From Lachnospiraceae bacterium (GTDB taxonomy: Bacteria > Bacillota > Clostridia > Lachnospirales > Lachnospiraceae): a DNA stretch of 64,000 bases. The notes under the pieces are model-generated. The model ran no database searches, was not told where the DNA came from, and was given only the letters and a program-made list of their open reading frames with translations. Positions within the stretch are counted from its first letter, which is position 1. Every line of letters starts with the position of its first letter. The position numbers and the translations under genes were made by a program. Positions 1-64,000 of the stretch are shown piece by piece. Location: contig JALFVM010000050.1 of NCBI GenBank assembly GCA_022787145.1, forward strand, positions 1,161-65,160, read 5' to 3'.

Positions 1-24
1 AATAATACATCCAAAGCTATACAT

Positions 25-75
25 CAACAAAAAACCGGTGAAAAATCCCTGTTTGGAATCTTCCACCGGTTTTTC
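25..75 (-). terminator. Rho-independent terminator downstream of leuD
   Basis: Inverted repeat AAAACCGGTG (31-40) / CACCGGTTTT (64-73). On the minus strand the hairpin is followed by a TTTTTTGTTG run. Confidence 0.6.
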
Positions 76-90
76 AGCTTTCGCTATTCT

Positions 91-576
91 TTATTTGTTG
101 TTGATGTAATTAATCAAGCCCTCAGCAGCAATGATTTTCTGCATGAATTCCGGGAATGCCTGGCCCTTGAACTCTGTGCCTTTTGTCTTATTGTAGATCA
201 TTCCGCTATCAAAATCGATTTCTACTTCATCACCTGCGTCAATACCTTTTGCAGCTTCCGGACACTCGATGATCGGAAGTCCGATATTGATGGCATTGCG
301 GTAAAAGATACGTGCAAATGTCTCAGCGATGACACAGCTTACGCCTGCTGCCTTGATGGAAATCGGTGCATGCTCACGGGAAGAACCGCATCCGAAGTTC
401 TTGTTGGCAACAATAATATCGCCTTTGTTTACATTTTTCACAAAATCCTTATCAATGTCTTCCATGCAGTGTGTTGCAAGCTCGGCCGGATCTGAAGAAT
501 TCAGATAACGAGCCGGAATGATTACGTCTGTATCTACATTGTCACCATATTTAAATACTCTTCCGTTGGCCTTCAT
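91..576 (-). CDS. leuD: 3-isopropylmalate dehydratase small subunit
   Basis: 161-aa aconitase swivel-domain protein ([10 protein letters not shown] motif) directly downstream of leuC. AGGAGG RBS lies before the ATG at 576. Confidence 0.93.
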
Positions 577-588
577 CGATCTTTCCTC

Positions 589-1857
589 CTATAATCCAAG
601 TTCCGCCGGTGCTGAAATTTTACCGGTTACCGCACTGGCAGCTGCCACAGCCGGGCTTGCCAGATAAATTTCAGAATCCACATGTCCCATACGTCCTACA
701 AAGTTACGGTTTGTTGTGGAAATACATCTCTCATTTGCAGCCAGAATTCCCATATAACCGCCAAGGCAAGGTCCACAGGTCGGTGTACTTACTACTGCAC
801 CTGCCTCAATGAAGATTTTCAGAAGACCTTCTTCCATCGCCTGCAGATAAATTGCCTGTGTTGCAGGAATCACGATGCAACGAACACCTTTCTTTACTTT
901 TCTGCCTTTGAGAATCTCGGCTGCACATCTTAAGTCGTCAATACGTCCGTTTGTACAGGATCCAATCACCGCCTGGTCGATCACTACATCGCTTGTGATC
1001 TCGCTGATAGTCTTTGTATTCTCTGGAAGATGCGGGAATGCGATTGTCGGCTCCAGAGTGCTCAGATCAATGGTGTACTCCTCGTCATAAACAGCATCCT
1101 CATCTGCCTCATATACGGTAAACGGTCTCTGAGAATGCTCTTTCATATAGGCAACAGCCACTTCGTCTACCGGGAAGATACCGTTCTTTCCACCAGCCTC
1201 GATTGCCATATTTGCGATTGTAAAACGGTCATCCATGGTCAGGTTCTTAATTCCCTCACCAACGAATTCCATAGATTTGTAGAGTGCTCCGTCCACACCG
1301 ATTTTTCCGATGATGTGAAGGATCACATCCTTTCCGCTCACCCATTTGGATGGTTTGCCAACAATATTGAATTTGATGGCAGAAGGCACTTTAAACCATG
1401 CTTTTCCAGTTGCCATTCCGGCTGCCATATCGGTACTTCCCACACCTGTGGAGAAAGCACCAAGCGCGCCATATGTACAGGTATGAGAGTCCGCACCGAT
1501 GATCACATCTCCGGCAACCGTCAGTCCTTTTTCCGGAAGGAGTGCATGCTCAATCCCCATCTGTCCTACGTCAAAATAATTCGTAATTTCATGCTTGCAC
1601 GCAAACTCTCTTACACATTTACAATGCTCTGCTGATTTAATGTCTTTGTTTGGAATAAAGTGATCCATAACAAGCGCTATCTTGTCTTTGTCAAACACTT
1701 TATCCTCTGTCATTTTATCCATTTCATGAATGGCAACTGGAGATGTAATATCATTTCCCAGTACCAAATCCAAATCTGCCTCAATTAACTGACCGGCTTC
1801 TACTTTGTCCAGTCCGGCATGAGCAGCCAGGATTTTCTGCGTCATTGTCATTCCCAT
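589..1857 (-). CDS. leuC: 3-isopropylmalate dehydratase large subunit
   Basis: Aconitase-family motifs [10 protein letters not shown] and IGSCTNGR, paired with leuD. The ATG at 1857 (MGMTMTQK) has GGAGGA 7 nt upstream. The ORF-track start at 1872 has no RBS. Confidence 0.92.
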
Positions 1858-1895
1858 GATTCTATCCTCCATTATATGTCTATATGTCTATATTG

Positions 1896-1934
1896 AATGA
1901 AAACCCTGAACCAAATATTCTTCTGATTCAGGGC
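1896..1934 (-). terminator. Hairpin plus U-run between ilvC and leuC (terminator/attenuator)
   Basis: Minus strand reads CCCTGAATC-loop-GGTTCAGGG followed by TTTTCATTC, about 65 nt after the ilvC stop. Confidence 0.55.
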
Positions 1935-2001
1935 CTTCCATTTTTTAAATTAAGAACAAATTCTCAAAATAAACATTTTTAATTGTGATTTGAGGAAACG
2001 A

Positions 2002-3033
<1,032 letters not shown>

Positions 3034-3096
3034 CTAAATGTATAAAAATAAAATAATGGTATATATAGTTAAGGGTTTTGTCCCCTAGCTGCTGAA

Positions 3097-3594
3097 TTAT
3101 AAAAAGCGAACATCGTCTGCGCCTCTGGACAGACCTGTCAGACCGGTTCTTGCCAACTCCAGAATCTCATATCCCTCCAACAGACTGATAAACGCTTCCA
3201 GTTTGCTCTTGTCTCCGGTCAACTCTACGATCAGGGAATCTTTACCGATATCCACAATCTTTGCGCGGAAAACATCAGCGATGGAAATTACATTCTGTCT
3301 TTCTGCAACTCCGGCTTTGATTTTCACCAGAATCAACTCTCTGTTGACGCTGTTTCCAGGAGCCAGAACTTTAATATCTCTTACATCCACCAGTTTCTCA
3401 AGCTGTTTTGTAATCTGTTCCAAAATCAGTTCATCTCCGCTGCATACCACTGTCATTCTGGAAAACTTCGGGTCTGCAGTCACACCAACAGTCAGGCTGT
3501 CGATGTTGTATCCACGACGGCTGAACAATCCTGCCACACGGCTCAATACACCGGCAGTATTATCTACAAGTATTGATAAAATTCTCTGTTCCAT
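3097..3594 (-). CDS. ilvN: Acetolactate synthase small (regulatory) subunit
   Basis: 165 aa. ACT domain ILSILVDNTAGVLSRVAGLFSRRGYNIDSLTV followed by the AHAS small-subunit C-terminal domain. Confidence 0.9.
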   Translation of the reverse strand: MEQRILSILVDNTAGVLSRVAGLFSRRGYNIDSLTVGVTADPKFSRMTVVCSGDELILEQITKQLEKLVDVRDIKVLAPGNSVNRELILVKIKAGVAERQNVISIADVFRAKIVDIGKDSLIVELTGDKSKLEAFISLLEGYEILELARTGLTGLSRGADDVRFL

Positions 3595-3710
3595 ATGTAC
3601 ACTCCTTATTGATATCCAAATATCTTCTCTATTCTATCAAGTTCATTTTGCTTTGTCAATGCAGTTTAATAAATTGTTTCTATTCGCATACGATTCTTTT
3701 GCGGAAATAT

Positions 3711-4748
3711 TTACACCAGATATCGTTTTTTCAGATTTGTAAGATTCGCTGCTGTCAGGCACATGGCACGGCGAAGATAATGCTCCATCGAACCATACTC
3801 TGACTCAATCGTACTGATGGCACTTTGCAGATAGCATTCTTTTGCACTCATGACCGCCCGCATTTTTTCGATTGCGTCGTCGGGCACATCCTTCGATTTC
3901 ATCAGCCGGCACAAATATTCCATTTCTTTACTCTGGCAGGTATTTGTGCGCATATAATCATCCATAATCTTACCTCTTGGCACACCAAGCGCATAGAGAA
4001 GCAGCATCGTTGCAATTCCGACTCTGTCTTTTCCCACACTGCAGTGCCATAAAATCGCATGACCTTCCTCATTGTCAATCAGATGCTGAAAGAATCGTGC
4101 ATAATAATATTGGGAATTTCGGTCCAGCACAATTTTCTGATACAGACTCATCATATAAGCGTCCGGATTATCTCCAAGCTGCATGAGCATATCCATCGGA
4201 GACATCTCTCTGGTAATGCCAAGCATCGCTTCCTCAAAAATAGGGTTCTTCACATAGGTGACTCCGTCTATCACCGTATCCGGCTTCTGCATCTGCTCCT
4301 GCTCCGTCCGAAAATCAAGAACCGTTGCCAGATGATATTCACTCTGAAGAACCGATGCGTCTTCTGCCGACAGATGATACAATTCTCCGCTTCGAATCAA
4401 TTGATAAGGAAGAATCTTTCTTCCATCATTGGTCGTCATGCCGCCGAGATCTCTGGTATTGAAAACGCTGTTCAAAGGCAAGGGTTTTCCCTTGGGATAT
4501 CCAACGATCAAGTCCTTGTGATTTTCCTTCAGGAAGGAAATACAGGATGCTGCCTCTGCCTGTGTCATCTCAAACTGATATCGCTTCTGCATCTTTGTCA
4601 ATATAACAACAGAAGCGTCCTTCGTCTCCTCTCTGCTGTCAGTCACATAGTAAGCCCACCTGATGTCTTTGCACGGAATCAGACAGGATTTCATCATTTT
4701 GGAAAATCTCACTTCGCCATTCTCTACTTTTATCTTTCCAAAACGCAT
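3711..4748 (-). CDS. Protein-tyrosine phosphatase family protein with about 90-aa N-terminal extra domain
   Basis: CX5R active-site loop HCSVGKDRVG and NTRDLGG motif typical of the Y_phosphatase3-type family. GGAGGG RBS. Confidence 0.75.
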   Translation of the reverse strand: MRFGKIKVENGEVRFSKMMKSCLIPCKDIRWAYYVTDSREETKDASVVILTKMQKRYQFEMTQAEAASCISFLKENHKDLIVGYPKGKPLPLNSVFNTRDLGGMTTNDGRKILPYQLIRSGELYHLSAEDASVLQSEYHLATVLDFRTEQEQMQKPDTVIDGVTYVKNPIFEEAMLGITREMSPMDMLMQLGDNPDAYMMSLYQKIVLDRNSQYYYARFFQHLIDNEEGHAILWHCSVGKDRVGIATMLLLYALGVPRGKIMDDYMRTNTCQSKEMEYLCRLMKSKDVPDDAIEKMRAVMSAKECYLQSAISTIESEYGSMEHYLRRAMCLTAANLTNLKKRYLV

Positions 4749-4888
4749 AGTAAATCCCTCCTCTCAATATCTGCCATTGTATCACACTTCTTCCAAAACA
4801 AAAAGTCATCCGTCTCAGGAAAGTCATCTTTCATAAGACGGATGATTGCTGTTCACACGCCACTATTTTGTGAGGTGTCAAAAGGCTT

Positions 4889-5512
4889 CTATTCGCCCAG
4901 TTTGATTTTCATATATGCCTTGATAACCTCTCCGGTCTTCTCAAATCCAAGCTGGCTGCTGTCCAGGCATAGGTGATAATTTCTGGCATCTTCCCATTCT
5001 CTTCCCGTGTAATATTTATAAAATGCACCACGGTACTTATCGGTCTTTGCCACAAATTTCTCCAGTTCTTTTCCCTTCAAAGCCACACGTTCTGCCGCAC
5101 GCGCCAGACAATACTCTTTCGGTGCATGCACAAACACACTAATCAGGTTTTCATAATCCTTCAAAACAAAATCTGCACATCTTCCCACAATCACGCAGGA
5201 TTCTCTGGCAGCCAGATCTTTGATGATCTTCGCCTGATAGTAAAAAAGGTTTTCCGGAGAAACAAAGTCTTTGTCTCCCGGCGGGATCAGCTGACCATTG
5301 TAGATGTTTTTTGATATTCCGGTAAGAATTCCATTGCTGATTTTCTCATCATTGGCGTTAAAAAGTTCTTCTTTGATTCCGCTTTCATCGGAAGCCATAC
5401 GAAGAATTTCTCTGCTGTAACAATTCACCCCAAGCTCTTTCGCAAGATTTTCACCGATGGTCTTGCCACCGCTTCCAAACTGTCTGGAAATCGCAATTAC
5501 ATAGTTTTTCAT
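4889..5512 (-). CDS. Cytidylate kinase-like family protein
   Basis: P-loop-like AISRQFGSGGKTIG N-terminus, about 200 aa. The ATG at 5512 (MKNYVIAI) has AGGAGGG 6 nt upstream. The ORF-track start at 5530 would overlap livF. Confidence 0.7.
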   Translation of the reverse strand: MKNYVIAISRQFGSGGKTIGENLAKELGVNCYSREILRMASDESGIKEELFNANDEKISNGILTGISKNIYNGQLIPPGDKDFVSPENLFYYQAKIIKDLAARESCVIVGRCADFVLKDYENLISVFVHAPKEYCLARAAERVALKGKELEKFVAKTDKYRGAFYKYYTGREWEDARNYHLCLDSSQLGFEKTGEVIKAYMKIKLGE

Positions 5513-5522
5513 AGAATCCCTC

Positions 5523-6233
5523 CTATTCACCCAAATATGCCTTTTTGATAGAATCGTTGTTCATCAATTCCTTTGCATCGCCATCCAGTACAATATTACC
5601 AGTCTCCAGAACGTATGCTCTGTCTGCAATCGACAAAGCTTTCTTTGCATTCTGCTCTACCAGAAGAACCGTCGTTCCGCTGGCGCTGACCTCCTGAATA
5701 ATGTCGAAAATCTCATTTACAAAAATAGGTGACAGTCCCATGGAAGGTTCATCCATCAGAATAATCTTCGGATGAGACATGAGTGCGCGTCCCATGGCAA
5801 GCATCTGCTGCTCACCACCGCTTAACGTTCCTGCCATCTGATTTTTACGTTCTTCCAGTCGCGGAAAACGTTTATAAACAGTTGCCAGCGTATCTTCAAT
5901 CTCATTTTTATCTTTACGTGTGTAAGCACCCATTTTCAGATTTTCGTATACGGAAAGCTGTGCAAATACTCTTCGCCCTTCCGGTACGTGAGCCATTCCC
6001 ATGGACACGATTTTGTGGGCTGGTGTCTTGGTGATATCGTTTCCTTCAAACTCTATTTTACCATGTTTTGGCTGGATCAGTCCAGTAACTGTGTGCAAAA
6101 TTGTGGTTTTTCCGGCACCGTTTGCTCCGATCAGTGCAATGACCTCTCCCTGATTTACCTCAAAGGAAATGCCCTTGATTGCTTTGATCATACCATAGTA
6201 TACTTCCAAATCTGTAACTTTTAACATTGACAT
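5523..6233 (-). CDS. livF: Branched-chain amino acid ABC transporter ATP-binding protein
   Basis: Walker A GANGAGKTT, signature LSGGEQQ, Walker B ILMDEP. Last gene of the livJHMGF cluster. Confidence 0.9.
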   Translation of the reverse strand: MSMLKVTDLEVYYGMIKAIKGISFEVNQGEVIALIGANGAGKTTILHTVTGLIQPKHGKIEFEGNDITKTPAHKIVSMGMAHVPEGRRVFAQLSVYENLKMGAYTRKDKNEIEDTLATVYKRFPRLEERKNQMAGTLSGGEQQMLAMGRALMSHPKIILMDEPSMGLSPIFVNEIFDIIQEVSASGTTVLLVEQNAKKALSIADRAYVLETGNIVLDGDAKELMNNDSIKKAYLGE

Positions 6234-6246
6234 CCTGTATTCCCTC

Positions 6247-7005
6247 CTATTCTCCTAAGTAAGCCGTAATGACACGCGGATCATTGAGAACAGTGCTTGT
6301 GTCTCCCTGAGCCAGAACCTGACCGAAATTCAATACCGTCAGTTCCTCACAAATACCGCTTACCAGCTTCATATCATGCTCAATGAGAAGAATAGTCATC
6401 TTGAATTCATCCCGCACAAAACGGATGGTCTCCATCAGCTCTTTTGTCTCATTCGGATTCATACCTGCTGCCGGCTCATCGAGAAGGAGCAGCTTCGGGT
6501 CTGTCGCCAATGCTCTGGCAATCTCCAGCTTTCTCTGTTTTCCGTAAGGAAGGTTGGAAGCCAGGAAATCACATTCCTTATCCAGATCAAATACCTTTAA
6601 AAGCTCCATCGCTTTCTCGTTCATTTCTTTTTCCACTTTATAGTACTTCGGAAGACGTAAAATTCCTTCCAGCGTGCTGTAAGGATGGCCGTTGTGCAGG
6701 CCAACTTTTACATTATCCAATACAGACAAATCTTTAAAAAGACGAATATTCTGGAATGTTCTGGCAATACCGGCTTTGTTGATCTCAATCGTTTTCTTCC
6801 CGGTAATGTCTGTACCATCCAACAGAATCGAACCAGAATCCGGCTTATACACACCAGTCAACAGGTTAAATACCGTTGTCTTACCGGCACCGTTTGGTCC
6901 GATCAGTCCGTAAAGCTGTCCCTGTTCAATCGATACGCTAAATCCATCTACCGCACGAAGGCCGCCAAAGGAGATGCCCAGATTTTTTACTTCCAATAAT
7001 GCCAT
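6247..7005 (-). CDS. livG: Branched-chain amino acid ABC transporter ATP-binding protein
   Basis: Walker A GPNGAGKTT, Walker B LLLDEP, LivG-type C-terminal extension. The ATG at 7005 (MALLEVKNL) has GGAGG 9 nt upstream. The longer ORF-track start overlaps livM. Confidence 0.9.
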   Translation of the reverse strand: MALLEVKNLGISFGGLRAVDGFSVSIEQGQLYGLIGPNGAGKTTVFNLLTGVYKPDSGSILLDGTDITGKKTIEINKAGIARTFQNIRLFKDLSVLDNVKVGLHNGHPYSTLEGILRLPKYYKVEKEMNEKAMELLKVFDLDKECDFLASNLPYGKQRKLEIARALATDPKLLLLDEPAAGMNPNETKELMETIRFVRDEFKMTILLIEHDMKLVSGICEELTVLNFGQVLAQGDTSTVLNDPRVITAYLGE

Positions 7006-7006
7006 A

Positions 7007-8077
7007 TTACTTGTCCTCCTTTGCTGCATTCTTCTTGCCAAATAATGCTTTTGGTGAATATTTTATCAAAATTGCCTTGGCCTTCGGATTCCAGTTCAGA
7101 ATCATCATCACAATCAAAACGATTGCATAAATCAGCATACGATAATCATTCAGACCTCTCAAAAGCTCTGGAAGCAATGTCAGAATCACTGCCGCAATGA
7201 TGGAACCGCGAATGCTTCCAATACCACCCAGAACGACAAATACAAGAATCGTGATGGACATATTGTAACCAAAGTTCTTAGGAAGAGCTGTAAGTGTGGA
7301 CAGGTTGTGGGCATACAGAACACCTGCCATACCTGCGAGTGCTGCGGAAACAGAAAATGCAAGCAATTTATATTTTGTGATATCAATTCCCACAGATTCT
7401 GCTGCAATACGGTTGTCACGGATTGCCATGATGGCACGGCCGGTTCTGGAATTGATCATATTCAGCACAATCACCAGAGTCAGAAGAATCAAAATCACGC
7501 CAATTGTAAATGTTGCATCCTTCGGTGTTCCGGAAATTCCCTGCGGTCCTTTGACAATTGCCTCTCCTCCCTCAGCGAGGTTCAAAGACATTGTATCTTT
7601 CGTAGAAAAATGAAAACCATTGCTGTCTCTTCCCACGAATAATACATTTATGACATTCTTGATGATTTCGCCAAATGCCAGTGTTACAATTGCCAGATAA
7701 TCTCCGTACAGACGCAGTACAGGAATACCGATCAGAATTCCAAATACGGCAGCTACCAGCGCGCCAATCAAAAGAGCCAGCAGAAAGCGCAGTCCATCCG
7801 GAAGCACTCCGTTTGTGCATTTGGAGAAAAACGCACCGGAAAATGCACCGACACACATGAAACCGGCATGACCAAGACTCAGTTCTCCCAGAATACCAAC
7901 CGTCAGGTTCAAAGAAACTGCCAGGATTACATAAATACAAAGCGGCACAAGAAGACCCTGAAGCAGACTAGAGAGATTTCCTGTCATAATCATTACCTGA
8001 ACGATCAGATATACAGCCAGCACCATGCCATATGTAATAAAATTGCTTTTTGTTGTTTTACTCATTGTTTTCTTCAT
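7007..8077 (-). CDS. livM: Branched-chain amino acid ABC transporter permease
   Basis: 356-aa polytopic membrane protein between livH and livG, with LivM-like hydrophobic pattern. Confidence 0.85.
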   Translation of the reverse strand: MKKTMSKTTKSNFITYGMVLAVYLIVQVMIMTGNLSSLLQGLLVPLCIYVILAVSLNLTVGILGELSLGHAGFMCVGAFSGAFFSKCTNGVLPDGLRFLLALLIGALVAAVFGILIGIPVLRLYGDYLAIVTLAFGEIIKNVINVLFVGRDSNGFHFSTKDTMSLNLAEGGEAIVKGPQGISGTPKDATFTIGVILILLTLVIVLNMINSRTGRAIMAIRDNRIAAESVGIDITKYKLLAFSVSAALAGMAGVLYAHNLSTLTALPKNFGYNMSITILVFVVLGGIGSIRGSIIAAVILTLLPELLRGLNDYRMLIYAIVLIVMMILNWNPKAKAILIKYSPKALFGKKNAAKEDK

Positions 8078-8088
8078 TTCTTTCTCAC

Positions 8089-8970
8089 CTACACCTTCTC
8101 ATTAATCTTCTTACCCATGATACCGGTAGGTTTCACAAGAAGAACAATAATCAGTACACTGAATACGATTGCATCTGATAACTGAGAAGAGATATAAGCC
8201 TTCGATAATATCTCAATAACTCCGAGAAGAATTCCTCCAATCATCGCTCCCGGAATTGAACCAATACCGCCGAATACGGCAGCCACAAATGCCTTGATAC
8301 CAGGCATGGAACCAGTATAAGGATTCAAAGTCGGATATGCAGAGCACAAAAGTGCACCTGCAACTGCCGCAAGCGCAGATCCAATCGCAAATGTCAGACC
8401 AATCGTTCCGTTTACATTGATACCCATAAGCTGGGCAGCACCTTTATCCTCCGATACAGCCAGCATGGCCTGACCAGCCTTCGTTCTCTTAATGAAAACA
8501 GACAGTCCAACCATAATCACAATACCGGAAAGAATGGTTACGATCGCCTCTCCGGAGATATTGAGCTTTCCTCCTGCCAAAGACAGTCCGGAAAACGGAA
8601 CTACCGATGTAAACGATTTTGGATTTGCTCCGAACAGCAGCAATGCAACGTTCTGAAGCAGATAGCTGACACCGATTGCGGTGATCAGAACAGCCAGGGA
8701 TGGTGCCTCACGCAGAGGTTTATAGGCGATACGCTCAATCGTTACTCCAAGTACTGTACATACAATTACAGAAAGCAGTACTGCAAGAAGCGGCGGCATT
8801 CCGGCAGAACTTGCAGAAAAGAAAACTACATATCCACCGATCATAATAATGTCACCATGAGCAAAATTCAGCATCTTGGCAATACCATATACCATCGTAT
8901 AACCAAGTGCGATGATCGCATACACACTTCCAAGGCTTAAGCCATTGATTAAATATGATATGAAACTCAT
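8089..8970 (-). CDS. livH: Branched-chain amino acid ABC transporter permease
   Basis: 293-aa polytopic membrane protein with LivH-like N-terminus (LINGLSLGSVYAL-type). Confidence 0.85.
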   Translation of the reverse strand: MSFISYLINGLSLGSVYAIIALGYTMVYGIAKMLNFAHGDIIMIGGYVVFFSASSAGMPPLLAVLLSVIVCTVLGVTIERIAYKPLREAPSLAVLITAIGVSYLLQNVALLLFGANPKSFTSVVPFSGLSLAGGKLNISGEAIVTILSGIVIMVGLSVFIKRTKAGQAMLAVSEDKGAAQLMGINVNGTIGLTFAIGSALAAVAGALLCSAYPTLNPYTGSMPGIKAFVAAVFGGIGSIPGAMIGGILLGVIEILSKAYISSQLSDAIVFSVLIIVLLVKPTGIMGKKINEKV

Positions 8971-9053
8971 AATGCACCTCTTTCATCATTTTCTTACACT
9001 GCATCAATGCAACAGTGTTGTATGTAACCTATCATACACTAATCTAATCAAGA

Positions 9054-9093
9054 AAGCCAGAAGAAATTTGCCTTCTGCAATTTCTTCTGGCTT
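9054..9093 (-). terminator. Intra-operon hairpin between the binding-protein gene and livH (partial terminator/stabiliser)
   Basis: 14-bp perfect stem AAGCCAGAAGAAAT (9054-9067) / ATTTCTTCTGGCTT (9080-9093). T-rich tract follows on the minus strand. Confidence 0.5.
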
Positions 9094-9128
9094 TCCTTGC
9101 CAATTTCTATTGACGAATGATTCAATTT

Positions 9129-10325
9129 TTACATTGCTGTATAAGCGCCATCTTTGATCACAACAGCTTTTGGAGATTTGTTTGGCTCGCCATCTGCTGT
9201 CCATGTAATTCCGTCCTCGCCACCGGTAAGACCTTTCACATTAATCTCTGTCATTGCAGGTTTTACAGCTTCGCAGATATCAGAAGCACTCATATCCGGA
9301 GTCACTTCTGCTTTCTCAAATGCTGCTTTGATCGCATACATACCATCGTAAGCATCTGCTGCGAACTGGTTCGGAATATCGCCATATTTCTCTTTGTATG
9401 TGGATACAAATTTCTGAGTTGCCTCATCGTCTGCATCTGCTGCAAACGGTGTCAGAAGCATCACGCCCTCTGCCAGTGCTGTATCAAAGTTCTCCACTGT
9501 CAGAATACCATCCATACCATCACATCCGAAGAATGTAGGATCATATCCCATCTTGTCTGCCTGTCCAAGAATCAAAGCTGCCTCTGTGTAGTAAATTGGA
9601 AGGAATACAAGCTCTGCACCAGCATCTTTTGCTTTCTGAAGCTGTGTAGAAAAGTCTTTGTTGTTGTCTGCTGTAAATGCCTCTGCAGATACGATCTCAA
9701 ATTCCTGATTTGCTGCTTCTGCTGCAAATTTCTCATAGATACCGGAAGAATATACATCAGAGCTGTCATAAATAACGGCTACTTTGGAAGCCAGTTTATT
9801 CTCACCGATGTACTGCGCAGATGCTGCCCCCTGACCCGGGTCAGAGAAACATACACGGAATGCATTTTCTGCTGCAACACAGTCTACTGCGGATCCAGAT
9901 GGTGTCAGCAGAAACATGTTGTCGTTTGTAGCTTCCGCTGCAACTGCGATACATGGAGTCGATGTAACAGTTCCAAGAAGTGCCTGCATACCCCAGTCTT
10001 TCAGAGTATTGTAAGCGTTGACAGATTTCTCTGCGTCATGCTCGTCATCCTCAAATTTCATCTCTACCTGAGCACCGTTGATTCCGCCTGCTTCGTTGAT
10101 CTCGTTCACTGCAAGTTCCATCGCATTCTTTACAGCCTGTCCATAAATAGCTGCTGCTCCGGTTGTAGGTCCGATTCCACCGATTTTAAATACTTCACCA
10201 TCTGCGGATGCTTCTGTGGAAGAAGCACTGTCAGATGCTGCCTTGTCGCCGCCGCATCCTGCAAGAGAGCCGACAGTCAGCACACCTGCGAGTAACAGGC
10301 TTAAAAATTTTGTTGATTTCTTCAT
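9129..10325 (-). CDS. Branched-chain amino acid ABC transporter substrate-binding lipoprotein
   Basis: Signal peptide with lipobox LAGC, type-I periplasmic-binding-protein fold, heads the liv cluster. The ATG at 10325 (MKKSTKF) has AGGAGGAG upstream. Confidence 0.88.
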   Translation of the reverse strand: MKKSTKFLSLLLAGVLTVGSLAGCGGDKAASDSASSTEASADGEVFKIGGIGPTTGAAAIYGQAVKNAMELAVNEINEAGGINGAQVEMKFEDDEHDAEKSVNAYNTLKDWGMQALLGTVTSTPCIAVAAEATNDNMFLLTPSGSAVDCVAAENAFRVCFSDPGQGAASAQYIGENKLASKVAVIYDSSDVYSSGIYEKFAAEAANQEFEIVSAEAFTADNNKDFSTQLQKAKDAGAELVFLPIYYTEAALILGQADKMGYDPTFFGCDGMDGILTVENFDTALAEGVMLLTPFAADADDEATQKFVSTYKEKYGDIPNQFAADAYDGMYAIKAAFEKAEVTPDMSASDICEAVKPAMTEINVKGLTGGEDGITWTADGEPNKSPKAVVIKDGAYTAM

Positions 10326-10360
10326 TTCCTCTCCTCCTTTTTCTTTCAAAAGATTATTTA

Positions 10361-10389
10361 ATGATAGCTCAACACCCTATATTTGTCAA
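10361..10389 (-). promoter_or_regulatory. Sigma-70-type promoter for the liv operon
   Basis: Minus strand reads TTGACA (10389-10384), 17 nt, TATCAT (10366-10361), about 35 nt upstream of the livJ-like start. Confidence 0.5.
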
Positions 10390-10428
10390 GTTACATTGCC
10401 ATAATGAAAGGCTTTTTCTTCCATATCT

Positions 10429-10749
10429 CTAGGAAAGAGAAGAGGCTGCTGCCTTATCCAATTTTACATTTCTAAAATACAGTGCCATGTCCACCGTGAT
10501 TTCCAGAATATTCAGCACATAAAAGAACCAACTCAGATAAAACAGCCAGTCCAGAGTGGTTCCTGTTGTCAGTGCCTGCTGCCAAAGGATTACCTTTCTT
10601 GTGATTCCGAATATGTATCCGATCCAGATAAAAAATTCAAAAAACAGGCTTTTTCCTTTGGCAGTTCTGGATACCCAGGACTTGCGGATGGAAATCGGCC
10701 AGGAAAGTCCAAAACATAAAATCATCAGTGCTTCTAATAAATCCGTCAT
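10429..10749 (-). CDS. Small 3-TM membrane protein (SemiSWEET/PQ-loop-like topology)
   Basis: 106 aa with three hydrophobic segments. The basic loop after TM1 (SWPISIRKSWVSRTAKGK) resembles the PQ-loop region. Function unassigned. Confidence 0.4.
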   Translation of the reverse strand: MTDLLEALMILCFGLSWPISIRKSWVSRTAKGKSLFFEFFIWIGYIFGITRKVILWQQALTTGTTLDWLFYLSWFFYVLNILEITVDMALYFRNVKLDKAAASSLS

Positions 10750-10781
10750 TTCTTTTCTCCATTCCTTTTGGTTTTTTCTTT

Positions 10782-11339
10782 TTATTTGTGTTTTGCCAGA
10801 TACTCGGCTCTTCCCTCCTCATAGAGATTGTTGCCCTCACTGTCAATGATGACAACAAGCGGCATATCTTCCACATAAAGTTTTCTCAGTGCCTCCGCAC
10901 CCAGATCTTCATAAGCGATCAGCTCTGCCTTCTTGATGCATTTTGCAAGAAGCGCGCCCGCTCCTCCGATTGCACCAAAATAAACACCACTGTACTGCTT
11001 CATTGCTTCCACCACTTCCGGAAGACGCGCGCCTTTTCCGATCATGCCTCTCGCACCTACGGACATCATCGTCGGTGCATAAGCGTCCATACGTCCACTT
11101 GTTGTCGGTCCGGCAGAACCGATGACCTGTCCAGGTTTGGCCGGTGTCGGTCCTACATAATAAATGGTTGCGTCAGTCGGGTCAAAGGGAAGTTCTTTCC
11201 CTTCTGCCAGTGCCTCGCACATTCTCTTGTGTCCGGCATCACGTGATGTATAAATCGTGCCGGTCAGCAGGACTCTGTCTCCTGCATGAAGTGTTTTTGC
11301 CAGTTCCTCGGTAAGAGGGAGTGTAATTTTCTTTTCCAT
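10782..11339 (-). CDS. Fe-S hydro-lyase beta subunit (class I fumarate hydratase / tartrate dehydratase type)
   Basis: 185-aa beta-type subunit immediately downstream (1-nt gap) of the alpha subunit. GPTTSGRMD motif. Confidence 0.85.
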   Translation of the reverse strand: MEKKITLPLTEELAKTLHAGDRVLLTGTIYTSRDAGHKRMCEALAEGKELPFDPTDATIYYVGPTPAKPGQVIGSAGPTTSGRMDAYAPTMMSVGARGMIGKGARLPEVVEAMKQYSGVYFGAIGGAGALLAKCIKKAELIAYEDLGAEALRKLYVEDMPLVVIIDSEGNNLYEEGRAEYLAKHK

Positions 11340-11340
11340 C

Positions 11341-21096: not shown

Positions 21097-22044
21097 TTAT
21101 AATTCAATATGCGCAATGACTGCTTTCAGTGCATTGGCACTTGCCTGCAGTTTTTCAATCTCATGCTTATTCATCCGCATCGGCACCTTACCCTGAATAC
21201 CGTTCGGTCCCACCATCGTCAGTGTACTCAGACAAACATCTTCAATTCCATACTCTCCGTGCATCATGGAAGACACCGTTGCAATGGAATCAGAGGAAGC
21301 AAGCAAAATATTGCACAGCTTGCAAACTGCTGTTGCTACTGCATAGAAGGTTGCACCTTTGTTTGCAATCACCATACCGCCGGATTTGTGAACATATTCT
21401 TCCAGTCCTTCCTTATCCAGAGGCTCGATATCCAGTCCTTTCGATTTTGCCAGCTCATAATATTCATCTACGCTCACACCGGAAATATAAGCGCCTGTCC
21501 ACGGAACAAACGACGTATCTCCATGCTCACCAAACACATATGCATGAATATTTTTCTGTGCAATTTTATATTGCTCGGAAATTCCGCAGCGCAGACGGGC
21601 AGTATCCAGAATCGTTCCGGAACCGATGATCTGGCTCTCTGGCAGACCAGAAATTTTTGTAAATACATACGTCATAATATCAACCGGATTGCTGACAATA
21701 ACATAAAGTGCGTCTGGTGCTGCCTTTACGATTTCCGGAGTAATACTTTTTAAAATATTTACATTTGTCTGGGTCAACTCAATTCTTGTCTGCCCCGGCT
21801 TACGCGCAATACCAGATGTAATAATGACGATGTCAGAACCTTTTGCATCCTCATATTCCCCTGCCTGAATTGAAATCGGATCTCTGAAACAAGTTCCCTG
21901 AGAAATATCCATGACTTCACCAGCCACTTTTTTCTTGTTGATGTCAATCAGAACAATCTCTGATGCGATGTCCTCATGGGATAATGTATACGCAATCGTT
22001 GCTCCAACACTTCCAGCCCCAATGATCGTGATTTTGCTGCTCAT
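21097..22044 (-). CDS. L-lactate dehydrogenase-family 2-hydroxyacid dehydrogenase (Ldh/Mdh; Arg at the Gln102-equivalent position)
   Basis: 315 aa. ITIIGAGSVG Rossmann, GEHGDT catalytic His loop, SGTILDTARLR. The substrate loop reads GIARKPGQTR. Confidence 0.85.
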   Translation of the reverse strand: MSSKITIIGAGSVGATIAYTLSHEDIASEIVLIDINKKKVAGEVMDISQGTCFRDPISIQAGEYEDAKGSDIVIITSGIARKPGQTRIELTQTNVNILKSITPEIVKAAPDALYVIVSNPVDIMTYVFTKISGLPESQIIGSGTILDTARLRCGISEQYKIAQKNIHAYVFGEHGDTSFVPWTGAYISGVSVDEYYELAKSKGLDIEPLDKEGLEEYVHKSGGMVIANKGATFYAVATAVCKLCNILLASSDSIATVSSMMHGEYGIEDVCLSTLTMVGPNGIQGKVPMRMNKHEIEKLQASANALKAVIAHIEL

Positions 22045-22077
22045 AAAGTCTCCTTTCCATTTAAAAAAGCCAATTTT

Positions 22078-22095
22078 TTGTTATTTTTTTAACAA
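22078..22095. promoter_or_regulatory. Rex (redox-sensing repressor) operator candidate upstream of the ldh/mdh-hdr-flx-frd operon
   Basis: TTGTTATTTTTTTAACAA matches the clostridial Rex box TTGTTAA-N4-TTAACAA at 13 of 14 defined positions. Lies 34-51 nt upstream of the ATG at 22044. Confidence 0.6.
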
Positions 22096-22294
22096 TAGAT
22101 GGTTAAAAAAATAAAATCCAGCAAAAGCAGTCTATTATTATATAATTCCAATTTAATATATAATAAAAACACATAAAAAATGCAACGAAAATATTTCCCT
22201 ATATTTTCATATTTTGCAAGATTTTACAAATTCTCCTTTACCACTGTTAAATTTTTATCAACTATATTAAAGATAATACAACTAAATTTTCCGT

Positions 22295-22325
22295 TTGACA
22301 AGCCCCAAAATAATTTTTTTACAAT
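22295..22325 (+). promoter_or_regulatory. Sigma-70-type promoter facing structured element copy A
   Basis: TTGACA (22295-22300), 19 nt, TACAAT (22320-22325). The spacer is 2 nt longer than optimal. The conserved element begins about 27 nt downstream. Confidence 0.4.
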
Positions 22326-22350
22326 TCCACAAAATTCCCGTTTATCGTGT

Positions 22351-22646
22351 CGTATGTGCACCGCTTTTCCCGTCACCGGAACAAATTCCCAACGGCAATG
22401 TTGGGCTTTAGAGCTTCCGAATAGCCATTTGCACAGGGAAGGCTTTCCACATCAAGTGCGATCTCTCCGCTTGTGCGGGCATACCTTTGGCAGATTTTCT
22501 TGTTTGGCTGCGCCGCCTATAGATTGCTTTTCAAACAAACTCGCGCCCTGCGCTCAAACAGTGTTTTCAAAGCAATCGCTATGCTCGCCAAGCCTGCGAA
22601 AATCTGCCAAAGGTATGCCCGCACAAGCGGAGAAATCTGCACTTTG
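22351..22646 (+). ncRNA. Candidate structured non-coding element, copy A (family unassigned; RNA versus ssDNA unresolved)
   Basis: No credible ORF. The 33/33-bp stem 22467-22499 / 22598-22630 encloses a conserved junction and an apical stem-loop (22522-22577). Homologous to the reverse complement of 22777-23078, with compensatory stem changes. Confidence 0.45.
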
Positions 22647-22712
22647 ATTCTGGAAGGTGATTGATCTGTGCAAATTGTCTGTTCTACATGAGTGGCTATC
22701 TTCATCTTTATA

Positions 22713-22744
22713 GGTGCTGTGTGGGCAGATAGCCCACAAGCACC
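22713..22744. other. GC-rich hairpin at the centre of the inverted pair
   Basis: GGTGCTGTGTGGGC (22713-22726) / GCCCACAAGCACC (22732-22744), 13 bp with one bulge. No adjacent U-run on either strand. Confidence 0.4.
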
Positions 22745-22776
22745 AAATGTAAGCATTACATCTTTTGAGAAAATGT

Positions 22777-23078
22777 AGGAGTTTTCCGCATGACCGTGCT
22801 CGTCCGGGAGGGATACCACCGCTCAGGCATTTGGAGAAATTTTCGCAGATTTTTCGAGCATAGCGATTGCTCGCGACGCACTGTTTGAGCACTATGTGCG
22901 AGTTTGCGTCAAGAGCAATCCATAAGCGGCGCAGAAAAAGCAAGAAAATCGACATGCTTGGGCGGTGGTATCCCTCCCGGGCGAGTGGCGGTCATGTGGA
23001 AAAACTCCGGAAGTAAGCAACCCAAAAACTTTGCCGTTTGAAAGTGTTCCGGCGAATAGAAAAGCGGTGCACATACAA
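22777..23078 (-). ncRNA. Candidate structured non-coding element, copy B (inverted, diverged)
   Basis: The reverse complement aligns block-wise with copy A. Its own main stem is 22789-22822 / 22962-22996 (19-bp perfect core CCGGGAGGGATACCACCGC), and its apical stem-loop is 22865-22920. Confidence 0.4.
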
Positions 23079-23091
23079 CCATTTGAAGAAC

Positions 23092-23149
23092 GCAAAAAGA
23101 GAGTACCGCTTCCCCGGCTGAATCAATCAGCGTGAAAGCGGCACTCTCC
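23092..23149 (-). terminator. Rho-independent terminator of glgA
   Basis: Stem GAGAGTACCGCTT (23099-23111) / AAGCGGCACTCTC (23136-23148) with an inner GCTGA/TCAGC helix. On the minus strand it is followed by TTTTTGCG. Confidence 0.75.
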
Positions 23150-23166
23150 TTATATGAGTGCAAATC

Positions 23167-25047
23167 TTATCTTGTTAATTCCAGATACAAATCTTTATAC
23201 TGTTTTGCAGAATTGTCCCAGGAGAAGTTCTTGTCCATATCTCTCTGAACCATCTCATCCCAGCACCAGCGATTTGTAAAATACAATGTCTTCGCTCTGT
23301 TGATCGCATCTAATAACAATCCAGCTTCATAGCGATCAAATGTGAAACCATTTCCTGTATTGGAGTACATATTGTATGGTTCTACTGTATCTTTCAAACC
23401 ACCTGTCTCACGAACAATCGGCACCGTTCCATAATGCATCGCAATTAACTGTGTTAATCCGCAAGGTTCAAACTGAGAAGGAACCAGCAATGCATCCGCT
23501 CCTGCATAAATCCTGTGAGCTCTTGTCTCATCATACATAATACTAGAGCAGATTCTTCCCTTGTAAGCATTTTCATAATACCGGAAGGAATTCTCGTAAA
23601 CATCATCTCCAGTACCCAGCACAACAATCTGTGTATGCTCGTCCATAATCTGCGGAATAATCGCATTCAACAAATCCAATCCCTTCTGATTTGTTAATCT
23701 GGAGATTAATCCGATTACAAATTTGTTTTCATCCTGAACCAGACCCAATTCTGCCTGCAGTTTCCGTTTGTTTTCTTTCTTTTTATCCAATACACTTGTA
23801 ATATCATAATTTGCATACAGTCTGGAGTCCGTAGCAGTGTTCCAGATGTCATAATCAATACCATTCACAATACCTCTTAATTTTCCAGAATGATATCTCA
23901 AATGCGCATCCAGTTTTTCTCCATAATATGCCGTCTGAATTTCTCCCGCATAAGTATTGCTAACTGTAGTAATCACGTTTGAATAAGTTAAGCCGCCCTT
24001 TAACATGTTTGCGTCTCTGTAGCCCTGTTTTAATGCATCTTTGTTGAATACATAATCCGGCAGTCCTGACCAGTACTGAATCGTCGGAATATTGTAGATT
24101 CCCTGGAAACGCAGATTATGAATCGTGAAAATTGTTTTTGCAGAAGTCAGTTTTGTATTTTCAAACAGCGTTCTTAAATATACCGGAACGAGAGCTGCCT
24201 GCCAGTCATGACAATGGATAATATCCGGAATCCAATTCATATAATTCAGTGCAGCCAATGCAGCTTTTGAGAAATAGCAATATTTTGGAATATCATCGAT
24301 CAGGTTAATATACGGATCTCCATCGCTGAAAAATTCCTCATTGTCGATGAAATCATAGACAACACCATCCCACACGTACTCCATGATTCCTACATAAAAA
24401 GCTCTGCCATCTGAACATAAATTCATCTGGAAAGATCCCTTGTATACCATCTTCTCCTGATATTTCCATGGAATACATTTATAGCGAGGAAGAATTACTT
24501 TTACATCACAATTCTGTTTCACCAGTGCTTTTGGAAGTGCATACATAACATCTCCCAAACCGCCTGTTTTTACGAAGGGATAACACTCGGATCCTATAAA
24601 TGCAATACTCCTTCTTGGAGTTGTCGTTGCTTCATATTTGGGTTCTTCCACTACTTCCTTCACCTCTTTAACTTCCTCTACAACTTTTGCTTCTTCTTTT
24701 ACTTCTTGCGCCGGCTTTTCTTCTTTGACAGTTTCTATTGTTTCAACAGGCTTTTCTTCTTTCACAGCCTTCTTTCTTCTCACAGGTTTTTTGACAGTTT
24801 TTGTCTCTTTTGCCGGTTCTTTTTCTTTGACAGTCTTTGTTGTTTTCGCTGTTGCTTTTTTCCTAACAGTCTTTGTTGTTTTCGCTGGTTCCTTTTCTTT
24901 GACAGCCTTTGTCGCTTTCACTGGCTCTTCTTCAGCAGTCTCTCCCCCGGTTTTTGCTGCACTTGCCTCTGCCGGAGCCTCTTTTGTCACTTTCTCCACA
25001 GATTCCACTGCTTGATCTGCAGTTTTTGTTATCTTTCTTCTGGCCAT
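23167..25047 (-). CDS. glgA: Glycogen synthase with about 155-aa Lys/Glu-rich repetitive N-terminal extension
   Basis: GT5 core from IAFIGSECYPFVKTGGLGDV onward (KTGGL motif). The ATG at 25047 has GGAGGTG 6 nt upstream. No ATG codon lies between the annotated start and the catalytic core. Confidence 0.9.
   Translation of the reverse strand: MARRKITKTADQAVESVEKVTKEAPAEASAAKTGGETAEEEPVKATKAVKEKEPAKTTKTVRKKATAKTTKTVKEKEPAKETKTVKKPVRRKKAVKEEKPVETIETVKEEKPAQEVKEEAKVVEEVKEVKEVVEEPKYEATTTPRRSIAFIGSECYPFVKTGGLGDVMYALPKALVKQNCDVKVILPRYKCIPWKYQEKMVYKGSFQMNLCSDGRAFYVGIMEYVWDGVVYDFIDNEEFFSDGDPYINLIDDIPKYCYFSKAALAALNYMNWIPDIIHCHDWQAALVPVYLRTLFENTKLTSAKTIFTIHNLRFQGIYNIPTIQYWSGLPDYVFNKDALKQGYRDANMLKGGLTYSNVITTVSNTYAGEIQTAYYGEKLDAHLRYHSGKLRGIVNGIDYDIWNTATDSRLYANYDITSVLDKKKENKRKLQAELGLVQDENKFVIGLISRLTNQKGLDLLNAIIPQIMDEHTQIVVLGTGDDVYENSFRYYENAYKGRICSSIMYDETRAHRIYAGADALLVPSQFEPCGLTQLIAMHYGTVPIVRETGGLKDTVEPYNMYSNTGNGFTFDRYEAGLLLDAINRAKTLYFTNRWCWDEMVQRDMDKNFSWDNSAKQYKDLYLELTR
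24760..24905. repeat. In-frame imperfect tandem repeats encoding KTTKTVKEKEPAK-type units
   Basis: Repeated CTTTGACAGTCTTTGTTGTTTTCGCTG-like units inside the glgA 5' region. Confidence 0.6.
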
Positions 25048-25172
25048 CTGACACCTCCAAAATTCATTAAACCTTTTTCCTATCTTTTCTTTATATTTCA
25101 GATAGGAATTTGTTAAATTGATTATACCACAAATACTCTATACATACAAAGCTTATCTTATTGTATTTTCTA

Positions 25173-25188
25173 TTACTGTAAACAGTAA
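25173..25188. promoter_or_regulatory. 16-bp palindrome TTACTGTAAACAGTAA (copy 1), about 126 bp upstream of glgA
   Basis: Perfect 7-2-7 inverted repeat. An identical 16-mer recurs at 63652-63667. Confidence 0.35.
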
Positions 25189-25215
25189 TTATTTTTTCTG
25201 AAATTATCTGCTGAC

Positions 25216-25254
25216 AGCCAAAAAGGAATCCTCAATTAACCGAGAATTCCTTTT
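25216..25254 (-). terminator. Rho-independent terminator after the GGGtGRT gene
   Basis: Minus-strand stem AAAGGAAUUCUC / GAGGAUUCCUUU (one G-U pair) followed by UUGG, with the U-run partly in the stem. Confidence 0.55.
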
Positions 25255-25278
25255 GTGCATTAGATTATCTTTTGTAAA

Positions 25279-26283
25279 TTATTTGTTTGCCAACGCTTCC
25301 TCAACAGCTACGGCTACAGCTACAGTCATACCTACCATCGGGTTATTACCAGCACCGATCAGACCCATCATCTCAACGTGAGCAGGTACAGAAGAAGAAC
25401 CTGCGAACTGAGCATCAGAGTGCATACGTCCCAGAGTATCTGTCATACCATAGGAAGCAGGACCTGCTGCCATGTTGTCTGGATGCAGAGTACGTCCTGT
25501 ACCACCACCGGATGCTACAGAGAAGTATTTCTTACCAGCTTCAACGCGCTCTTTTTTGTATGTACCAGCTACTGGATGCTGGAAACGTGTCGGGTTTGTA
25601 GAGTTACCTGTGATAGAAACGTCTACGTTCTCTTTCCACATGATTGCTACACCTTCACGAACATCGTTAGCGCCGTAGCAGTTAACTTTTGCACGAGGTC
25701 CATCAGAGTAAGCTTTGCGGAATACTTCTTTTAATTCGCCTGTGTAGTAGTCATAATCTGTCTCTACATATGTGAATCCATTGATACGTGCAATAATCTG
25801 AGCAGCGTCTTTTCCAAGACCGTTCAGGATAACACGCAGAGGTTTCTGACGAACTTTGTTTGCTTTCTCAGCGATACCGATAGCACCCTCAGCAGCTGCG
25901 AAAGACTCATGTCCAGCCAGGAATGCGAAACACTCTGTATCCTCTTCCAGAAGCATTTTTCCAAGGTTACCATGTCCAAGACCTACTTTACGCTGGTCAG
26001 CTACAGAACCTGGGATACAGAAAGCCTGAAGACCTTCACCGATTGCTGCTGCTGCATCAGCTGCTTTTGTACAGCCTTTTTTGATTGCGATTGCAGCACC
26101 TACTGTGTATGCCCATTTTGCATTCTCGAAACAGATTGGCTGAATGCCTTCTACCATTTTGTATACGTCAAGACCTACAGCTTTTGTGATTTCTGCAGTT
26201 TCTTCAATAGAGCTGATTCCGTATTCTGCTAATTTAGCCAGAATCTGCTTCTCTCTTCTTTCATATGATTCAAATAAAGCCAT
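25279..26283 (-). CDS. GGGtGRT family protein (function unknown)
   Basis: 334 aa containing the eponymous SGGGTGRTLHP motif. Strong RBS (AGGAGGA). Confidence 0.8.
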   Translation of the reverse strand: MALFESYERREKQILAKLAEYGISSIEETAEITKAVGLDVYKMVEGIQPICFENAKWAYTVGAAIAIKKGCTKAADAAAAIGEGLQAFCIPGSVADQRKVGLGHGNLGKMLLEEDTECFAFLAGHESFAAAEGAIGIAEKANKVRQKPLRVILNGLGKDAAQIIARINGFTYVETDYDYYTGELKEVFRKAYSDGPRAKVNCYGANDVREGVAIMWKENVDVSITGNSTNPTRFQHPVAGTYKKERVEAGKKYFSVASGGGTGRTLHPDNMAAGPASYGMTDTLGRMHSDAQFAGSSSVPAHVEMMGLIGAGNNPMVGMTVAVAVAVEEALANK

Positions 26284-26337
26284 TATTTTATCCTCCTATA
26301 TTATCGTTCATGACTGATTTTGATATGTAAGACGGGA

Positions 26338-27030
26338 TTATTCTTTTCTAGGATCAACGATCTTAACCGCATCCGCAACACGGCCATACTGACCCTGAGC
26401 TTTCTCAAATGCTGTGTTTGCATCATCACCAGCTTTGATGAAATCCATCATTTTACCAAAGTTCACGAATTTGTAACCAATGATTTCATCATCTTCGTTA
26501 AGAGCAATACCTGTTACATAACCATCTGTCATCTCCAGATAACGAGGTCCTTTTGCTAATGTACCGTACATAGTACCAACCTGAGAACGAAGTCCTTTAC
26601 CAAGATCTTCCAGACCAGCACCAATTACAAGACCATCCTCAGAGAAAGCACTCTGGCTTCTTCCGTAAACGATCTGCAGGAACAGTTCTCTCATAGCAGT
26701 ATTGATTGCGTCACAAACCAGGTCTGTGTTCAGAGCTTCCAGAATCGTTCTTCCCGGAAGGATCTCAGATGCCATAGCTGCAGAATGAGTCATTCCAGAA
26801 CATCCGATTGTCTCAACCAGAGCTTCCTGGATCACACCTTCTTTTACGTTCAATGTTAATTTGCAGGTACCCTGCTGAGGAGCACACCAGCCGATACCAT
26901 GTGTGAAACCAGAGATATCTTTAATTTCTTTTGCTTTTACCCATTTTGCTTCTTCTGGAATTGGAGCAGCTCCATGGTTTACGCCCTGTGCTACAGGACA
27001 CATCATTTCTACTTCATGTGAATAAATCAT
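26338..27030 (-). CDS. NifU/IscU-N-terminal-domain-like protein, usual partner of GGGtGRT proteins
   Basis: 230 aa. IscU-like segment (KLTLNVKEGVIQEALVETIGCSGMTHSAAMASE). Co-oriented 55 nt upstream of the GGGtGRT gene. Confidence 0.5.
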   Translation of the reverse strand: MIYSHEVEMMCPVAQGVNHGAAPIPEEAKWVKAKEIKDISGFTHGIGWCAPQQGTCKLTLNVKEGVIQEALVETIGCSGMTHSAAMASEILPGRTILEALNTDLVCDAINTAMRELFLQIVYGRSQSAFSEDGLVIGAGLEDLGKGLRSQVGTMYGTLAKGPRYLEMTDGYVTGIALNEDDEIIGYKFVNFGKMMDFIKAGDDANTAFEKAQGQYGRVADAVKIVDPRKE

Positions 27031-27067
27031 TTTAAAACTCCTTTCAATGGTAGATTGACTTTCTGTA

Positions 27068-27085
27068 GTGTTAAATCAATAACAC
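27068..27085. promoter_or_regulatory. Inverted repeat GTGTTA-N6-TAACAC (weak Rex-like half sites) upstream of the NifU-like/GGGtGRT pair
   Basis: The TGTTA-N6-TAACA core is shared with the Rex box. The flanking and inner positions deviate. Confidence 0.25.
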
Positions 27086-27224
27086 AACCTGATGTTATTT
27101 TCTCACAAACTTTCAAATTAGTAAAGAGCAAATTCGAGAAAATTTTTGTAAATATTTGTGCTATAATAATTGCAATTATAACAACAATCTCTTTATTTCA
27201 CTTTGATTATGGAGGAATGATGAC

Positions 27225-27905
27225 ATGAATCGCCAAAAAGGGATAAGCGGAAGTTCCCTCAAAATGCTTGCAGCCGGCTGTATGTTTGTCGATCATCTGT
27301 ACTATCTTGTACTGAGCTGTTTCGCTCAGACCGCACTTTGTGAGAATCTTTGCAGGGGAATTGGAAGGCTTTCTTTTCCAATTTTCTGTTTTTTGCTGAC
27401 GGAAGGTTTTTCGCATACTTCCAATCGGATACGTTATGCTGCAAGGCTCTGCATTTTTGCCATACTCTCCGAATTTCCGTATGATCTCGCATTTTCTGAA
27501 ACTTTTTCCTTTCTGCATTCTCAGAATATATTTTTTACACTGCTGATTGGACTTCTGGTTTTATGGGGAATGCAATATTTTTCCGGAAAATATTGCATTC
27601 AAGCAGGTGTGTGTATGCTTGGAGCTGCCGTCTGTGTTCTGTTTGAGTGTGACTATGGATGGCAGGGAATCCTGTTGATTGCAGTTTTATTTTTCTTTCA
27701 TCACGATTCTTTTTCTATGACAATCGCCGGAATTTCTGTGTGTCTGCTGTGGTCATGGGAGGCCGCTTTTGCATTTTTCCCCATTCACCTGTACAATAAA
27801 CAGAGGGGCTGGATGAACAGCCCCTCTGCAAAATATGCCTTTTATTTCTTTTATCCTCTCCATCTTCTGATTCTGGTCTGGATACAAAAATTTCTGTGTA
27901 CTTAA
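27225..27905 (+). CDS. TraX family membrane protein
   Basis: 226-aa polytopic protein with a TraX-type N-terminus (LKMLAAGCMFVDHL). GGAGGA RBS. Confidence 0.75.
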   Translation: MNRQKGISGSSLKMLAAGCMFVDHLYYLVLSCFAQTALCENLCRGIGRLSFPIFCFLLTEGFSHTSNRIRYAARLCIFAILSEFPYDLAFSETFSFLHSQNIFFTLLIGLLVLWGMQYFSGKYCIQAGVCMLGAAVCVLFECDYGWQGILLIAVLFFFHHDSFSMTIAGISVCLLWSWEAAFAFFPIHLYNKQRGWMNSPSAKYAFYFFYPLHLLILVWIQKFLCT

Positions 27906-28567
27906 TATTTTTGAGTAACCTCACCGGCTTTCTTATAAATACTGTCTGCCGGAATACATCCTCGGACAGAAGAAAGCGGATAAATATTGCTGTTGCGTCC
28001 GATCACAGTTCCAGGATTCAGCACGGAACCGCATCCGACTTCTACGTTGTCTCCAATCATCGCACCAAATTTTTTGATTCCCGTCTCGATGGATTCCTGG
28101 TCTCCTTTGACAACAACCAGTTTTTTATCTGATTTCACATTGGAACAAATAGAACCTGCTCCCATATGCGCTTTGTATCCCAATACGGAATCCCCAACAT
28201 AATTGTAATGAGGCACCTGCACTTTATTAAACAATACACAGTTCTTCAGCTCTGTGGAATTGCCAACAACAGCACCTTCTCCCACAATCGCATTGCCGCG
28301 GATAAATGCACAGTGGCGCACTTCTGCGTCTTTTCCAATAATTGCCGGTCCGTTAATAAAAGCTGTCGGAGCAACCGAAGCAGATTTTGCAATCCACACG
28401 TTTTCTCCCTTTAATTCATACTCATCCGGATCCAGTGTCTTACCCAGTTTCAGAATAAACTCTTTAATCTCAGGAAGAACTTCCCAGGGATACGTCTTTC
28501 CCTCAAAAAGTTCTGCCGCAATCGTCTCATTTAAATCCAGTAACTTTTCAATCGTATAATTTTTCAT
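27902..28567 (-). CDS. Left-handed beta-helix (hexapeptide-repeat) transferase-family protein
   Basis: Repeated [LIV]-G-x4 hexapeptides (IIGKDAEV, IVGEGAVVGNS, IGDNVEVGCGS). The ATG at 28567 (MKNYTIEKL) has AGGAG upstream. The longer ORF-track start overlaps topB. Confidence 0.65.
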   Translation of the reverse strand: MKNYTIEKLLDLNETIAAELFEGKTYPWEVLPEIKEFILKLGKTLDPDEYELKGENVWIAKSASVAPTAFINGPAIIGKDAEVRHCAFIRGNAIVGEGAVVGNSTELKNCVLFNKVQVPHYNYVGDSVLGYKAHMGAGSICSNVKSDKKLVVVKGDQESIETGIKKFGAMIGDNVEVGCGSVLNPGTVIGRNSNIYPLSSVRGCIPADSIYKKAGEVTQKY

Positions 28568-28580
28568 CTTATTCACTCCT

Positions 28581-30578
28581 CTACTTTTTATAATTTTTTG
28601 CCGCCGCATCATAAAAGCGCCGCAGCTCATACTGGTTGTTGAGCCTCATCACACTCTGCGTATGACGCGCGATAAAATTCTCCAGCTTTTCCATATACTC
28701 CTCTGAAGTAATATCACCATCTGCCACATAAGTCAATCCTTTTTCCCAGCTGGCTGTCAATTCCGGATTCAGCAGCGACCGAATGGAATGATCAACCACA
28801 TCAAACACCATCTCACCGAGCAGTGTTGGCGTAATGACCTGTGTTTTTTTGTTCAATGCCAGATATTCGATTGTCACCAGTTTTTTGAGAATTTCTGCCC
28901 TTGTGGCACTGGTACCAATTCCACTTCCCTTAATCTGCGCACGCAATTCCTCATCCTCAATCAGCTGTCCTGCATTTTCCATAGCCAGAATCATAGAACC
29001 GGAATTGTAGCGTTTTGGAGGGGAAGTCTCACCCTCCTTTACCTGCAGCGTTTTCACCGGCAGCACACAATTCTTTTTGAGTTTTTGCAGCGCGGCCAGT
29101 AATTTTTCATCGCAGGAATCCTCCTGATTTTCTTCTCCGTCTGCTTCTTTCTTTTTTGAGAACGAATTCGGCACAACTTTCAGATACCCCGGCTCCATCA
29201 GCACACGAAAGGAAGAGAAAAAACGCTCCTCTTTTATCTTAGTGACCACAGATACTTTTTGATACACAGCAGGAGGATAAAAAATACTAAGAAACCGTCT
29301 CACAATCGTCTCATATACACGCTGAGACCTCTGACTAAGTCCCTGCAATGTGCCAAGCCCCTGCCCCGTCGGGATGATGGCATAATGGTCTGTGACCTGC
29401 TTATCATTGACATACTTGGTGGAAGCAATCTTCTTATAGGTTCCCATCGCAAGCACCTCCTCTGCAAGATTGCTGCACACACCATATCCTCGAAGTCCTG
29501 CAAGATTCTTATAAATGACTTTTGCCACTGCACTCGAAAGAACACGCGCGTCTGTACGGGGATAAGTGACCAGTTTCTTCTCGTACAGTTCCTGCACAAC
29601 CCGAAGCGTCTCATCGGGGCTGATTTTAAACAGCTTGGAACATACATTCTGAAGCTCCGCCAGATTAAACAGAAGCGGTGGATTTTTCTTTTCTTTTCGC
29701 TTTTCCACCTGCTCTACCAGAGCTTCCACGGGTGATGGTTCTTCCAGATAAGCAATTAATCCCTCGGCATCTTCTCTCTTTAGAAAACCATTGTCTTTGT
29801 AAAGCTTTGGCGATTGAAAATATCGGCTGCCTTCCACAGCTTTCCATTCTCCGTCAAAACTGCTCTCCTCCAGCGCAAGCGTTCCAATGACACGGTAAAA
29901 CGGCGTTTTCACAAACTCCCGAATTTCCCGTTCTCTTCGCACCACCATGCCAAGTACACAGGTCATAACCCTGCCCACGGACACCGGCTGATATTTCGTC
30001 TTTCTGTAATTCGCAATGCTGTTTCCATATTTCAATGTTAAAAGTCTGGAAAAATTGATTCCCATCAGATAATCTTCCTTTGCACGTAAATATGCGGAAG
30101 CCGAAAGATTGTCGTACTCTGACAAATCCTTCGCCTCCCGTATTCCACGCAAAATTTCTTCTTCTGTTTGTGAATCAATCCAGACTCTTTTTCTCTGTTT
30201 TCCTTTTACCTGTGCCATCTGCTCAACCAACCGGTAGATATACTCTCCCTCACGTCCAGAGTCGGTACACACGTAAATGGTATCAATATCTTTTCTGTTC
30301 AAAAGTCCGCTGACAATCTCAAACTGCTTTTTCACAGAAGGTATGACCTCATATTTAAACTCTTTCGGCAAAAAAGGCAGGGTATCGAGACTCCACCTTT
30401 TTAACCTTGCATCATATTTTTCAGGATAACTCATGGTGACCAGATGCCCAACGCACCAGGTCACCACAGCTGATTCAGATTCCAGATAACCGTCCTGGCG
30501 TCTGGCATTTACCTTCAAAGCTTTGGCAAATTCCTGTGCCACACTCGGCTTCTCTGCTATGTATAGAGATTTTGACAT
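28581..30578 (-). CDS. topB: DNA topoisomerase III
   Basis: Toprim N-terminus LYIAEKPSVA, type IA topoisomerase domains, about 665 aa. The ATG at 30578 lies directly after the upstream stop. The ORF-track start at 30593 is a GTG. Confidence 0.88.
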   Translation of the reverse strand: MSKSLYIAEKPSVAQEFAKALKVNARRQDGYLESESAVVTWCVGHLVTMSYPEKYDARLKRWSLDTLPFLPKEFKYEVIPSVKKQFEIVSGLLNRKDIDTIYVCTDSGREGEYIYRLVEQMAQVKGKQRKRVWIDSQTEEEILRGIREAKDLSEYDNLSASAYLRAKEDYLMGINFSRLLTLKYGNSIANYRKTKYQPVSVGRVMTCVLGMVVRREREIREFVKTPFYRVIGTLALEESSFDGEWKAVEGSRYFQSPKLYKDNGFLKREDAEGLIAYLEEPSPVEALVEQVEKRKEKKNPPLLFNLAELQNVCSKLFKISPDETLRVVQELYEKKLVTYPRTDARVLSSAVAKVIYKNLAGLRGYGVCSNLAEEVLAMGTYKKIASTKYVNDKQVTDHYAIIPTGQGLGTLQGLSQRSQRVYETIVRRFLSIFYPPAVYQKVSVVTKIKEERFFSSFRVLMEPGYLKVVPNSFSKKKEADGEENQEDSCDEKLLAALQKLKKNCVLPVKTLQVKEGETSPPKRYNSGSMILAMENAGQLIEDEELRAQIKGSGIGTSATRAEILKKLVTIEYLALNKKTQVITPTLLGEMVFDVVDHSIRSLLNPELTASWEKGLTYVADGDITSEEYMEKLENFIARHTQSVMRLNNQYELRRFYDAAAKNYKK

Positions 30579-30579
30579 A

Positions 30580-31335
30580 CTACTTATCTGCACTCATCTT
30601 TCTAAGCGGCCATGCCAGAAGGACTGCACCGCCAATCATATTTCCAATTGTTACGATAACCATGCTCTTGATAATCGCACCTACAGATAATCCCGGAACC
30701 AGACAGCAGCATACAGTAAAGATACTCATGTTTGCGATACAGTGCTCAAATCCGCTTACTACGAATCCGCTGATACACAGCACGATCATACAGAATTTTG
30801 CGCTTTCGCTTTTCAGTTTAACACCGCATGCAACAGCCAGACATACAAAGAAATTACAAAGAATCGCTCTGAAAAACATCTGTCCGGTAGGAATGGAAAG
30901 TTTGTTTCCAATAAATCCTGCAAAGTAGTCTGCAGTTCCTGACGCACCTGCAAATACAAAAATCAGTGAGAAAATCAGACATCCCACAAAATTTCCAATA
31001 TAACTTACTATCCATACTTTGCCAACCTGACCCCAGCTGACTTTTCCATCGTAAGCACCAAATGCCATCACAAGGTTATTTCCTGTAAACAACTCGCTTC
31101 CGATAAACACAATCAAAAGCACTGCAATGGAGAACACGAGAGCTCCCAGGAACTTGCCCATGGCCGGATCTGCTTCTTTGAATACATTGCCTACTACATT
31201 GGAGAAAATCATAGCAACAGAGATAAAGAATCCTGCCATGATTGCCCGGAGAAAATACTTACCAAAGTTATTCTCCAGAAGTGCCGCCTTTCCAGCAGCC
31301 GCGTTTGAAAATTTTTGCACGTCTTCGTAATTCAT
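30580..31335 (-). CDS. Formate/nitrite transporter (FNT) family channel
   Basis: About 250 aa with 6 TM segments and FNT-type motifs (LFTGN, GNMIGG). The ATG at 31335 has AAGGAG 8 nt upstream. Confidence 0.82.
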   Translation of the reverse strand: MNYEDVQKFSNAAAGKAALLENNFGKYFLRAIMAGFFISVAMIFSNVVGNVFKEADPAMGKFLGALVFSIAVLLIVFIGSELFTGNNLVMAFGAYDGKVSWGQVGKVWIVSYIGNFVGCLIFSLIFVFAGASGTADYFAGFIGNKLSIPTGQMFFRAILCNFFVCLAVACGVKLKSESAKFCMIVLCISGFVVSGFEHCIANMSIFTVCCCLVPGLSVGAIIKSMVIVTIGNMIGGAVLLAWPLRKMSADK

Positions 31336-31477
31336 AGATTGATCTCCTTTCTCAATCAAAAGGATATACTCTGAATACTATTTTTTGTTGTTTACAGAAT
31401 ATATCCTCCCCCTAAAATTAACTTAATGACATTTTAACAAAAATCGTTCAATTCTTCAACCCTTTCTGTCAGATATA

Positions 31478-31520
31478 ACAAAAAAATAAGGCAGAGCCAC
31501 CGCATTCTGCGGCGGCTCAC
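31478..31520 (-). terminator. Rho-independent terminator of asd
   Basis: Minus-strand stem GAGCCGCCGCAGAATGCGGTGGCTC followed by TGCCTTATTTTTTTG. Confidence 0.75.
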
Positions 31521-31542
31521 GCCTGTATCCCATTCCTTTTGC

Positions 31543-32628
31543 TTATTTGGGCTGAATGAATCCTTTTGCTTTCAATGTCTCTGCGCAGAGAACAGCACCG
31601 CCAGCTGCACCACGAACAGTATTATGAGAAAGTCCGATAAATTTGTAATCATATACGGTATCTTCTCTCAGACGTCCGATGGATACGCCCATTCCACGCT
31701 CATAGTTTACATCCTCATAAACCTGCGGACGGTTGTCCTCTTCCAGATACTGGATAAACTGCTTCGGTGCGCTTGGAAGCTCCAATTCCTGAGGAAGTCC
31801 CTTGAAATCTCTCAGTGCCTGAATCAACTGCTCTTTCGTTGGTTTCTTTCTGAATTTTACAAATACGGCTGCTGTATGTCCGTTCAGTACAGGGACACGT
31901 ACACACTGGCAGGTGATGACTGGCTCTGCAGCCGGTACAATCACGCCATCTTTGATCTCGCCCCAAAGTCTAAGTGGCTCTTTCTCGCTCTTCTCTTCCT
32001 CACCGCCGATGTAAGGAATGATGTTGTGTTCCATCTCCGGCCAGTCTTTGAATGTTTTTCCAGCTCCGGAAATTGCCTGATAAGTCGTTGCAACTACTTC
32101 GTATGGCTCAAACTCTTTCCATGCAGTCAGAACCGGCGCATAGCTCTGAATCGAACAGTTTGGTTTTACTGCAATAAATCCACGTGTTGTTCCCAGACGT
32201 TTTTTCTGGAATTCAATGACGTCAAAATGCTGTGGGTTGATTTCCGGCACTACCATCGGAACATCCGGAGTCCATCTGTGTGCGCTGTTGTTGGAGACAA
32301 CCGGTGTCTCTGTCTTTGCGTACTCTTCCTCAATTGCCTTAATCTCCTCTTTGCTCATATCAACAGCAGAGAATACAAAATCAACGGTAGCCGCAACTTT
32401 CTCTACCTCATTTACGTTCATAACAACAATATTTTTTACAGCTTCCGGCATCGGAGTGTCCATTTTCCATCTTCCGCCCACAGCCTCTTCATATGTTTTT
32501 CCTGCACTTCTTGCACTTGCTGCCAGAGTTACTACCTCAAACCATGGATGTCCATCCAACAGAGAGATAAATCTCTGACCTACCATACCAGTTGCTCCTA
32601 AAATACCTACTCTTAACTTCTCACTCAT
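31543..32628 (-). CDS. asd: Aspartate-semialdehyde dehydrogenase
   Basis: 361 aa. N-terminal ILGATGMVGQR NAD(P) fold and an Asd-type C-terminal dimerisation domain. Confidence 0.9.
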   Translation of the reverse strand: MSEKLRVGILGATGMVGQRFISLLDGHPWFEVVTLAASARSAGKTYEEAVGGRWKMDTPMPEAVKNIVVMNVNEVEKVAATVDFVFSAVDMSKEEIKAIEEEYAKTETPVVSNNSAHRWTPDVPMVVPEINPQHFDVIEFQKKRLGTTRGFIAVKPNCSIQSYAPVLTAWKEFEPYEVVATTYQAISGAGKTFKDWPEMEHNIIPYIGGEEEKSEKEPLRLWGEIKDGVIVPAAEPVITCQCVRVPVLNGHTAAVFVKFRKKPTKEQLIQALRDFKGLPQELELPSAPKQFIQYLEEDNRPQVYEDVNYERGMGVSIGRLREDTVYDYKFIGLSHNTVRGAAGGAVLCAETLKAKGFIQPK

Positions 32629-32760
32629 GCCTTTCTTTCTCCTCTATCTTTTTTGCCGCAGACATACAGGGAGTTTTTTCTTCTTTTGTCCTTGTACCGC
32701 AAACATTTGTCTTCCTTGAACAATACTATCTCATATTCTCCAAAAAATCAACACTTTTTT

Positions 32761-34140
32761 CTAATTTTCTTCTAAATACTTTTTATTCACAGCAATGATC
32801 TGCTTCATAGCCTCCTGTCCAGGTGCACCAATTGTTGTTCTCTTCTCCACACAGGTCTTCATGCTGATTGCCTCATAGATATCCTCCCGGAATACAGGGC
32901 TGATCTTCTGATACTCCTCTAAAGACATCTCATCCAGAGAAATTCCCTTGTCGATGCAGTATAATACCAGCTGCCCCACAATGCCATGCGCATCACGGAA
33001 GGCCACACCATGATTTACCAGATAATCTGCTGCATCCGTTGCATTCGTAAATCCATTTTTCGCACTGTCTTCCATGCGGTTTTTATTGAAGGTCATGGTA
33101 GAAATCATACCAGTAAACAGTGCCAGACATCCTTTTACCGTGTCAATGGCATCAAAAGTCAGTTCTTTATCCTCCTGCATATCTTTGTTGTATGCAAGCG
33201 GAATTCCCTTCATAGTTGTAAGCATCGACATCAATGCACCGTAAACACGACCAGTCTTTCCGCGCACCAGCTCTGCAATATCCGGATTTTTCTTCTGAGG
33301 CATAATGGAGCTTCCGGTGCTGTAAGCATCGTCAATCTCCACAAACTGATATTCATTCGTATTCCAGATAATCACTTCCTCACTAAAACGGCTCAGATGC
33401 ATCATAATTGTGGATAGTGCGGATAAAAATTCAATCAGATAATCACGGTCCGATACAGAGTCCATGCTGTTTAACGTTGCGCTGTCAAAATCCAGCAATT
33501 CTGCAGTATATTCTCTGTCCAGCGGATAAGTCGTTCCGGCCAGGGCTCCAGAGCCAAGTGGACACGTATTCATTCTCTTGTAAATATCTGCCATGCGGCT
33601 TCTGTCACGCTTAAACATCTCAAAATAAGCACCCATGTGGTGTGCCAGTGTGATTGGCTGTGCCTTCTGCAGGTGTGTAAATCCAGGCATAAACGTATCC
33701 AGATTCTCTTCCATGATCTTGAGTAATTCTTCCAGAAGGGATTTTAAAAGAGCATCGACCTCCAAAATCTCATCTCTTGTATAAAGTTTCATATCAAGAG
33801 CCACCTGGTCATTACGGCTTCTTCCTGTGTGAAGCTTTTTGCCCGGTTCACCGATACGGTCAATCAAATTCGCCTCAACAAAGCTGTGAATATCCTCATA
33901 TTTGTCACTGATTTCCAGACGTCCCTCCTGTACATCCTTCAAAATTCCCTGCAGTCCCCCGATAATCTGCTTTTTCTCTTCTTCTGTCAGGATTCCCTGC
34001 TTTGCCAGCATCGTCACATGAGCAATGCTGCCTCGGATGTCCTGCTGATAAAATTTCTTATCAAATGAAATGGATGCATTAAAATTGTACACCAACTGAT
34101 CGGTTTCTTTTGTGAAACGACCTCCCCATAACTGTGCCAT
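32761..34140 (-). CDS. argH: Argininosuccinate lyase
   Basis: LWGGRF N-terminus and fumarase/lyase signature [12 protein letters not shown]. The ATG at 34140 lies 6 nt after AAGAGGA; the ORF-track start at 34146 abuts the RBS. Confidence 0.93.
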
Positions 34141-34194
34141 AATCATTCCTCTTTTCTCTTATATTTTCAGACTTGCTTTAGTCTACCACGAAAT

Positions 34195-34225
34195 AAGGAT
34201 GCAGTCAAAGGTTGACTGCATCCTT
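34195..34225 (-). terminator. Hairpin terminator after the FN3-domain gene
   Basis: 14-bp perfect stem AAGGATGCAGTCAA / TTGACTGCATCCTT with a 3-nt loop. The U-tract on the minus strand is weak, and the T-run on the plus strand is strong. Confidence 0.55.
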
Positions 34226-34238
34226 ATGAATTTTTTAT

Positions 34239-35183
34239 TTATCGATACGTATAATATAATCGAATGGTATAATAATAGTCCTTTTGCGACTGATACGTTT
34301 TGCTTCCCACCTTCTTGTTCGCAAGCACTTTAATCTGATAGTTGGAACCAATCTTCATTCCCTTTACTGTATAAGACAACGCTGTTGTGGTCGCCACCTT
34401 CGAAAACGAACTGGCACCCGGTTTTTTCAGATAAACAGAATAACTGCTCGCACCATACGTCTTTGCCCATTTTACAGTCATACTGCTTTTTGTATTTGAT
34501 TTTTTCTGAATCTTTGGCTGTGAAGCGATATAAGTCGTGATACTGTCTGTTGCGGCATAGATCTTATTATCCACTTTGACAAATGGAGCAATGGTCACTT
34601 TGTAAAAACAATTACCGGAAAGCGCAACAGAAAATGATTTATAACCAGACGCATATTTCGTTGTACTTTTTCCTGTTTTGTAATTCTTATAAGTCACCTT
34701 ATAGCCATCCACATTTGCCCCAGGATTTTTCATGTAAAAAGTACATCCTTTGCTGCCAAATGAGAATTTTGACAGGGATACTTTCTTTGGAGCAGTCCAT
34801 ACATAAATAGCCCTGTAATATCCACACCAGTCTGACGAATTGTAAGCAAATACACGAACTGCATACTTTTTATCCGCCTTTAAACCTGTAATTCTTACAC
34901 TCGTTTTCGCCGTAGCTCCCAAAGTATCATAGTTTTTTCCCCCATCTGAGGATAATTCCACCTGGTATTCCTGCGCTCCGCTGACCGCTCCCCAGGCAAC
35001 TGTTACACTTGTCGTTGTCGCAGCCGTCTGCTTCATATAAGATGGTTTCGGAAGTGTTTGCTTCGTCTCATTTGTCACAGTCAAATCGTTTTTTGCTGCC
35101 CACACAGCGGTTGACATGCCAAACAGCAATCCCATACAGATTCCTAAAACAAGCCATACTTTCTTCATTTTTTTCTTTTCCAT
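34239..35183 (-). CDS. Secreted fibronectin type III domain-containing protein
   Basis: Signal peptide MEKKKMKKVWLVLGICMGLLFGMSTAVWA (ATG at 35183, GGAGG RBS). Two or more FN3-like modules (VTVAWGAVSGAQEYQV, MTVKWAKTYGASSYSVY). Confidence 0.7.
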   Translation of the reverse strand: MEKKKMKKVWLVLGICMGLLFGMSTAVWAAKNDLTVTNETKQTLPKPSYMKQTAATTTSVTVAWGAVSGAQEYQVELSSDGGKNYDTLGATAKTSVRITGLKADKKYAVRVFAYNSSDWCGYYRAIYVWTAPKKVSLSKFSFGSKGCTFYMKNPGANVDGYKVTYKNYKTGKSTTKYASGYKSFSVALSGNCFYKVTIAPFVKVDNKIYAATDSITTYIASQPKIQKKSNTKSSMTVKWAKTYGASSYSVYLKKPGASSFSKVATTTALSYTVKGMKIGSNYQIKVLANKKVGSKTYQSQKDYYYTIRLYYTYR

Positions 35184-35333
35184 ACATACCTCCTGTCTGC
35201 AATTTTCAAAGTTCCCCGAATCTGTTTTCACTCCTTTTTTATGGGGCACTTTCCTACCGCATCCCTTGCATATTTGTAAAAACAGCATATCATAATGTCA
35301 GACTTTTAGCAAGCATAGTTTTTATTTTTCATC

Positions 35334-35951
35334 TCATTCCTCTTTTTGTCTGGAAAACACACATCCACAATAATTTTGTCTATACAAATCGTATTCTGAA
35401 GAAAGCTGTATCGAGCGCTTATAGCCTTCTTTCTTTTTAAAATCAGATGGAAGCCACGCAACGCCCCATTTTTCGCCCATCTCCATAGCCACCTGCGCCA
35501 GAACCTGTGCATTTTTGAGGGGACTGATGCTCAAAGTTGTCGTGTAATAATCATATCCGCCCTCTGCCGCCAGACGGGCCGCCTCCTCCAGACGCAACTC
35601 AAAACATACACGGCATCTTGCGCCACCCTCCGGTTCTTTCTCCAACCCTCTGACTCTGCTGTAAAATTCTTCCGGTTCGTAGCGTCCTTCCAAAAACTGA
35701 ATCGGATACACAGCCGGAAGCTGTTCAATCAGACGCTTTTGTTCCTCCACACGCTTTCGATATTCTTCCTCCGGTGCAATATTGGGATTAAAATAAAAAA
35801 CGGTAATCGCAAAATGCTCAGACAGATATTCCAGCACATAACTGCTGCAGGGTGCACAACAACTGTGCAAAAACAGGCGGGGGACTTCTTTTGTCTGTTC
35901 CAGTTTTTCAATCAGTTTATCCAGTTCCTTCTGGTAATTTACTTTATTCAT
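35334..35951 (-). CDS. queH: Epoxyqueuosine reductase QueH
   Basis: 205 aa. DUF208/QueH Cys motifs LHSCCAPCS and YCGCVFS. Confidence 0.85.
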   Translation of the reverse strand: MNKVNYQKELDKLIEKLEQTKEVPRLFLHSCCAPCSSYVLEYLSEHFAITVFYFNPNIAPEEEYRKRVEEQKRLIEQLPAVYPIQFLEGRYEPEEFYSRVRGLEKEPEGGARCRVCFELRLEEAARLAAEGGYDYYTTTLSISPLKNAQVLAQVAMEMGEKWGVAWLPSDFKKKEGYKRSIQLSSEYDLYRQNYCGCVFSRQKEE

Positions 35952-36064
35952 TTCAATTCCTTCTTCTATTTTTCTTTTTTCTATGCGGCTATTTTACCAG
36001 ACATTGACGATAGCAGCAAATCTTTTTATAATAAACTCAGCAAAAAAATAAGGAGAACTACACC

Positions 36065-38149
36065 ATGAAAGATATTCGTTCCTACCATCCGGTAGATGTC
36101 ATTGACGGCTTCCAGGTCTGTCCCGGAATCTATGAAATAAATGGAGCAACCACCATATCCAAGGGAGTGAACTTTACCATTCACTCACAAAATGCCACCT
36201 CGTGCACCCTTCTTCTTTACCGCGAAGGAGAGCAGGAAGCATTTGCCAAACTCCCGTTTCCACAGAGATACCGTCTGGGAAGAGTTTACTCTATGATGAT
36301 TTTTGATCTGGATATTGACGGTCTGGAATATGCCTATGAGATGGATGGTCCTTATAATCCTGAAAAAGGACTTTTATTCGACAAAACAAAACCACTTCTG
36401 GATCCCTATGCAAAAGCAGTTACCGGTCAGAAAGTATGGGGGGAACGCCCCGATATGCAGTCCCCTTACCGTGCACGCGTTGTCAAAAACGACTTTGACT
36501 GGGGACATTATGAACAGTCTTCGCTTCGGATGAAGGATTTGATTATTTATGAACTGCATGTACGCGGCTACACAAAAAGCCCGACTTCCCACACCACTCA
36601 TCCGGGAACTTTTGATGCAATCCGGGAAAAAATCCCTTACCTAAAACTTCTCGGAATCAATGCGGTAGAAATGATGCCGATTTTTGAATTTGATGAGACG
36701 ATGTCAAAACGAGAATACAACGGAAAAGAATTACTCGATTTCTGGGGATATAATACGGTCGGCTTTTTTGCCCCAAATACCAGCTATGCTGCCACGGATG
36801 AACATAACCATGAGGGGAAGGAATTAAAAAAACTGATTGATGAGCTTCATAAAAATGAAATTGATGTCATTTTAGATGTGGTATTCAATCATACAGCCGA
36901 AGGAAATGAGCAGGGGCCTTCCTTCTGTTTTAAAGGACTCGACAACAACATTTATTATATGCTGACACCAGACGGCAACTATTATAATTTCAGCGGCTGT
37001 GGAAACACCTTAAACTGCAATCACCCCATCGTCCGCCAAATGATCCTGGATTGTCTGCGTTACTGGGTGATCAACTACCGTGTCGACGGTTTTCGCTTTG
37101 ATCTTGCAAGCATTCTCGGAAGAAGTCCAAGCGGCGCTCCTCTTTCCAATCCGCCTCTTCTGGAAAGTCTCGCCTATGACCCAGTTCTCAGCCACGTAAA
37201 ACTGATTGCGGAAGCCTGGGATGCCGGAGGGCTCTACCAGGTAGGATCTTTTCCGGCAGAAGGGCGATGGGCGGAATGGAACGGTCGATACCGAGATGAC
37301 ATGCGTAACTATCTGAAAGGAGATTACAGTCTGGCTCCCGAAGCAGCCAACCGGCTTTCCGGCTCTGCCGATCTTTATACCCGCAAAAAAAAATACAGAG
37401 GCTACAATTCCTCTGTAAACTTTCTCACCTGTCATGATGGTTTCAGCCTGTATGATCTGTATGCTTACAACGAAAAACACAACGAAGCCAACGGCTGGAA
37501 TAACACCGATGGATCGGACGACAACCGAAGCTGGAACTGCGGCTGGGAGGGTGAAACAGAAAATCACCAAGTAAACACTCTCCGACGCAAAATGATTCGA
37601 AACGCTTTCGCAGTACTGATGTGCAGCCGCGGAACACCGATGTTTCTGGCAGGCGATGAATTTGGCTACACCAGAGGAGGAAACAACAATCCGTATTGCC
37701 AGGACAACGAAATCTCCTGGCTGGACTGGAGCCTTCTCGATAAAAACAGAGACCTCTTTGATTTCTGTTCTTATATGATTCATTTTCGCAAAAGGCACAA
37801 AACCATATGCGGAGATGTCGCAGCCTCCATCCACGGCTTTCCAAAAATCCGGGCATACACCAACGATCCGGCATACAATCGTATCGATTCACAGACAAAA
37901 TATATGGGAATCATGTTTGCCGGAAAACCACAGAACAGCAACAATGATGACATCGTTTATCTTGCCATCAATGTATTCTGGGAAGATCAGAGTTTTGCGC
38001 TTCCACCACTTCCTCTGAATCTGCACTGGCATTTGGCTGTCAATGCCGACACCGCAGACTGTTATCCAGAAGACCAGATGCCTCTGATCAAAGATTCCTT
38101 CCTGCTTCGTGCCCGCTCTGTGGCTGTGTTTGTGGCACTACCATGTTAA
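36065..38149 (+). CDS. glgX: Glycogen debranching enzyme (GH13 isoamylase type)
   Basis: GH13 regions DVVFNHT, DGFRFDLAS, EAWD, FLTCHDGF. N-terminal CBM48-like domain. 694 aa. Confidence 0.88.
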   Translation: MKDIRSYHPVDVIDGFQVCPGIYEINGATTISKGVNFTIHSQNATSCTLLLYREGEQEAFAKLPFPQRYRLGRVYSMMIFDLDIDGLEYAYEMDGPYNPEKGLLFDKTKPLLDPYAKAVTGQKVWGERPDMQSPYRARVVKNDFDWGHYEQSSLRMKDLIIYELHVRGYTKSPTSHTTHPGTFDAIREKIPYLKLLGINAVEMMPIFEFDETMSKREYNGKELLDFWGYNTVGFFAPNTSYAATDEHNHEGKELKKLIDELHKNEIDVILDVVFNHTAEGNEQGPSFCFKGLDNNIYYMLTPDGNYYNFSGCGNTLNCNHPIVRQMILDCLRYWVINYRVDGFRFDLASILGRSPSGAPLSNPPLLESLAYDPVLSHVKLIAEAWDAGGLYQVGSFPAEGRWAEWNGRYRDDMRNYLKGDYSLAPEAANRLSGSADLYTRKKKYRGYNSSVNFLTCHDGFSLYDLYAYNEKHNEANGWNNTDGSDDNRSWNCGWEGETENHQVNTLRRKMIRNAFAVLMCSRGTPMFLAGDEFGYTRGGNNNPYCQDNEISWLDWSLLDKNRDLFDFCSYMIHFRKRHKTICGDVAASIHGFPKIRAYTNDPAYNRIDSQTKYMGIMFAGKPQNSNNDDIVYLAINVFWEDQSFALPPLPLNLHWHLAVNADTADCYPEDQMPLIKDSFLLRARSVAVFVALPC

Positions 38150-39103
38150 CAAAGCAGCCGCCCAGGTAAGTCCTGCCCCAAAACCGGACAACACCAATAA
38201 ATCCCCACGCGTCAGCATTCCATCCCTGTTCATCTCATCAAGAAGAATCGGAATGCTTGCCGCCGATGTATTTCCCCGTCTGTCCAGATTGACGGGGAAT
38301 TTTTCTTCTTCCACCTTCAATCGTTTGGCAACAGACTGAATGATTCGTTTATTTGCCTGATGCAAAACAAAATATTTGATTTCTTCCGGATGTACACCTG
38401 CCTGCTCTAATACCTCTGTAATACACTGCGGTACTGTTTTGACTGCAAACTTAAAGACCGCCTGTCCATCCATCTGAAGAGGCACAGCCGGATGTCCCTG
38501 CTGTTCTGACGGCGTCGGAAAAGTCGAAGCATGGCTGATTAATACTTCTCCCTGGCTTCCGTCAGAATGCTGCACCACGTTCATCAAACCGATTTCGGAT
38601 GCTTCTACCACACATGCACCTGCTCCATCTCCAAATAAAACACAAGTTCCTCTGTCCGTCCAGTCAACCACTCTGGACAATGTTTCTGTACCGATCACCA
38701 GAGCCTTTTTGTACACACCCATCGACAAGTATGCCTGTGCCGTATGAAGCGCAAATAAAAAGCCAGAACAAGCAGCACTAATATCAAAAGCCACCGCATG
38801 GTCTGCATGGATTTCTGCCTGAATCTGGCAGGCAGTACTCGGAAAATAGCTTTCCCCAGAACAGGTTGCCACAAGAATCAGATCCATTTCCCCGGCATTT
38901 GCTCCTGCATTTTCCAGCGCGCGTCTGGCGGCCTCACTTCCCATTGTCACTACAGACTCACCTTCTCCCGCAATTCTTCTCTCCCGAATACCGGTTCGGC
39001 TGCTGATCCACTCATCGTTTGTCTCTACTATTTTAGATAAATCATCATTTGTTAATATCTTTTTCGGAAGCGCACTTCCTGTTCCACTAATTCTAATTGT
39101 CAT
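38138..39103 (-). CDS. fabH: 3-oxoacyl-ACP synthase III (KAS III)
   Basis: 321 aa. Cys-His-Asn triad contexts AACSGF, HQAN, GNTSAAS. Confidence 0.85.
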   Translation of the reverse strand: MTIRISGTGSALPKKILTNDDLSKIVETNDEWISSRTGIRERRIAGEGESVVTMGSEAARRALENAGANAGEMDLILVATCSGESYFPSTACQIQAEIHADHAVAFDISAACSGFLFALHTAQAYLSMGVYKKALVIGTETLSRVVDWTDRGTCVLFGDGAGACVVEASEIGLMNVVQHSDGSQGEVLISHASTFPTPSEQQGHPAVPLQMDGQAVFKFAVKTVPQCITEVLEQAGVHPEEIKYFVLHQANKRIIQSVAKRLKVEEEKFPVNLDRRGNTSAASIPILLDEMNRDGMLTRGDLLVLSGFGAGLTWAAALLTW

Positions 39104-39277
39104 ATTTATTTACCTTTGCTATTATTTTGATTATCAAACTATTCAAACAAAGTATAGGTACTTTTTCTATGTTTGTCAAGCTGATTTTGACACTCCCTAT
39201 AAGGAAAACAAGATACCGTACTACAAGAAAGGAACTTTGCATTACGCAAAGCCCCTTTCAATACGTTCTTTATTCAT

Positions 39278-41134
39278 TTATTCCACTGCAACCGTCTCAT
39301 CACCAGACTCTACAGCAATCTGTTCTGTAATATTTTTCTTTTCTGTTTCTTCCTTGTCCTCTGTTGCCAGCACCAGGGACTGCTCCAGCAACTTCTGGTC
39401 TTGTTCTTCCCGCTGTGCAATCACTTCTTCCTTTGTCGGGAAAACAGATGGACAACGAATGTAACGGAAGCTGGCAGAATATGCCTCTCCTACCACAACT
39501 CCATTCTGGCCGGAAGAACAATGAACAGCAATCCAGTCGCCCTCATCTGTCTGACCTACCAAAATTCCTACATGGTTATTGCTTCCACCCTCGGGTCCTC
39601 TCTGGAATACAAGATCGCCCGGCTGTGCATCCTGTGCATTGATCGTCTCACAGTGCTCCCACTGGTCGGACGTTCCCTCGCCAATCGCATCGCCTTTCTC
39701 TGTGTCTTTATACCCATTGACAAAAGCCCAGGTAACAAATCCACTGCAGTCCAGTCCATACGCTCTTGTTGTACCGGAAGTTTTGCTTCCATCAGCACTG
39801 ACGGTAGCAGCTGTTCCCCAGCTGGAATCCCATCCGATGACTCTTGATTTTCCTCCCCAGAAATATCCAACCTTTCCTACCAGGCTGTAAGCGGCAGAAA
39901 TGACATCCACACGCTCTTCTGCAATATCATCACCGGCACTTTCACGGATAAAGCCCTTTGCCGCAGTGACCGTAGAGCATAACAGTGCACAGTCTTTCGA
40001 TGTATATTTATTTAAAAGTGCTTTATCACTCTTGCTGAGTTCTTCTTTATGATTCTTTACATAATCAGAAACATGAAGATTTTCATAAGAAATTTTCAGA
40101 ATATTTTTCTTATCGCGGACAACCTGGTTCATTTCTTCAAAAATCTCTGCCAATGCAGTTTTTGATGTCTTATCCAGTATAATCTCTTCTTTGCCCGCAT
40201 CTGTCTGCTGCAGCACATATACAGCCAGAATATCCTGCCAGTTGCGAACAAGAATCTCCGTATCCTCACTGATCTTATTCTTTTCTTTGTATTCCTTCTC
40301 AATGGAATCCATGACATCTTCAAATTCATCATCAAAAGATAAGGCATACGTTTCCTTCAACTGATCCAGATAAAAAGATCTGCCGGCATGAAGATTTGTT
40401 ACACCAGTACTTCCGGAATATACAACGGCGGCACCTTCTACTGCTGAATAACCGCTGGAGTCATAAGAAGTGCCTGTACTGGCTCCACTTTCACTTCCAT
40501 CTCCAGTGTCTACATCATCCACCGTGACAGAATCGTCTTTGTATTGTTCTTCTGCTTTTTTCAGAATATCATAATTGCTTACCAGTTTTTTCTCTTCCTC
40601 AGACAACGCCTCATAAGCTTTGCGTACTTTTTCAAGTTCTTCTTTTGTCAGATTGTCTTTTTTGCCAAGTTTCTCAATCAGTTGAATGACTTTTTTCGTA
40701 TTTTTATCCGGAGTTGGCGTCGGATCTGGCGTGTCGATTGGATCCGGATCTGGCGTCGGTGTTTCGGTCGGATCCGGCGTCGGTGTTTCAGTCGGATCCG
40801 GCGTCGGTGTTTCAGTCGGATCCGGCGTCGGCGTTTCGGTCGGATCCGGCGTCGGTGTTTCGGTCGGATCCGGTGTCTCCGGTGTCTGAGTCGGATCTGG
40901 TGTCTCCGGTGTTTGAGTCGGATCTGGTGTCTGAATCGGATCCAACTCAGGTACAGAAGGCTCCTGTGGTTCTGGCTCCGCCAACTCTTCCGATTCATTC
41001 ACTTCCTCTGCCTGTTGTATTGTTTCTACTGCAGGCGTCTCGTCAACACTGGCAAAAACCCCCACAGAGCTGGACATTATCATTGCTGAAACCAAAGTAA
41101 TGCACAGCATTTTTGTTACATATTTATTTTTCAT
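39278..41134 (-). CDS. Secreted NlpC/P60-family cell-wall hydrolase with Pro/Thr-rich repeat linker
   Basis: Signal peptide, (ETPTPDPT)n linker, C-terminal NlpC/P60 catalytic Cys context GLDCSGFVTWAF and a downstream His. GGGAG RBS. Confidence 0.8.
   Translation of the reverse strand: MKNKYVTKMLCITLVSAMIMSSSVGVFASVDETPAVETIQQAEEVNESEELAEPEPQEPSVPELDPIQTPDPTQTPETPDPTQTPETPDPTETPTPDPTETPTPDPTETPTPDPTETPTPDPTETPTPDPDPIDTPDPTPTPDKNTKKVIQLIEKLGKKDNLTKEELEKVRKAYEALSEEEKKLVSNYDILKKAEEQYKDDSVTVDDVDTGDGSESGASTGTSYDSSGYSAVEGAAVVYSGSTGVTNLHAGRSFYLDQLKETYALSFDDEFEDVMDSIEKEYKEKNKISEDTEILVRNWQDILAVYVLQQTDAGKEEIILDKTSKTALAEIFEEMNQVVRDKKNILKISYENLHVSDYVKNHKEELSKSDKALLNKYTSKDCALLCSTVTAAKGFIRESAGDDIAEERVDVISAAYSLVGKVGYFWGGKSRVIGWDSSWGTAATVSADGSKTSGTTRAYGLDCSGFVTWAFVNGYKDTEKGDAIGEGTSDQWEHCETINAQDAQPGDLVFQRGPEGGSNNHVGILVGQTDEGDWIAVHCSSGQNGVVVGEAYSASFRYIRCPSVFPTKEEVIAQREEQDQKLLEQSLVLATEDKEETEKKNITEQIAVESGDETVAVE
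40716..40945. repeat. In-frame tandem repeats (about five 24-bp units plus 27-bp variants) encoding the PT-rich linker
   Basis: CGGATCCGGCGTCGGTGTTTC(A/G)GT is reiterated head-to-tail. Confidence 0.8.
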
Positions 41135-41237
41135 TTAAGGACTCCCTTCAGTCTGCCTGTTGCTTTTTATCAGCATGTGTAACGCTATTTTTTCATAGTC
41201 ATAGGACAATCTCCACTTTATTGTCCCGTATGTGCAC

Positions 41238-41266
41238 ATTGTAACATAACACAATTTCATAATCAA
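41238..41266 (-). promoter_or_regulatory. Sigma-70-type promoter of the NlpC/P60 gene
   Basis: Minus strand reads TTGATT (41266-41261), 17 nt, TACAAT (41243-41238), about 100 nt upstream of the ATG. Confidence 0.5.
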
Positions 41267-41347
41267 GAGACAAGCCGGGAATATTCGTGACAATTTTGTG
41301 AACAGTAACGTGAACTCTTTGTACACCTTGTATCTTCCAGGGTTCCG

Positions 41348-42592
41348 TTATTCTCTTCGCAAAGCTTCAATCGGACTCATTTTTGCCGCTTTCTTTGCAG
41401 GATAAATTCCAAAGAAAATTCCCACACCGGAAGAAAATAAAGTTGCCAGAAGAATGGTACTGACTTTGATTCCCGGCGTGAAATTCAACATTGGAAGCGA
41501 ACAGATCGTATACGCCAAAACAGTTCCAAGAATAATTCCAATCAGTCCTCCAATTCCTGCAATGATTGCAGATTCTGCCAGAAACTGTAGCATGATGGAG
41601 CCGGTCTTTGCGCCAAGTGCCTTACGAATTCCAATCTCTCTTGTGCGTTCCGTTACAGATACCAGCATAATATTCATCACACCGATACCACCGACCAAAA
41701 GCGAAATTGCCGCCACAAGAGAAATAAACGCCGTTACCATACCCATACTGGACTCTATGGTCTTAATCTGAGCGTCTGCATCTTCCATCATATAATAATC
41801 TTCCTGTGACACATGATGGCGCTGCTTTAACAGTTTCACTGCCTCATCTGAAATCTGATCGGTTGGTGTCTGTCCATCTGTCGTGATATAAAATCCATAA
41901 ATATTGTCGCTCGTTTCCCATCCAAAGCTTTCAAACAGCGTGTATGGAATATCAAGAGAAATGCTCTTCTCCATGTTGTATCCGCTTCCCATCATCGACG
42001 CGATTACCCCACTGTTTCCAGCATTTTTATCTTCTGTGATGCCAATGATGGTCAGATCCAACGTCACCTGATATAAGGTAACTTCTATATTCATTCCAAG
42101 AACATCGTCCGTTCCAAAAGCCTTTACGGCATCTTCTTTTTTAATCGTACAGACACGGTTTCCTGTGGAGATATCACTTTTATTGAAAAAACGTCCTTCT
42201 TTGACATTGAGCATAGATACCTCCTGTGCTCCCGTTCCTCCTCCACTTAAGTTTACACTGAACTCACCCTTTGGAACAATCGCTGTGCCATAGTCATTGC
42301 AAAACGGTGACGTTCCTGTCACACCTTCAAGTTCTTCTACTGCATCCAAATCGTCTGCATTCATATAATCTTCATTGTTGTAGGCTTCATCCCCCATATA
42401 GATTGCGAGCTGACCGCCAATCATGGAATTAAATTGATCTCCCATTTCTTTTTTGAAACCGTCACCGACTGCCATAATCGTGATGACCGAGGAAATACCA
42501 ATGATAATTCCCAGCATCGTAAGAACTGACCGCCCCTTGTTCGCCCTGATATTGGATAAAGCCATCTTGATATATTCTAATAGCTGTGTCAT
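41348..42592 (-). CDS. MacB/FtsX-type ABC transporter permease
   Basis: 414 aa. N-terminal TM, large extracytoplasmic MacB_PCD-like domain, C-terminal FtsX 3-TM bundle. ATGA overlap with the adaptor gene. Confidence 0.85.
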   Translation of the reverse strand: MTQLLEYIKMALSNIRANKGRSVLTMLGIIIGISSVITIMAVGDGFKKEMGDQFNSMIGGQLAIYMGDEAYNNEDYMNADDLDAVEELEGVTGTSPFCNDYGTAIVPKGEFSVNLSGGGTGAQEVSMLNVKEGRFFNKSDISTGNRVCTIKKEDAVKAFGTDDVLGMNIEVTLYQVTLDLTIIGITEDKNAGNSGVIASMMGSGYNMEKSISLDIPYTLFESFGWETSDNIYGFYITTDGQTPTDQISDEAVKLLKQRHHVSQEDYYMMEDADAQIKTIESSMGMVTAFISLVAAISLLVGGIGVMNIMLVSVTERTREIGIRKALGAKTGSIMLQFLAESAIIAGIGGLIGIILGTVLAYTICSLPMLNFTPGIKVSTILLATLFSSGVGIFFGIYPAKKAAKMSPIEALRRE

Positions 42593-44289
42593 TCTTCTGC
42601 ACGAACCTCGCTTCCTTCTTCTACACCCTCCGGAAGTTCCTCAATCACTGCATCTCCTTCCTTCAGTCCACTCAACACTTCTGTTTCATCCACAGAATTC
42701 ACCCCTGTTTTGATATCACATCTTGTCACAATACCATCCTGGAGCGTATAACAGAATGTTCCATCTTTTCCAGTGTTGACAGCCTCGGTCGGTACCGTGA
42801 GAACACCTTTTTGCTCTGCTGTAATAATCGTAACCTTTGCTTCTACGCCAAGAAAAACATTGTCATCCGGATTGTCAAGCTTCACTTCACAGGTAATGAC
42901 TGGAGAACCTTTTTCGTTTGTCTGCGCCACTTTGCTGATGCTGTTAACCGTAGCCTCATACTCATTATTTCCAATCGTCACCGTGGCATTCTGTCCTTCT
43001 TTTAATTTTCCAAAATCGTATTTGGAAACGGTAGCACGGACAGCTACTTCCCGGTTGCTCGATACCGTCACCAGCTCCAGCCCCTGCGTTGCCGGTGTTC
43101 CTTCCGTCAGATCTGCTTTTGTAATGATTCCATCAAACTCTGCCTGAATTCCCTTTTTTCCTTTTTGCAGCAATTCCTCTACCGACGCAGACTCCAATTC
43201 CGCCATATTATTGCTGCTGTCCATCGCTTTCTTTCCGGATTCTGTCATCACAGCCGTATCTGCGGCAGATACTTTTGCTTTTTCTTCTGCCAGATCACTT
43301 TGAAGTTCTGCCAGTGTCTCCTGCGCACTTTGCAGATCCAGCTGCCACTGTGCAATCTGCACATCTGCCGATGCATCCGATGCGGATGTATAATTTGCCG
43401 AAGCAGCCGACAGCTCCTCAATCTGATTTTGAATTTCCTGTGCCGAAATTTCAGCATAATCGCCCAGCTGGTTCTTCAGTTCCTCAATTTTTTCTGTATT
43501 TTCCTCCAGCTGTTTTTCTTTTTCCTTAATCTGTTTTTCCAAAATATCGGCGGTTGCCTCATCCTTTTCAAATTCAGTCTGCGATTTCTGCACAGACAAC
43601 TGATCGATTTCCGCCTGCAGATTACTGTTTGCGGTAAGAAGTGACTCTTTTTGTGCAGCAGGAACAAGGGCCGCATTCAGCTGCGCCAGCTGCCCGCTCT
43701 GATTCTCGGCATTGCTGACTGCCGCATGATATGCCTCATCTGCCAGCTGTTGTGTCCTGTTATTGATTGCGGCATTTAAATCATTGATATAATTCTTATA
43801 ATTATTGATATCATTTTCAAGGATCGCCACATTTTGGCTTGCAACAGCCGCCTCGTCCAGTGTTTTCTGATTTTTCTCTACGATATCTTTGTTGTTGTTA
43901 ATCGTGGAACTTGCCGTCAGTTCTGCTTTTTGATTATCTTTTTCCAAATTATTTGTATCAAAGGCTACCAACATATCGCCTTTTTTTACTACCTGACCAA
44001 CCTTGCTGTTGTATTCGCGGATATTCGCATTCACCGGTGAAAAATACGTCTTTGTTTTCAGACTGATGACGGTTCCGCTCGTATCAAGAACAGAAGTAAT
44101 GTCTCCACTTTTCACCGCCGTCACACGGGCTACAGGAACTGCGTCCTGTTTTGGCATCATCTTTGTCGCTGCAACGCCTCCCACAACAGCAACCGCACAC
44201 ACACACCAAATGACCGTCTTTCTTTTTTTGCCTTTTTTTACCTGCTGTGCCGTCTTCGGGACTTTGCCTTTTCCATCTTTTTTAAACAT
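42589..44289 (-). CDS. HlyD/MFP-family periplasmic adaptor with very long coiled coil
   Basis: N-terminal TM anchor, lipoyl-like motif (VVKKGDMLVAFD), about 250-aa coiled coil, beta-barrel C-terminus. The ATG at 44289 lies 10 nt after AAGGAG; the ORF-track start at 44298 is a GTG. Confidence 0.78.
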   Translation of the reverse strand: MFKKDGKGKVPKTAQQVKKGKKRKTVIWCVCAVAVVGGVAATKMMPKQDAVPVARVTAVKSGDITSVLDTSGTVISLKTKTYFSPVNANIREYNSKVGQVVKKGDMLVAFDTNNLEKDNQKAELTASSTINNNKDIVEKNQKTLDEAAVASQNVAILENDINNYKNYINDLNAAINNRTQQLADEAYHAAVSNAENQSGQLAQLNAALVPAAQKESLLTANSNLQAEIDQLSVQKSQTEFEKDEATADILEKQIKEKEKQLEENTEKIEELKNQLGDYAEISAQEIQNQIEELSAASANYTSASDASADVQIAQWQLDLQSAQETLAELQSDLAEEKAKVSAADTAVMTESGKKAMDSSNNMAELESASVEELLQKGKKGIQAEFDGIITKADLTEGTPATQGLELVTVSSNREVAVRATVSKYDFGKLKEGQNATVTIGNNEYEATVNSISKVAQTNEKGSPVITCEVKLDNPDDNVFLGVEAKVTIITAEQKGVLTVPTEAVNTGKDGTFCYTLQDGIVTRCDIKTGVNSVDETEVLSGLKEGDAVIEELPEGVEEGSEVRAEE

Positions 44290-45004
44290 CTTTTTCACGC
44301 TCCTTTATTTCTTCGTATTCCTCATTTTCATAATCTTCTACGATTTTTCCATCCATAATACGGATGATTCGTTTTGCCTGTCTGGCAATATCATCATCAT
44401 GTGTAATAATCACGACCGTTCGCCCTTCACTGTGAAGCTTTCGCAAAATCCCCATGATCTCCTTCGTAGAAGAAGAATCCAGGTTTCCGGTCGGCTCATC
44501 TGCCAGAATCACCGGTGGTCTGGCCGCAATGGCTCTCGCAATCGCAACTCTCTGCTGCTGTCCGCCCGACATCTCGGAGGGCTTGTGGTTCATACGTTTT
44601 TCCAGCCCAACCATACAAAGCGATTCATGCGCCAGCCGTTCACGCTCCGCTCTCCCCACACCCCTGTAAATCAAAGGAAGTTCCACGTTTCCAACGGCTG
44701 TCAGATTGCTGATCAGATTAAAGCCCTGAAAAATAAAGCCAATTTCACGATTTCGGATTTCCGAAAGATCGTTGTCGGTCAGACAGGAAACATCCATTCC
44801 ATGCAGGAAATACTGTCCGGAAGTTGGTACATCCAGACATCCTAGCATATTCATGAGTGTTGATTTTCCGGAACCGGAATGTCCGATAATTGCCACCAGC
44901 TCTCCCTCGTACACATCCAGATTTACATGGTCCAGCGCCCGCACCTCATTTTCTCCCGGATTATAAATTTTGCACATATCTCTGATTTCAATTAATTTTT
45001 CCAT
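44282..45004 (-). CDS. ABC transporter ATP-binding protein (MacB/LolD type)
   Basis: Walker [10 protein letters not shown], signature MSGGQQQR, Walker [12 protein letters not shown]. Confidence 0.9.
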
Positions 45005-45164
45005 ACGATCCCCGCCTTTTGTACTATTTAATTAATACAATAATACATTTTTCTTTCCTTGTCAATCTCTACTACTATAATATATCATTTTCCCTCTTAT
45101 TCCCAGTACCCTGGTCTTACACTTTTGTAAGGATTTCCTTAAGAATTTCTGAAGACGCAATTAG

Positions 45165-45203
45165 CGCAAAAAAAGATGCTCCCGCACATTGGCAGGAACA
45201 CCT
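45165..45203 (-). terminator. Rho-independent terminator of gltD
   Basis: Minus-strand stem GGUGUUCCUGC / GCGGGAGCAUC (three G-U pairs) followed by UUUUUUUGCG. Confidence 0.65.
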
Positions 45204-45228
45204 TTTTTATTCGGATGAATCATCCTTT

Positions 45229-46722
45229 TTACTGAACATATAAATTTGTATATCCCATCAGGCTGGCATCGACTTCCTCTGCCGCCTCACGTCCCTCACG
45301 GATTGCCCATACGACCAGTGACTGTCCGCGGTGCATATCACCTGCTGTAAATACATTTTTTACAGAAGTGGCATGCTTGCCTGGAGCTGTCGCTACGTTG
45401 GTACGTCCATCTACATTTACATTAAATGCTTTTGTGACATATTCCTGTGATCCCAGGAAACCAGCCGCGATCAGTACAATATCTGCCGGCATCACGCCCT
45501 CGGTTCCTTTGACAGGAACCATCATCATACGCCCGGTCTTCTCATCCTTCTGCGGCTCGAGTTTTACCGTCTTAACCTGGCACAGCTCTCCGTTTTTGTT
45601 TTTCACAAATTCGGTAACCGTTGTCTGGTATACACGTGGATCATGACCAAACTTGGCAATCGCCTCTTCCTGGCCGTAATCGGTCTTGCAGACCTTCGGC
45701 CATTCCGGCCACGGATTGTTGGCCGCTCTTGTATCCGGCGCTTTCGGCATCATCTCAATCTGAGTGACACTCTTGGCGCCCAGACGGATGGATGTTCCGG
45801 TACAGTCATTTCCCGTATCACCGCCACCGATGATAATGACATTCTTGCCTTTTACATCCACAAACTGTTTATCCTCAAAATTGGAATCCAGGAGACTCTT
45901 GGTTGTTCTTGTCAGGAAATCAACAGCAAAATAGATTCCTTTGGCATCTCTTCCCGGATTCTTCAAGTCACGTGGATTGGAGGCGCCGCAGCAGAGAACG
46001 ACTCTGTCGAAGTCTTTCAGAAGCTGATCTGCCTTGATGGTCTTACCGACGTCTGCGTTGGTGACAAATTTGACACCTTCCTCTTCCATCACTTTCACTT
46101 TTCGGTCAATGATGCGTTTTTCCAGTTTCATATTCGGAATACCATAGCGAAGCAGTCCTCCGATACGGTCTCTTCTCTCAAATACCGTTACGTCATGACC
46201 ACGTTTGTTGAGCTGATCTGCCGCTGCCAGACCGGATGGGCCGCTTCCTACGATTGCCACCTTTTTGCCGGTACGCACAGCTGGTGGTTTTGCCTTTGCA
46301 TAGCCTCTCTCGTAAGCAGTCTCAATGATTGCATATTCATTTTCTTTTGTAGAGACAGCTTCTCCATTCAAATTGCAGGTGCAGGCTTTCTCACACAGTG
46401 CCGGACACACTCTGGAAGTAAACTCCGGAAAGCTGTTTGTCTTTGTCAGTCTCTTGTATGCCATCTCCCAGTTTCCGTGGTATACAAGATCATTCCACTC
46501 TGGAACCAGGTTGTGCAGCGGACAGCCGGAGGCCATTCCGCCGATCATCATACCGGCCTGGCAGAACGGAACCCCGCACGCCATACATCTTGCGCCCTGA
46601 AGCTGCTGCTCTTCCAAGGGGAGATGCTGATGGAATTCGTTAAAATGTTTGATTCTGTCTTTTGGTTTTTCTGCTGTTGCAGTTACTCTCTCATAGTCTA
46701 AAAATCCTGATGGTTTTCCCAT
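45229..46722 (-). CDS. gltD: Glutamate synthase small subunit (NAD(P)H-dependent)
   Basis: 497 aa. N-terminal Fe-S Cys motifs and two dinucleotide folds (VAIVGSGPSGLAAA, VIIIGGGDTGNDC). Directly downstream of gltB. Confidence 0.9.
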   Translation of the reverse strand: MGKPSGFLDYERVTATAEKPKDRIKHFNEFHQHLPLEEQQLQGARCMACGVPFCQAGMMIGGMASGCPLHNLVPEWNDLVYHGNWEMAYKRLTKTNSFPEFTSRVCPALCEKACTCNLNGEAVSTKENEYAIIETAYERGYAKAKPPAVRTGKKVAIVGSGPSGLAAADQLNKRGHDVTVFERRDRIGGLLRYGIPNMKLEKRIIDRKVKVMEEEGVKFVTNADVGKTIKADQLLKDFDRVVLCCGASNPRDLKNPGRDAKGIYFAVDFLTRTTKSLLDSNFEDKQFVDVKGKNVIIIGGGDTGNDCTGTSIRLGAKSVTQIEMMPKAPDTRAANNPWPEWPKVCKTDYGQEEAIAKFGHDPRVYQTTVTEFVKNKNGELCQVKTVKLEPQKDEKTGRMMMVPVKGTEGVMPADIVLIAAGFLGSQEYVTKAFNVNVDGRTNVATAPGKHATSVKNVFTAGDMHRGQSLVVWAIREGREAAEEVDASLMGYTNLYVQ

Positions 46723-46735
46723 TTCTCATCCCTCC

Positions 46736-49700
46736 TTATCTGTTTGTATTGGCATAAAACGCTTCAATCTGTGCCTGCTGGCTGCTTAAGCCCTTCTCTT
46801 CCATCTTCACAATCGTAGCCAACATACGGCTGTAGTCGTAAGGAATAATCTTCTTGAATTTTGGAAGATATTCTTCAAAATGCTCCAGAATCTGTTTGCC
46901 TTTTACAGAATTTGTATTTGCCACATGCTCCTGAATCATATTTTTAACATCCTGTACGTCATATTTATTCGTTACTTTTTCGATGGCAACCATCTGTTTG
47001 TTTACTTTTGTATAAAGATCATTCTTCTCGTCCAGAACGTAAGCGATACCGCCGCTCATACCTGCTGCAAAGTTCTTTCCTACATCACCGATGATGACAA
47101 CGCGGCCTCCGGTCATATACTCACATCCATGATCGCCGGTTCCCTCAACGACTGCCACAACACCGGAGTTACGAACACAGAAACGTTCTCCGGCAACACC
47201 ATTGATGAAGGCTTTACCGCTGGTAGCTCCATAAAGGGCAACGTTACCGATGATGATGTTTTCATCCTGTTTGTATTTTGCTCCCTTTGGAGGATATACG
47301 ATCAGCTTACCGCCGGAAAGGCCTTTTCCAAAGTAGTCGTTGCTGTCTCCAACAAGTTCCAGAGTCAGACCTTTCGGAATAAATGCACCGAAGCTCTGTC
47401 CGCCGGCACCGTTACATTTCACAACAAAGGTATCGTCTTCGAGTACATCATCGCCATATTTCTTGGTGATTTCTGCACCGAACATCGTTCCGAAGGTACG
47501 GTCTGTATTCGTAACATCAATTTCGACACTCTTCTTCTGACCTTTTTCAAGAGCAGTCTTAAACTGTTTCATCAAAACAGTTCTGTCTTTCTTCTCATCC
47601 AGTTTGAAGTCAAATACCTGTTTTGGATCAAAAATCACTTTCTGTTTTGTTCCCTCATATGGATTGCAAAGAATTCTGGAAACATCGATTTTCTTTGCTT
47701 TCTCCTGTGTAATATCGGTTCTTGCCTGCAGAAGATCGGTTCTTCCTACCAGTTCATCGACAGAACGAACACCTAATTTTGCCATATATTCACGCAGATC
47801 CTGCGCAATAAATCTCATAAAGTTTACGACATACTCCGGTTTTCCGCGGAATCTCTTACGAAGCTCCGGATTCTGGGTAGCCACACCAACCGGACAGGTA
47901 TCAAGATTACATACTCGCATCATCACACATCCCATTGTTACCAGCGGAGCTGTTGCAAATCCAAATTCCTCAGCACCAAGGATTGCTGCCATGGCTACGT
48001 GTTTACCAGTCATCAACTTACCATCTGTCTCGATGCGGACTTTATTTCTCAGACCATTCTGAAGCAGTGTCTGATGTGTCTCGGCAAGACCAAGCTCCCA
48101 TGGAAGACCTGCATTGTGGATGGAACTTCTCGGAGCAGCTCCTGTACCGCCGTCATAACCGGAAATCAGAATAACCTGTGCACCGGCTTTTGCAACACCG
48201 GCTGCGACTGTACCAACGCCAGCCTCGGAAACCAGTTTTACAGAAATTCTTGCATCGGTATTGGCATTTTTCAAATCATAGATCAGCTGTGCCAAATCTT
48301 CGATGGAATAGATGTCATGATGAGGCGGAGGAGAGATCAGACTTACACCAGGTGTAGAATGTCTTGTCTTCGCAATCCAAGGATATACTTTCTTTCCTGG
48401 CAGATGTCCGCCTTCACCAGGTTTTGCACCCTGTGCCATCTTAATCTGAATTTCCTGTGCACTTACCAGATATCTGGAGGTTACACCAAATCGTGCGGAA
48501 GCAACCTGCTTAATTGCGGAACAGCGATTCTTTCCATCTGGTCCGATCGTCAGACGATCCAGACTCTCACCACCCTCACCGGTATTGGATTTACCGTGAA
48601 GCATATTCATGGCAATGGCCAGTGTTTCATGTGCCTCCTGAGAAATTGAACCGTAAGACATCGCACCTGTCTTAAATCTTGTTACGATAGAATCTACACT
48701 TTCTACCTCTTCAATCGGAATACCTTTCTTCGGATATTTCAGTTCAATCAAGTCACGCAAAACGCCAATGTGCTCTTCGTTGTCGATGCACTCGGTGTAC
48801 TCTTTGAACATCTTGTAATCACCGCGTTTTGTGGATTCCTGAAGCAAATGAATCGTCTTTGGATTGTACAGATGTTCCTCACCGCCGCTTCTTGATTTGT
48901 GACGTCCCAGGCTGTTGAGAGTCAGATCTGTCTCCAGTCCCAGCGGATCAAATGCTGCGGAGTGAAGCTCATCCACGTCGCGCTCGATGTCTTCCATAGT
49001 AATACCGCCTACGCGGCTGACTGTATTTGTAAAGTATTTATCAATTACACCTTCGTCGATACCAATCGCCTCAAAAATCTGGGCACCCTGGTAAGACTGG
49101 ATGGTAGAAATACCCATCTTGGATGCAATCTTAACAATACCGCTTAATACGGCATGGTTATAATCATCCACTGCTGCATAGTAATCTTTGTCAAGCATTC
49201 CGCTGTCAATCAGCTCATGAATGCTGTCCTGTGCCAGATACGGGTTGATTGCACATGCACCGTAACCAAGCAGTGTTGCAAAATGATGTACCTCTCTTGG
49301 CTCACCGGATTCCAGAATAATTGCCAGTGAAGTACGTTTTTTCGTTTTTACCAGATGCTGATGCACTGCGGATACTGCCAGCAGTGACGGAATCGCCATA
49401 TGGTTCTCGTCAATGCCACGGTCAGAGAGAATGATAATGTTCGCACCCTCTCTGTGTGCACGGTCTACCTGAACAAAAAGATGCTCAATCGCTTTATCCA
49501 GGTGTGTATTTTTATAGAAGGTAATCGGAATCGTCTCAACCTTGAAGTTCTCTGCCTTCATAGCCTTGATTTTCATCAGATCTGTGTTTGTCAGAATCGG
49601 ATTGTTTACCTTCAGTACATGACAGTTCTCCGGTTTTTCTTCCAGAAGGTTTCCATCCTCGCCAACATAAACAGTTGTGGAGGTTACTACTTCCTCACGG

Positions 49701-51265
49701 ATCGCATCAATCGGCGGGTTTGTTACCTGTGCAAACAGCTGTTTGAAGTAGCCAAACAGTGGCTGATGTTTCTTGGAAAGTACCGGAAGCGGTGTATCAA
49801 CACCCATGGCACCGATTCCTTCACTTCCGTTGGCAGCCATATTCAGAATGGAAGTGCGGTATTCTTCGTATGTATAACCGAAGGCTTTCTGCAGTCTCGC
49901 ACGCTCCTCATTGGAGTATTCCTGTACTCTCTCATTCGGAATCTTGAGATCTTCCAGATTGACCAGATTGCTGTCAAGCCACTCGCCATAAGGCTGCTGC
50001 ATTGCAAAGTTATCTTTTAATTCTTCATCAGAGATTACCTTTCCCTGAATCGTATCGATCAGAAGCATTTTTCCAGGATGCAGTCTTTCTTTCTTCACGA
50101 TTTTAGATTCGTCAATATCAAGAACACCGACTTCAGAAGAAAGGATGACATATCCATCATCTGTAATATAATAACGGGAAGGACGAAGTCCATTGCGGTC
50201 AAGTACCGCTCCCATGATATCTCCATCACTGAACAGAATGGATGCAGGGCCGTCCCATGGCTCCATCATCGTTGCATAATACTGGAAGAAGTCCTTCTGT
50301 TCCTGTTTCATAGTACGGTTGTTATCCCATGGTTCCGGAATCAGAATGGTCACTGCCAGAGGAAGCGGCATTCCGTTCATAACAAGAAATTCCAGTGTAT
50401 TATCAAGCATCGCAGAGTCAGAACCGGACGTGTTGATAACCGGAAGAACGGTGTATAAATCCTCACCCAGCGCACCGTTGTCCATCGTCTCCTCGCGGGC
50501 AAGCATCTTATCTACGTTGCCTCGAATGGTATTGATCTCACCGTTGTGTACAATAAAACGGTTTGGATGTGCTCTCTCCCAGCTTGGGTTTGTGTTGGTA
50601 CTGAATCTGGAATGTACCATAGCAATCGCAGACTCATAATCCGGGCTCTGCAGATCCTTAAAGAAGGTTCTCAGCTGTCCCACCAGGAACATACCTTTGT
50701 AAGCGATTGTTCTGCTGGACAGAGACGGTACATACGTATTGTCATTTGACTGTTCAAAAATTCTGCGGACTACATACAGCTTACGGTCGAAGTCAAGACC
50801 CTTGGCAACACCGTGCGGACGTTTGATGAAGCCCTGCATGATATACGGCATACACTCGCGTGCTTTTGTTCCAAGGACTTCCGGCGCAGTCGGCACTTTT
50901 CTCCATCCGAGGAATTCCATTCCCTCTTTCTTTACGATGACCTCAAACATTTTCTTAGCCTGGTTTCTCTTCATCTCATCCTGTGGGAAGAAGAACATAC
51001 CAATTCCGTAATCTCTTTCTTCACATAAAGAAATGCCGATGGATTGACAGGTTTTCTGAAAGAATTTGTGTGAAATCTGTAACAGAATTCCAACACCATC
51101 TCCTGTCTTTCCCTCGGCATCTTTGCCTGCTCTGTGTTCTAAATTTTCTACTATCTTTAACGCATTCGCTACTGTCTCGTGTGTTTTCACTCCCTTAATG
51201 TTAACCACGGCACCTATACCACAGTTATCATGCTCAAAGCGGGGATCGTATAACGTTCTCTCCAT
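46736..51265 (-). CDS. gltB: Glutamate synthase large subunit
   Basis: 1509 aa. Ntn-amidotransferase Cys (HDNCGIGAV), FMN/3Fe-4S central domain, C-terminal GXGXG beta-helix domain. Confidence 0.95.
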   Translation of the reverse strand: MERTLYDPRFEHDNCGIGAVVNIKGVKTHETVANALKIVENLEHRAGKDAEGKTGDGVGILLQISHKFFQKTCQSIGISLCEERDYGIGMFFFPQDEMKRNQAKKMFEVIVKKEGMEFLGWRKVPTAPEVLGTKARECMPYIMQGFIKRPHGVAKGLDFDRKLYVVRRIFEQSNDNTYVPSLSSRTIAYKGMFLVGQLRTFFKDLQSPDYESAIAMVHSRFSTNTNPSWERAHPNRFIVHNGEINTIRGNVDKMLAREETMDNGALGEDLYTVLPVINTSGSDSAMLDNTLEFLVMNGMPLPLAVTILIPEPWDNNRTMKQEQKDFFQYYATMMEPWDGPASILFSDGDIMGAVLDRNGLRPSRYYITDDGYVILSSEVGVLDIDESKIVKKERLHPGKMLLIDTIQGKVISDEELKDNFAMQQPYGEWLDSNLVNLEDLKIPNERVQEYSNEERARLQKAFGYTYEEYRTSILNMAANGSEGIGAMGVDTPLPVLSKKHQPLFGYFKQLFAQVTNPPIDAIREEVVTSTTVYVGEDGNLLEEKPENCHVLKVNNPILTNTDLMKIKAMKAENFKVETIPITFYKNTHLDKAIEHLFVQVDRAHREGANIIILSDRGIDENHMAIPSLLAVSAVHQHLVKTKKRTSLAIILESGEPREVHHFATLLGYGACAINPYLAQDSIHELIDSGMLDKDYYAAVDDYNHAVLSGIVKIASKMGISTIQSYQGAQIFEAIGIDEGVIDKYFTNTVSRVGGITMEDIERDVDELHSAAFDPLGLETDLTLNSLGRHKSRSGGEEHLYNPKTIHLLQESTKRGDYKMFKEYTECIDNEEHIGVLRDLIELKYPKKGIPIEEVESVDSIVTRFKTGAMSYGSISQEAHETLAIAMNMLHGKSNTGEGGESLDRLTIGPDGKNRCSAIKQVASARFGVTSRYLVSAQEIQIKMAQGAKPGEGGHLPGKKVYPWIAKTRHSTPGVSLISPPPHHDIYSIEDLAQLIYDLKNANTDARISVKLVSEAGVGTVAAGVAKAGAQVILISGYDGGTGAAPRSSIHNAGLPWELGLAETHQTLLQNGLRNKVRIETDGKLMTGKHVAMAAILGAEEFGFATAPLVTMGCVMMRVCNLDTCPVGVATQNPELRKRFRGKPEYVVNFMRFIAQDLREYMAKLGVRSVDELVGRTDLLQARTDITQEKAKKIDVSRILCNPYEGTKQKVIFDPKQVFDFKLDEKKDRTVLMKQFKTALEKGQKKSVEIDVTNTDRTFGTMFGAEITKKYGDDVLEDDTFVVKCNGAGGQSFGAFIPKGLTLELVGDSNDYFGKGLSGGKLIVYPPKGAKYKQDENIIIGNVALYGATSGKAFINGVAGERFCVRNSGVVAVVEGTGDHGCEYMTGGRVVIIGDVGKNFAAGMSGGIAYVLDEKNDLYTKVNKQMVAIEKVTNKYDVQDVKNMIQEHVANTNSVKGKQILEHFEEYLPKFKKIIPYDYSRMLATIVKMEEKGLSSQQAQIEAFYANTNR

Positions 51266-51541
51266 AAGCTTTCTTCCTTTCTCTATATTCGCTTTTGCTT
51301 TAACTTGTTAATACTATACATGATTTATCTCCTGATGTAAACCCCCTTTTTTCGTTAAATTGTCAGATTATTTGATTTTATTATATATTTTATTTATTAT
51401 TCTGATAATATAATTAATTTTCTAAATTATTTTCCGTTTTTTATTTTTATTTCTATTTTCTGTTTCCAAAAAAAGACAAGATTTTTTTGTTGTTCTTCCT
51501 GTTTTTTTAAAATTTTTTCTTTTTTCTGTACAATTTTAAGC

Positions 51542-51637
51542 AAAAAAAATGGAGAGCGAGGACAGTTCTGGGCTCGGAAATCATAGAATTCCCGGACACA
51601 GAACCATCCTCACTCTCCCATTATTTTTGATTTTTTC
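51542..51637. terminator. Long bidirectional terminator hairpin downstream of the CPBP protease gene
   Basis: About 20-bp stem GGAGAGCGAGGACAGTTCTG (51551-51570) / CAGAACCATCCTCACTCTCC (51599-51618), flanked by an A-run (51542-51549) and a T-rich run (51621-51637). Confidence 0.7.
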
Positions 51638-51673
51638 ATGCAAAATGCATGAAAACGCCTCGCGGGATATTAC

Positions 51674-52429
51674 CTACTGAACAGTTACATTTTTTCTATT
51701 TGAACGAATATATACAAAGCTGCTGATGACAATCAAAATCTGCACACCTATGACTGCGAGCATCAAAATTCCATTCCCGACTTTAAACCAGTCCTGCCCA
51801 AAATAAGATAACGCAAACGACCACGCATTTGCAGATATATGCAGCAAAATGGGTGCCTCCAATGTATGGAAATATTCCATAAACCATGCAAAAATGATTC
51901 CGAGTACAGACGCATACAGAAACTGTGCCATATTCCCGTGAAAGATACCAAAGAGCAGTCCGGACACCACGATAGCCACCGGGCATCGAAAGTAATCTTT
52001 CAGTCTCTGAAAAATCAGTCCACGAAATACAAATTCCTCTGCAATCGGCCCAATCAGCGCACCGCACAAAAATGTGACCCAGAATCTGTTGGACATCAGA
52101 ACCTTACTTGTCTGCTCGCTGTAAGATGGAAACAGTTCAAAAATATGCAACACTGCCATAAGGAAATTTACCACATATGCCAGCGAAGCGCCAAGTCCGA
52201 TCATCCACAAAATATTTGACAGACTCAGATGATGTATCTTCGCAAGAAGCGGGTTTCGTCTGTTGTTATCCATCCGTATCAAAAGGATGGCAATTGGAAT
52301 CACAATCACGCCTGCCGCTCCAGTTGCCCAGACGGATGACTGCATGAGCAGTTTGCTGCCCGCCCCAAATATCATCAGTACAATCGAAAGCAGCAGGGAG
52401 GTCACAGCCATCAACACATCATACCCCAA
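51674..52429 (-). CDS. CPBP family intramembrane glutamic endopeptidase (CAAX protease-like)
   Basis: Motifs EEFVFRG, FGIFHGN and HISANA in a polytopic protein. The start is uncertain: the ORF-track start is a TTG, and an in-frame ATG lies at 52411. Confidence 0.8.
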   Translation of the reverse strand: MGYDVLMAVTSLLLSIVLMIFGAGSKLLMQSSVWATGAAGVIVIPIAILLIRMDNNRRNPLLAKIHHLSLSNILWMIGLGASLAYVVNFLMAVLHIFELFPSYSEQTSKVLMSNRFWVTFLCGALIGPIAEEFVFRGLIFQRLKDYFRCPVAIVVSGLLFGIFHGNMAQFLYASVLGIIFAWFMEYFHTLEAPILLHISANAWSFALSYFGQDWFKVGNGILMLAVIGVQILIVISSFVYIRSNRKNVTVQ

Positions 52430-52479
52430 TGCCGGATACAGAACCCTCCAGCCTCCCCGAACGATACCATCCCGACGGG

Positions 52480-53136
52480 TCAGAGGGATAATCCGAAAAA
52501 ATCTGCAAGTTCCTCTACAGATTTGGAAATATATACCGGATTTACTTCCATAAGTTCCTGCATATCTCCATATCCATAAGAAACGGCAACACAGTCAATG
52601 CCCATTGCTCTTGCCCCGAGCACATCAAACTTGCGGTCACCGACCAGAACAACTTCCTGCCTTCTGTCTGAAACGCCAAGTCTTCTCAGCGCCTCCTCCA
52701 CAACCTCCGATTTACTGGTTCGCTGTCCGGAAAGCTCACTTCCCACCACTGCATCAAAATAGGAATCCAGCGAAAAATGTTGAAGAATTTTATCTACAAA
52801 ATACTCCGGCTTAGAAGAAGCTACACCGAGCAGATATCCCTGTTCCTTCAGTTCTTTCAAAAGCTTCGAAATTCCGTCATACGGACGATTTTCATAAAGT
52901 CCAACAAGACTGTAACGCTCACGGTAATATCCCACAGCCTCTTTTGCGCGCTCCTGCGAGATATGGCAGAAATTCATAAACTGCTCCATGAGAGGAGGTC
53001 CGACAAAAGAACGCAGCTCTTCCAGCGGATACTCTCCCATGCCAAGCTTCTCGATGGCATACTGTACAGATTTCGTGATTCCCTCACCGGAATCCGTCAG
53101 TGTACCGTCAAGATCAAATAAAATCACTCGATACAT
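52480..53136 (-). CDS. HAD-superfamily hydrolase (phosphoglycolate phosphatase-like)
   Basis: HAD motif I FDLDGTLTDS and motif IV VGDRKFD. 218 aa. AAGGAG RBS. Confidence 0.8.
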   Translation of the reverse strand: MYRVILFDLDGTLTDSGEGITKSVQYAIEKLGMGEYPLEELRSFVGPPLMEQFMNFCHISQERAKEAVGYYRERYSLVGLYENRPYDGISKLLKELKEQGYLLGVASSKPEYFVDKILQHFSLDSYFDAVVGSELSGQRTSKSEVVEEALRRLGVSDRRQEVVLVGDRKFDVLGARAMGIDCVAVSYGYGDMQELMEVNPVYISKSVEELADFFGLSL

Positions 53137-53156
53137 TCTGTATCTCCTTATCTTTC

Positions 53157-54923
53157 TTACATTTTGTCCGGTGCAGAGAAGCCAAGAATGTCAATCGCAG
53201 TCTCCAGAACTCTCTGTGCAAACGCAAGAAGCGCAATCCAGGACTGTTTCTTATACTCATCTTCCTCACCGAGAATCTTTGTCTCATGATAGAAATGATT
53301 GAACGCATTTGCCACATCATAAATATAGGCACAGATCTTATGAGGTGCCTTTTCCTCGTAAGCATTTTCAATCATACCGGCAAATTTGCCAAGCTCCAGC
53401 ATCAATGATTTCTCGCTTTCGTTGGAAGCGCCACTCATGCTGCATGCAGCCAGGTCTCCGCCAACTTCCACATAACGATTGAGAATAGATTTTATACGAA
53501 CAATCGTATACAGAATATACGGGCCGGTATCTCCCTCAAAGGAAGTAAAACGATCCACATCAAAGACATAATCCTTCGTAGCCTGATTGGACAGATCGCC
53601 ATATTTGATAGCAGCCAAACCTACGGTCTGAGCTGTCTTTTGGGCATCCTCGGATTTTACACTTCTGTTTTCCACGATTTTTTTGTACATTTCATCATTA
53701 ATCTCACCAATGAGTGTTTCCAGACGCATCACGCCGCCCTGACGAGTCTTAAACGGCTTTCCGTCTTTGCCGTTCATCGTACCGAAACCAAGGAAGAACA
53801 GACCTGTGTCCTCATCCACCAGCTTTGCTTTTCTTGCACAGCGGAATACTTGTGTAAAATACAGTTCCTGACGCTTGTCTACAACGTAAATGATCTCATC
53901 CGGATGGAACAGTTTCATACGCTCCACGATTGTTGCCAGGTCAGTCGTATTGTAGAGGGAAGCTCCGTCAGATTTCAGAATCATACACGGTGGGATTTCC
54001 TTTGTATCGGTCTCTTCCTTGACATCTACCACAAGTGCCCCCTGATCCAGGTGCGCATATCCCTCATCTTTGAGGTACTGTACCATATCCGGAATGTACG
54101 GCTGTGCATCCGACTCTTTCTTCCACAGATCAAAGGTTACATTTAATTTTTCATAATTCTTTTTCAAATCGGTCACAGAGACATTGAGGATGTGATTCCA
54201 GAGTGCCATATAACCGGCATCTCCCTGCTGCAGTCTGTGTGTTGCCTCCATCGCTTCCTCTTTGTACGCTTCATCCTCTTTGGATTTTGCACTGGCTGCC
54301 GGATAAATTTCCTCCAGCTCGCTGATGGTAAACGGAGCCTCAGTCGGATACTCTCCCTCATAGTCTTCCTGGAAGTACACCAGATCTGGCTGGCGATGGC
54401 GAAGCTCTGTGATAATCAGTCCCATCTGCAGTCCCCAGTCTCCCAGGTGGACATCACCAATCACTTTATGTCCCATAAAACGGCCAAGGCGCTTTAAGGA
54501 CTCTCCGATGATTGCAGAACGAAGATGTCCGACATGAAGCGGTTTTGCCACATTCGGGCCGCCGTAATCAATCATAATCGTCTTCGGCTGCTCAGCCTGT
54601 GTCACACCGAGATGCTCATCGGCTGCCATCTCTTTCAGATAGTCTGCAAGAAATTCCTCTTTCACTCTCAGATTGATAAATCCAGGATTGACTGCATCCA
54701 CCTGAGAAAAGACATGGCTTTCCTGCAGCTGTGCCACCACATCATTGGCAATCATAATCGGCGCCTTTTTGTAAGCTTTGGCTCCTGCCATTGCTCCGTT
54801 GCACTGATACTCACACAAATCCGGTCGATTGGATACAGATACTCTTCCATAGGAAGCATCGTATCCTGCTTTTTCAAAAGCTGCCTGCATTTCCTCTGCA
54901 AGCAAGTCGATAAGTTTCTTCAT
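53157..54923 (-). CDS. argS: Arginine--tRNA ligase
   Basis: Class-I HIGH motif (PLHVGHLRS), anticodon-binding DALR C-terminal domain. The ATG at 54923 (MKKLIDLL) has AAGGAG upstream. The longer ORF-track start overlaps degV. Confidence 0.92.
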   Translation of the reverse strand: MKKLIDLLAEEMQAAFEKAGYDASYGRVSVSNRPDLCEYQCNGAMAGAKAYKKAPIMIANDVVAQLQESHVFSQVDAVNPGFINLRVKEEFLADYLKEMAADEHLGVTQAEQPKTIMIDYGGPNVAKPLHVGHLRSAIIGESLKRLGRFMGHKVIGDVHLGDWGLQMGLIITELRHRQPDLVYFQEDYEGEYPTEAPFTISELEEIYPAASAKSKEDEAYKEEAMEATHRLQQGDAGYMALWNHILNVSVTDLKKNYEKLNVTFDLWKKESDAQPYIPDMVQYLKDEGYAHLDQGALVVDVKEETDTKEIPPCMILKSDGASLYNTTDLATIVERMKLFHPDEIIYVVDKRQELYFTQVFRCARKAKLVDEDTGLFFLGFGTMNGKDGKPFKTRQGGVMRLETLIGEINDEMYKKIVENRSVKSEDAQKTAQTVGLAAIKYGDLSNQATKDYVFDVDRFTSFEGDTGPYILYTIVRIKSILNRYVEVGGDLAACSMSGASNESEKSLMLELGKFAGMIENAYEEKAPHKICAYIYDVANAFNHFYHETKILGEEDEYKKQSWIALLAFAQRVLETAIDILGFSAPDKM

Positions 54924-54942
54924 TTTTCTGACTCCTTTGTAT

Positions 54943-55815
54943 TTACTGTTTACATGATATTTTTGTGCAGGCCACTGCCACTGCTCCCGGCCCGATATGG
55001 CAGGCAACGCTCAGAGAAAGCGGTGCCATCTGAATCTCAAAACCCGGAAAGGCTTCTTCCAGCTCCCGCTTCCACTCTTGGGCCTCCTCAAGCCCACATG
55101 TATAAGCAGCCTCCAGTTCCATCTTTCCTTCTTCCATCTCTTTTGCAAAACGCTTTTCAAAATCTGCCTGCATGGCACGGATCATCGTCTTTTTTGCCTG
55201 CTTCTTGCCACGGCACTTGGAGAAAGCATCCAACTTCTCTCCCTGAATCTGCAGCACCGGTTTTAAATTGAGCACAGTTCCGATCGCCGCCGCAGCAGGT
55301 GTGATTCTTCCACCTTTTTTCAGATATTTCAAGGTTTCCAGCGTAATGTAGATGCTGGATTCCATCTTATCTCTTTCCAGAACTTCTTTGATCTCTGCCG
55401 CTGATTTCCCTGTCTCTGCCAGTGCAATCGCATCCATCACCGCACGTTTCTGTGTCACAGAAATTCTCTGATTATTGACTACCTGTATTTTCCCGTCGTA
55501 GTCCTGTGCCAGCATCAAAGCAGTCTGACAAGAAGCACTCAGTCCACTGGACATCGGAATATGGACAATCTCCTCAGCTTCCTCCAAAACACGGTCCCAC
55601 AACTCCAGAATCTCTCCCGGAGACGGCTGGGAAGTAGAAATCTCCGCATTATCAGCCAGCTTTTCATAAAACTGCTCCTGACTAAGCGTAATATCCTCCA
55701 AAAACAATTCTTCATTAATATAAAACGGCATCGGAACAACTGTAATCCCAAGTTCTCTTGCCTCACTTTGCGTAATACCACTATTGCTGTCTGTAACAAT
55801 GGCAACTTTTTTCAT
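54943..55815 (-). CDS. DegV family fatty-acid-binding protein
   Basis: 290 aa with a typical DegV N-terminus (KVAIVTDSNSGIT). Confidence 0.85.
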   Translation of the reverse strand: MKKVAIVTDSNSGITQSEARELGITVVPMPFYINEELFLEDITLSQEQFYEKLADNAEISTSQPSPGEILELWDRVLEEAEEIVHIPMSSGLSASCQTALMLAQDYDGKIQVVNNQRISVTQKRAVMDAIALAETGKSAAEIKEVLERDKMESSIYITLETLKYLKKGGRITPAAAAIGTVLNLKPVLQIQGEKLDAFSKCRGKKQAKKTMIRAMQADFEKRFAKEMEEGKMELEAAYTCGLEEAQEWKRELEEAFPGFEIQMAPLSLSVACHIGPGAVAVACTKISCKQ

Positions 55816-55996
55816 GTATTCATCCCTCTCTTAAAATTTGGAACTTTTAATCATAAGAAAACGCATTCCTGTCAATGCGTTCTTATCATTTTATCACATT
55901 CCATCTTATTTCTCAAGACCATGACTTTGTACTTTATTGAATTTTCCCCGCAAAGAGAGTATAATAAAATAAATCATTTTACCAGGAGGAATACAT

Positions 55997-56632
55997 ATGT
56001 CTTATAAAAGTGAAGCTTACGCAAAAACTGCGGAAACTGTAATGAAAAAATTCGAGAAGCGTGGCATGACTGCTTTCTACTGTCCTACCACAGAAGAAGC
56101 AAAAGAAAAAATCTTAAGCCTGATGGAGAAAGGTGCTTCCATCACATGGGGCGGCACTGAGAGTATGAAGGAAGCCGGTGTCATGGATGCGATTCGCAAC
56201 GGCGACTATGAACTGATTGACCGTTCCACGGCAAAAACTCCAGAAGAACAGCGCGCTCTTTACGGAAAAATGGTATGTGCAGACTATTTTCTGACCAGCA
56301 CAAACGCCTTTACCAAAGACGGCGAGCTTGTCAACATTGACGGTGCTGCCAACCGTGTGGCATGTATTGCTCACGGACCTGCGCATGTCATCGTTCTCGC
56401 CAGCATGAATAAAATGTGCGCCGATGTGGACGCTGCCGTAAAACGCATCCACACAGAAGCATGTCCTCCAAATGCCATTCGCGTCGGTGTGGAAACTCCA
56501 TGTTCCACCACAGGCGTATGTGCAGATTGTCTCTCTCCAGGATGCATCTGCGCACAGATTCTCGTGACACGCAAATCCAGAATCCCGGGACGTATCATCG
56601 TTGTTCTCACAGAGGAACCACTTGGATTCTAA
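55997..56632 (+). CDS. LUD-domain (LutC/YkgG-like) protein
   Basis: 211 aa with a DUF162/LUD-type pattern and a C-terminal Cys cluster (CSTTGVCADCLSPGCIC). GGAGGA RBS. Confidence 0.6.
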   Translation: MSYKSEAYAKTAETVMKKFEKRGMTAFYCPTTEEAKEKILSLMEKGASITWGGTESMKEAGVMDAIRNGDYELIDRSTAKTPEEQRALYGKMVCADYFLTSTNAFTKDGELVNIDGAANRVACIAHGPAHVIVLASMNKMCADVDAAVKRIHTEACPPNAIRVGVETPCSTTGVCADCLSPGCICAQILVTRKSRIPGRIIVVLTEEPLGF

Positions 56633-56724
56633 GTTGATTTGTAACTGTTCAGTACCTTCACAGATACGTTGATTTTTAAAATTACTCGAGATAGCAACTT
56701 GTTAGAACACTCATGTTCTGACAA

Positions 56725-56765
56725 AAAATTGTCGCCCGACCAGATGTATGGCCGGGCGAACTTTC
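56725..56765. terminator. Bidirectional terminator between the convergent LUD-domain and permease genes
   Basis: Stem TCGCCCGACC (56732-56741) / GGCCGGGCGA (56750-56759), flanked by an A-run upstream and a T-rich run downstream. Confidence 0.7.
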
Positions 56766-56776
56766 TTTGTATCGTT

Positions 56777-58030
56777 TTACTCTCTTCTCAATGCATCAAT
56801 CGGATTCAGATTTGCCGCCTTAACAGATGGCAAAAGTCCAAACACAATTCCAATCACCATAGAAAATACCACTGAGATTACAATTGCCGGAACGCTAATT
56901 GCTACCGGAATCGATGCAACTTTTGAAATAATCTTGGATAAAATCAACCCCACAATAACTCCGATCACACCACCAAGACTCGTCAAAACAGCTGCTTCTG
57001 TCAGAAACTGGAACAAAATCCTGTTTTTTCTGGCACCGATTGCTTTTTTCAGACCAATTTCACTGGTTCGCTCCGTAACAGACACGAGCATAATGTTCAT
57101 AACACCAATACCGCCTACCAAAAGCGCGATGCTGGCAATCCAGATCAACTGCCGGTTTGTGCTTTCACTGAGTTCCTGCTGCTGCTGCGCACGCTCCAGA
57201 AGATCGACTGCCTTATATTTCAATTTACTGTTGCTGTCTGTGATGGCTGCATTTAAGGTTTCCGCCGTTTTCTGCCCCACTTTACTCATCGCATCTGTAT
57301 TCTTTGCACGGACAACCGCATTTTCCGGTTCATCATATTTGTATATGATCGGCCAGCTGCTGTTCGGAATTAAGACTGTACCGGACATGTCCTGATTGTA
57401 GGTATAATAATCTTCAATAGAATTGATGGTAGGTTCATAGGTAGAGGAATTTGTATAAACCCCTACTACGGTAAAAGGCTCCCCTTTGATTTCAATCGTT
57501 TTGCCCAGAGGATTTTCCTCCCCGAACATACTGTTTACCGCATTGTTATCCAAAAGTACTACTTTACGGTATTCACTGAAATCTTTGTCCACAAACCCTC
57601 TTCCATTTTGAATGATATAACCGCAGGTATTCAGATACTCACTATCCACACCGTAAATCTTGCCTCCCTGCAGACTCGAATCATCATAATAAATTCCATC
57701 CGCATACGTTCTGCTGTAGAAAAAAGAAGCGTTTTCGACATTATCCAGATTCTTTACTTTCTCCTTAATCTCATCGGTAAGAATCGGGGTTTTCTTGCTG
57801 GTGTCGCCCCAGGCAACGTCATAGACAGAATCTCCGTCATTTAAATTTACGGTGACTGCGTTATTTCCGGCACCGATCAGATTCTGCTTGAGCATCTCAC
57901 TCGTTCCCCGAATGGTCGACACAATTGAGATAATCGAAGCAATTCCAATAATAATACCAAGCATAGTCAGGAAAGAGCGCATCTTATGGGACCAGATTCC
58001 CTGAAAAGCAAGTCTGATATTTTCAAACAT
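56777..58030 (-). CDS. MacB/FtsX-type ABC transporter permease
   Basis: 417 aa with the same architecture as 41348-42592. AGGAGGGAG RBS. Confidence 0.85.
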   Translation of the reverse strand: MFENIRLAFQGIWSHKMRSFLTMLGIIIGIASIISIVSTIRGTSEMLKQNLIGAGNNAVTVNLNDGDSVYDVAWGDTSKKTPILTDEIKEKVKNLDNVENASFFYSRTYADGIYYDDSSLQGGKIYGVDSEYLNTCGYIIQNGRGFVDKDFSEYRKVVLLDNNAVNSMFGEENPLGKTIEIKGEPFTVVGVYTNSSTYEPTINSIEDYYTYNQDMSGTVLIPNSSWPIIYKYDEPENAVVRAKNTDAMSKVGQKTAETLNAAITDSNSKLKYKAVDLLERAQQQQELSESTNRQLIWIASIALLVGGIGVMNIMLVSVTERTSEIGLKKAIGARKNRILFQFLTEAAVLTSLGGVIGVIVGLILSKIISKVASIPVAISVPAIVISVVFSMVIGIVFGLLPSVKAANLNPIDALRRE

Positions 58031-58044
58031 AATGTTTCTCCCTC

Positions 58045-59961
58045 CTAATAATATCCGTATACTTCATCCAAAGTTCCTTCTTTTACCGGTGCACCTTCTT
58101 TTACGCCTTTTCCGTATGGAAATGCAATTTTATCCTCCATGGTCAATCCGGAAGTAATCGTCACCGTATAACCGTCAAAACTTTTCGTTGCTGTAACGAT
58201 CTGCTTTTTCAGCTTGCCGTCTTCTTCCTTAAACACATAATAAACACCATCTTCGTATCGCACAAACGCTGCATCCACATACAATTTATCACCTGCCAGA
58301 GCCTCACTGTCAATCCAAAGTCCCACGGATTCCCCATTGTTCGGTTCCTCATCTCCTAATACCACTGCCATAAAAGGATAATAAGATACATTCGGATTTC
58401 CCATGCCACTGTAATACTGACTGGCATCATCTGCCGGAAACTGAGAAATTTCTCTGATCTCTGCCTGAAAATTCAGTCCTGTCTCATAAGAATTTACATT
58501 CAGCGACTGTCCGACACTGAGGCGATCCAAAAGCAGCTCGCTGACAGCGCCTTTTACATAAAGTCCATCATCACTGTCTACAACGATAAAAGCGTCTCCA
58601 TCCGATTCCCCTGTCACAGGATCTCCAACCGTCGTCACCTGACCGTCAACTGTAGCAAGCACTGTCTGATTTTCAATTTTCTTTTCCAGTTTGGAAATCT
58701 GAAGCGCATTCGTCTTAATCTGAATTTCCAAGGAAGCAATCGTCTGTTTTTTCGATTTGATGGCCTCCTCTCTTGTAAATCCGATTTCTCCTTCCTCGCC
58801 TTCCTCATACCAGTCTTCGTCTCCGTCATCCCAGTTTTCGTCCGGTTCCTGTGTCGGTGTTGGCGTCGGTGTCAGCACTGTCGTATCATCGGATGGCAGC
58901 ATTGCCTTCTCCACAGAAAAGAACTTCTGCTCCTGCGCATCCACAGCTTCTGAACCGCCTTTTTTCACATAATAGCCAATCAAAGAAGCCTCCGGATTGC
59001 TGTAATCCACAATCTGATTGTCTTCATGAAACTCAATGCGATACCAAAACGGAGCTTTCTCCTCAATTTTTTCTGTTCCCTGTTCATCGTAACCGGCCAT
59101 TTTATTCAAAAAAGAACCTTTGACAATGATGTATTCTTCTTCGGCATCGCATAGGAAACGATAAGGATCCTCCGCGGTTCCTGTTCCCTGATAAGGAACA
59201 GAATCAAAATCAAGCACCTGATAAACTTCTGCCTGTGGCTGCGGCGTCTCTGTCGGTTCCGGTGTTTCTGTCTCTTCTGGCGTCTGCGTCTCTTCCGGTG
59301 TTTCTGTCTCTTCCGGTGCCTCTGTCTCCTCCGGTGTCTCTGTCACTTCCGGTGTTTCTGTCTCTTCTGGCGTCTGCGTCTCTTTTGCTGTCTCCTCTGT
59401 TTCCTGTGTTTTCACAGCTGCGATCGGACGAAAAGCTGCTACCGCCATGACTTTCGATTCCCCAGGCATATCCGACCTCGCCACATCGTCCTCTCCCAAA
59501 TCGTCACCGGTGTCTGTATCTCCAAAGGAAGCATTCTCCATATCCGTATCCTTTAATTCTGCTCCGTTTTCAAGTTCCTGAAGTCTGTCCTTTGCTTTTT
59601 TCAGATCCTGCTCATTTTTTTCCTTTGTCAGTTTTTCAATATTCAGCTCCATTTCTGTCAGCGTTGTATCATAAGACAGCAGCTTATCACCGGCTTTTAC
59701 CCGGTCGCCTTTCTTTACATACACTTCATCAATCACGGAATCATTTTCCAGATTTACCTCCTGCGTCACATGCGTTGTGATTTCTCCGCTCAGTTCCTCC
59801 TGGCTCTCATCATAAAAATAACTCTGCGCCAGACTTTCCATCGGAATCACCGGAATGATTTTGGCATTGACACGCTTGACCGCATAAAAGCCTACGCCCC
59901 CGCCTACAGCAAGAACTGCCGCTGCGACTATGGCAAACAGTAGTTTCTTCTTTCTATTCAT
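58045..59961 (-). CDS. HlyD/MFP-like adaptor with about 250-aa insertion (acidic ETPEET repeats plus a globular insert)
   Basis: TM anchor, lipoyl-like VYVKKGDRVKAGDKLLSYD, split coiled coil, beta-barrel C-terminus. The ATG at 59961 overlaps the ATPase stop by 8 nt. Confidence 0.65.
   Translation of the reverse strand: MNRKKKLLFAIVAAAVLAVGGGVGFYAVKRVNAKIIPVIPMESLAQSYFYDESQEELSGEITTHVTQEVNLENDSVIDEVYVKKGDRVKAGDKLLSYDTTLTEMELNIEKLTKEKNEQDLKKAKDRLQELENGAELKDTDMENASFGDTDTGDDLGEDDVARSDMPGESKVMAVAAFRPIAAVKTQETEETAKETQTPEETETPEVTETPEETEAPEETETPEETQTPEETETPEPTETPQPQAEVYQVLDFDSVPYQGTGTAEDPYRFLCDAEEEYIIVKGSFLNKMAGYDEQGTEKIEEKAPFWYRIEFHEDNQIVDYSNPEASLIGYYVKKGGSEAVDAQEQKFFSVEKAMLPSDDTTVLTPTPTPTQEPDENWDDGDEDWYEEGEEGEIGFTREEAIKSKKQTIASLEIQIKTNALQISKLEKKIENQTVLATVDGQVTTVGDPVTGESDGDAFIVVDSDDGLYVKGAVSELLLDRLSVGQSLNVNSYETGLNFQAEIREISQFPADDASQYYSGMGNPNVSYYPFMAVVLGDEEPNNGESVGLWIDSEALAGDKLYVDAAFVRYEDGVYYVFKEEDGKLKKQIVTATKSFDGYTVTITSGLTMEDKIAFPYGKGVKEGAPVKEGTLDEVYGYY
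59245..59390. repeat. In-frame tandem repeats encoding (E/Q)TPEETETPE units
   Basis: Reiterated TCTCTTCCGGTGTTTCTGTC-like units inside the adaptor gene. Confidence 0.7.
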
Positions 59962-60640
59962 TCGCAGGCACCTCTTTCTCTCTGAGCACGCCATCCCGGA
60001 TCAAAACGATTCGTTTGGCGTGTTCGGCAATTTCCGAATCATGTGTGATCATCAATACCGTCACACCCTCCTCATTCAGCTTTTGAAACAATTCCATAAC
60101 CTGCTGCCCCGATTTGCTGTCAAGAGCACCCGTTGGTTCGTCCGCAAGCAAAAGCTTTGGGCTGTTTACAATTGCACGGGCAATCGCAACTCTCTGCATC
60201 TGACCTCCCGACAGCTGATTTGGAAGAAAATCCACTCGCTCCGCCAGACCCACTCGTTCCAGTGCAGCAAATGCAATTTCTCTTCGTTTTTTCTTCGGTA
60301 CACCGGCATAATTCAAAGGCATCATTACATTTTCAATCGCACTTTGTTTTGCCAGAAGATGAAAACTCTGAAACACAAAGCCAAGCTTATGCAGGCGCAT
60401 ATCGGACATCTCATTTTCCGAACATTTACTCACATCCATCCCATCCAGCAGAAAACTTCCCGAAGTAGGCTTATCCAGACAGCCAATCAGATTCATCAGT
60501 GTCGTCTTTCCAGAGCCGGACGGTCCCATGATGGCCACATACTCTCCCTCTTCCATGGAAAAATTCACATCTTTGAGTACAGGAACATCCATTTTTCCCT
60601 GCTGATAATTTTTATAAATATGCTTCATCTCCAGAATCAT
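59954..60640 (-). CDS. ABC transporter ATP-binding protein (MacB/LolD type)
   Basis: Walker A GPSGSGKTT, signature LSGGQMQR, Walker B LLADEPTGALD. ATGA overlap with the upstream adaptor gene. Confidence 0.9.
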   Translation of the reverse strand: MILEMKHIYKNYQQGKMDVPVLKDVNFSMEEGEYVAIMGPSGSGKTTLMNLIGCLDKPTSGSFLLDGMDVSKCSENEMSDMRLHKLGFVFQSFHLLAKQSAIENVMMPLNYAGVPKKKRREIAFAALERVGLAERVDFLPNQLSGGQMQRVAIARAIVNSPKLLLADEPTGALDSKSGQQVMELFQKLNEEGVTVLMITHDSEIAEHAKRIVLIRDGVLREKEVPANE

Positions 60641-62022
60641 CAGGGTTCCACCTCCTCATCCACACTTATGCCGCTGTCAAATTCTCCCTGAAAATCGCTG
60701 TCCAGATCGCTGTCAAAGCTGCTGTCCATACTACTCATACTACTATCCAGATCACTATCCATACTGCTGTCCAGATCGCTGTCCGAAATCTGATTGTTCA
60801 AAATCTGGCCAGTGGAGTTAATGGCAGTATCCATACCTTCCTCCAGTGTGTCATCCGGAAATGCAATACAATCCTCTTTTGTCAGACCTTCTGTGATTTC
60901 ATATTTTCCAAGACTTTCATCATATTCTCCGAGTGTCACGCTTTTCTTCTCCAGCTTATCCTTTGCGGAGGAAGCCCACACATACGGCGCCTCTGTGTCC
61001 ACATCTACAAGATAGAATTCGTCCAGCCAGATGCCGTCTTTTACTTCATCCTGACCATGATCCGGTTCAATATATACATGCTGCCCAAGAATCAGTCCCT
61101 CTGCCGAATCCAGTTCCACATAAAACGGATAGTTCGAAGAAGACGTCTGTGTATCGGATGATTCGCCGCTGCTGTACATGCTGTCCATACTGCTACTGGA
61201 AGAATCTGGTTCTTTTGTATCCACTCCGGTCATCACGCCGGTCCAGGTGATATCCCTGTCCACTCTGGAACGAATTAAAACAGGCTCCCCTTCCACAATC
61301 GAATTCATATTTGTCTCATTGATCATACCTTTGACTCGATAAGTCCCCGTTGCCACAATCGTGATAAATGCAGTTTCTGAACCGGAACCGCTGCTCTCGG
61401 AAGAATCCATATCGGAATCACTGCTGTTGATCATCGATTCGTTAATTTTCTTAATCACACCGGAAAGTTCACTTTTTACTTCCAGATCTCCGGAACTACT
61501 TTTTAACTTCTCTATCTGCTTTTCTTTTGTTTTCTGATCATATTCATTTTTCTTTAAATTCATCTGTGCAGTCTGAATCTCTATGGTATAGGAAAGCTGA
61601 TCTTCTTCCTTTGCCTCTTTTTTCTCATTTGTAAGAGTGTCAACCTGATTCTGCAGACTGCTTGCTTCATTTTTCAATCGTTCCAGATCAAGCTCTGCCT
61701 GTGCAAGATCGTCCTGTAAAGCACTCTCATCGTACTCAAACAATACATCTCCTTCTTTGACCTGATCTCCTTCTTTGACATTGACTGTCTTAATCTTACG
61801 GCTGCTGTCTACCTTTACTTTCACTGTTTTCTGAGGTTCTACCACGCCCGCATAGCGGTTCTGTGTGCCCGAAACATCGCCCATAAGCGTTGCAACCGTC
61901 GTTACATATACTTTATTCTGTTCTGATGAAGAACCTTTATGATTCCATAAATACCAGGAAACCCCTCCTGCCACAGCAACTGCCGCAACTGTTCCCCCCA
62001 CAATTGCAATTCGTTTCTTCAT
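60640..62022 (-). CDS. HlyD/MFP-family adaptor with Ser/Asp-rich inserts and C-terminal tail
   Basis: TM anchor, lipoyl-like VNVKEGDQVKEGDVLFEYD, coiled coil, beta-barrel. The tail reads DSDLDSSMDSDLDSSMSSMDSSFDSDLDSDF. The ATG at 62022 (MKKRIAIV) has GGAGGA upstream. Confidence 0.75.
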   Translation of the reverse strand: MKKRIAIVGGTVAAVAVAGGVSWYLWNHKGSSSEQNKVYVTTVATLMGDVSGTQNRYAGVVEPQKTVKVKVDSSRKIKTVNVKEGDQVKEGDVLFEYDESALQDDLAQAELDLERLKNEASSLQNQVDTLTNEKKEAKEEDQLSYTIEIQTAQMNLKKNEYDQKTKEKQIEKLKSSSGDLEVKSELSGVIKKINESMINSSDSDMDSSESSGSGSETAFITIVATGTYRVKGMINETNMNSIVEGEPVLIRSRVDRDITWTGVMTGVDTKEPDSSSSSMDSMYSSGESSDTQTSSSNYPFYVELDSAEGLILGQHVYIEPDHGQDEVKDGIWLDEFYLVDVDTEAPYVWASSAKDKLEKKSVTLGEYDESLGKYEITEGLTKEDCIAFPDDTLEEGMDTAINSTGQILNNQISDSDLDSSMDSDLDSSMSSMDSSFDSDLDSDFQGEFDSGISVDEEVEP

Positions 62023-62284
62023 AATATCCTCCAATCTTAAGCCGCAAATGTTCTCACATATAGCTGCAAAACACAGCATATATTTTTATATTATAGCAGA
62101 TTTGCAATGAAAGTAAAGCTTTCCCGATGGTTGCTAATTTATATCTTTTTCCTCTGTTTTCCACACTCAGCCTTGCATTCGGTTGACATTTTCTTCTCAT
62201 CTGTTAAACTGATACTAGGCATAGAACAGTTCATCTTGACTGTATTTTTTTATTGAACTGTTTTATAGAAAGGATGACATTGAT

Positions 62285-63529
62285 ATGAAAAAAGCACGAT
62301 TACTTCTTCTTTTTCTCCTCTTGTTCTGTTTCTGTCTGACCGGATGCAAAAATGAGGAAAAAGACGCTGTGGAGTCCGTGATCACCCAGGATCTGGATAA
62401 ACTGAAAAATCTGGATGCAGATACGGCGCGCGAATACATTTCCGCCGAAAATCTGTTTCCAGACAGTACAAACAGCACTTCCGATCAGGATTCTGTTGAG
62501 AATTTTATTTCGAAATATTTCCAGAATTTTGATTATAAAATACTGGACATCAAAATCGACAAAGATTCTGCTTCTGCCACACTTCGCCTGAAGACTCTGG
62601 ATGCACAGAGTCTGGCCAAAGATTATACCGGTGCACAGCTTCAGAATCAAATTCTAAACGCCGCCTCTTTGGGGCAGAGTTCTTCCAGCGCAACCCTGGA
62701 AGATCATTATCAGCTTCTGTGCCAGCTTATGGACACAAACCGCTACGAAACAGTCGAAAACAGCTGCACAATCAAACTGCACAAGATGCTCGACACGTGG
62801 GTTATACAGAAAACAGCTGCCTTAGAAGACGACATCATCGGAAATTTTATCAGTTATATTTCCAACTCCAATCTCCTGACACCAGAAGAAACACTGGATA
62901 TTTATCTGACAACCATCCGTTCCATGAATGAAGAACAGCTGATCCGTTATCTGAACCTTGAGCAGTACATGAACAACCTTGATCCGGAAATCACCAATTT
63001 TACTTCTGCCATCCTCAATCACGTAATGTCCGATTTCACTTACAGCATCAAAGAAACCATTCAGGAGGGCTATAATGCCACCGTTGATGTCGATGTGACT
63101 ACTTTTGATGTTAATGCCGTACTCAAAGATTACAACACGCTCTATCAGAAATATCTGGAAACACCACAATCTCTTTATGCGGGAATGGACGGTCGCCTTC
63201 AGGAAGCATGGAATCTTATGCAGGAATGTCTGGAAAAAAGCGATACAACCACCACACTGCATGTACCCATACAGATGGTAAATGATGGAAACTCCTGGAC
63301 CATACAAAGCCCGGAACAGATCGGAAATTCCATTTTTGGCAGTCTGACGGAAAGCCTTTCTTCCAGTCTTTCCGCTTCCGTTACGCCTCAGATTTCTGCA
63401 GCGGAATCCGCCATTTCCAATATACTCGATTCTGATTCTGACTCGAGTTACGATTCTGATTACGATTCTTCCTATGATTCCGATTATGACTCTGATTACG
63501 ACTCCGGCTATGATTCGGACTACAACTGA
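62285..63529 (+). CDS. Lipoprotein of unknown function with Asp/Ser/Tyr-rich C-terminal tail
   Basis: Signal peptide with lipobox LTGC. 414 aa. The tail reads DSDSDSSYDSDYDSSYDSDYDSDYDSGYDSDYN. Confidence 0.7.
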   Translation: MKKARLLLLFLLLFCFCLTGCKNEEKDAVESVITQDLDKLKNLDADTAREYISAENLFPDSTNSTSDQDSVENFISKYFQNFDYKILDIKIDKDSASATLRLKTLDAQSLAKDYTGAQLQNQILNAASLGQSSSSATLEDHYQLLCQLMDTNRYETVENSCTIKLHKMLDTWVIQKTAALEDDIIGNFISYISNSNLLTPEETLDIYLTTIRSMNEEQLIRYLNLEQYMNNLDPEITNFTSAILNHVMSDFTYSIKETIQEGYNATVDVDVTTFDVNAVLKDYNTLYQKYLETPQSLYAGMDGRLQEAWNLMQECLEKSDTTTTLHVPIQMVNDGNSWTIQSPEQIGNSIFGSLTESLSSSLSASVTPQISAAESAISNILDSDSDSSYDSDYDSSYDSDYDSDYDSGYDSDYN

Positions 63530-63602
63530 TGGATTGAATATTTTTTATAAAAAAATGGCTTTCATCCCTACAGCAAGCTATGGGATTTTCACCATGATAA
63601 CG

Positions 63603-63650
63603 TAAAAAAGGAAGTGCATGATACGATTTGTATCAGACACTTCCTTTTTC
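63603..63650. terminator. Bidirectional terminator between the lipoprotein and symporter genes
   Basis: Stem AAAAAGGAAGTG (63605-63616) / CACTTCCTTTTT (63638-63649) with an inner TGATAC/GTATCA helix. Confidence 0.75.
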
Positions 63651-63651
63651 G

Positions 63652-63667
63652 TTACTGTAAACAGTAA
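63652..63667. promoter_or_regulatory. 16-bp palindrome TTACTGTAAACAGTAA (copy 2)
   Basis: Identical to 25173-25188. Lies directly after the terminator hairpin and is followed by GCCTTTTT. Confidence 0.3.
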
Positions 63668-63701
63668 GCCTTTTTCTATGCACTTGTTATCTTAACAAAG
63701 T

Positions 63702-64000
63702 CTATGCCGCATCGTTATTGAAAACATCTTTGTCGATCATTTTGTCCTGACACGCAACGATTGTCGTACATACCGCATCTCCTGTGATGTTGACAGCCGT
63801 TCTTGTCATATCCAGAATACGGTCGATACCCATGATGATACCGATTGCCTCTACCGGAAGTCCTACGGAAGCAAATACCATCGATAAAGTCACAAGACCA
63901 ACACCAGGAACACCGGCTGTTCCGATTGATGCCAGAGTTGCAGTTGCAATTACCGTCGCATAATCACCTGCTGACAGCTGAATGCCAAATGCCTGTGCTG
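63702..64000 (-). CDS. Dicarboxylate/amino acid:cation symporter (DAACS/GltP family), 3' part only
   Basis: The C-terminal sequence GIDRILDMTRTAVNITGDAV is typical of the family. The reading frame stays open to the window edge. Confidence 0.8.
   Translation of the reverse strand, partial: AQAFGIQLSAGDYATVIATATLASIGTAGVPGVGLVTLSMVFASVGLPVEAIGIIMGIDRILDMTRTAVNITGDAVCTTIVACQDKMIDKDVFNNDAA

Follow-up and report, generated by a model that had tools for sequence, protein, structure and literature searches.

In the 64-kb stretch of Lachnospiraceae DNA analysed here (the window), the genes ldh/mdh (21097-22044) and glgA (23167-25047), both on the minus strand, are separated by a gap of 1.12 kb. This gap holds one copy of a dispersed, non-coding, palindromic composite of about 0.75 kb (about 760 bp), which is unclassified. 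It is a real repeat, kin to the small intergenic palindromic repeats of bacteria, and it is probably a non-autonomous mobile element and not a stand-alone RNA gene. The original prediction had read the gap as two diverged inverted copies of one element, a candidate structured RNA or single-stranded DNA. Its view of the sequence as non-coding and strongly folded was upheld, while a stand-alone RNA gene is disfavoured by the missing promoter and the weak strand signal. The two copies, moreover, are not independent duplicates but the left and right arms of a single composite, as seen in 12 of 12 arrangements.

Anatomy of the composite and its arms

Comparison of contigs placed the whole composite, consisting of arm A, a spacer and an inverted arm B, at 22331-23090 (no strand assigned), and homology to other loci stops sharply at both of these borders. 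The two copies had been positioned correctly and drawn too short: arm A runs from 22331 to 22687 (plus strand) and arm B from 23090 to 22759 (minus strand), which adds a lower stem and about 20 nt more of terminus. The blocks said to be identical in the two copies (GTATGTGCACCGCTTTTC, AGCAATCGCTATGCTCG, GCTCAAACAGTG and CTGCGCCGC) do align, and the main and apical stems proposed for each were recovered by an inverted-repeat search. As a single strand, 22331-23090 is predicted to fold into a Y shape, with paired terminal domains of about 85 nt and two long hairpins (-401 kcal/mol, z -24.6 for the whole element). Compared with shuffles, the predicted folds are -149 kcal/mol for arm A (z -11.5) and -137 kcal/mol for arm B (z -11.2). 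No further occurrence of 17-mers from the arm blocks was found within the 64-kb window.

The outer terminus of arm A (22331-22369, plus strand; family consensus CAAYTTCCTGTTTGTNGGGTTGTATGTGCACCRCTTTYCC) is the point that 12 distinct flanks adjoin. Together with 23052-23090 it forms a terminal inverted repeat with 40-nt arms that are 83% complementary. GTATGTGCACCGCTTTTC is perfect at both ends of the element, where the perfect terminal block measures 18 nt, and the outer-end consensus common to both arm types is CAAYTTCCTGTTTGTNGGGTTG-TATGTGCACC.

Arm A, as delimited by alignment with 10 other A-type copies, comprises a terminal domain followed by a long interrupted hairpin. Arm alignment and fold both place a small hairpin in the 5' domain (22388-22405, plus strand), CCCAAC-GGCAAT-GTTGGG with the conserved loop GGCAA, and its counterpart in arm B is CAAAC...GTTTTTG. 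The long hairpin (22419-22684, plus strand; RNAalifold, 11 copies) has an interrupted stem of about 100 bp. At its base TTTGCACAG (22428-22436) pairs with CTGTGCAAA (22666-22674). Above this, the inverted-repeat search gave a main stem of 40 bp, in which the 5' arm at 22460-22499 (plus strand) is 98% complementary over 40 nt to its partner at 22598-22637, and the apical stem is formed by 22515-22537 and 22562-22584. The apical conserved core, defined by core alignment and covariance model, occupies 22493-22604 (plus strand) and has the block order GATTTTCTTG, CTGCGCCGCCTATAGATTGCT, AAACTCGC-hairpin-TCAAACAGTG, AGCAATCGCTATGCTCG, CGAAAATC; under the core model it scores 128.5 bits in the sense direction versus 24 bits antisense.

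Arm B, delimited by alignment with B-type copies, carries its long hairpin at 22778-23008. Its stem pairs 22799-22835 with 22949-22985 (37 nt, 86% complementary in the inverted-repeat search), its apical stem pairs 22858-22880 with 22905-22927, and its apical core (22838-22950, minus strand; core alignment and covariance model) scores 137.3 bits. It can be seen that the arms, about 355 nt for A and 330 nt for B, each end in a hairpin capped by a nearly invariant core of about 112 nt. A 24-nt apical loop had been described in both copies; it is indeed conserved, but it is not fully unpaired, as it holds a covarying 4-bp mini-hairpin, GCGC-CCT-GCGC in arm A and GCAC-ATA-GTGC in arm B. Between the arms lies a spacer (22688-22758, no strand assigned) with a G+C-rich hairpin at 22713-22744; spacers differ among the copies, being variable in sequence and about 70-440 nt in length.

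Expression signals of both neighbouring genes lie outside the element. The glgA intrinsic terminator, read from the sequence at 23091-23148 on the minus strand (hairpin 23100-23148, T-run 23091-23099), adjoins the arm B terminus within about 10 nt and is invariant in all glgA contigs. At the other end, a promoter-like site for ldh/mdh, TTGTCA-17-TATTAT (22273-22301, minus strand), is found 30 nt beyond the arm A terminus.

The gap had been judged to contain no credible ORF, and this is borne out. A 155-aa ORF (22180-22647, plus strand) is open across arm A and has no match in Pfam. Its relatives are ORFs on other copies of the element, which are likewise without Pfam domains and lie in differing frames, and the indels between copies are not multiples of three. 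The lack of a Pfam family, together with an open frame that shifts among copies, indicates that the element is non-coding. A small peptide at 22790-22891 (AGGAG-N8-ATG, 33 aa) was also considered and rejected: it is kept in contigs L113, L116 and L118, is frame-shifted in L114 and is not hydrophobic, and the reading frame is probably a by-product of the palindrome.

Copies at other loci and their distribution

Comparison contigs are designated by L-numbers, of which L113-L120 were obtained with the ORF as bait and L121-L130 were anchored on thyA. The ORF-bait search of a protein database returned 11 ORFs, all on short ENA contigs. From exact matches to the ldh and glgA proteins it is evident that ENA assemblies of gut metagenomes commonly contain this species. 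Twelve contig arrangements span both arms (the window, L012, L113-L119, L121, L128 and L129), and all 12 have the order A-type arm, spacer, inverted B-type arm. A-type arms are 81-92% identical to arm A of the window and B-type arms 85-94% identical to its arm B. When the A and B arms are compared with each other, they align in blocks only, with 77% column identity over whole arms and 88% in the core. Because identity is higher within each type than between the types, the arms must have diverged before the family spread; therefore, the whole composite of about 0.75 kb is the copied unit. This shows that the repeated unit is the composite and not the single arm.

Clustering of the outside flanks gave 12 distinct flank junctions with sharp homology borders, which correspond to at least six loci. 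The neighbours of the element include glgA, ldh, VanZ, thyA, tRNA-Thr, TPK, NUDIX and helicase genes, so that the copies occupy unrelated intergenic sites. Four of the 12 flanks are intrinsic terminators facing the element, and the remaining flanks are promoter regions or gene ends. A recurring partner protein, which had been suggested as something that the flanks of homologues might reveal, was not found in them. The 64-kb window itself contains housekeeping genes only, with no transposase, recombinase, reverse transcriptase, nuclease or partner-protein candidate. Its 1509-aa ORF is glutamate synthase and not the PolC found near thyA, and thus does not connect the window with the thyA locus.

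Homologues outside the window had been anticipated, and they were found in ENA gut metagenome contigs. All copies found come from ENA gut metagenomes and from one uncultured Lachnospiraceae species (Blautia/Bariatricus-like), to which, on present evidence, the repeat is restricted. A 20-base core pattern had no match among the GTDB representative genomes; a 21-mer scan of JGI metagenomes gave six matches, all due to chance; and in IMG/VR, two 17-mers and a gapped core pattern gave chance matches of seed length or none. Plasmid and phage collections, searched with the whole element and with the core by blastn in distant mode, gave no match. The element is likewise absent from the 80 closest glgA loci (1.39 Mb, searched by blastn, nhmmer and covariance model), which belong to Blautia, Bariatricus and other Lachnospiraceae and are 70-92% identical in the best segment. 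None of these loci has an adjacent ldh, that is, the glgA-ldh synteny is missing from them. In GCA_965318715.1, the nearest NCBI genome (thyA 90% identical), the element is absent from the thyA locus, where the upstream intergenic region is 160 nt.

A search for an empty site found none: the element is present in all glgA-ldh and thyA contigs that extend far enough. Since it is present at every sampled site, with no presence/absence polymorphism, recent mobility is without support. A target-site duplication was looked for at the window, L121 and L116/L118 (three or four composites with both flanks), and no convincing direct repeat was seen, the exact terminus being uncertain by a few nucleotides and the copies being old. 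Nor did the flank junctions share a target motif or a flanking tetranucleotide.

Covariation of the helices and arm-to-arm conversion

Conserved loops on covarying stems had been proposed from the two arms of the window, and this was confirmed across the alignments of A-type arms, B-type arms and cores. For 11 A-type copies, RNAalifold predicted 86 pairs, with 98.8% of cells paired as against 95.7% in column shuffles (0 of 500 reached the observed value) and 33-47% when partners were slid. Eight of the 86 pairs have changed on both sides; changed stems include GATCTC/GAGATC, GATATC/GATATC and GGTTTG/CAAACC, as well as CTTGTG/CACAAG versus CTTCCG/CGGAAG. In 16 distinct cores of both arm types, 98.3% of cells are paired over 34 pairs versus 91.5% in shuffles, and seven pairs changed on both sides, including TTTGGC/GCCAAG (A) versus TTTTTC/GAAAAA (B). 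B-type arms gave 81 pairs, seven of them changed on both sides. Sequences that are unpaired in the core are invariant across A and B types, and the hairpins are retained despite 10-20% divergence between copies. Stem covariation is thus real. Conserved unpaired loops together with covarying stems are equally expected of a functional RNA.

Covariation had also been taken as a signature of selection, the most striking item being a main stem of 33 perfect base pairs out of 33. The covariation stands; the perfect stem does not serve as such a signature, for it is the outcome of conversion of one arm and occurs in the window and L018 only. Four sister alleles of the glgA-ldh locus (L022, L025, L010 and L012), otherwise about 97-99% identical to the window, have the 5' arm GG(T/G)CAACCTGTT----GATTTTC and the 3' arm of the window, with one base differing in L012. 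GGGCATACCTTTGGCAGATTTTC, present in the window and L018 only, is the exact complement of that 3' arm. Within the tract 22479-22492 the window shows four differences in 14 nt, including a precise 4-nt insertion, and all four shift toward perfect complementarity. Judging from these alleles, the change is most simply explained as a single template-switch event (quasi-palindrome correction), and the 33/33-bp stem of the window and L018 is accordingly a recent derived state that is allele-specific. It was demonstrated previously that template switching makes and keeps hairpins without selection (PMC8794818; see also PMC7202029). Because arm-to-arm conversion yields compensated stems without selection on RNA, covariation here is no proof of RNA.

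Exchange between copies may be seen on a larger scale as well. Hybrid units, in which the two arms of a stem derive from different copies and are mismatched, were observed for arm A in L019, L119 and L128 and for arm B in L118, L012, L021 and L023. In each of three single contigs the element connects glgA with a different region: thyA in L019, a tRNA-Thr/holin region in L021 and a TPK region in L023. Facing thyA is a B-type arm in L121 and 8 others or an A-type arm in L129 and L019. Hybrid and joined contigs could be real recombinants between copies or assembly chimeras; chimeras are possible in view of an assembler k of 141, which the identical core (about 137 nt) nearly matches in length. 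Other contigs simply end inside the element (L016, L026, L122-L127 and L130). Such contig breaks and hybrid arms are typical of a dispersed multi-copy repeat.

The covariation bears directly on a second reading, in which each arm, or a transcript of about 760 nt, is a new large structured non-coding RNA whose core loops bind protein or nucleic acid, the copies being a paralogous family. We consider this unlikely, yet it is not without support: the pairing is well above the controls in both arm A and the core, several G.U-bearing pairs alternate with G-C or A-U, and the unpaired loops have been kept identical in both arm types. In addition, 8 of 8 composites, which are not independent of one another, favour the strand with arm A in sense and arm B in antisense, whose fold is 2.5-18 kcal/mol more stable than that of its complement. 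However, this strand signal is small and contradictory, since arm B alone folds better as antisense while the core G.U positions favour the sense strand; the asymmetry is weak and inconsistent. Neither a consensus promoter nor a consensus terminator was found within the copies of the window, L121 and L116. The terminator beside arm B belongs to glgA, at the thyA locus the neighbours VanZ and thyA both read away from the element, and the arm type that faces the upstream gene varies among loci. A TTGACC-16-TACAAC sequence directed outward from the terminus in some copies was set aside, being degenerate in the window copies and uncalled by the promoter scanner. Finally, the occurrence in one species, the mosaic copies and the assembly breaks inside the element are features of a repeat, and template switching is seen here to produce compensated stems.

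The original prediction had placed the element in no known family, and this is supported by Rfam. With Rfam 15, the 64-kb window gave no match at gathering score, ROOL, GOLLD, HEARO, raiA, Clostridiales-1 and the group II intron domains included. When E values up to 10 were admitted, plant MIR399 was the only match; at 32.8 bits it falls short of its gathering score (57), and it covers the window's perfect stem on both strands. It is spurious and did not recur in five other copies, which likewise gave no genuine Rfam match. Among large structured RNAs of Firmicutes and gut metagenomes, ROOL, GOLLD, raiA, OLE and Clostridiales-1 resemble the element in that they measure several hundred nucleotides, their helices covary and their loops are conserved, but no covariance model of theirs matches it. 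Large non-coding RNAs of this kind are single-copy genes with their own expression signals in many genera, whereas here a palindromic composite occurs in multiple copies within one species. Taken together, the data fit a repeat or mobile element acting at the DNA level at least as well as a structured-RNA gene.

Proposed mobile origin and relation to known repeats

The best explanation, which we hold with moderate confidence, is a dispersed composite palindromic repeat with a proposed mobile origin. The element would belong, or have belonged in the past, to the foldback, MITE or REPIN class of non-autonomous mobile elements, with copying carried out by an enzyme that is encoded elsewhere in the genome and may recognise the termini, the conserved cores or both. 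An HUH/Y1-like enzyme that works on single strands is the most plausible candidate, given the missing target-site duplication, an anatomy dominated by hairpins and the conservation of the cores, and its substrate would most plausibly be folded single-stranded DNA. The hairpins would be maintained partly by selection for a folded substrate and partly by template-switch correction, and the main role of present-day copies may lie in recombination, by which arm modules are shuffled and distant loci joined. Counting against a mobile origin, beside the missing target-site duplication, the lack of presence/absence polymorphism and the failure to find a transposase or recombinase, are the conservation pattern, which is strongest in the apical cores and not at the termini, unlike the usual DDE-type MITE, and the modest copy number seen (at least six loci). 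Neither an autonomous copy nor a parent IS sharing its ends was detected in the window, the plasmid and phage collections or the GTDB representatives.

REPINs are REP doublets that form hairpins and are mobilised by RAYT transposases (PMC3116915, PMC3337134), and the element resembles them in several respects. It consists of two related inverted units with a short spacer that fold together; it is non-coding, extragenic and often beside terminators, lineage-restricted and vertically persistent; and it lacks a target-site duplication, with a presumed folded single strand mobilised in trans. In contrast, its units of 330-355 nt, each with its own 100-bp hairpin, are some ten times the size of REP sequences (20-40 nt) and are differentiated into A and B types. 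There is no GTAG/CGTC tag, the terminus being CAAYTTCCTG...GTATGTGCACC; it occupies at least six loci as opposed to tens to hundreds; and no RAYT gene (Y1/HUH) is present within the 64-kb window.

Small intergenic repeats of bacteria also include MITEs, Correia, RUP, BOX, ERIC and the bcr repeats of Bacillus cereus (reviewed in PMC3184786). With MITEs and similar small repeats the element shares terminal inverted repeats, the absence of coding capacity, several dispersed intergenic copies, a stable predicted fold, nested insertions and modular variants. It differs in exceeding typical MITEs at 760 bp, in having neither a target-site duplication nor a known parent IS that shares its ends, and in that its best-conserved parts are the internal hairpin cores and not the ends alone. 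The IS200/IS605 group, with the TnpB/IscB omega-RNA and HEARO (the latter two named in the original prediction as families to consider), is similar in its hairpin-rich ends, lack of target-site duplication and possible single-strand mechanism; unlike the element, IS200/IS605 has no clear terminal inverted repeats. Neither HEARO nor IS605-orfB gave a match in Rfam at E up to 10, and no tnpA, tnpB or iscB was found adjoining the element. L021 carries a 74-aa RRXRR fragment, the sole trace of its kind, which lies 2 kb from the element and is not adjacent to it. Group II introns, retron msr/msd, IS110 bridge RNA, integron attC sites, RCR single-strand origins and hairpin telomeres were each rejected on anatomy, copy number or a missing partner gene.

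A bolder proposal, which we regard as doubtful, is that the composite acts in cis as the substrate of a mobility system hitherto undescribed (a 'giant REPIN'), or else that each arm represents a new class of large structured RNA. A giant REPIN would have two arms of about 330 nt, each presenting an invariant 112-nt core on a 100-bp stem of free sequence to a trans-encoded enzyme, by which the arms might be recognised as folded single-stranded DNA or RNA.

A further alternative is that the element is a host-domesticated structural site in DNA, double-stranded or cruciform, that does not transpose and might serve for recombination or inversion, for nucleoid organisation or topology, or as a transcriptional insulator separating operons. 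We think this very unlikely. Its fixation at its loci in all sampled strains would suit such a role, as would the conservation of its cores and its constant position at intergenic boundaries beside terminators or promoters (including the four flanking terminators that face it), but its absence from close relatives speaks against a host function that is conserved. In its favour, too, thyA is faced by one arm type in L121 and by the other in L129 and L019, and contigs connect glgA to three other loci through the element; each of the rearranged contigs, however, was seen once and may be an assembly chimera (identical core of about 137 nt against a k of 141), and there is no recombinase nearby. 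The 330-nt arm, moreover, far exceeds known sites of recombinases or nucleoid proteins. As for a duplicated gene fragment in decay, or an inverted repeat that arose by chance, the 155-aa frame open across arm A is outweighed by its lack of a family match, the other frames open in other copies, indels that are not multiples of three, fold z-scores of -11 to -25 and pairing preserved across more than 10 diverged copies, which together refute it almost beyond doubt.

The reach of these findings is limited by the occurrence of the repeat in one species only. If the proposed mobile origin is correct, the element would be an unusually large and elaborately structured member of the foldback/MITE/REPIN group in an abundant uncultured gut Lachnospiraceae, and it would imply a trans-acting enzyme that recognises the conserved 112-nt hairpin core. 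It would also account for assemblies breaking, and possibly being mis-joined, at these sites. The glgA-ldh alleles, as read here, would provide a clean natural case in which a single arm-to-arm conversion gave rise to a 'compensatory' change of several nucleotides in a hairpin, and such one-step conversion is a caution for RNA discovery based on covariation.

Insertions and length variation within copies of the element

In the glgA-anchored gut metagenome contig L023, the A-type arm (the homologue of window arm A) was found to carry an insertion of about 154 bp (L023:8549-8707), flanked by GATTTTCTTGTC and TGGCTGCGC. The insertion is bounded by perfect 18-bp terminal inverted repeats, TAGCAGTTCAATAAAATA ... 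TATTTTATTGAACTGCTA, and has the appearance of a small MITE in its own right, inserted into the element's core, the conserved apical part of the arm hairpin. An additional palindromic branch, GTACAGCGAA...TTCGCTGTAC, is placed between GCTCGCCAG and CGAAAAT in some A-type arms. It measures about 51 nt in L021, another glgA contig (8440-8495), and about 25 nt in L115 (148-176), a contig found via a spurious ORF; it could be the result of hairpin growth via template switching, or a tiny insertion.

The spacer between the arms is about 440 nt long in L116 (840-1235), as against about 95 nt. The surplus of about 400 nt lies between GTTGGACA and CAACTCCGTCCC and starts with the inverted copy, GGGGACGGAATTG. 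One segment is common to this spacer and that of the glgA contig L012.

Loci joined through the element

In the glgA contigs L019, L021 and L023, glgA and arm B were connected via the element to loci other than ldh, the partners being thyA, a tRNA-Thr/holin region or a TPK region. On the thyA side of the element either an A-type or a B-type arm occurs, the thyA contig L129 being among these cases. The joins in these four contigs reflect either true rearrangement at the repeat or chimeric assembly.

Neighbouring genes

In the window, glgA (23167-25047, minus strand) encodes a product of 626 aa, called as 638 aa on some contigs. Alignment with most of its relatives begins only at about residue 100-140, and the window protein therefore has a variable N-terminal extension. 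The ldh/mdh-headed cluster (14592-22044, minus strand) comprises CCG-domain, ferredoxin, HdrA-like flavoprotein (662 aa), FlpD/MvhD-like and FAD/NAD-binding genes; it looks like a heterodisulfide-reductase-like electron-transfer module tied to lactate/malate dehydrogenase. On L021, an ORF of 74 aa (10770-10994, minus strand) encodes an RRXRR domain, of the kind occurring at the N-terminus of HNH/IscB-like nucleases. This fragmentary ORF does not adjoin the element copy, which lies about 2 kb away.

Small ORF and outward promoter-like motif

Within arm B, a plus-strand ORF of 33 codons (22790-22891), preceded by AGGAG-N8, encodes MTVLVREGYHRSGIWRNFRRFFEHSDCSRRTV. Counterparts are present in L113, L116 and L118, and the frame is lost in L114. 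The ORF probably arises incidentally from the palindrome GGAGTTTT(T)CCRCATGACC. Some element termini, for example L121:4850-4890 and L117:205-245, contain TTGACC-16-TACAAC read outward, a motif degenerate in window arms A and B. It is possibly an outward promoter directed at the adjoining gene.
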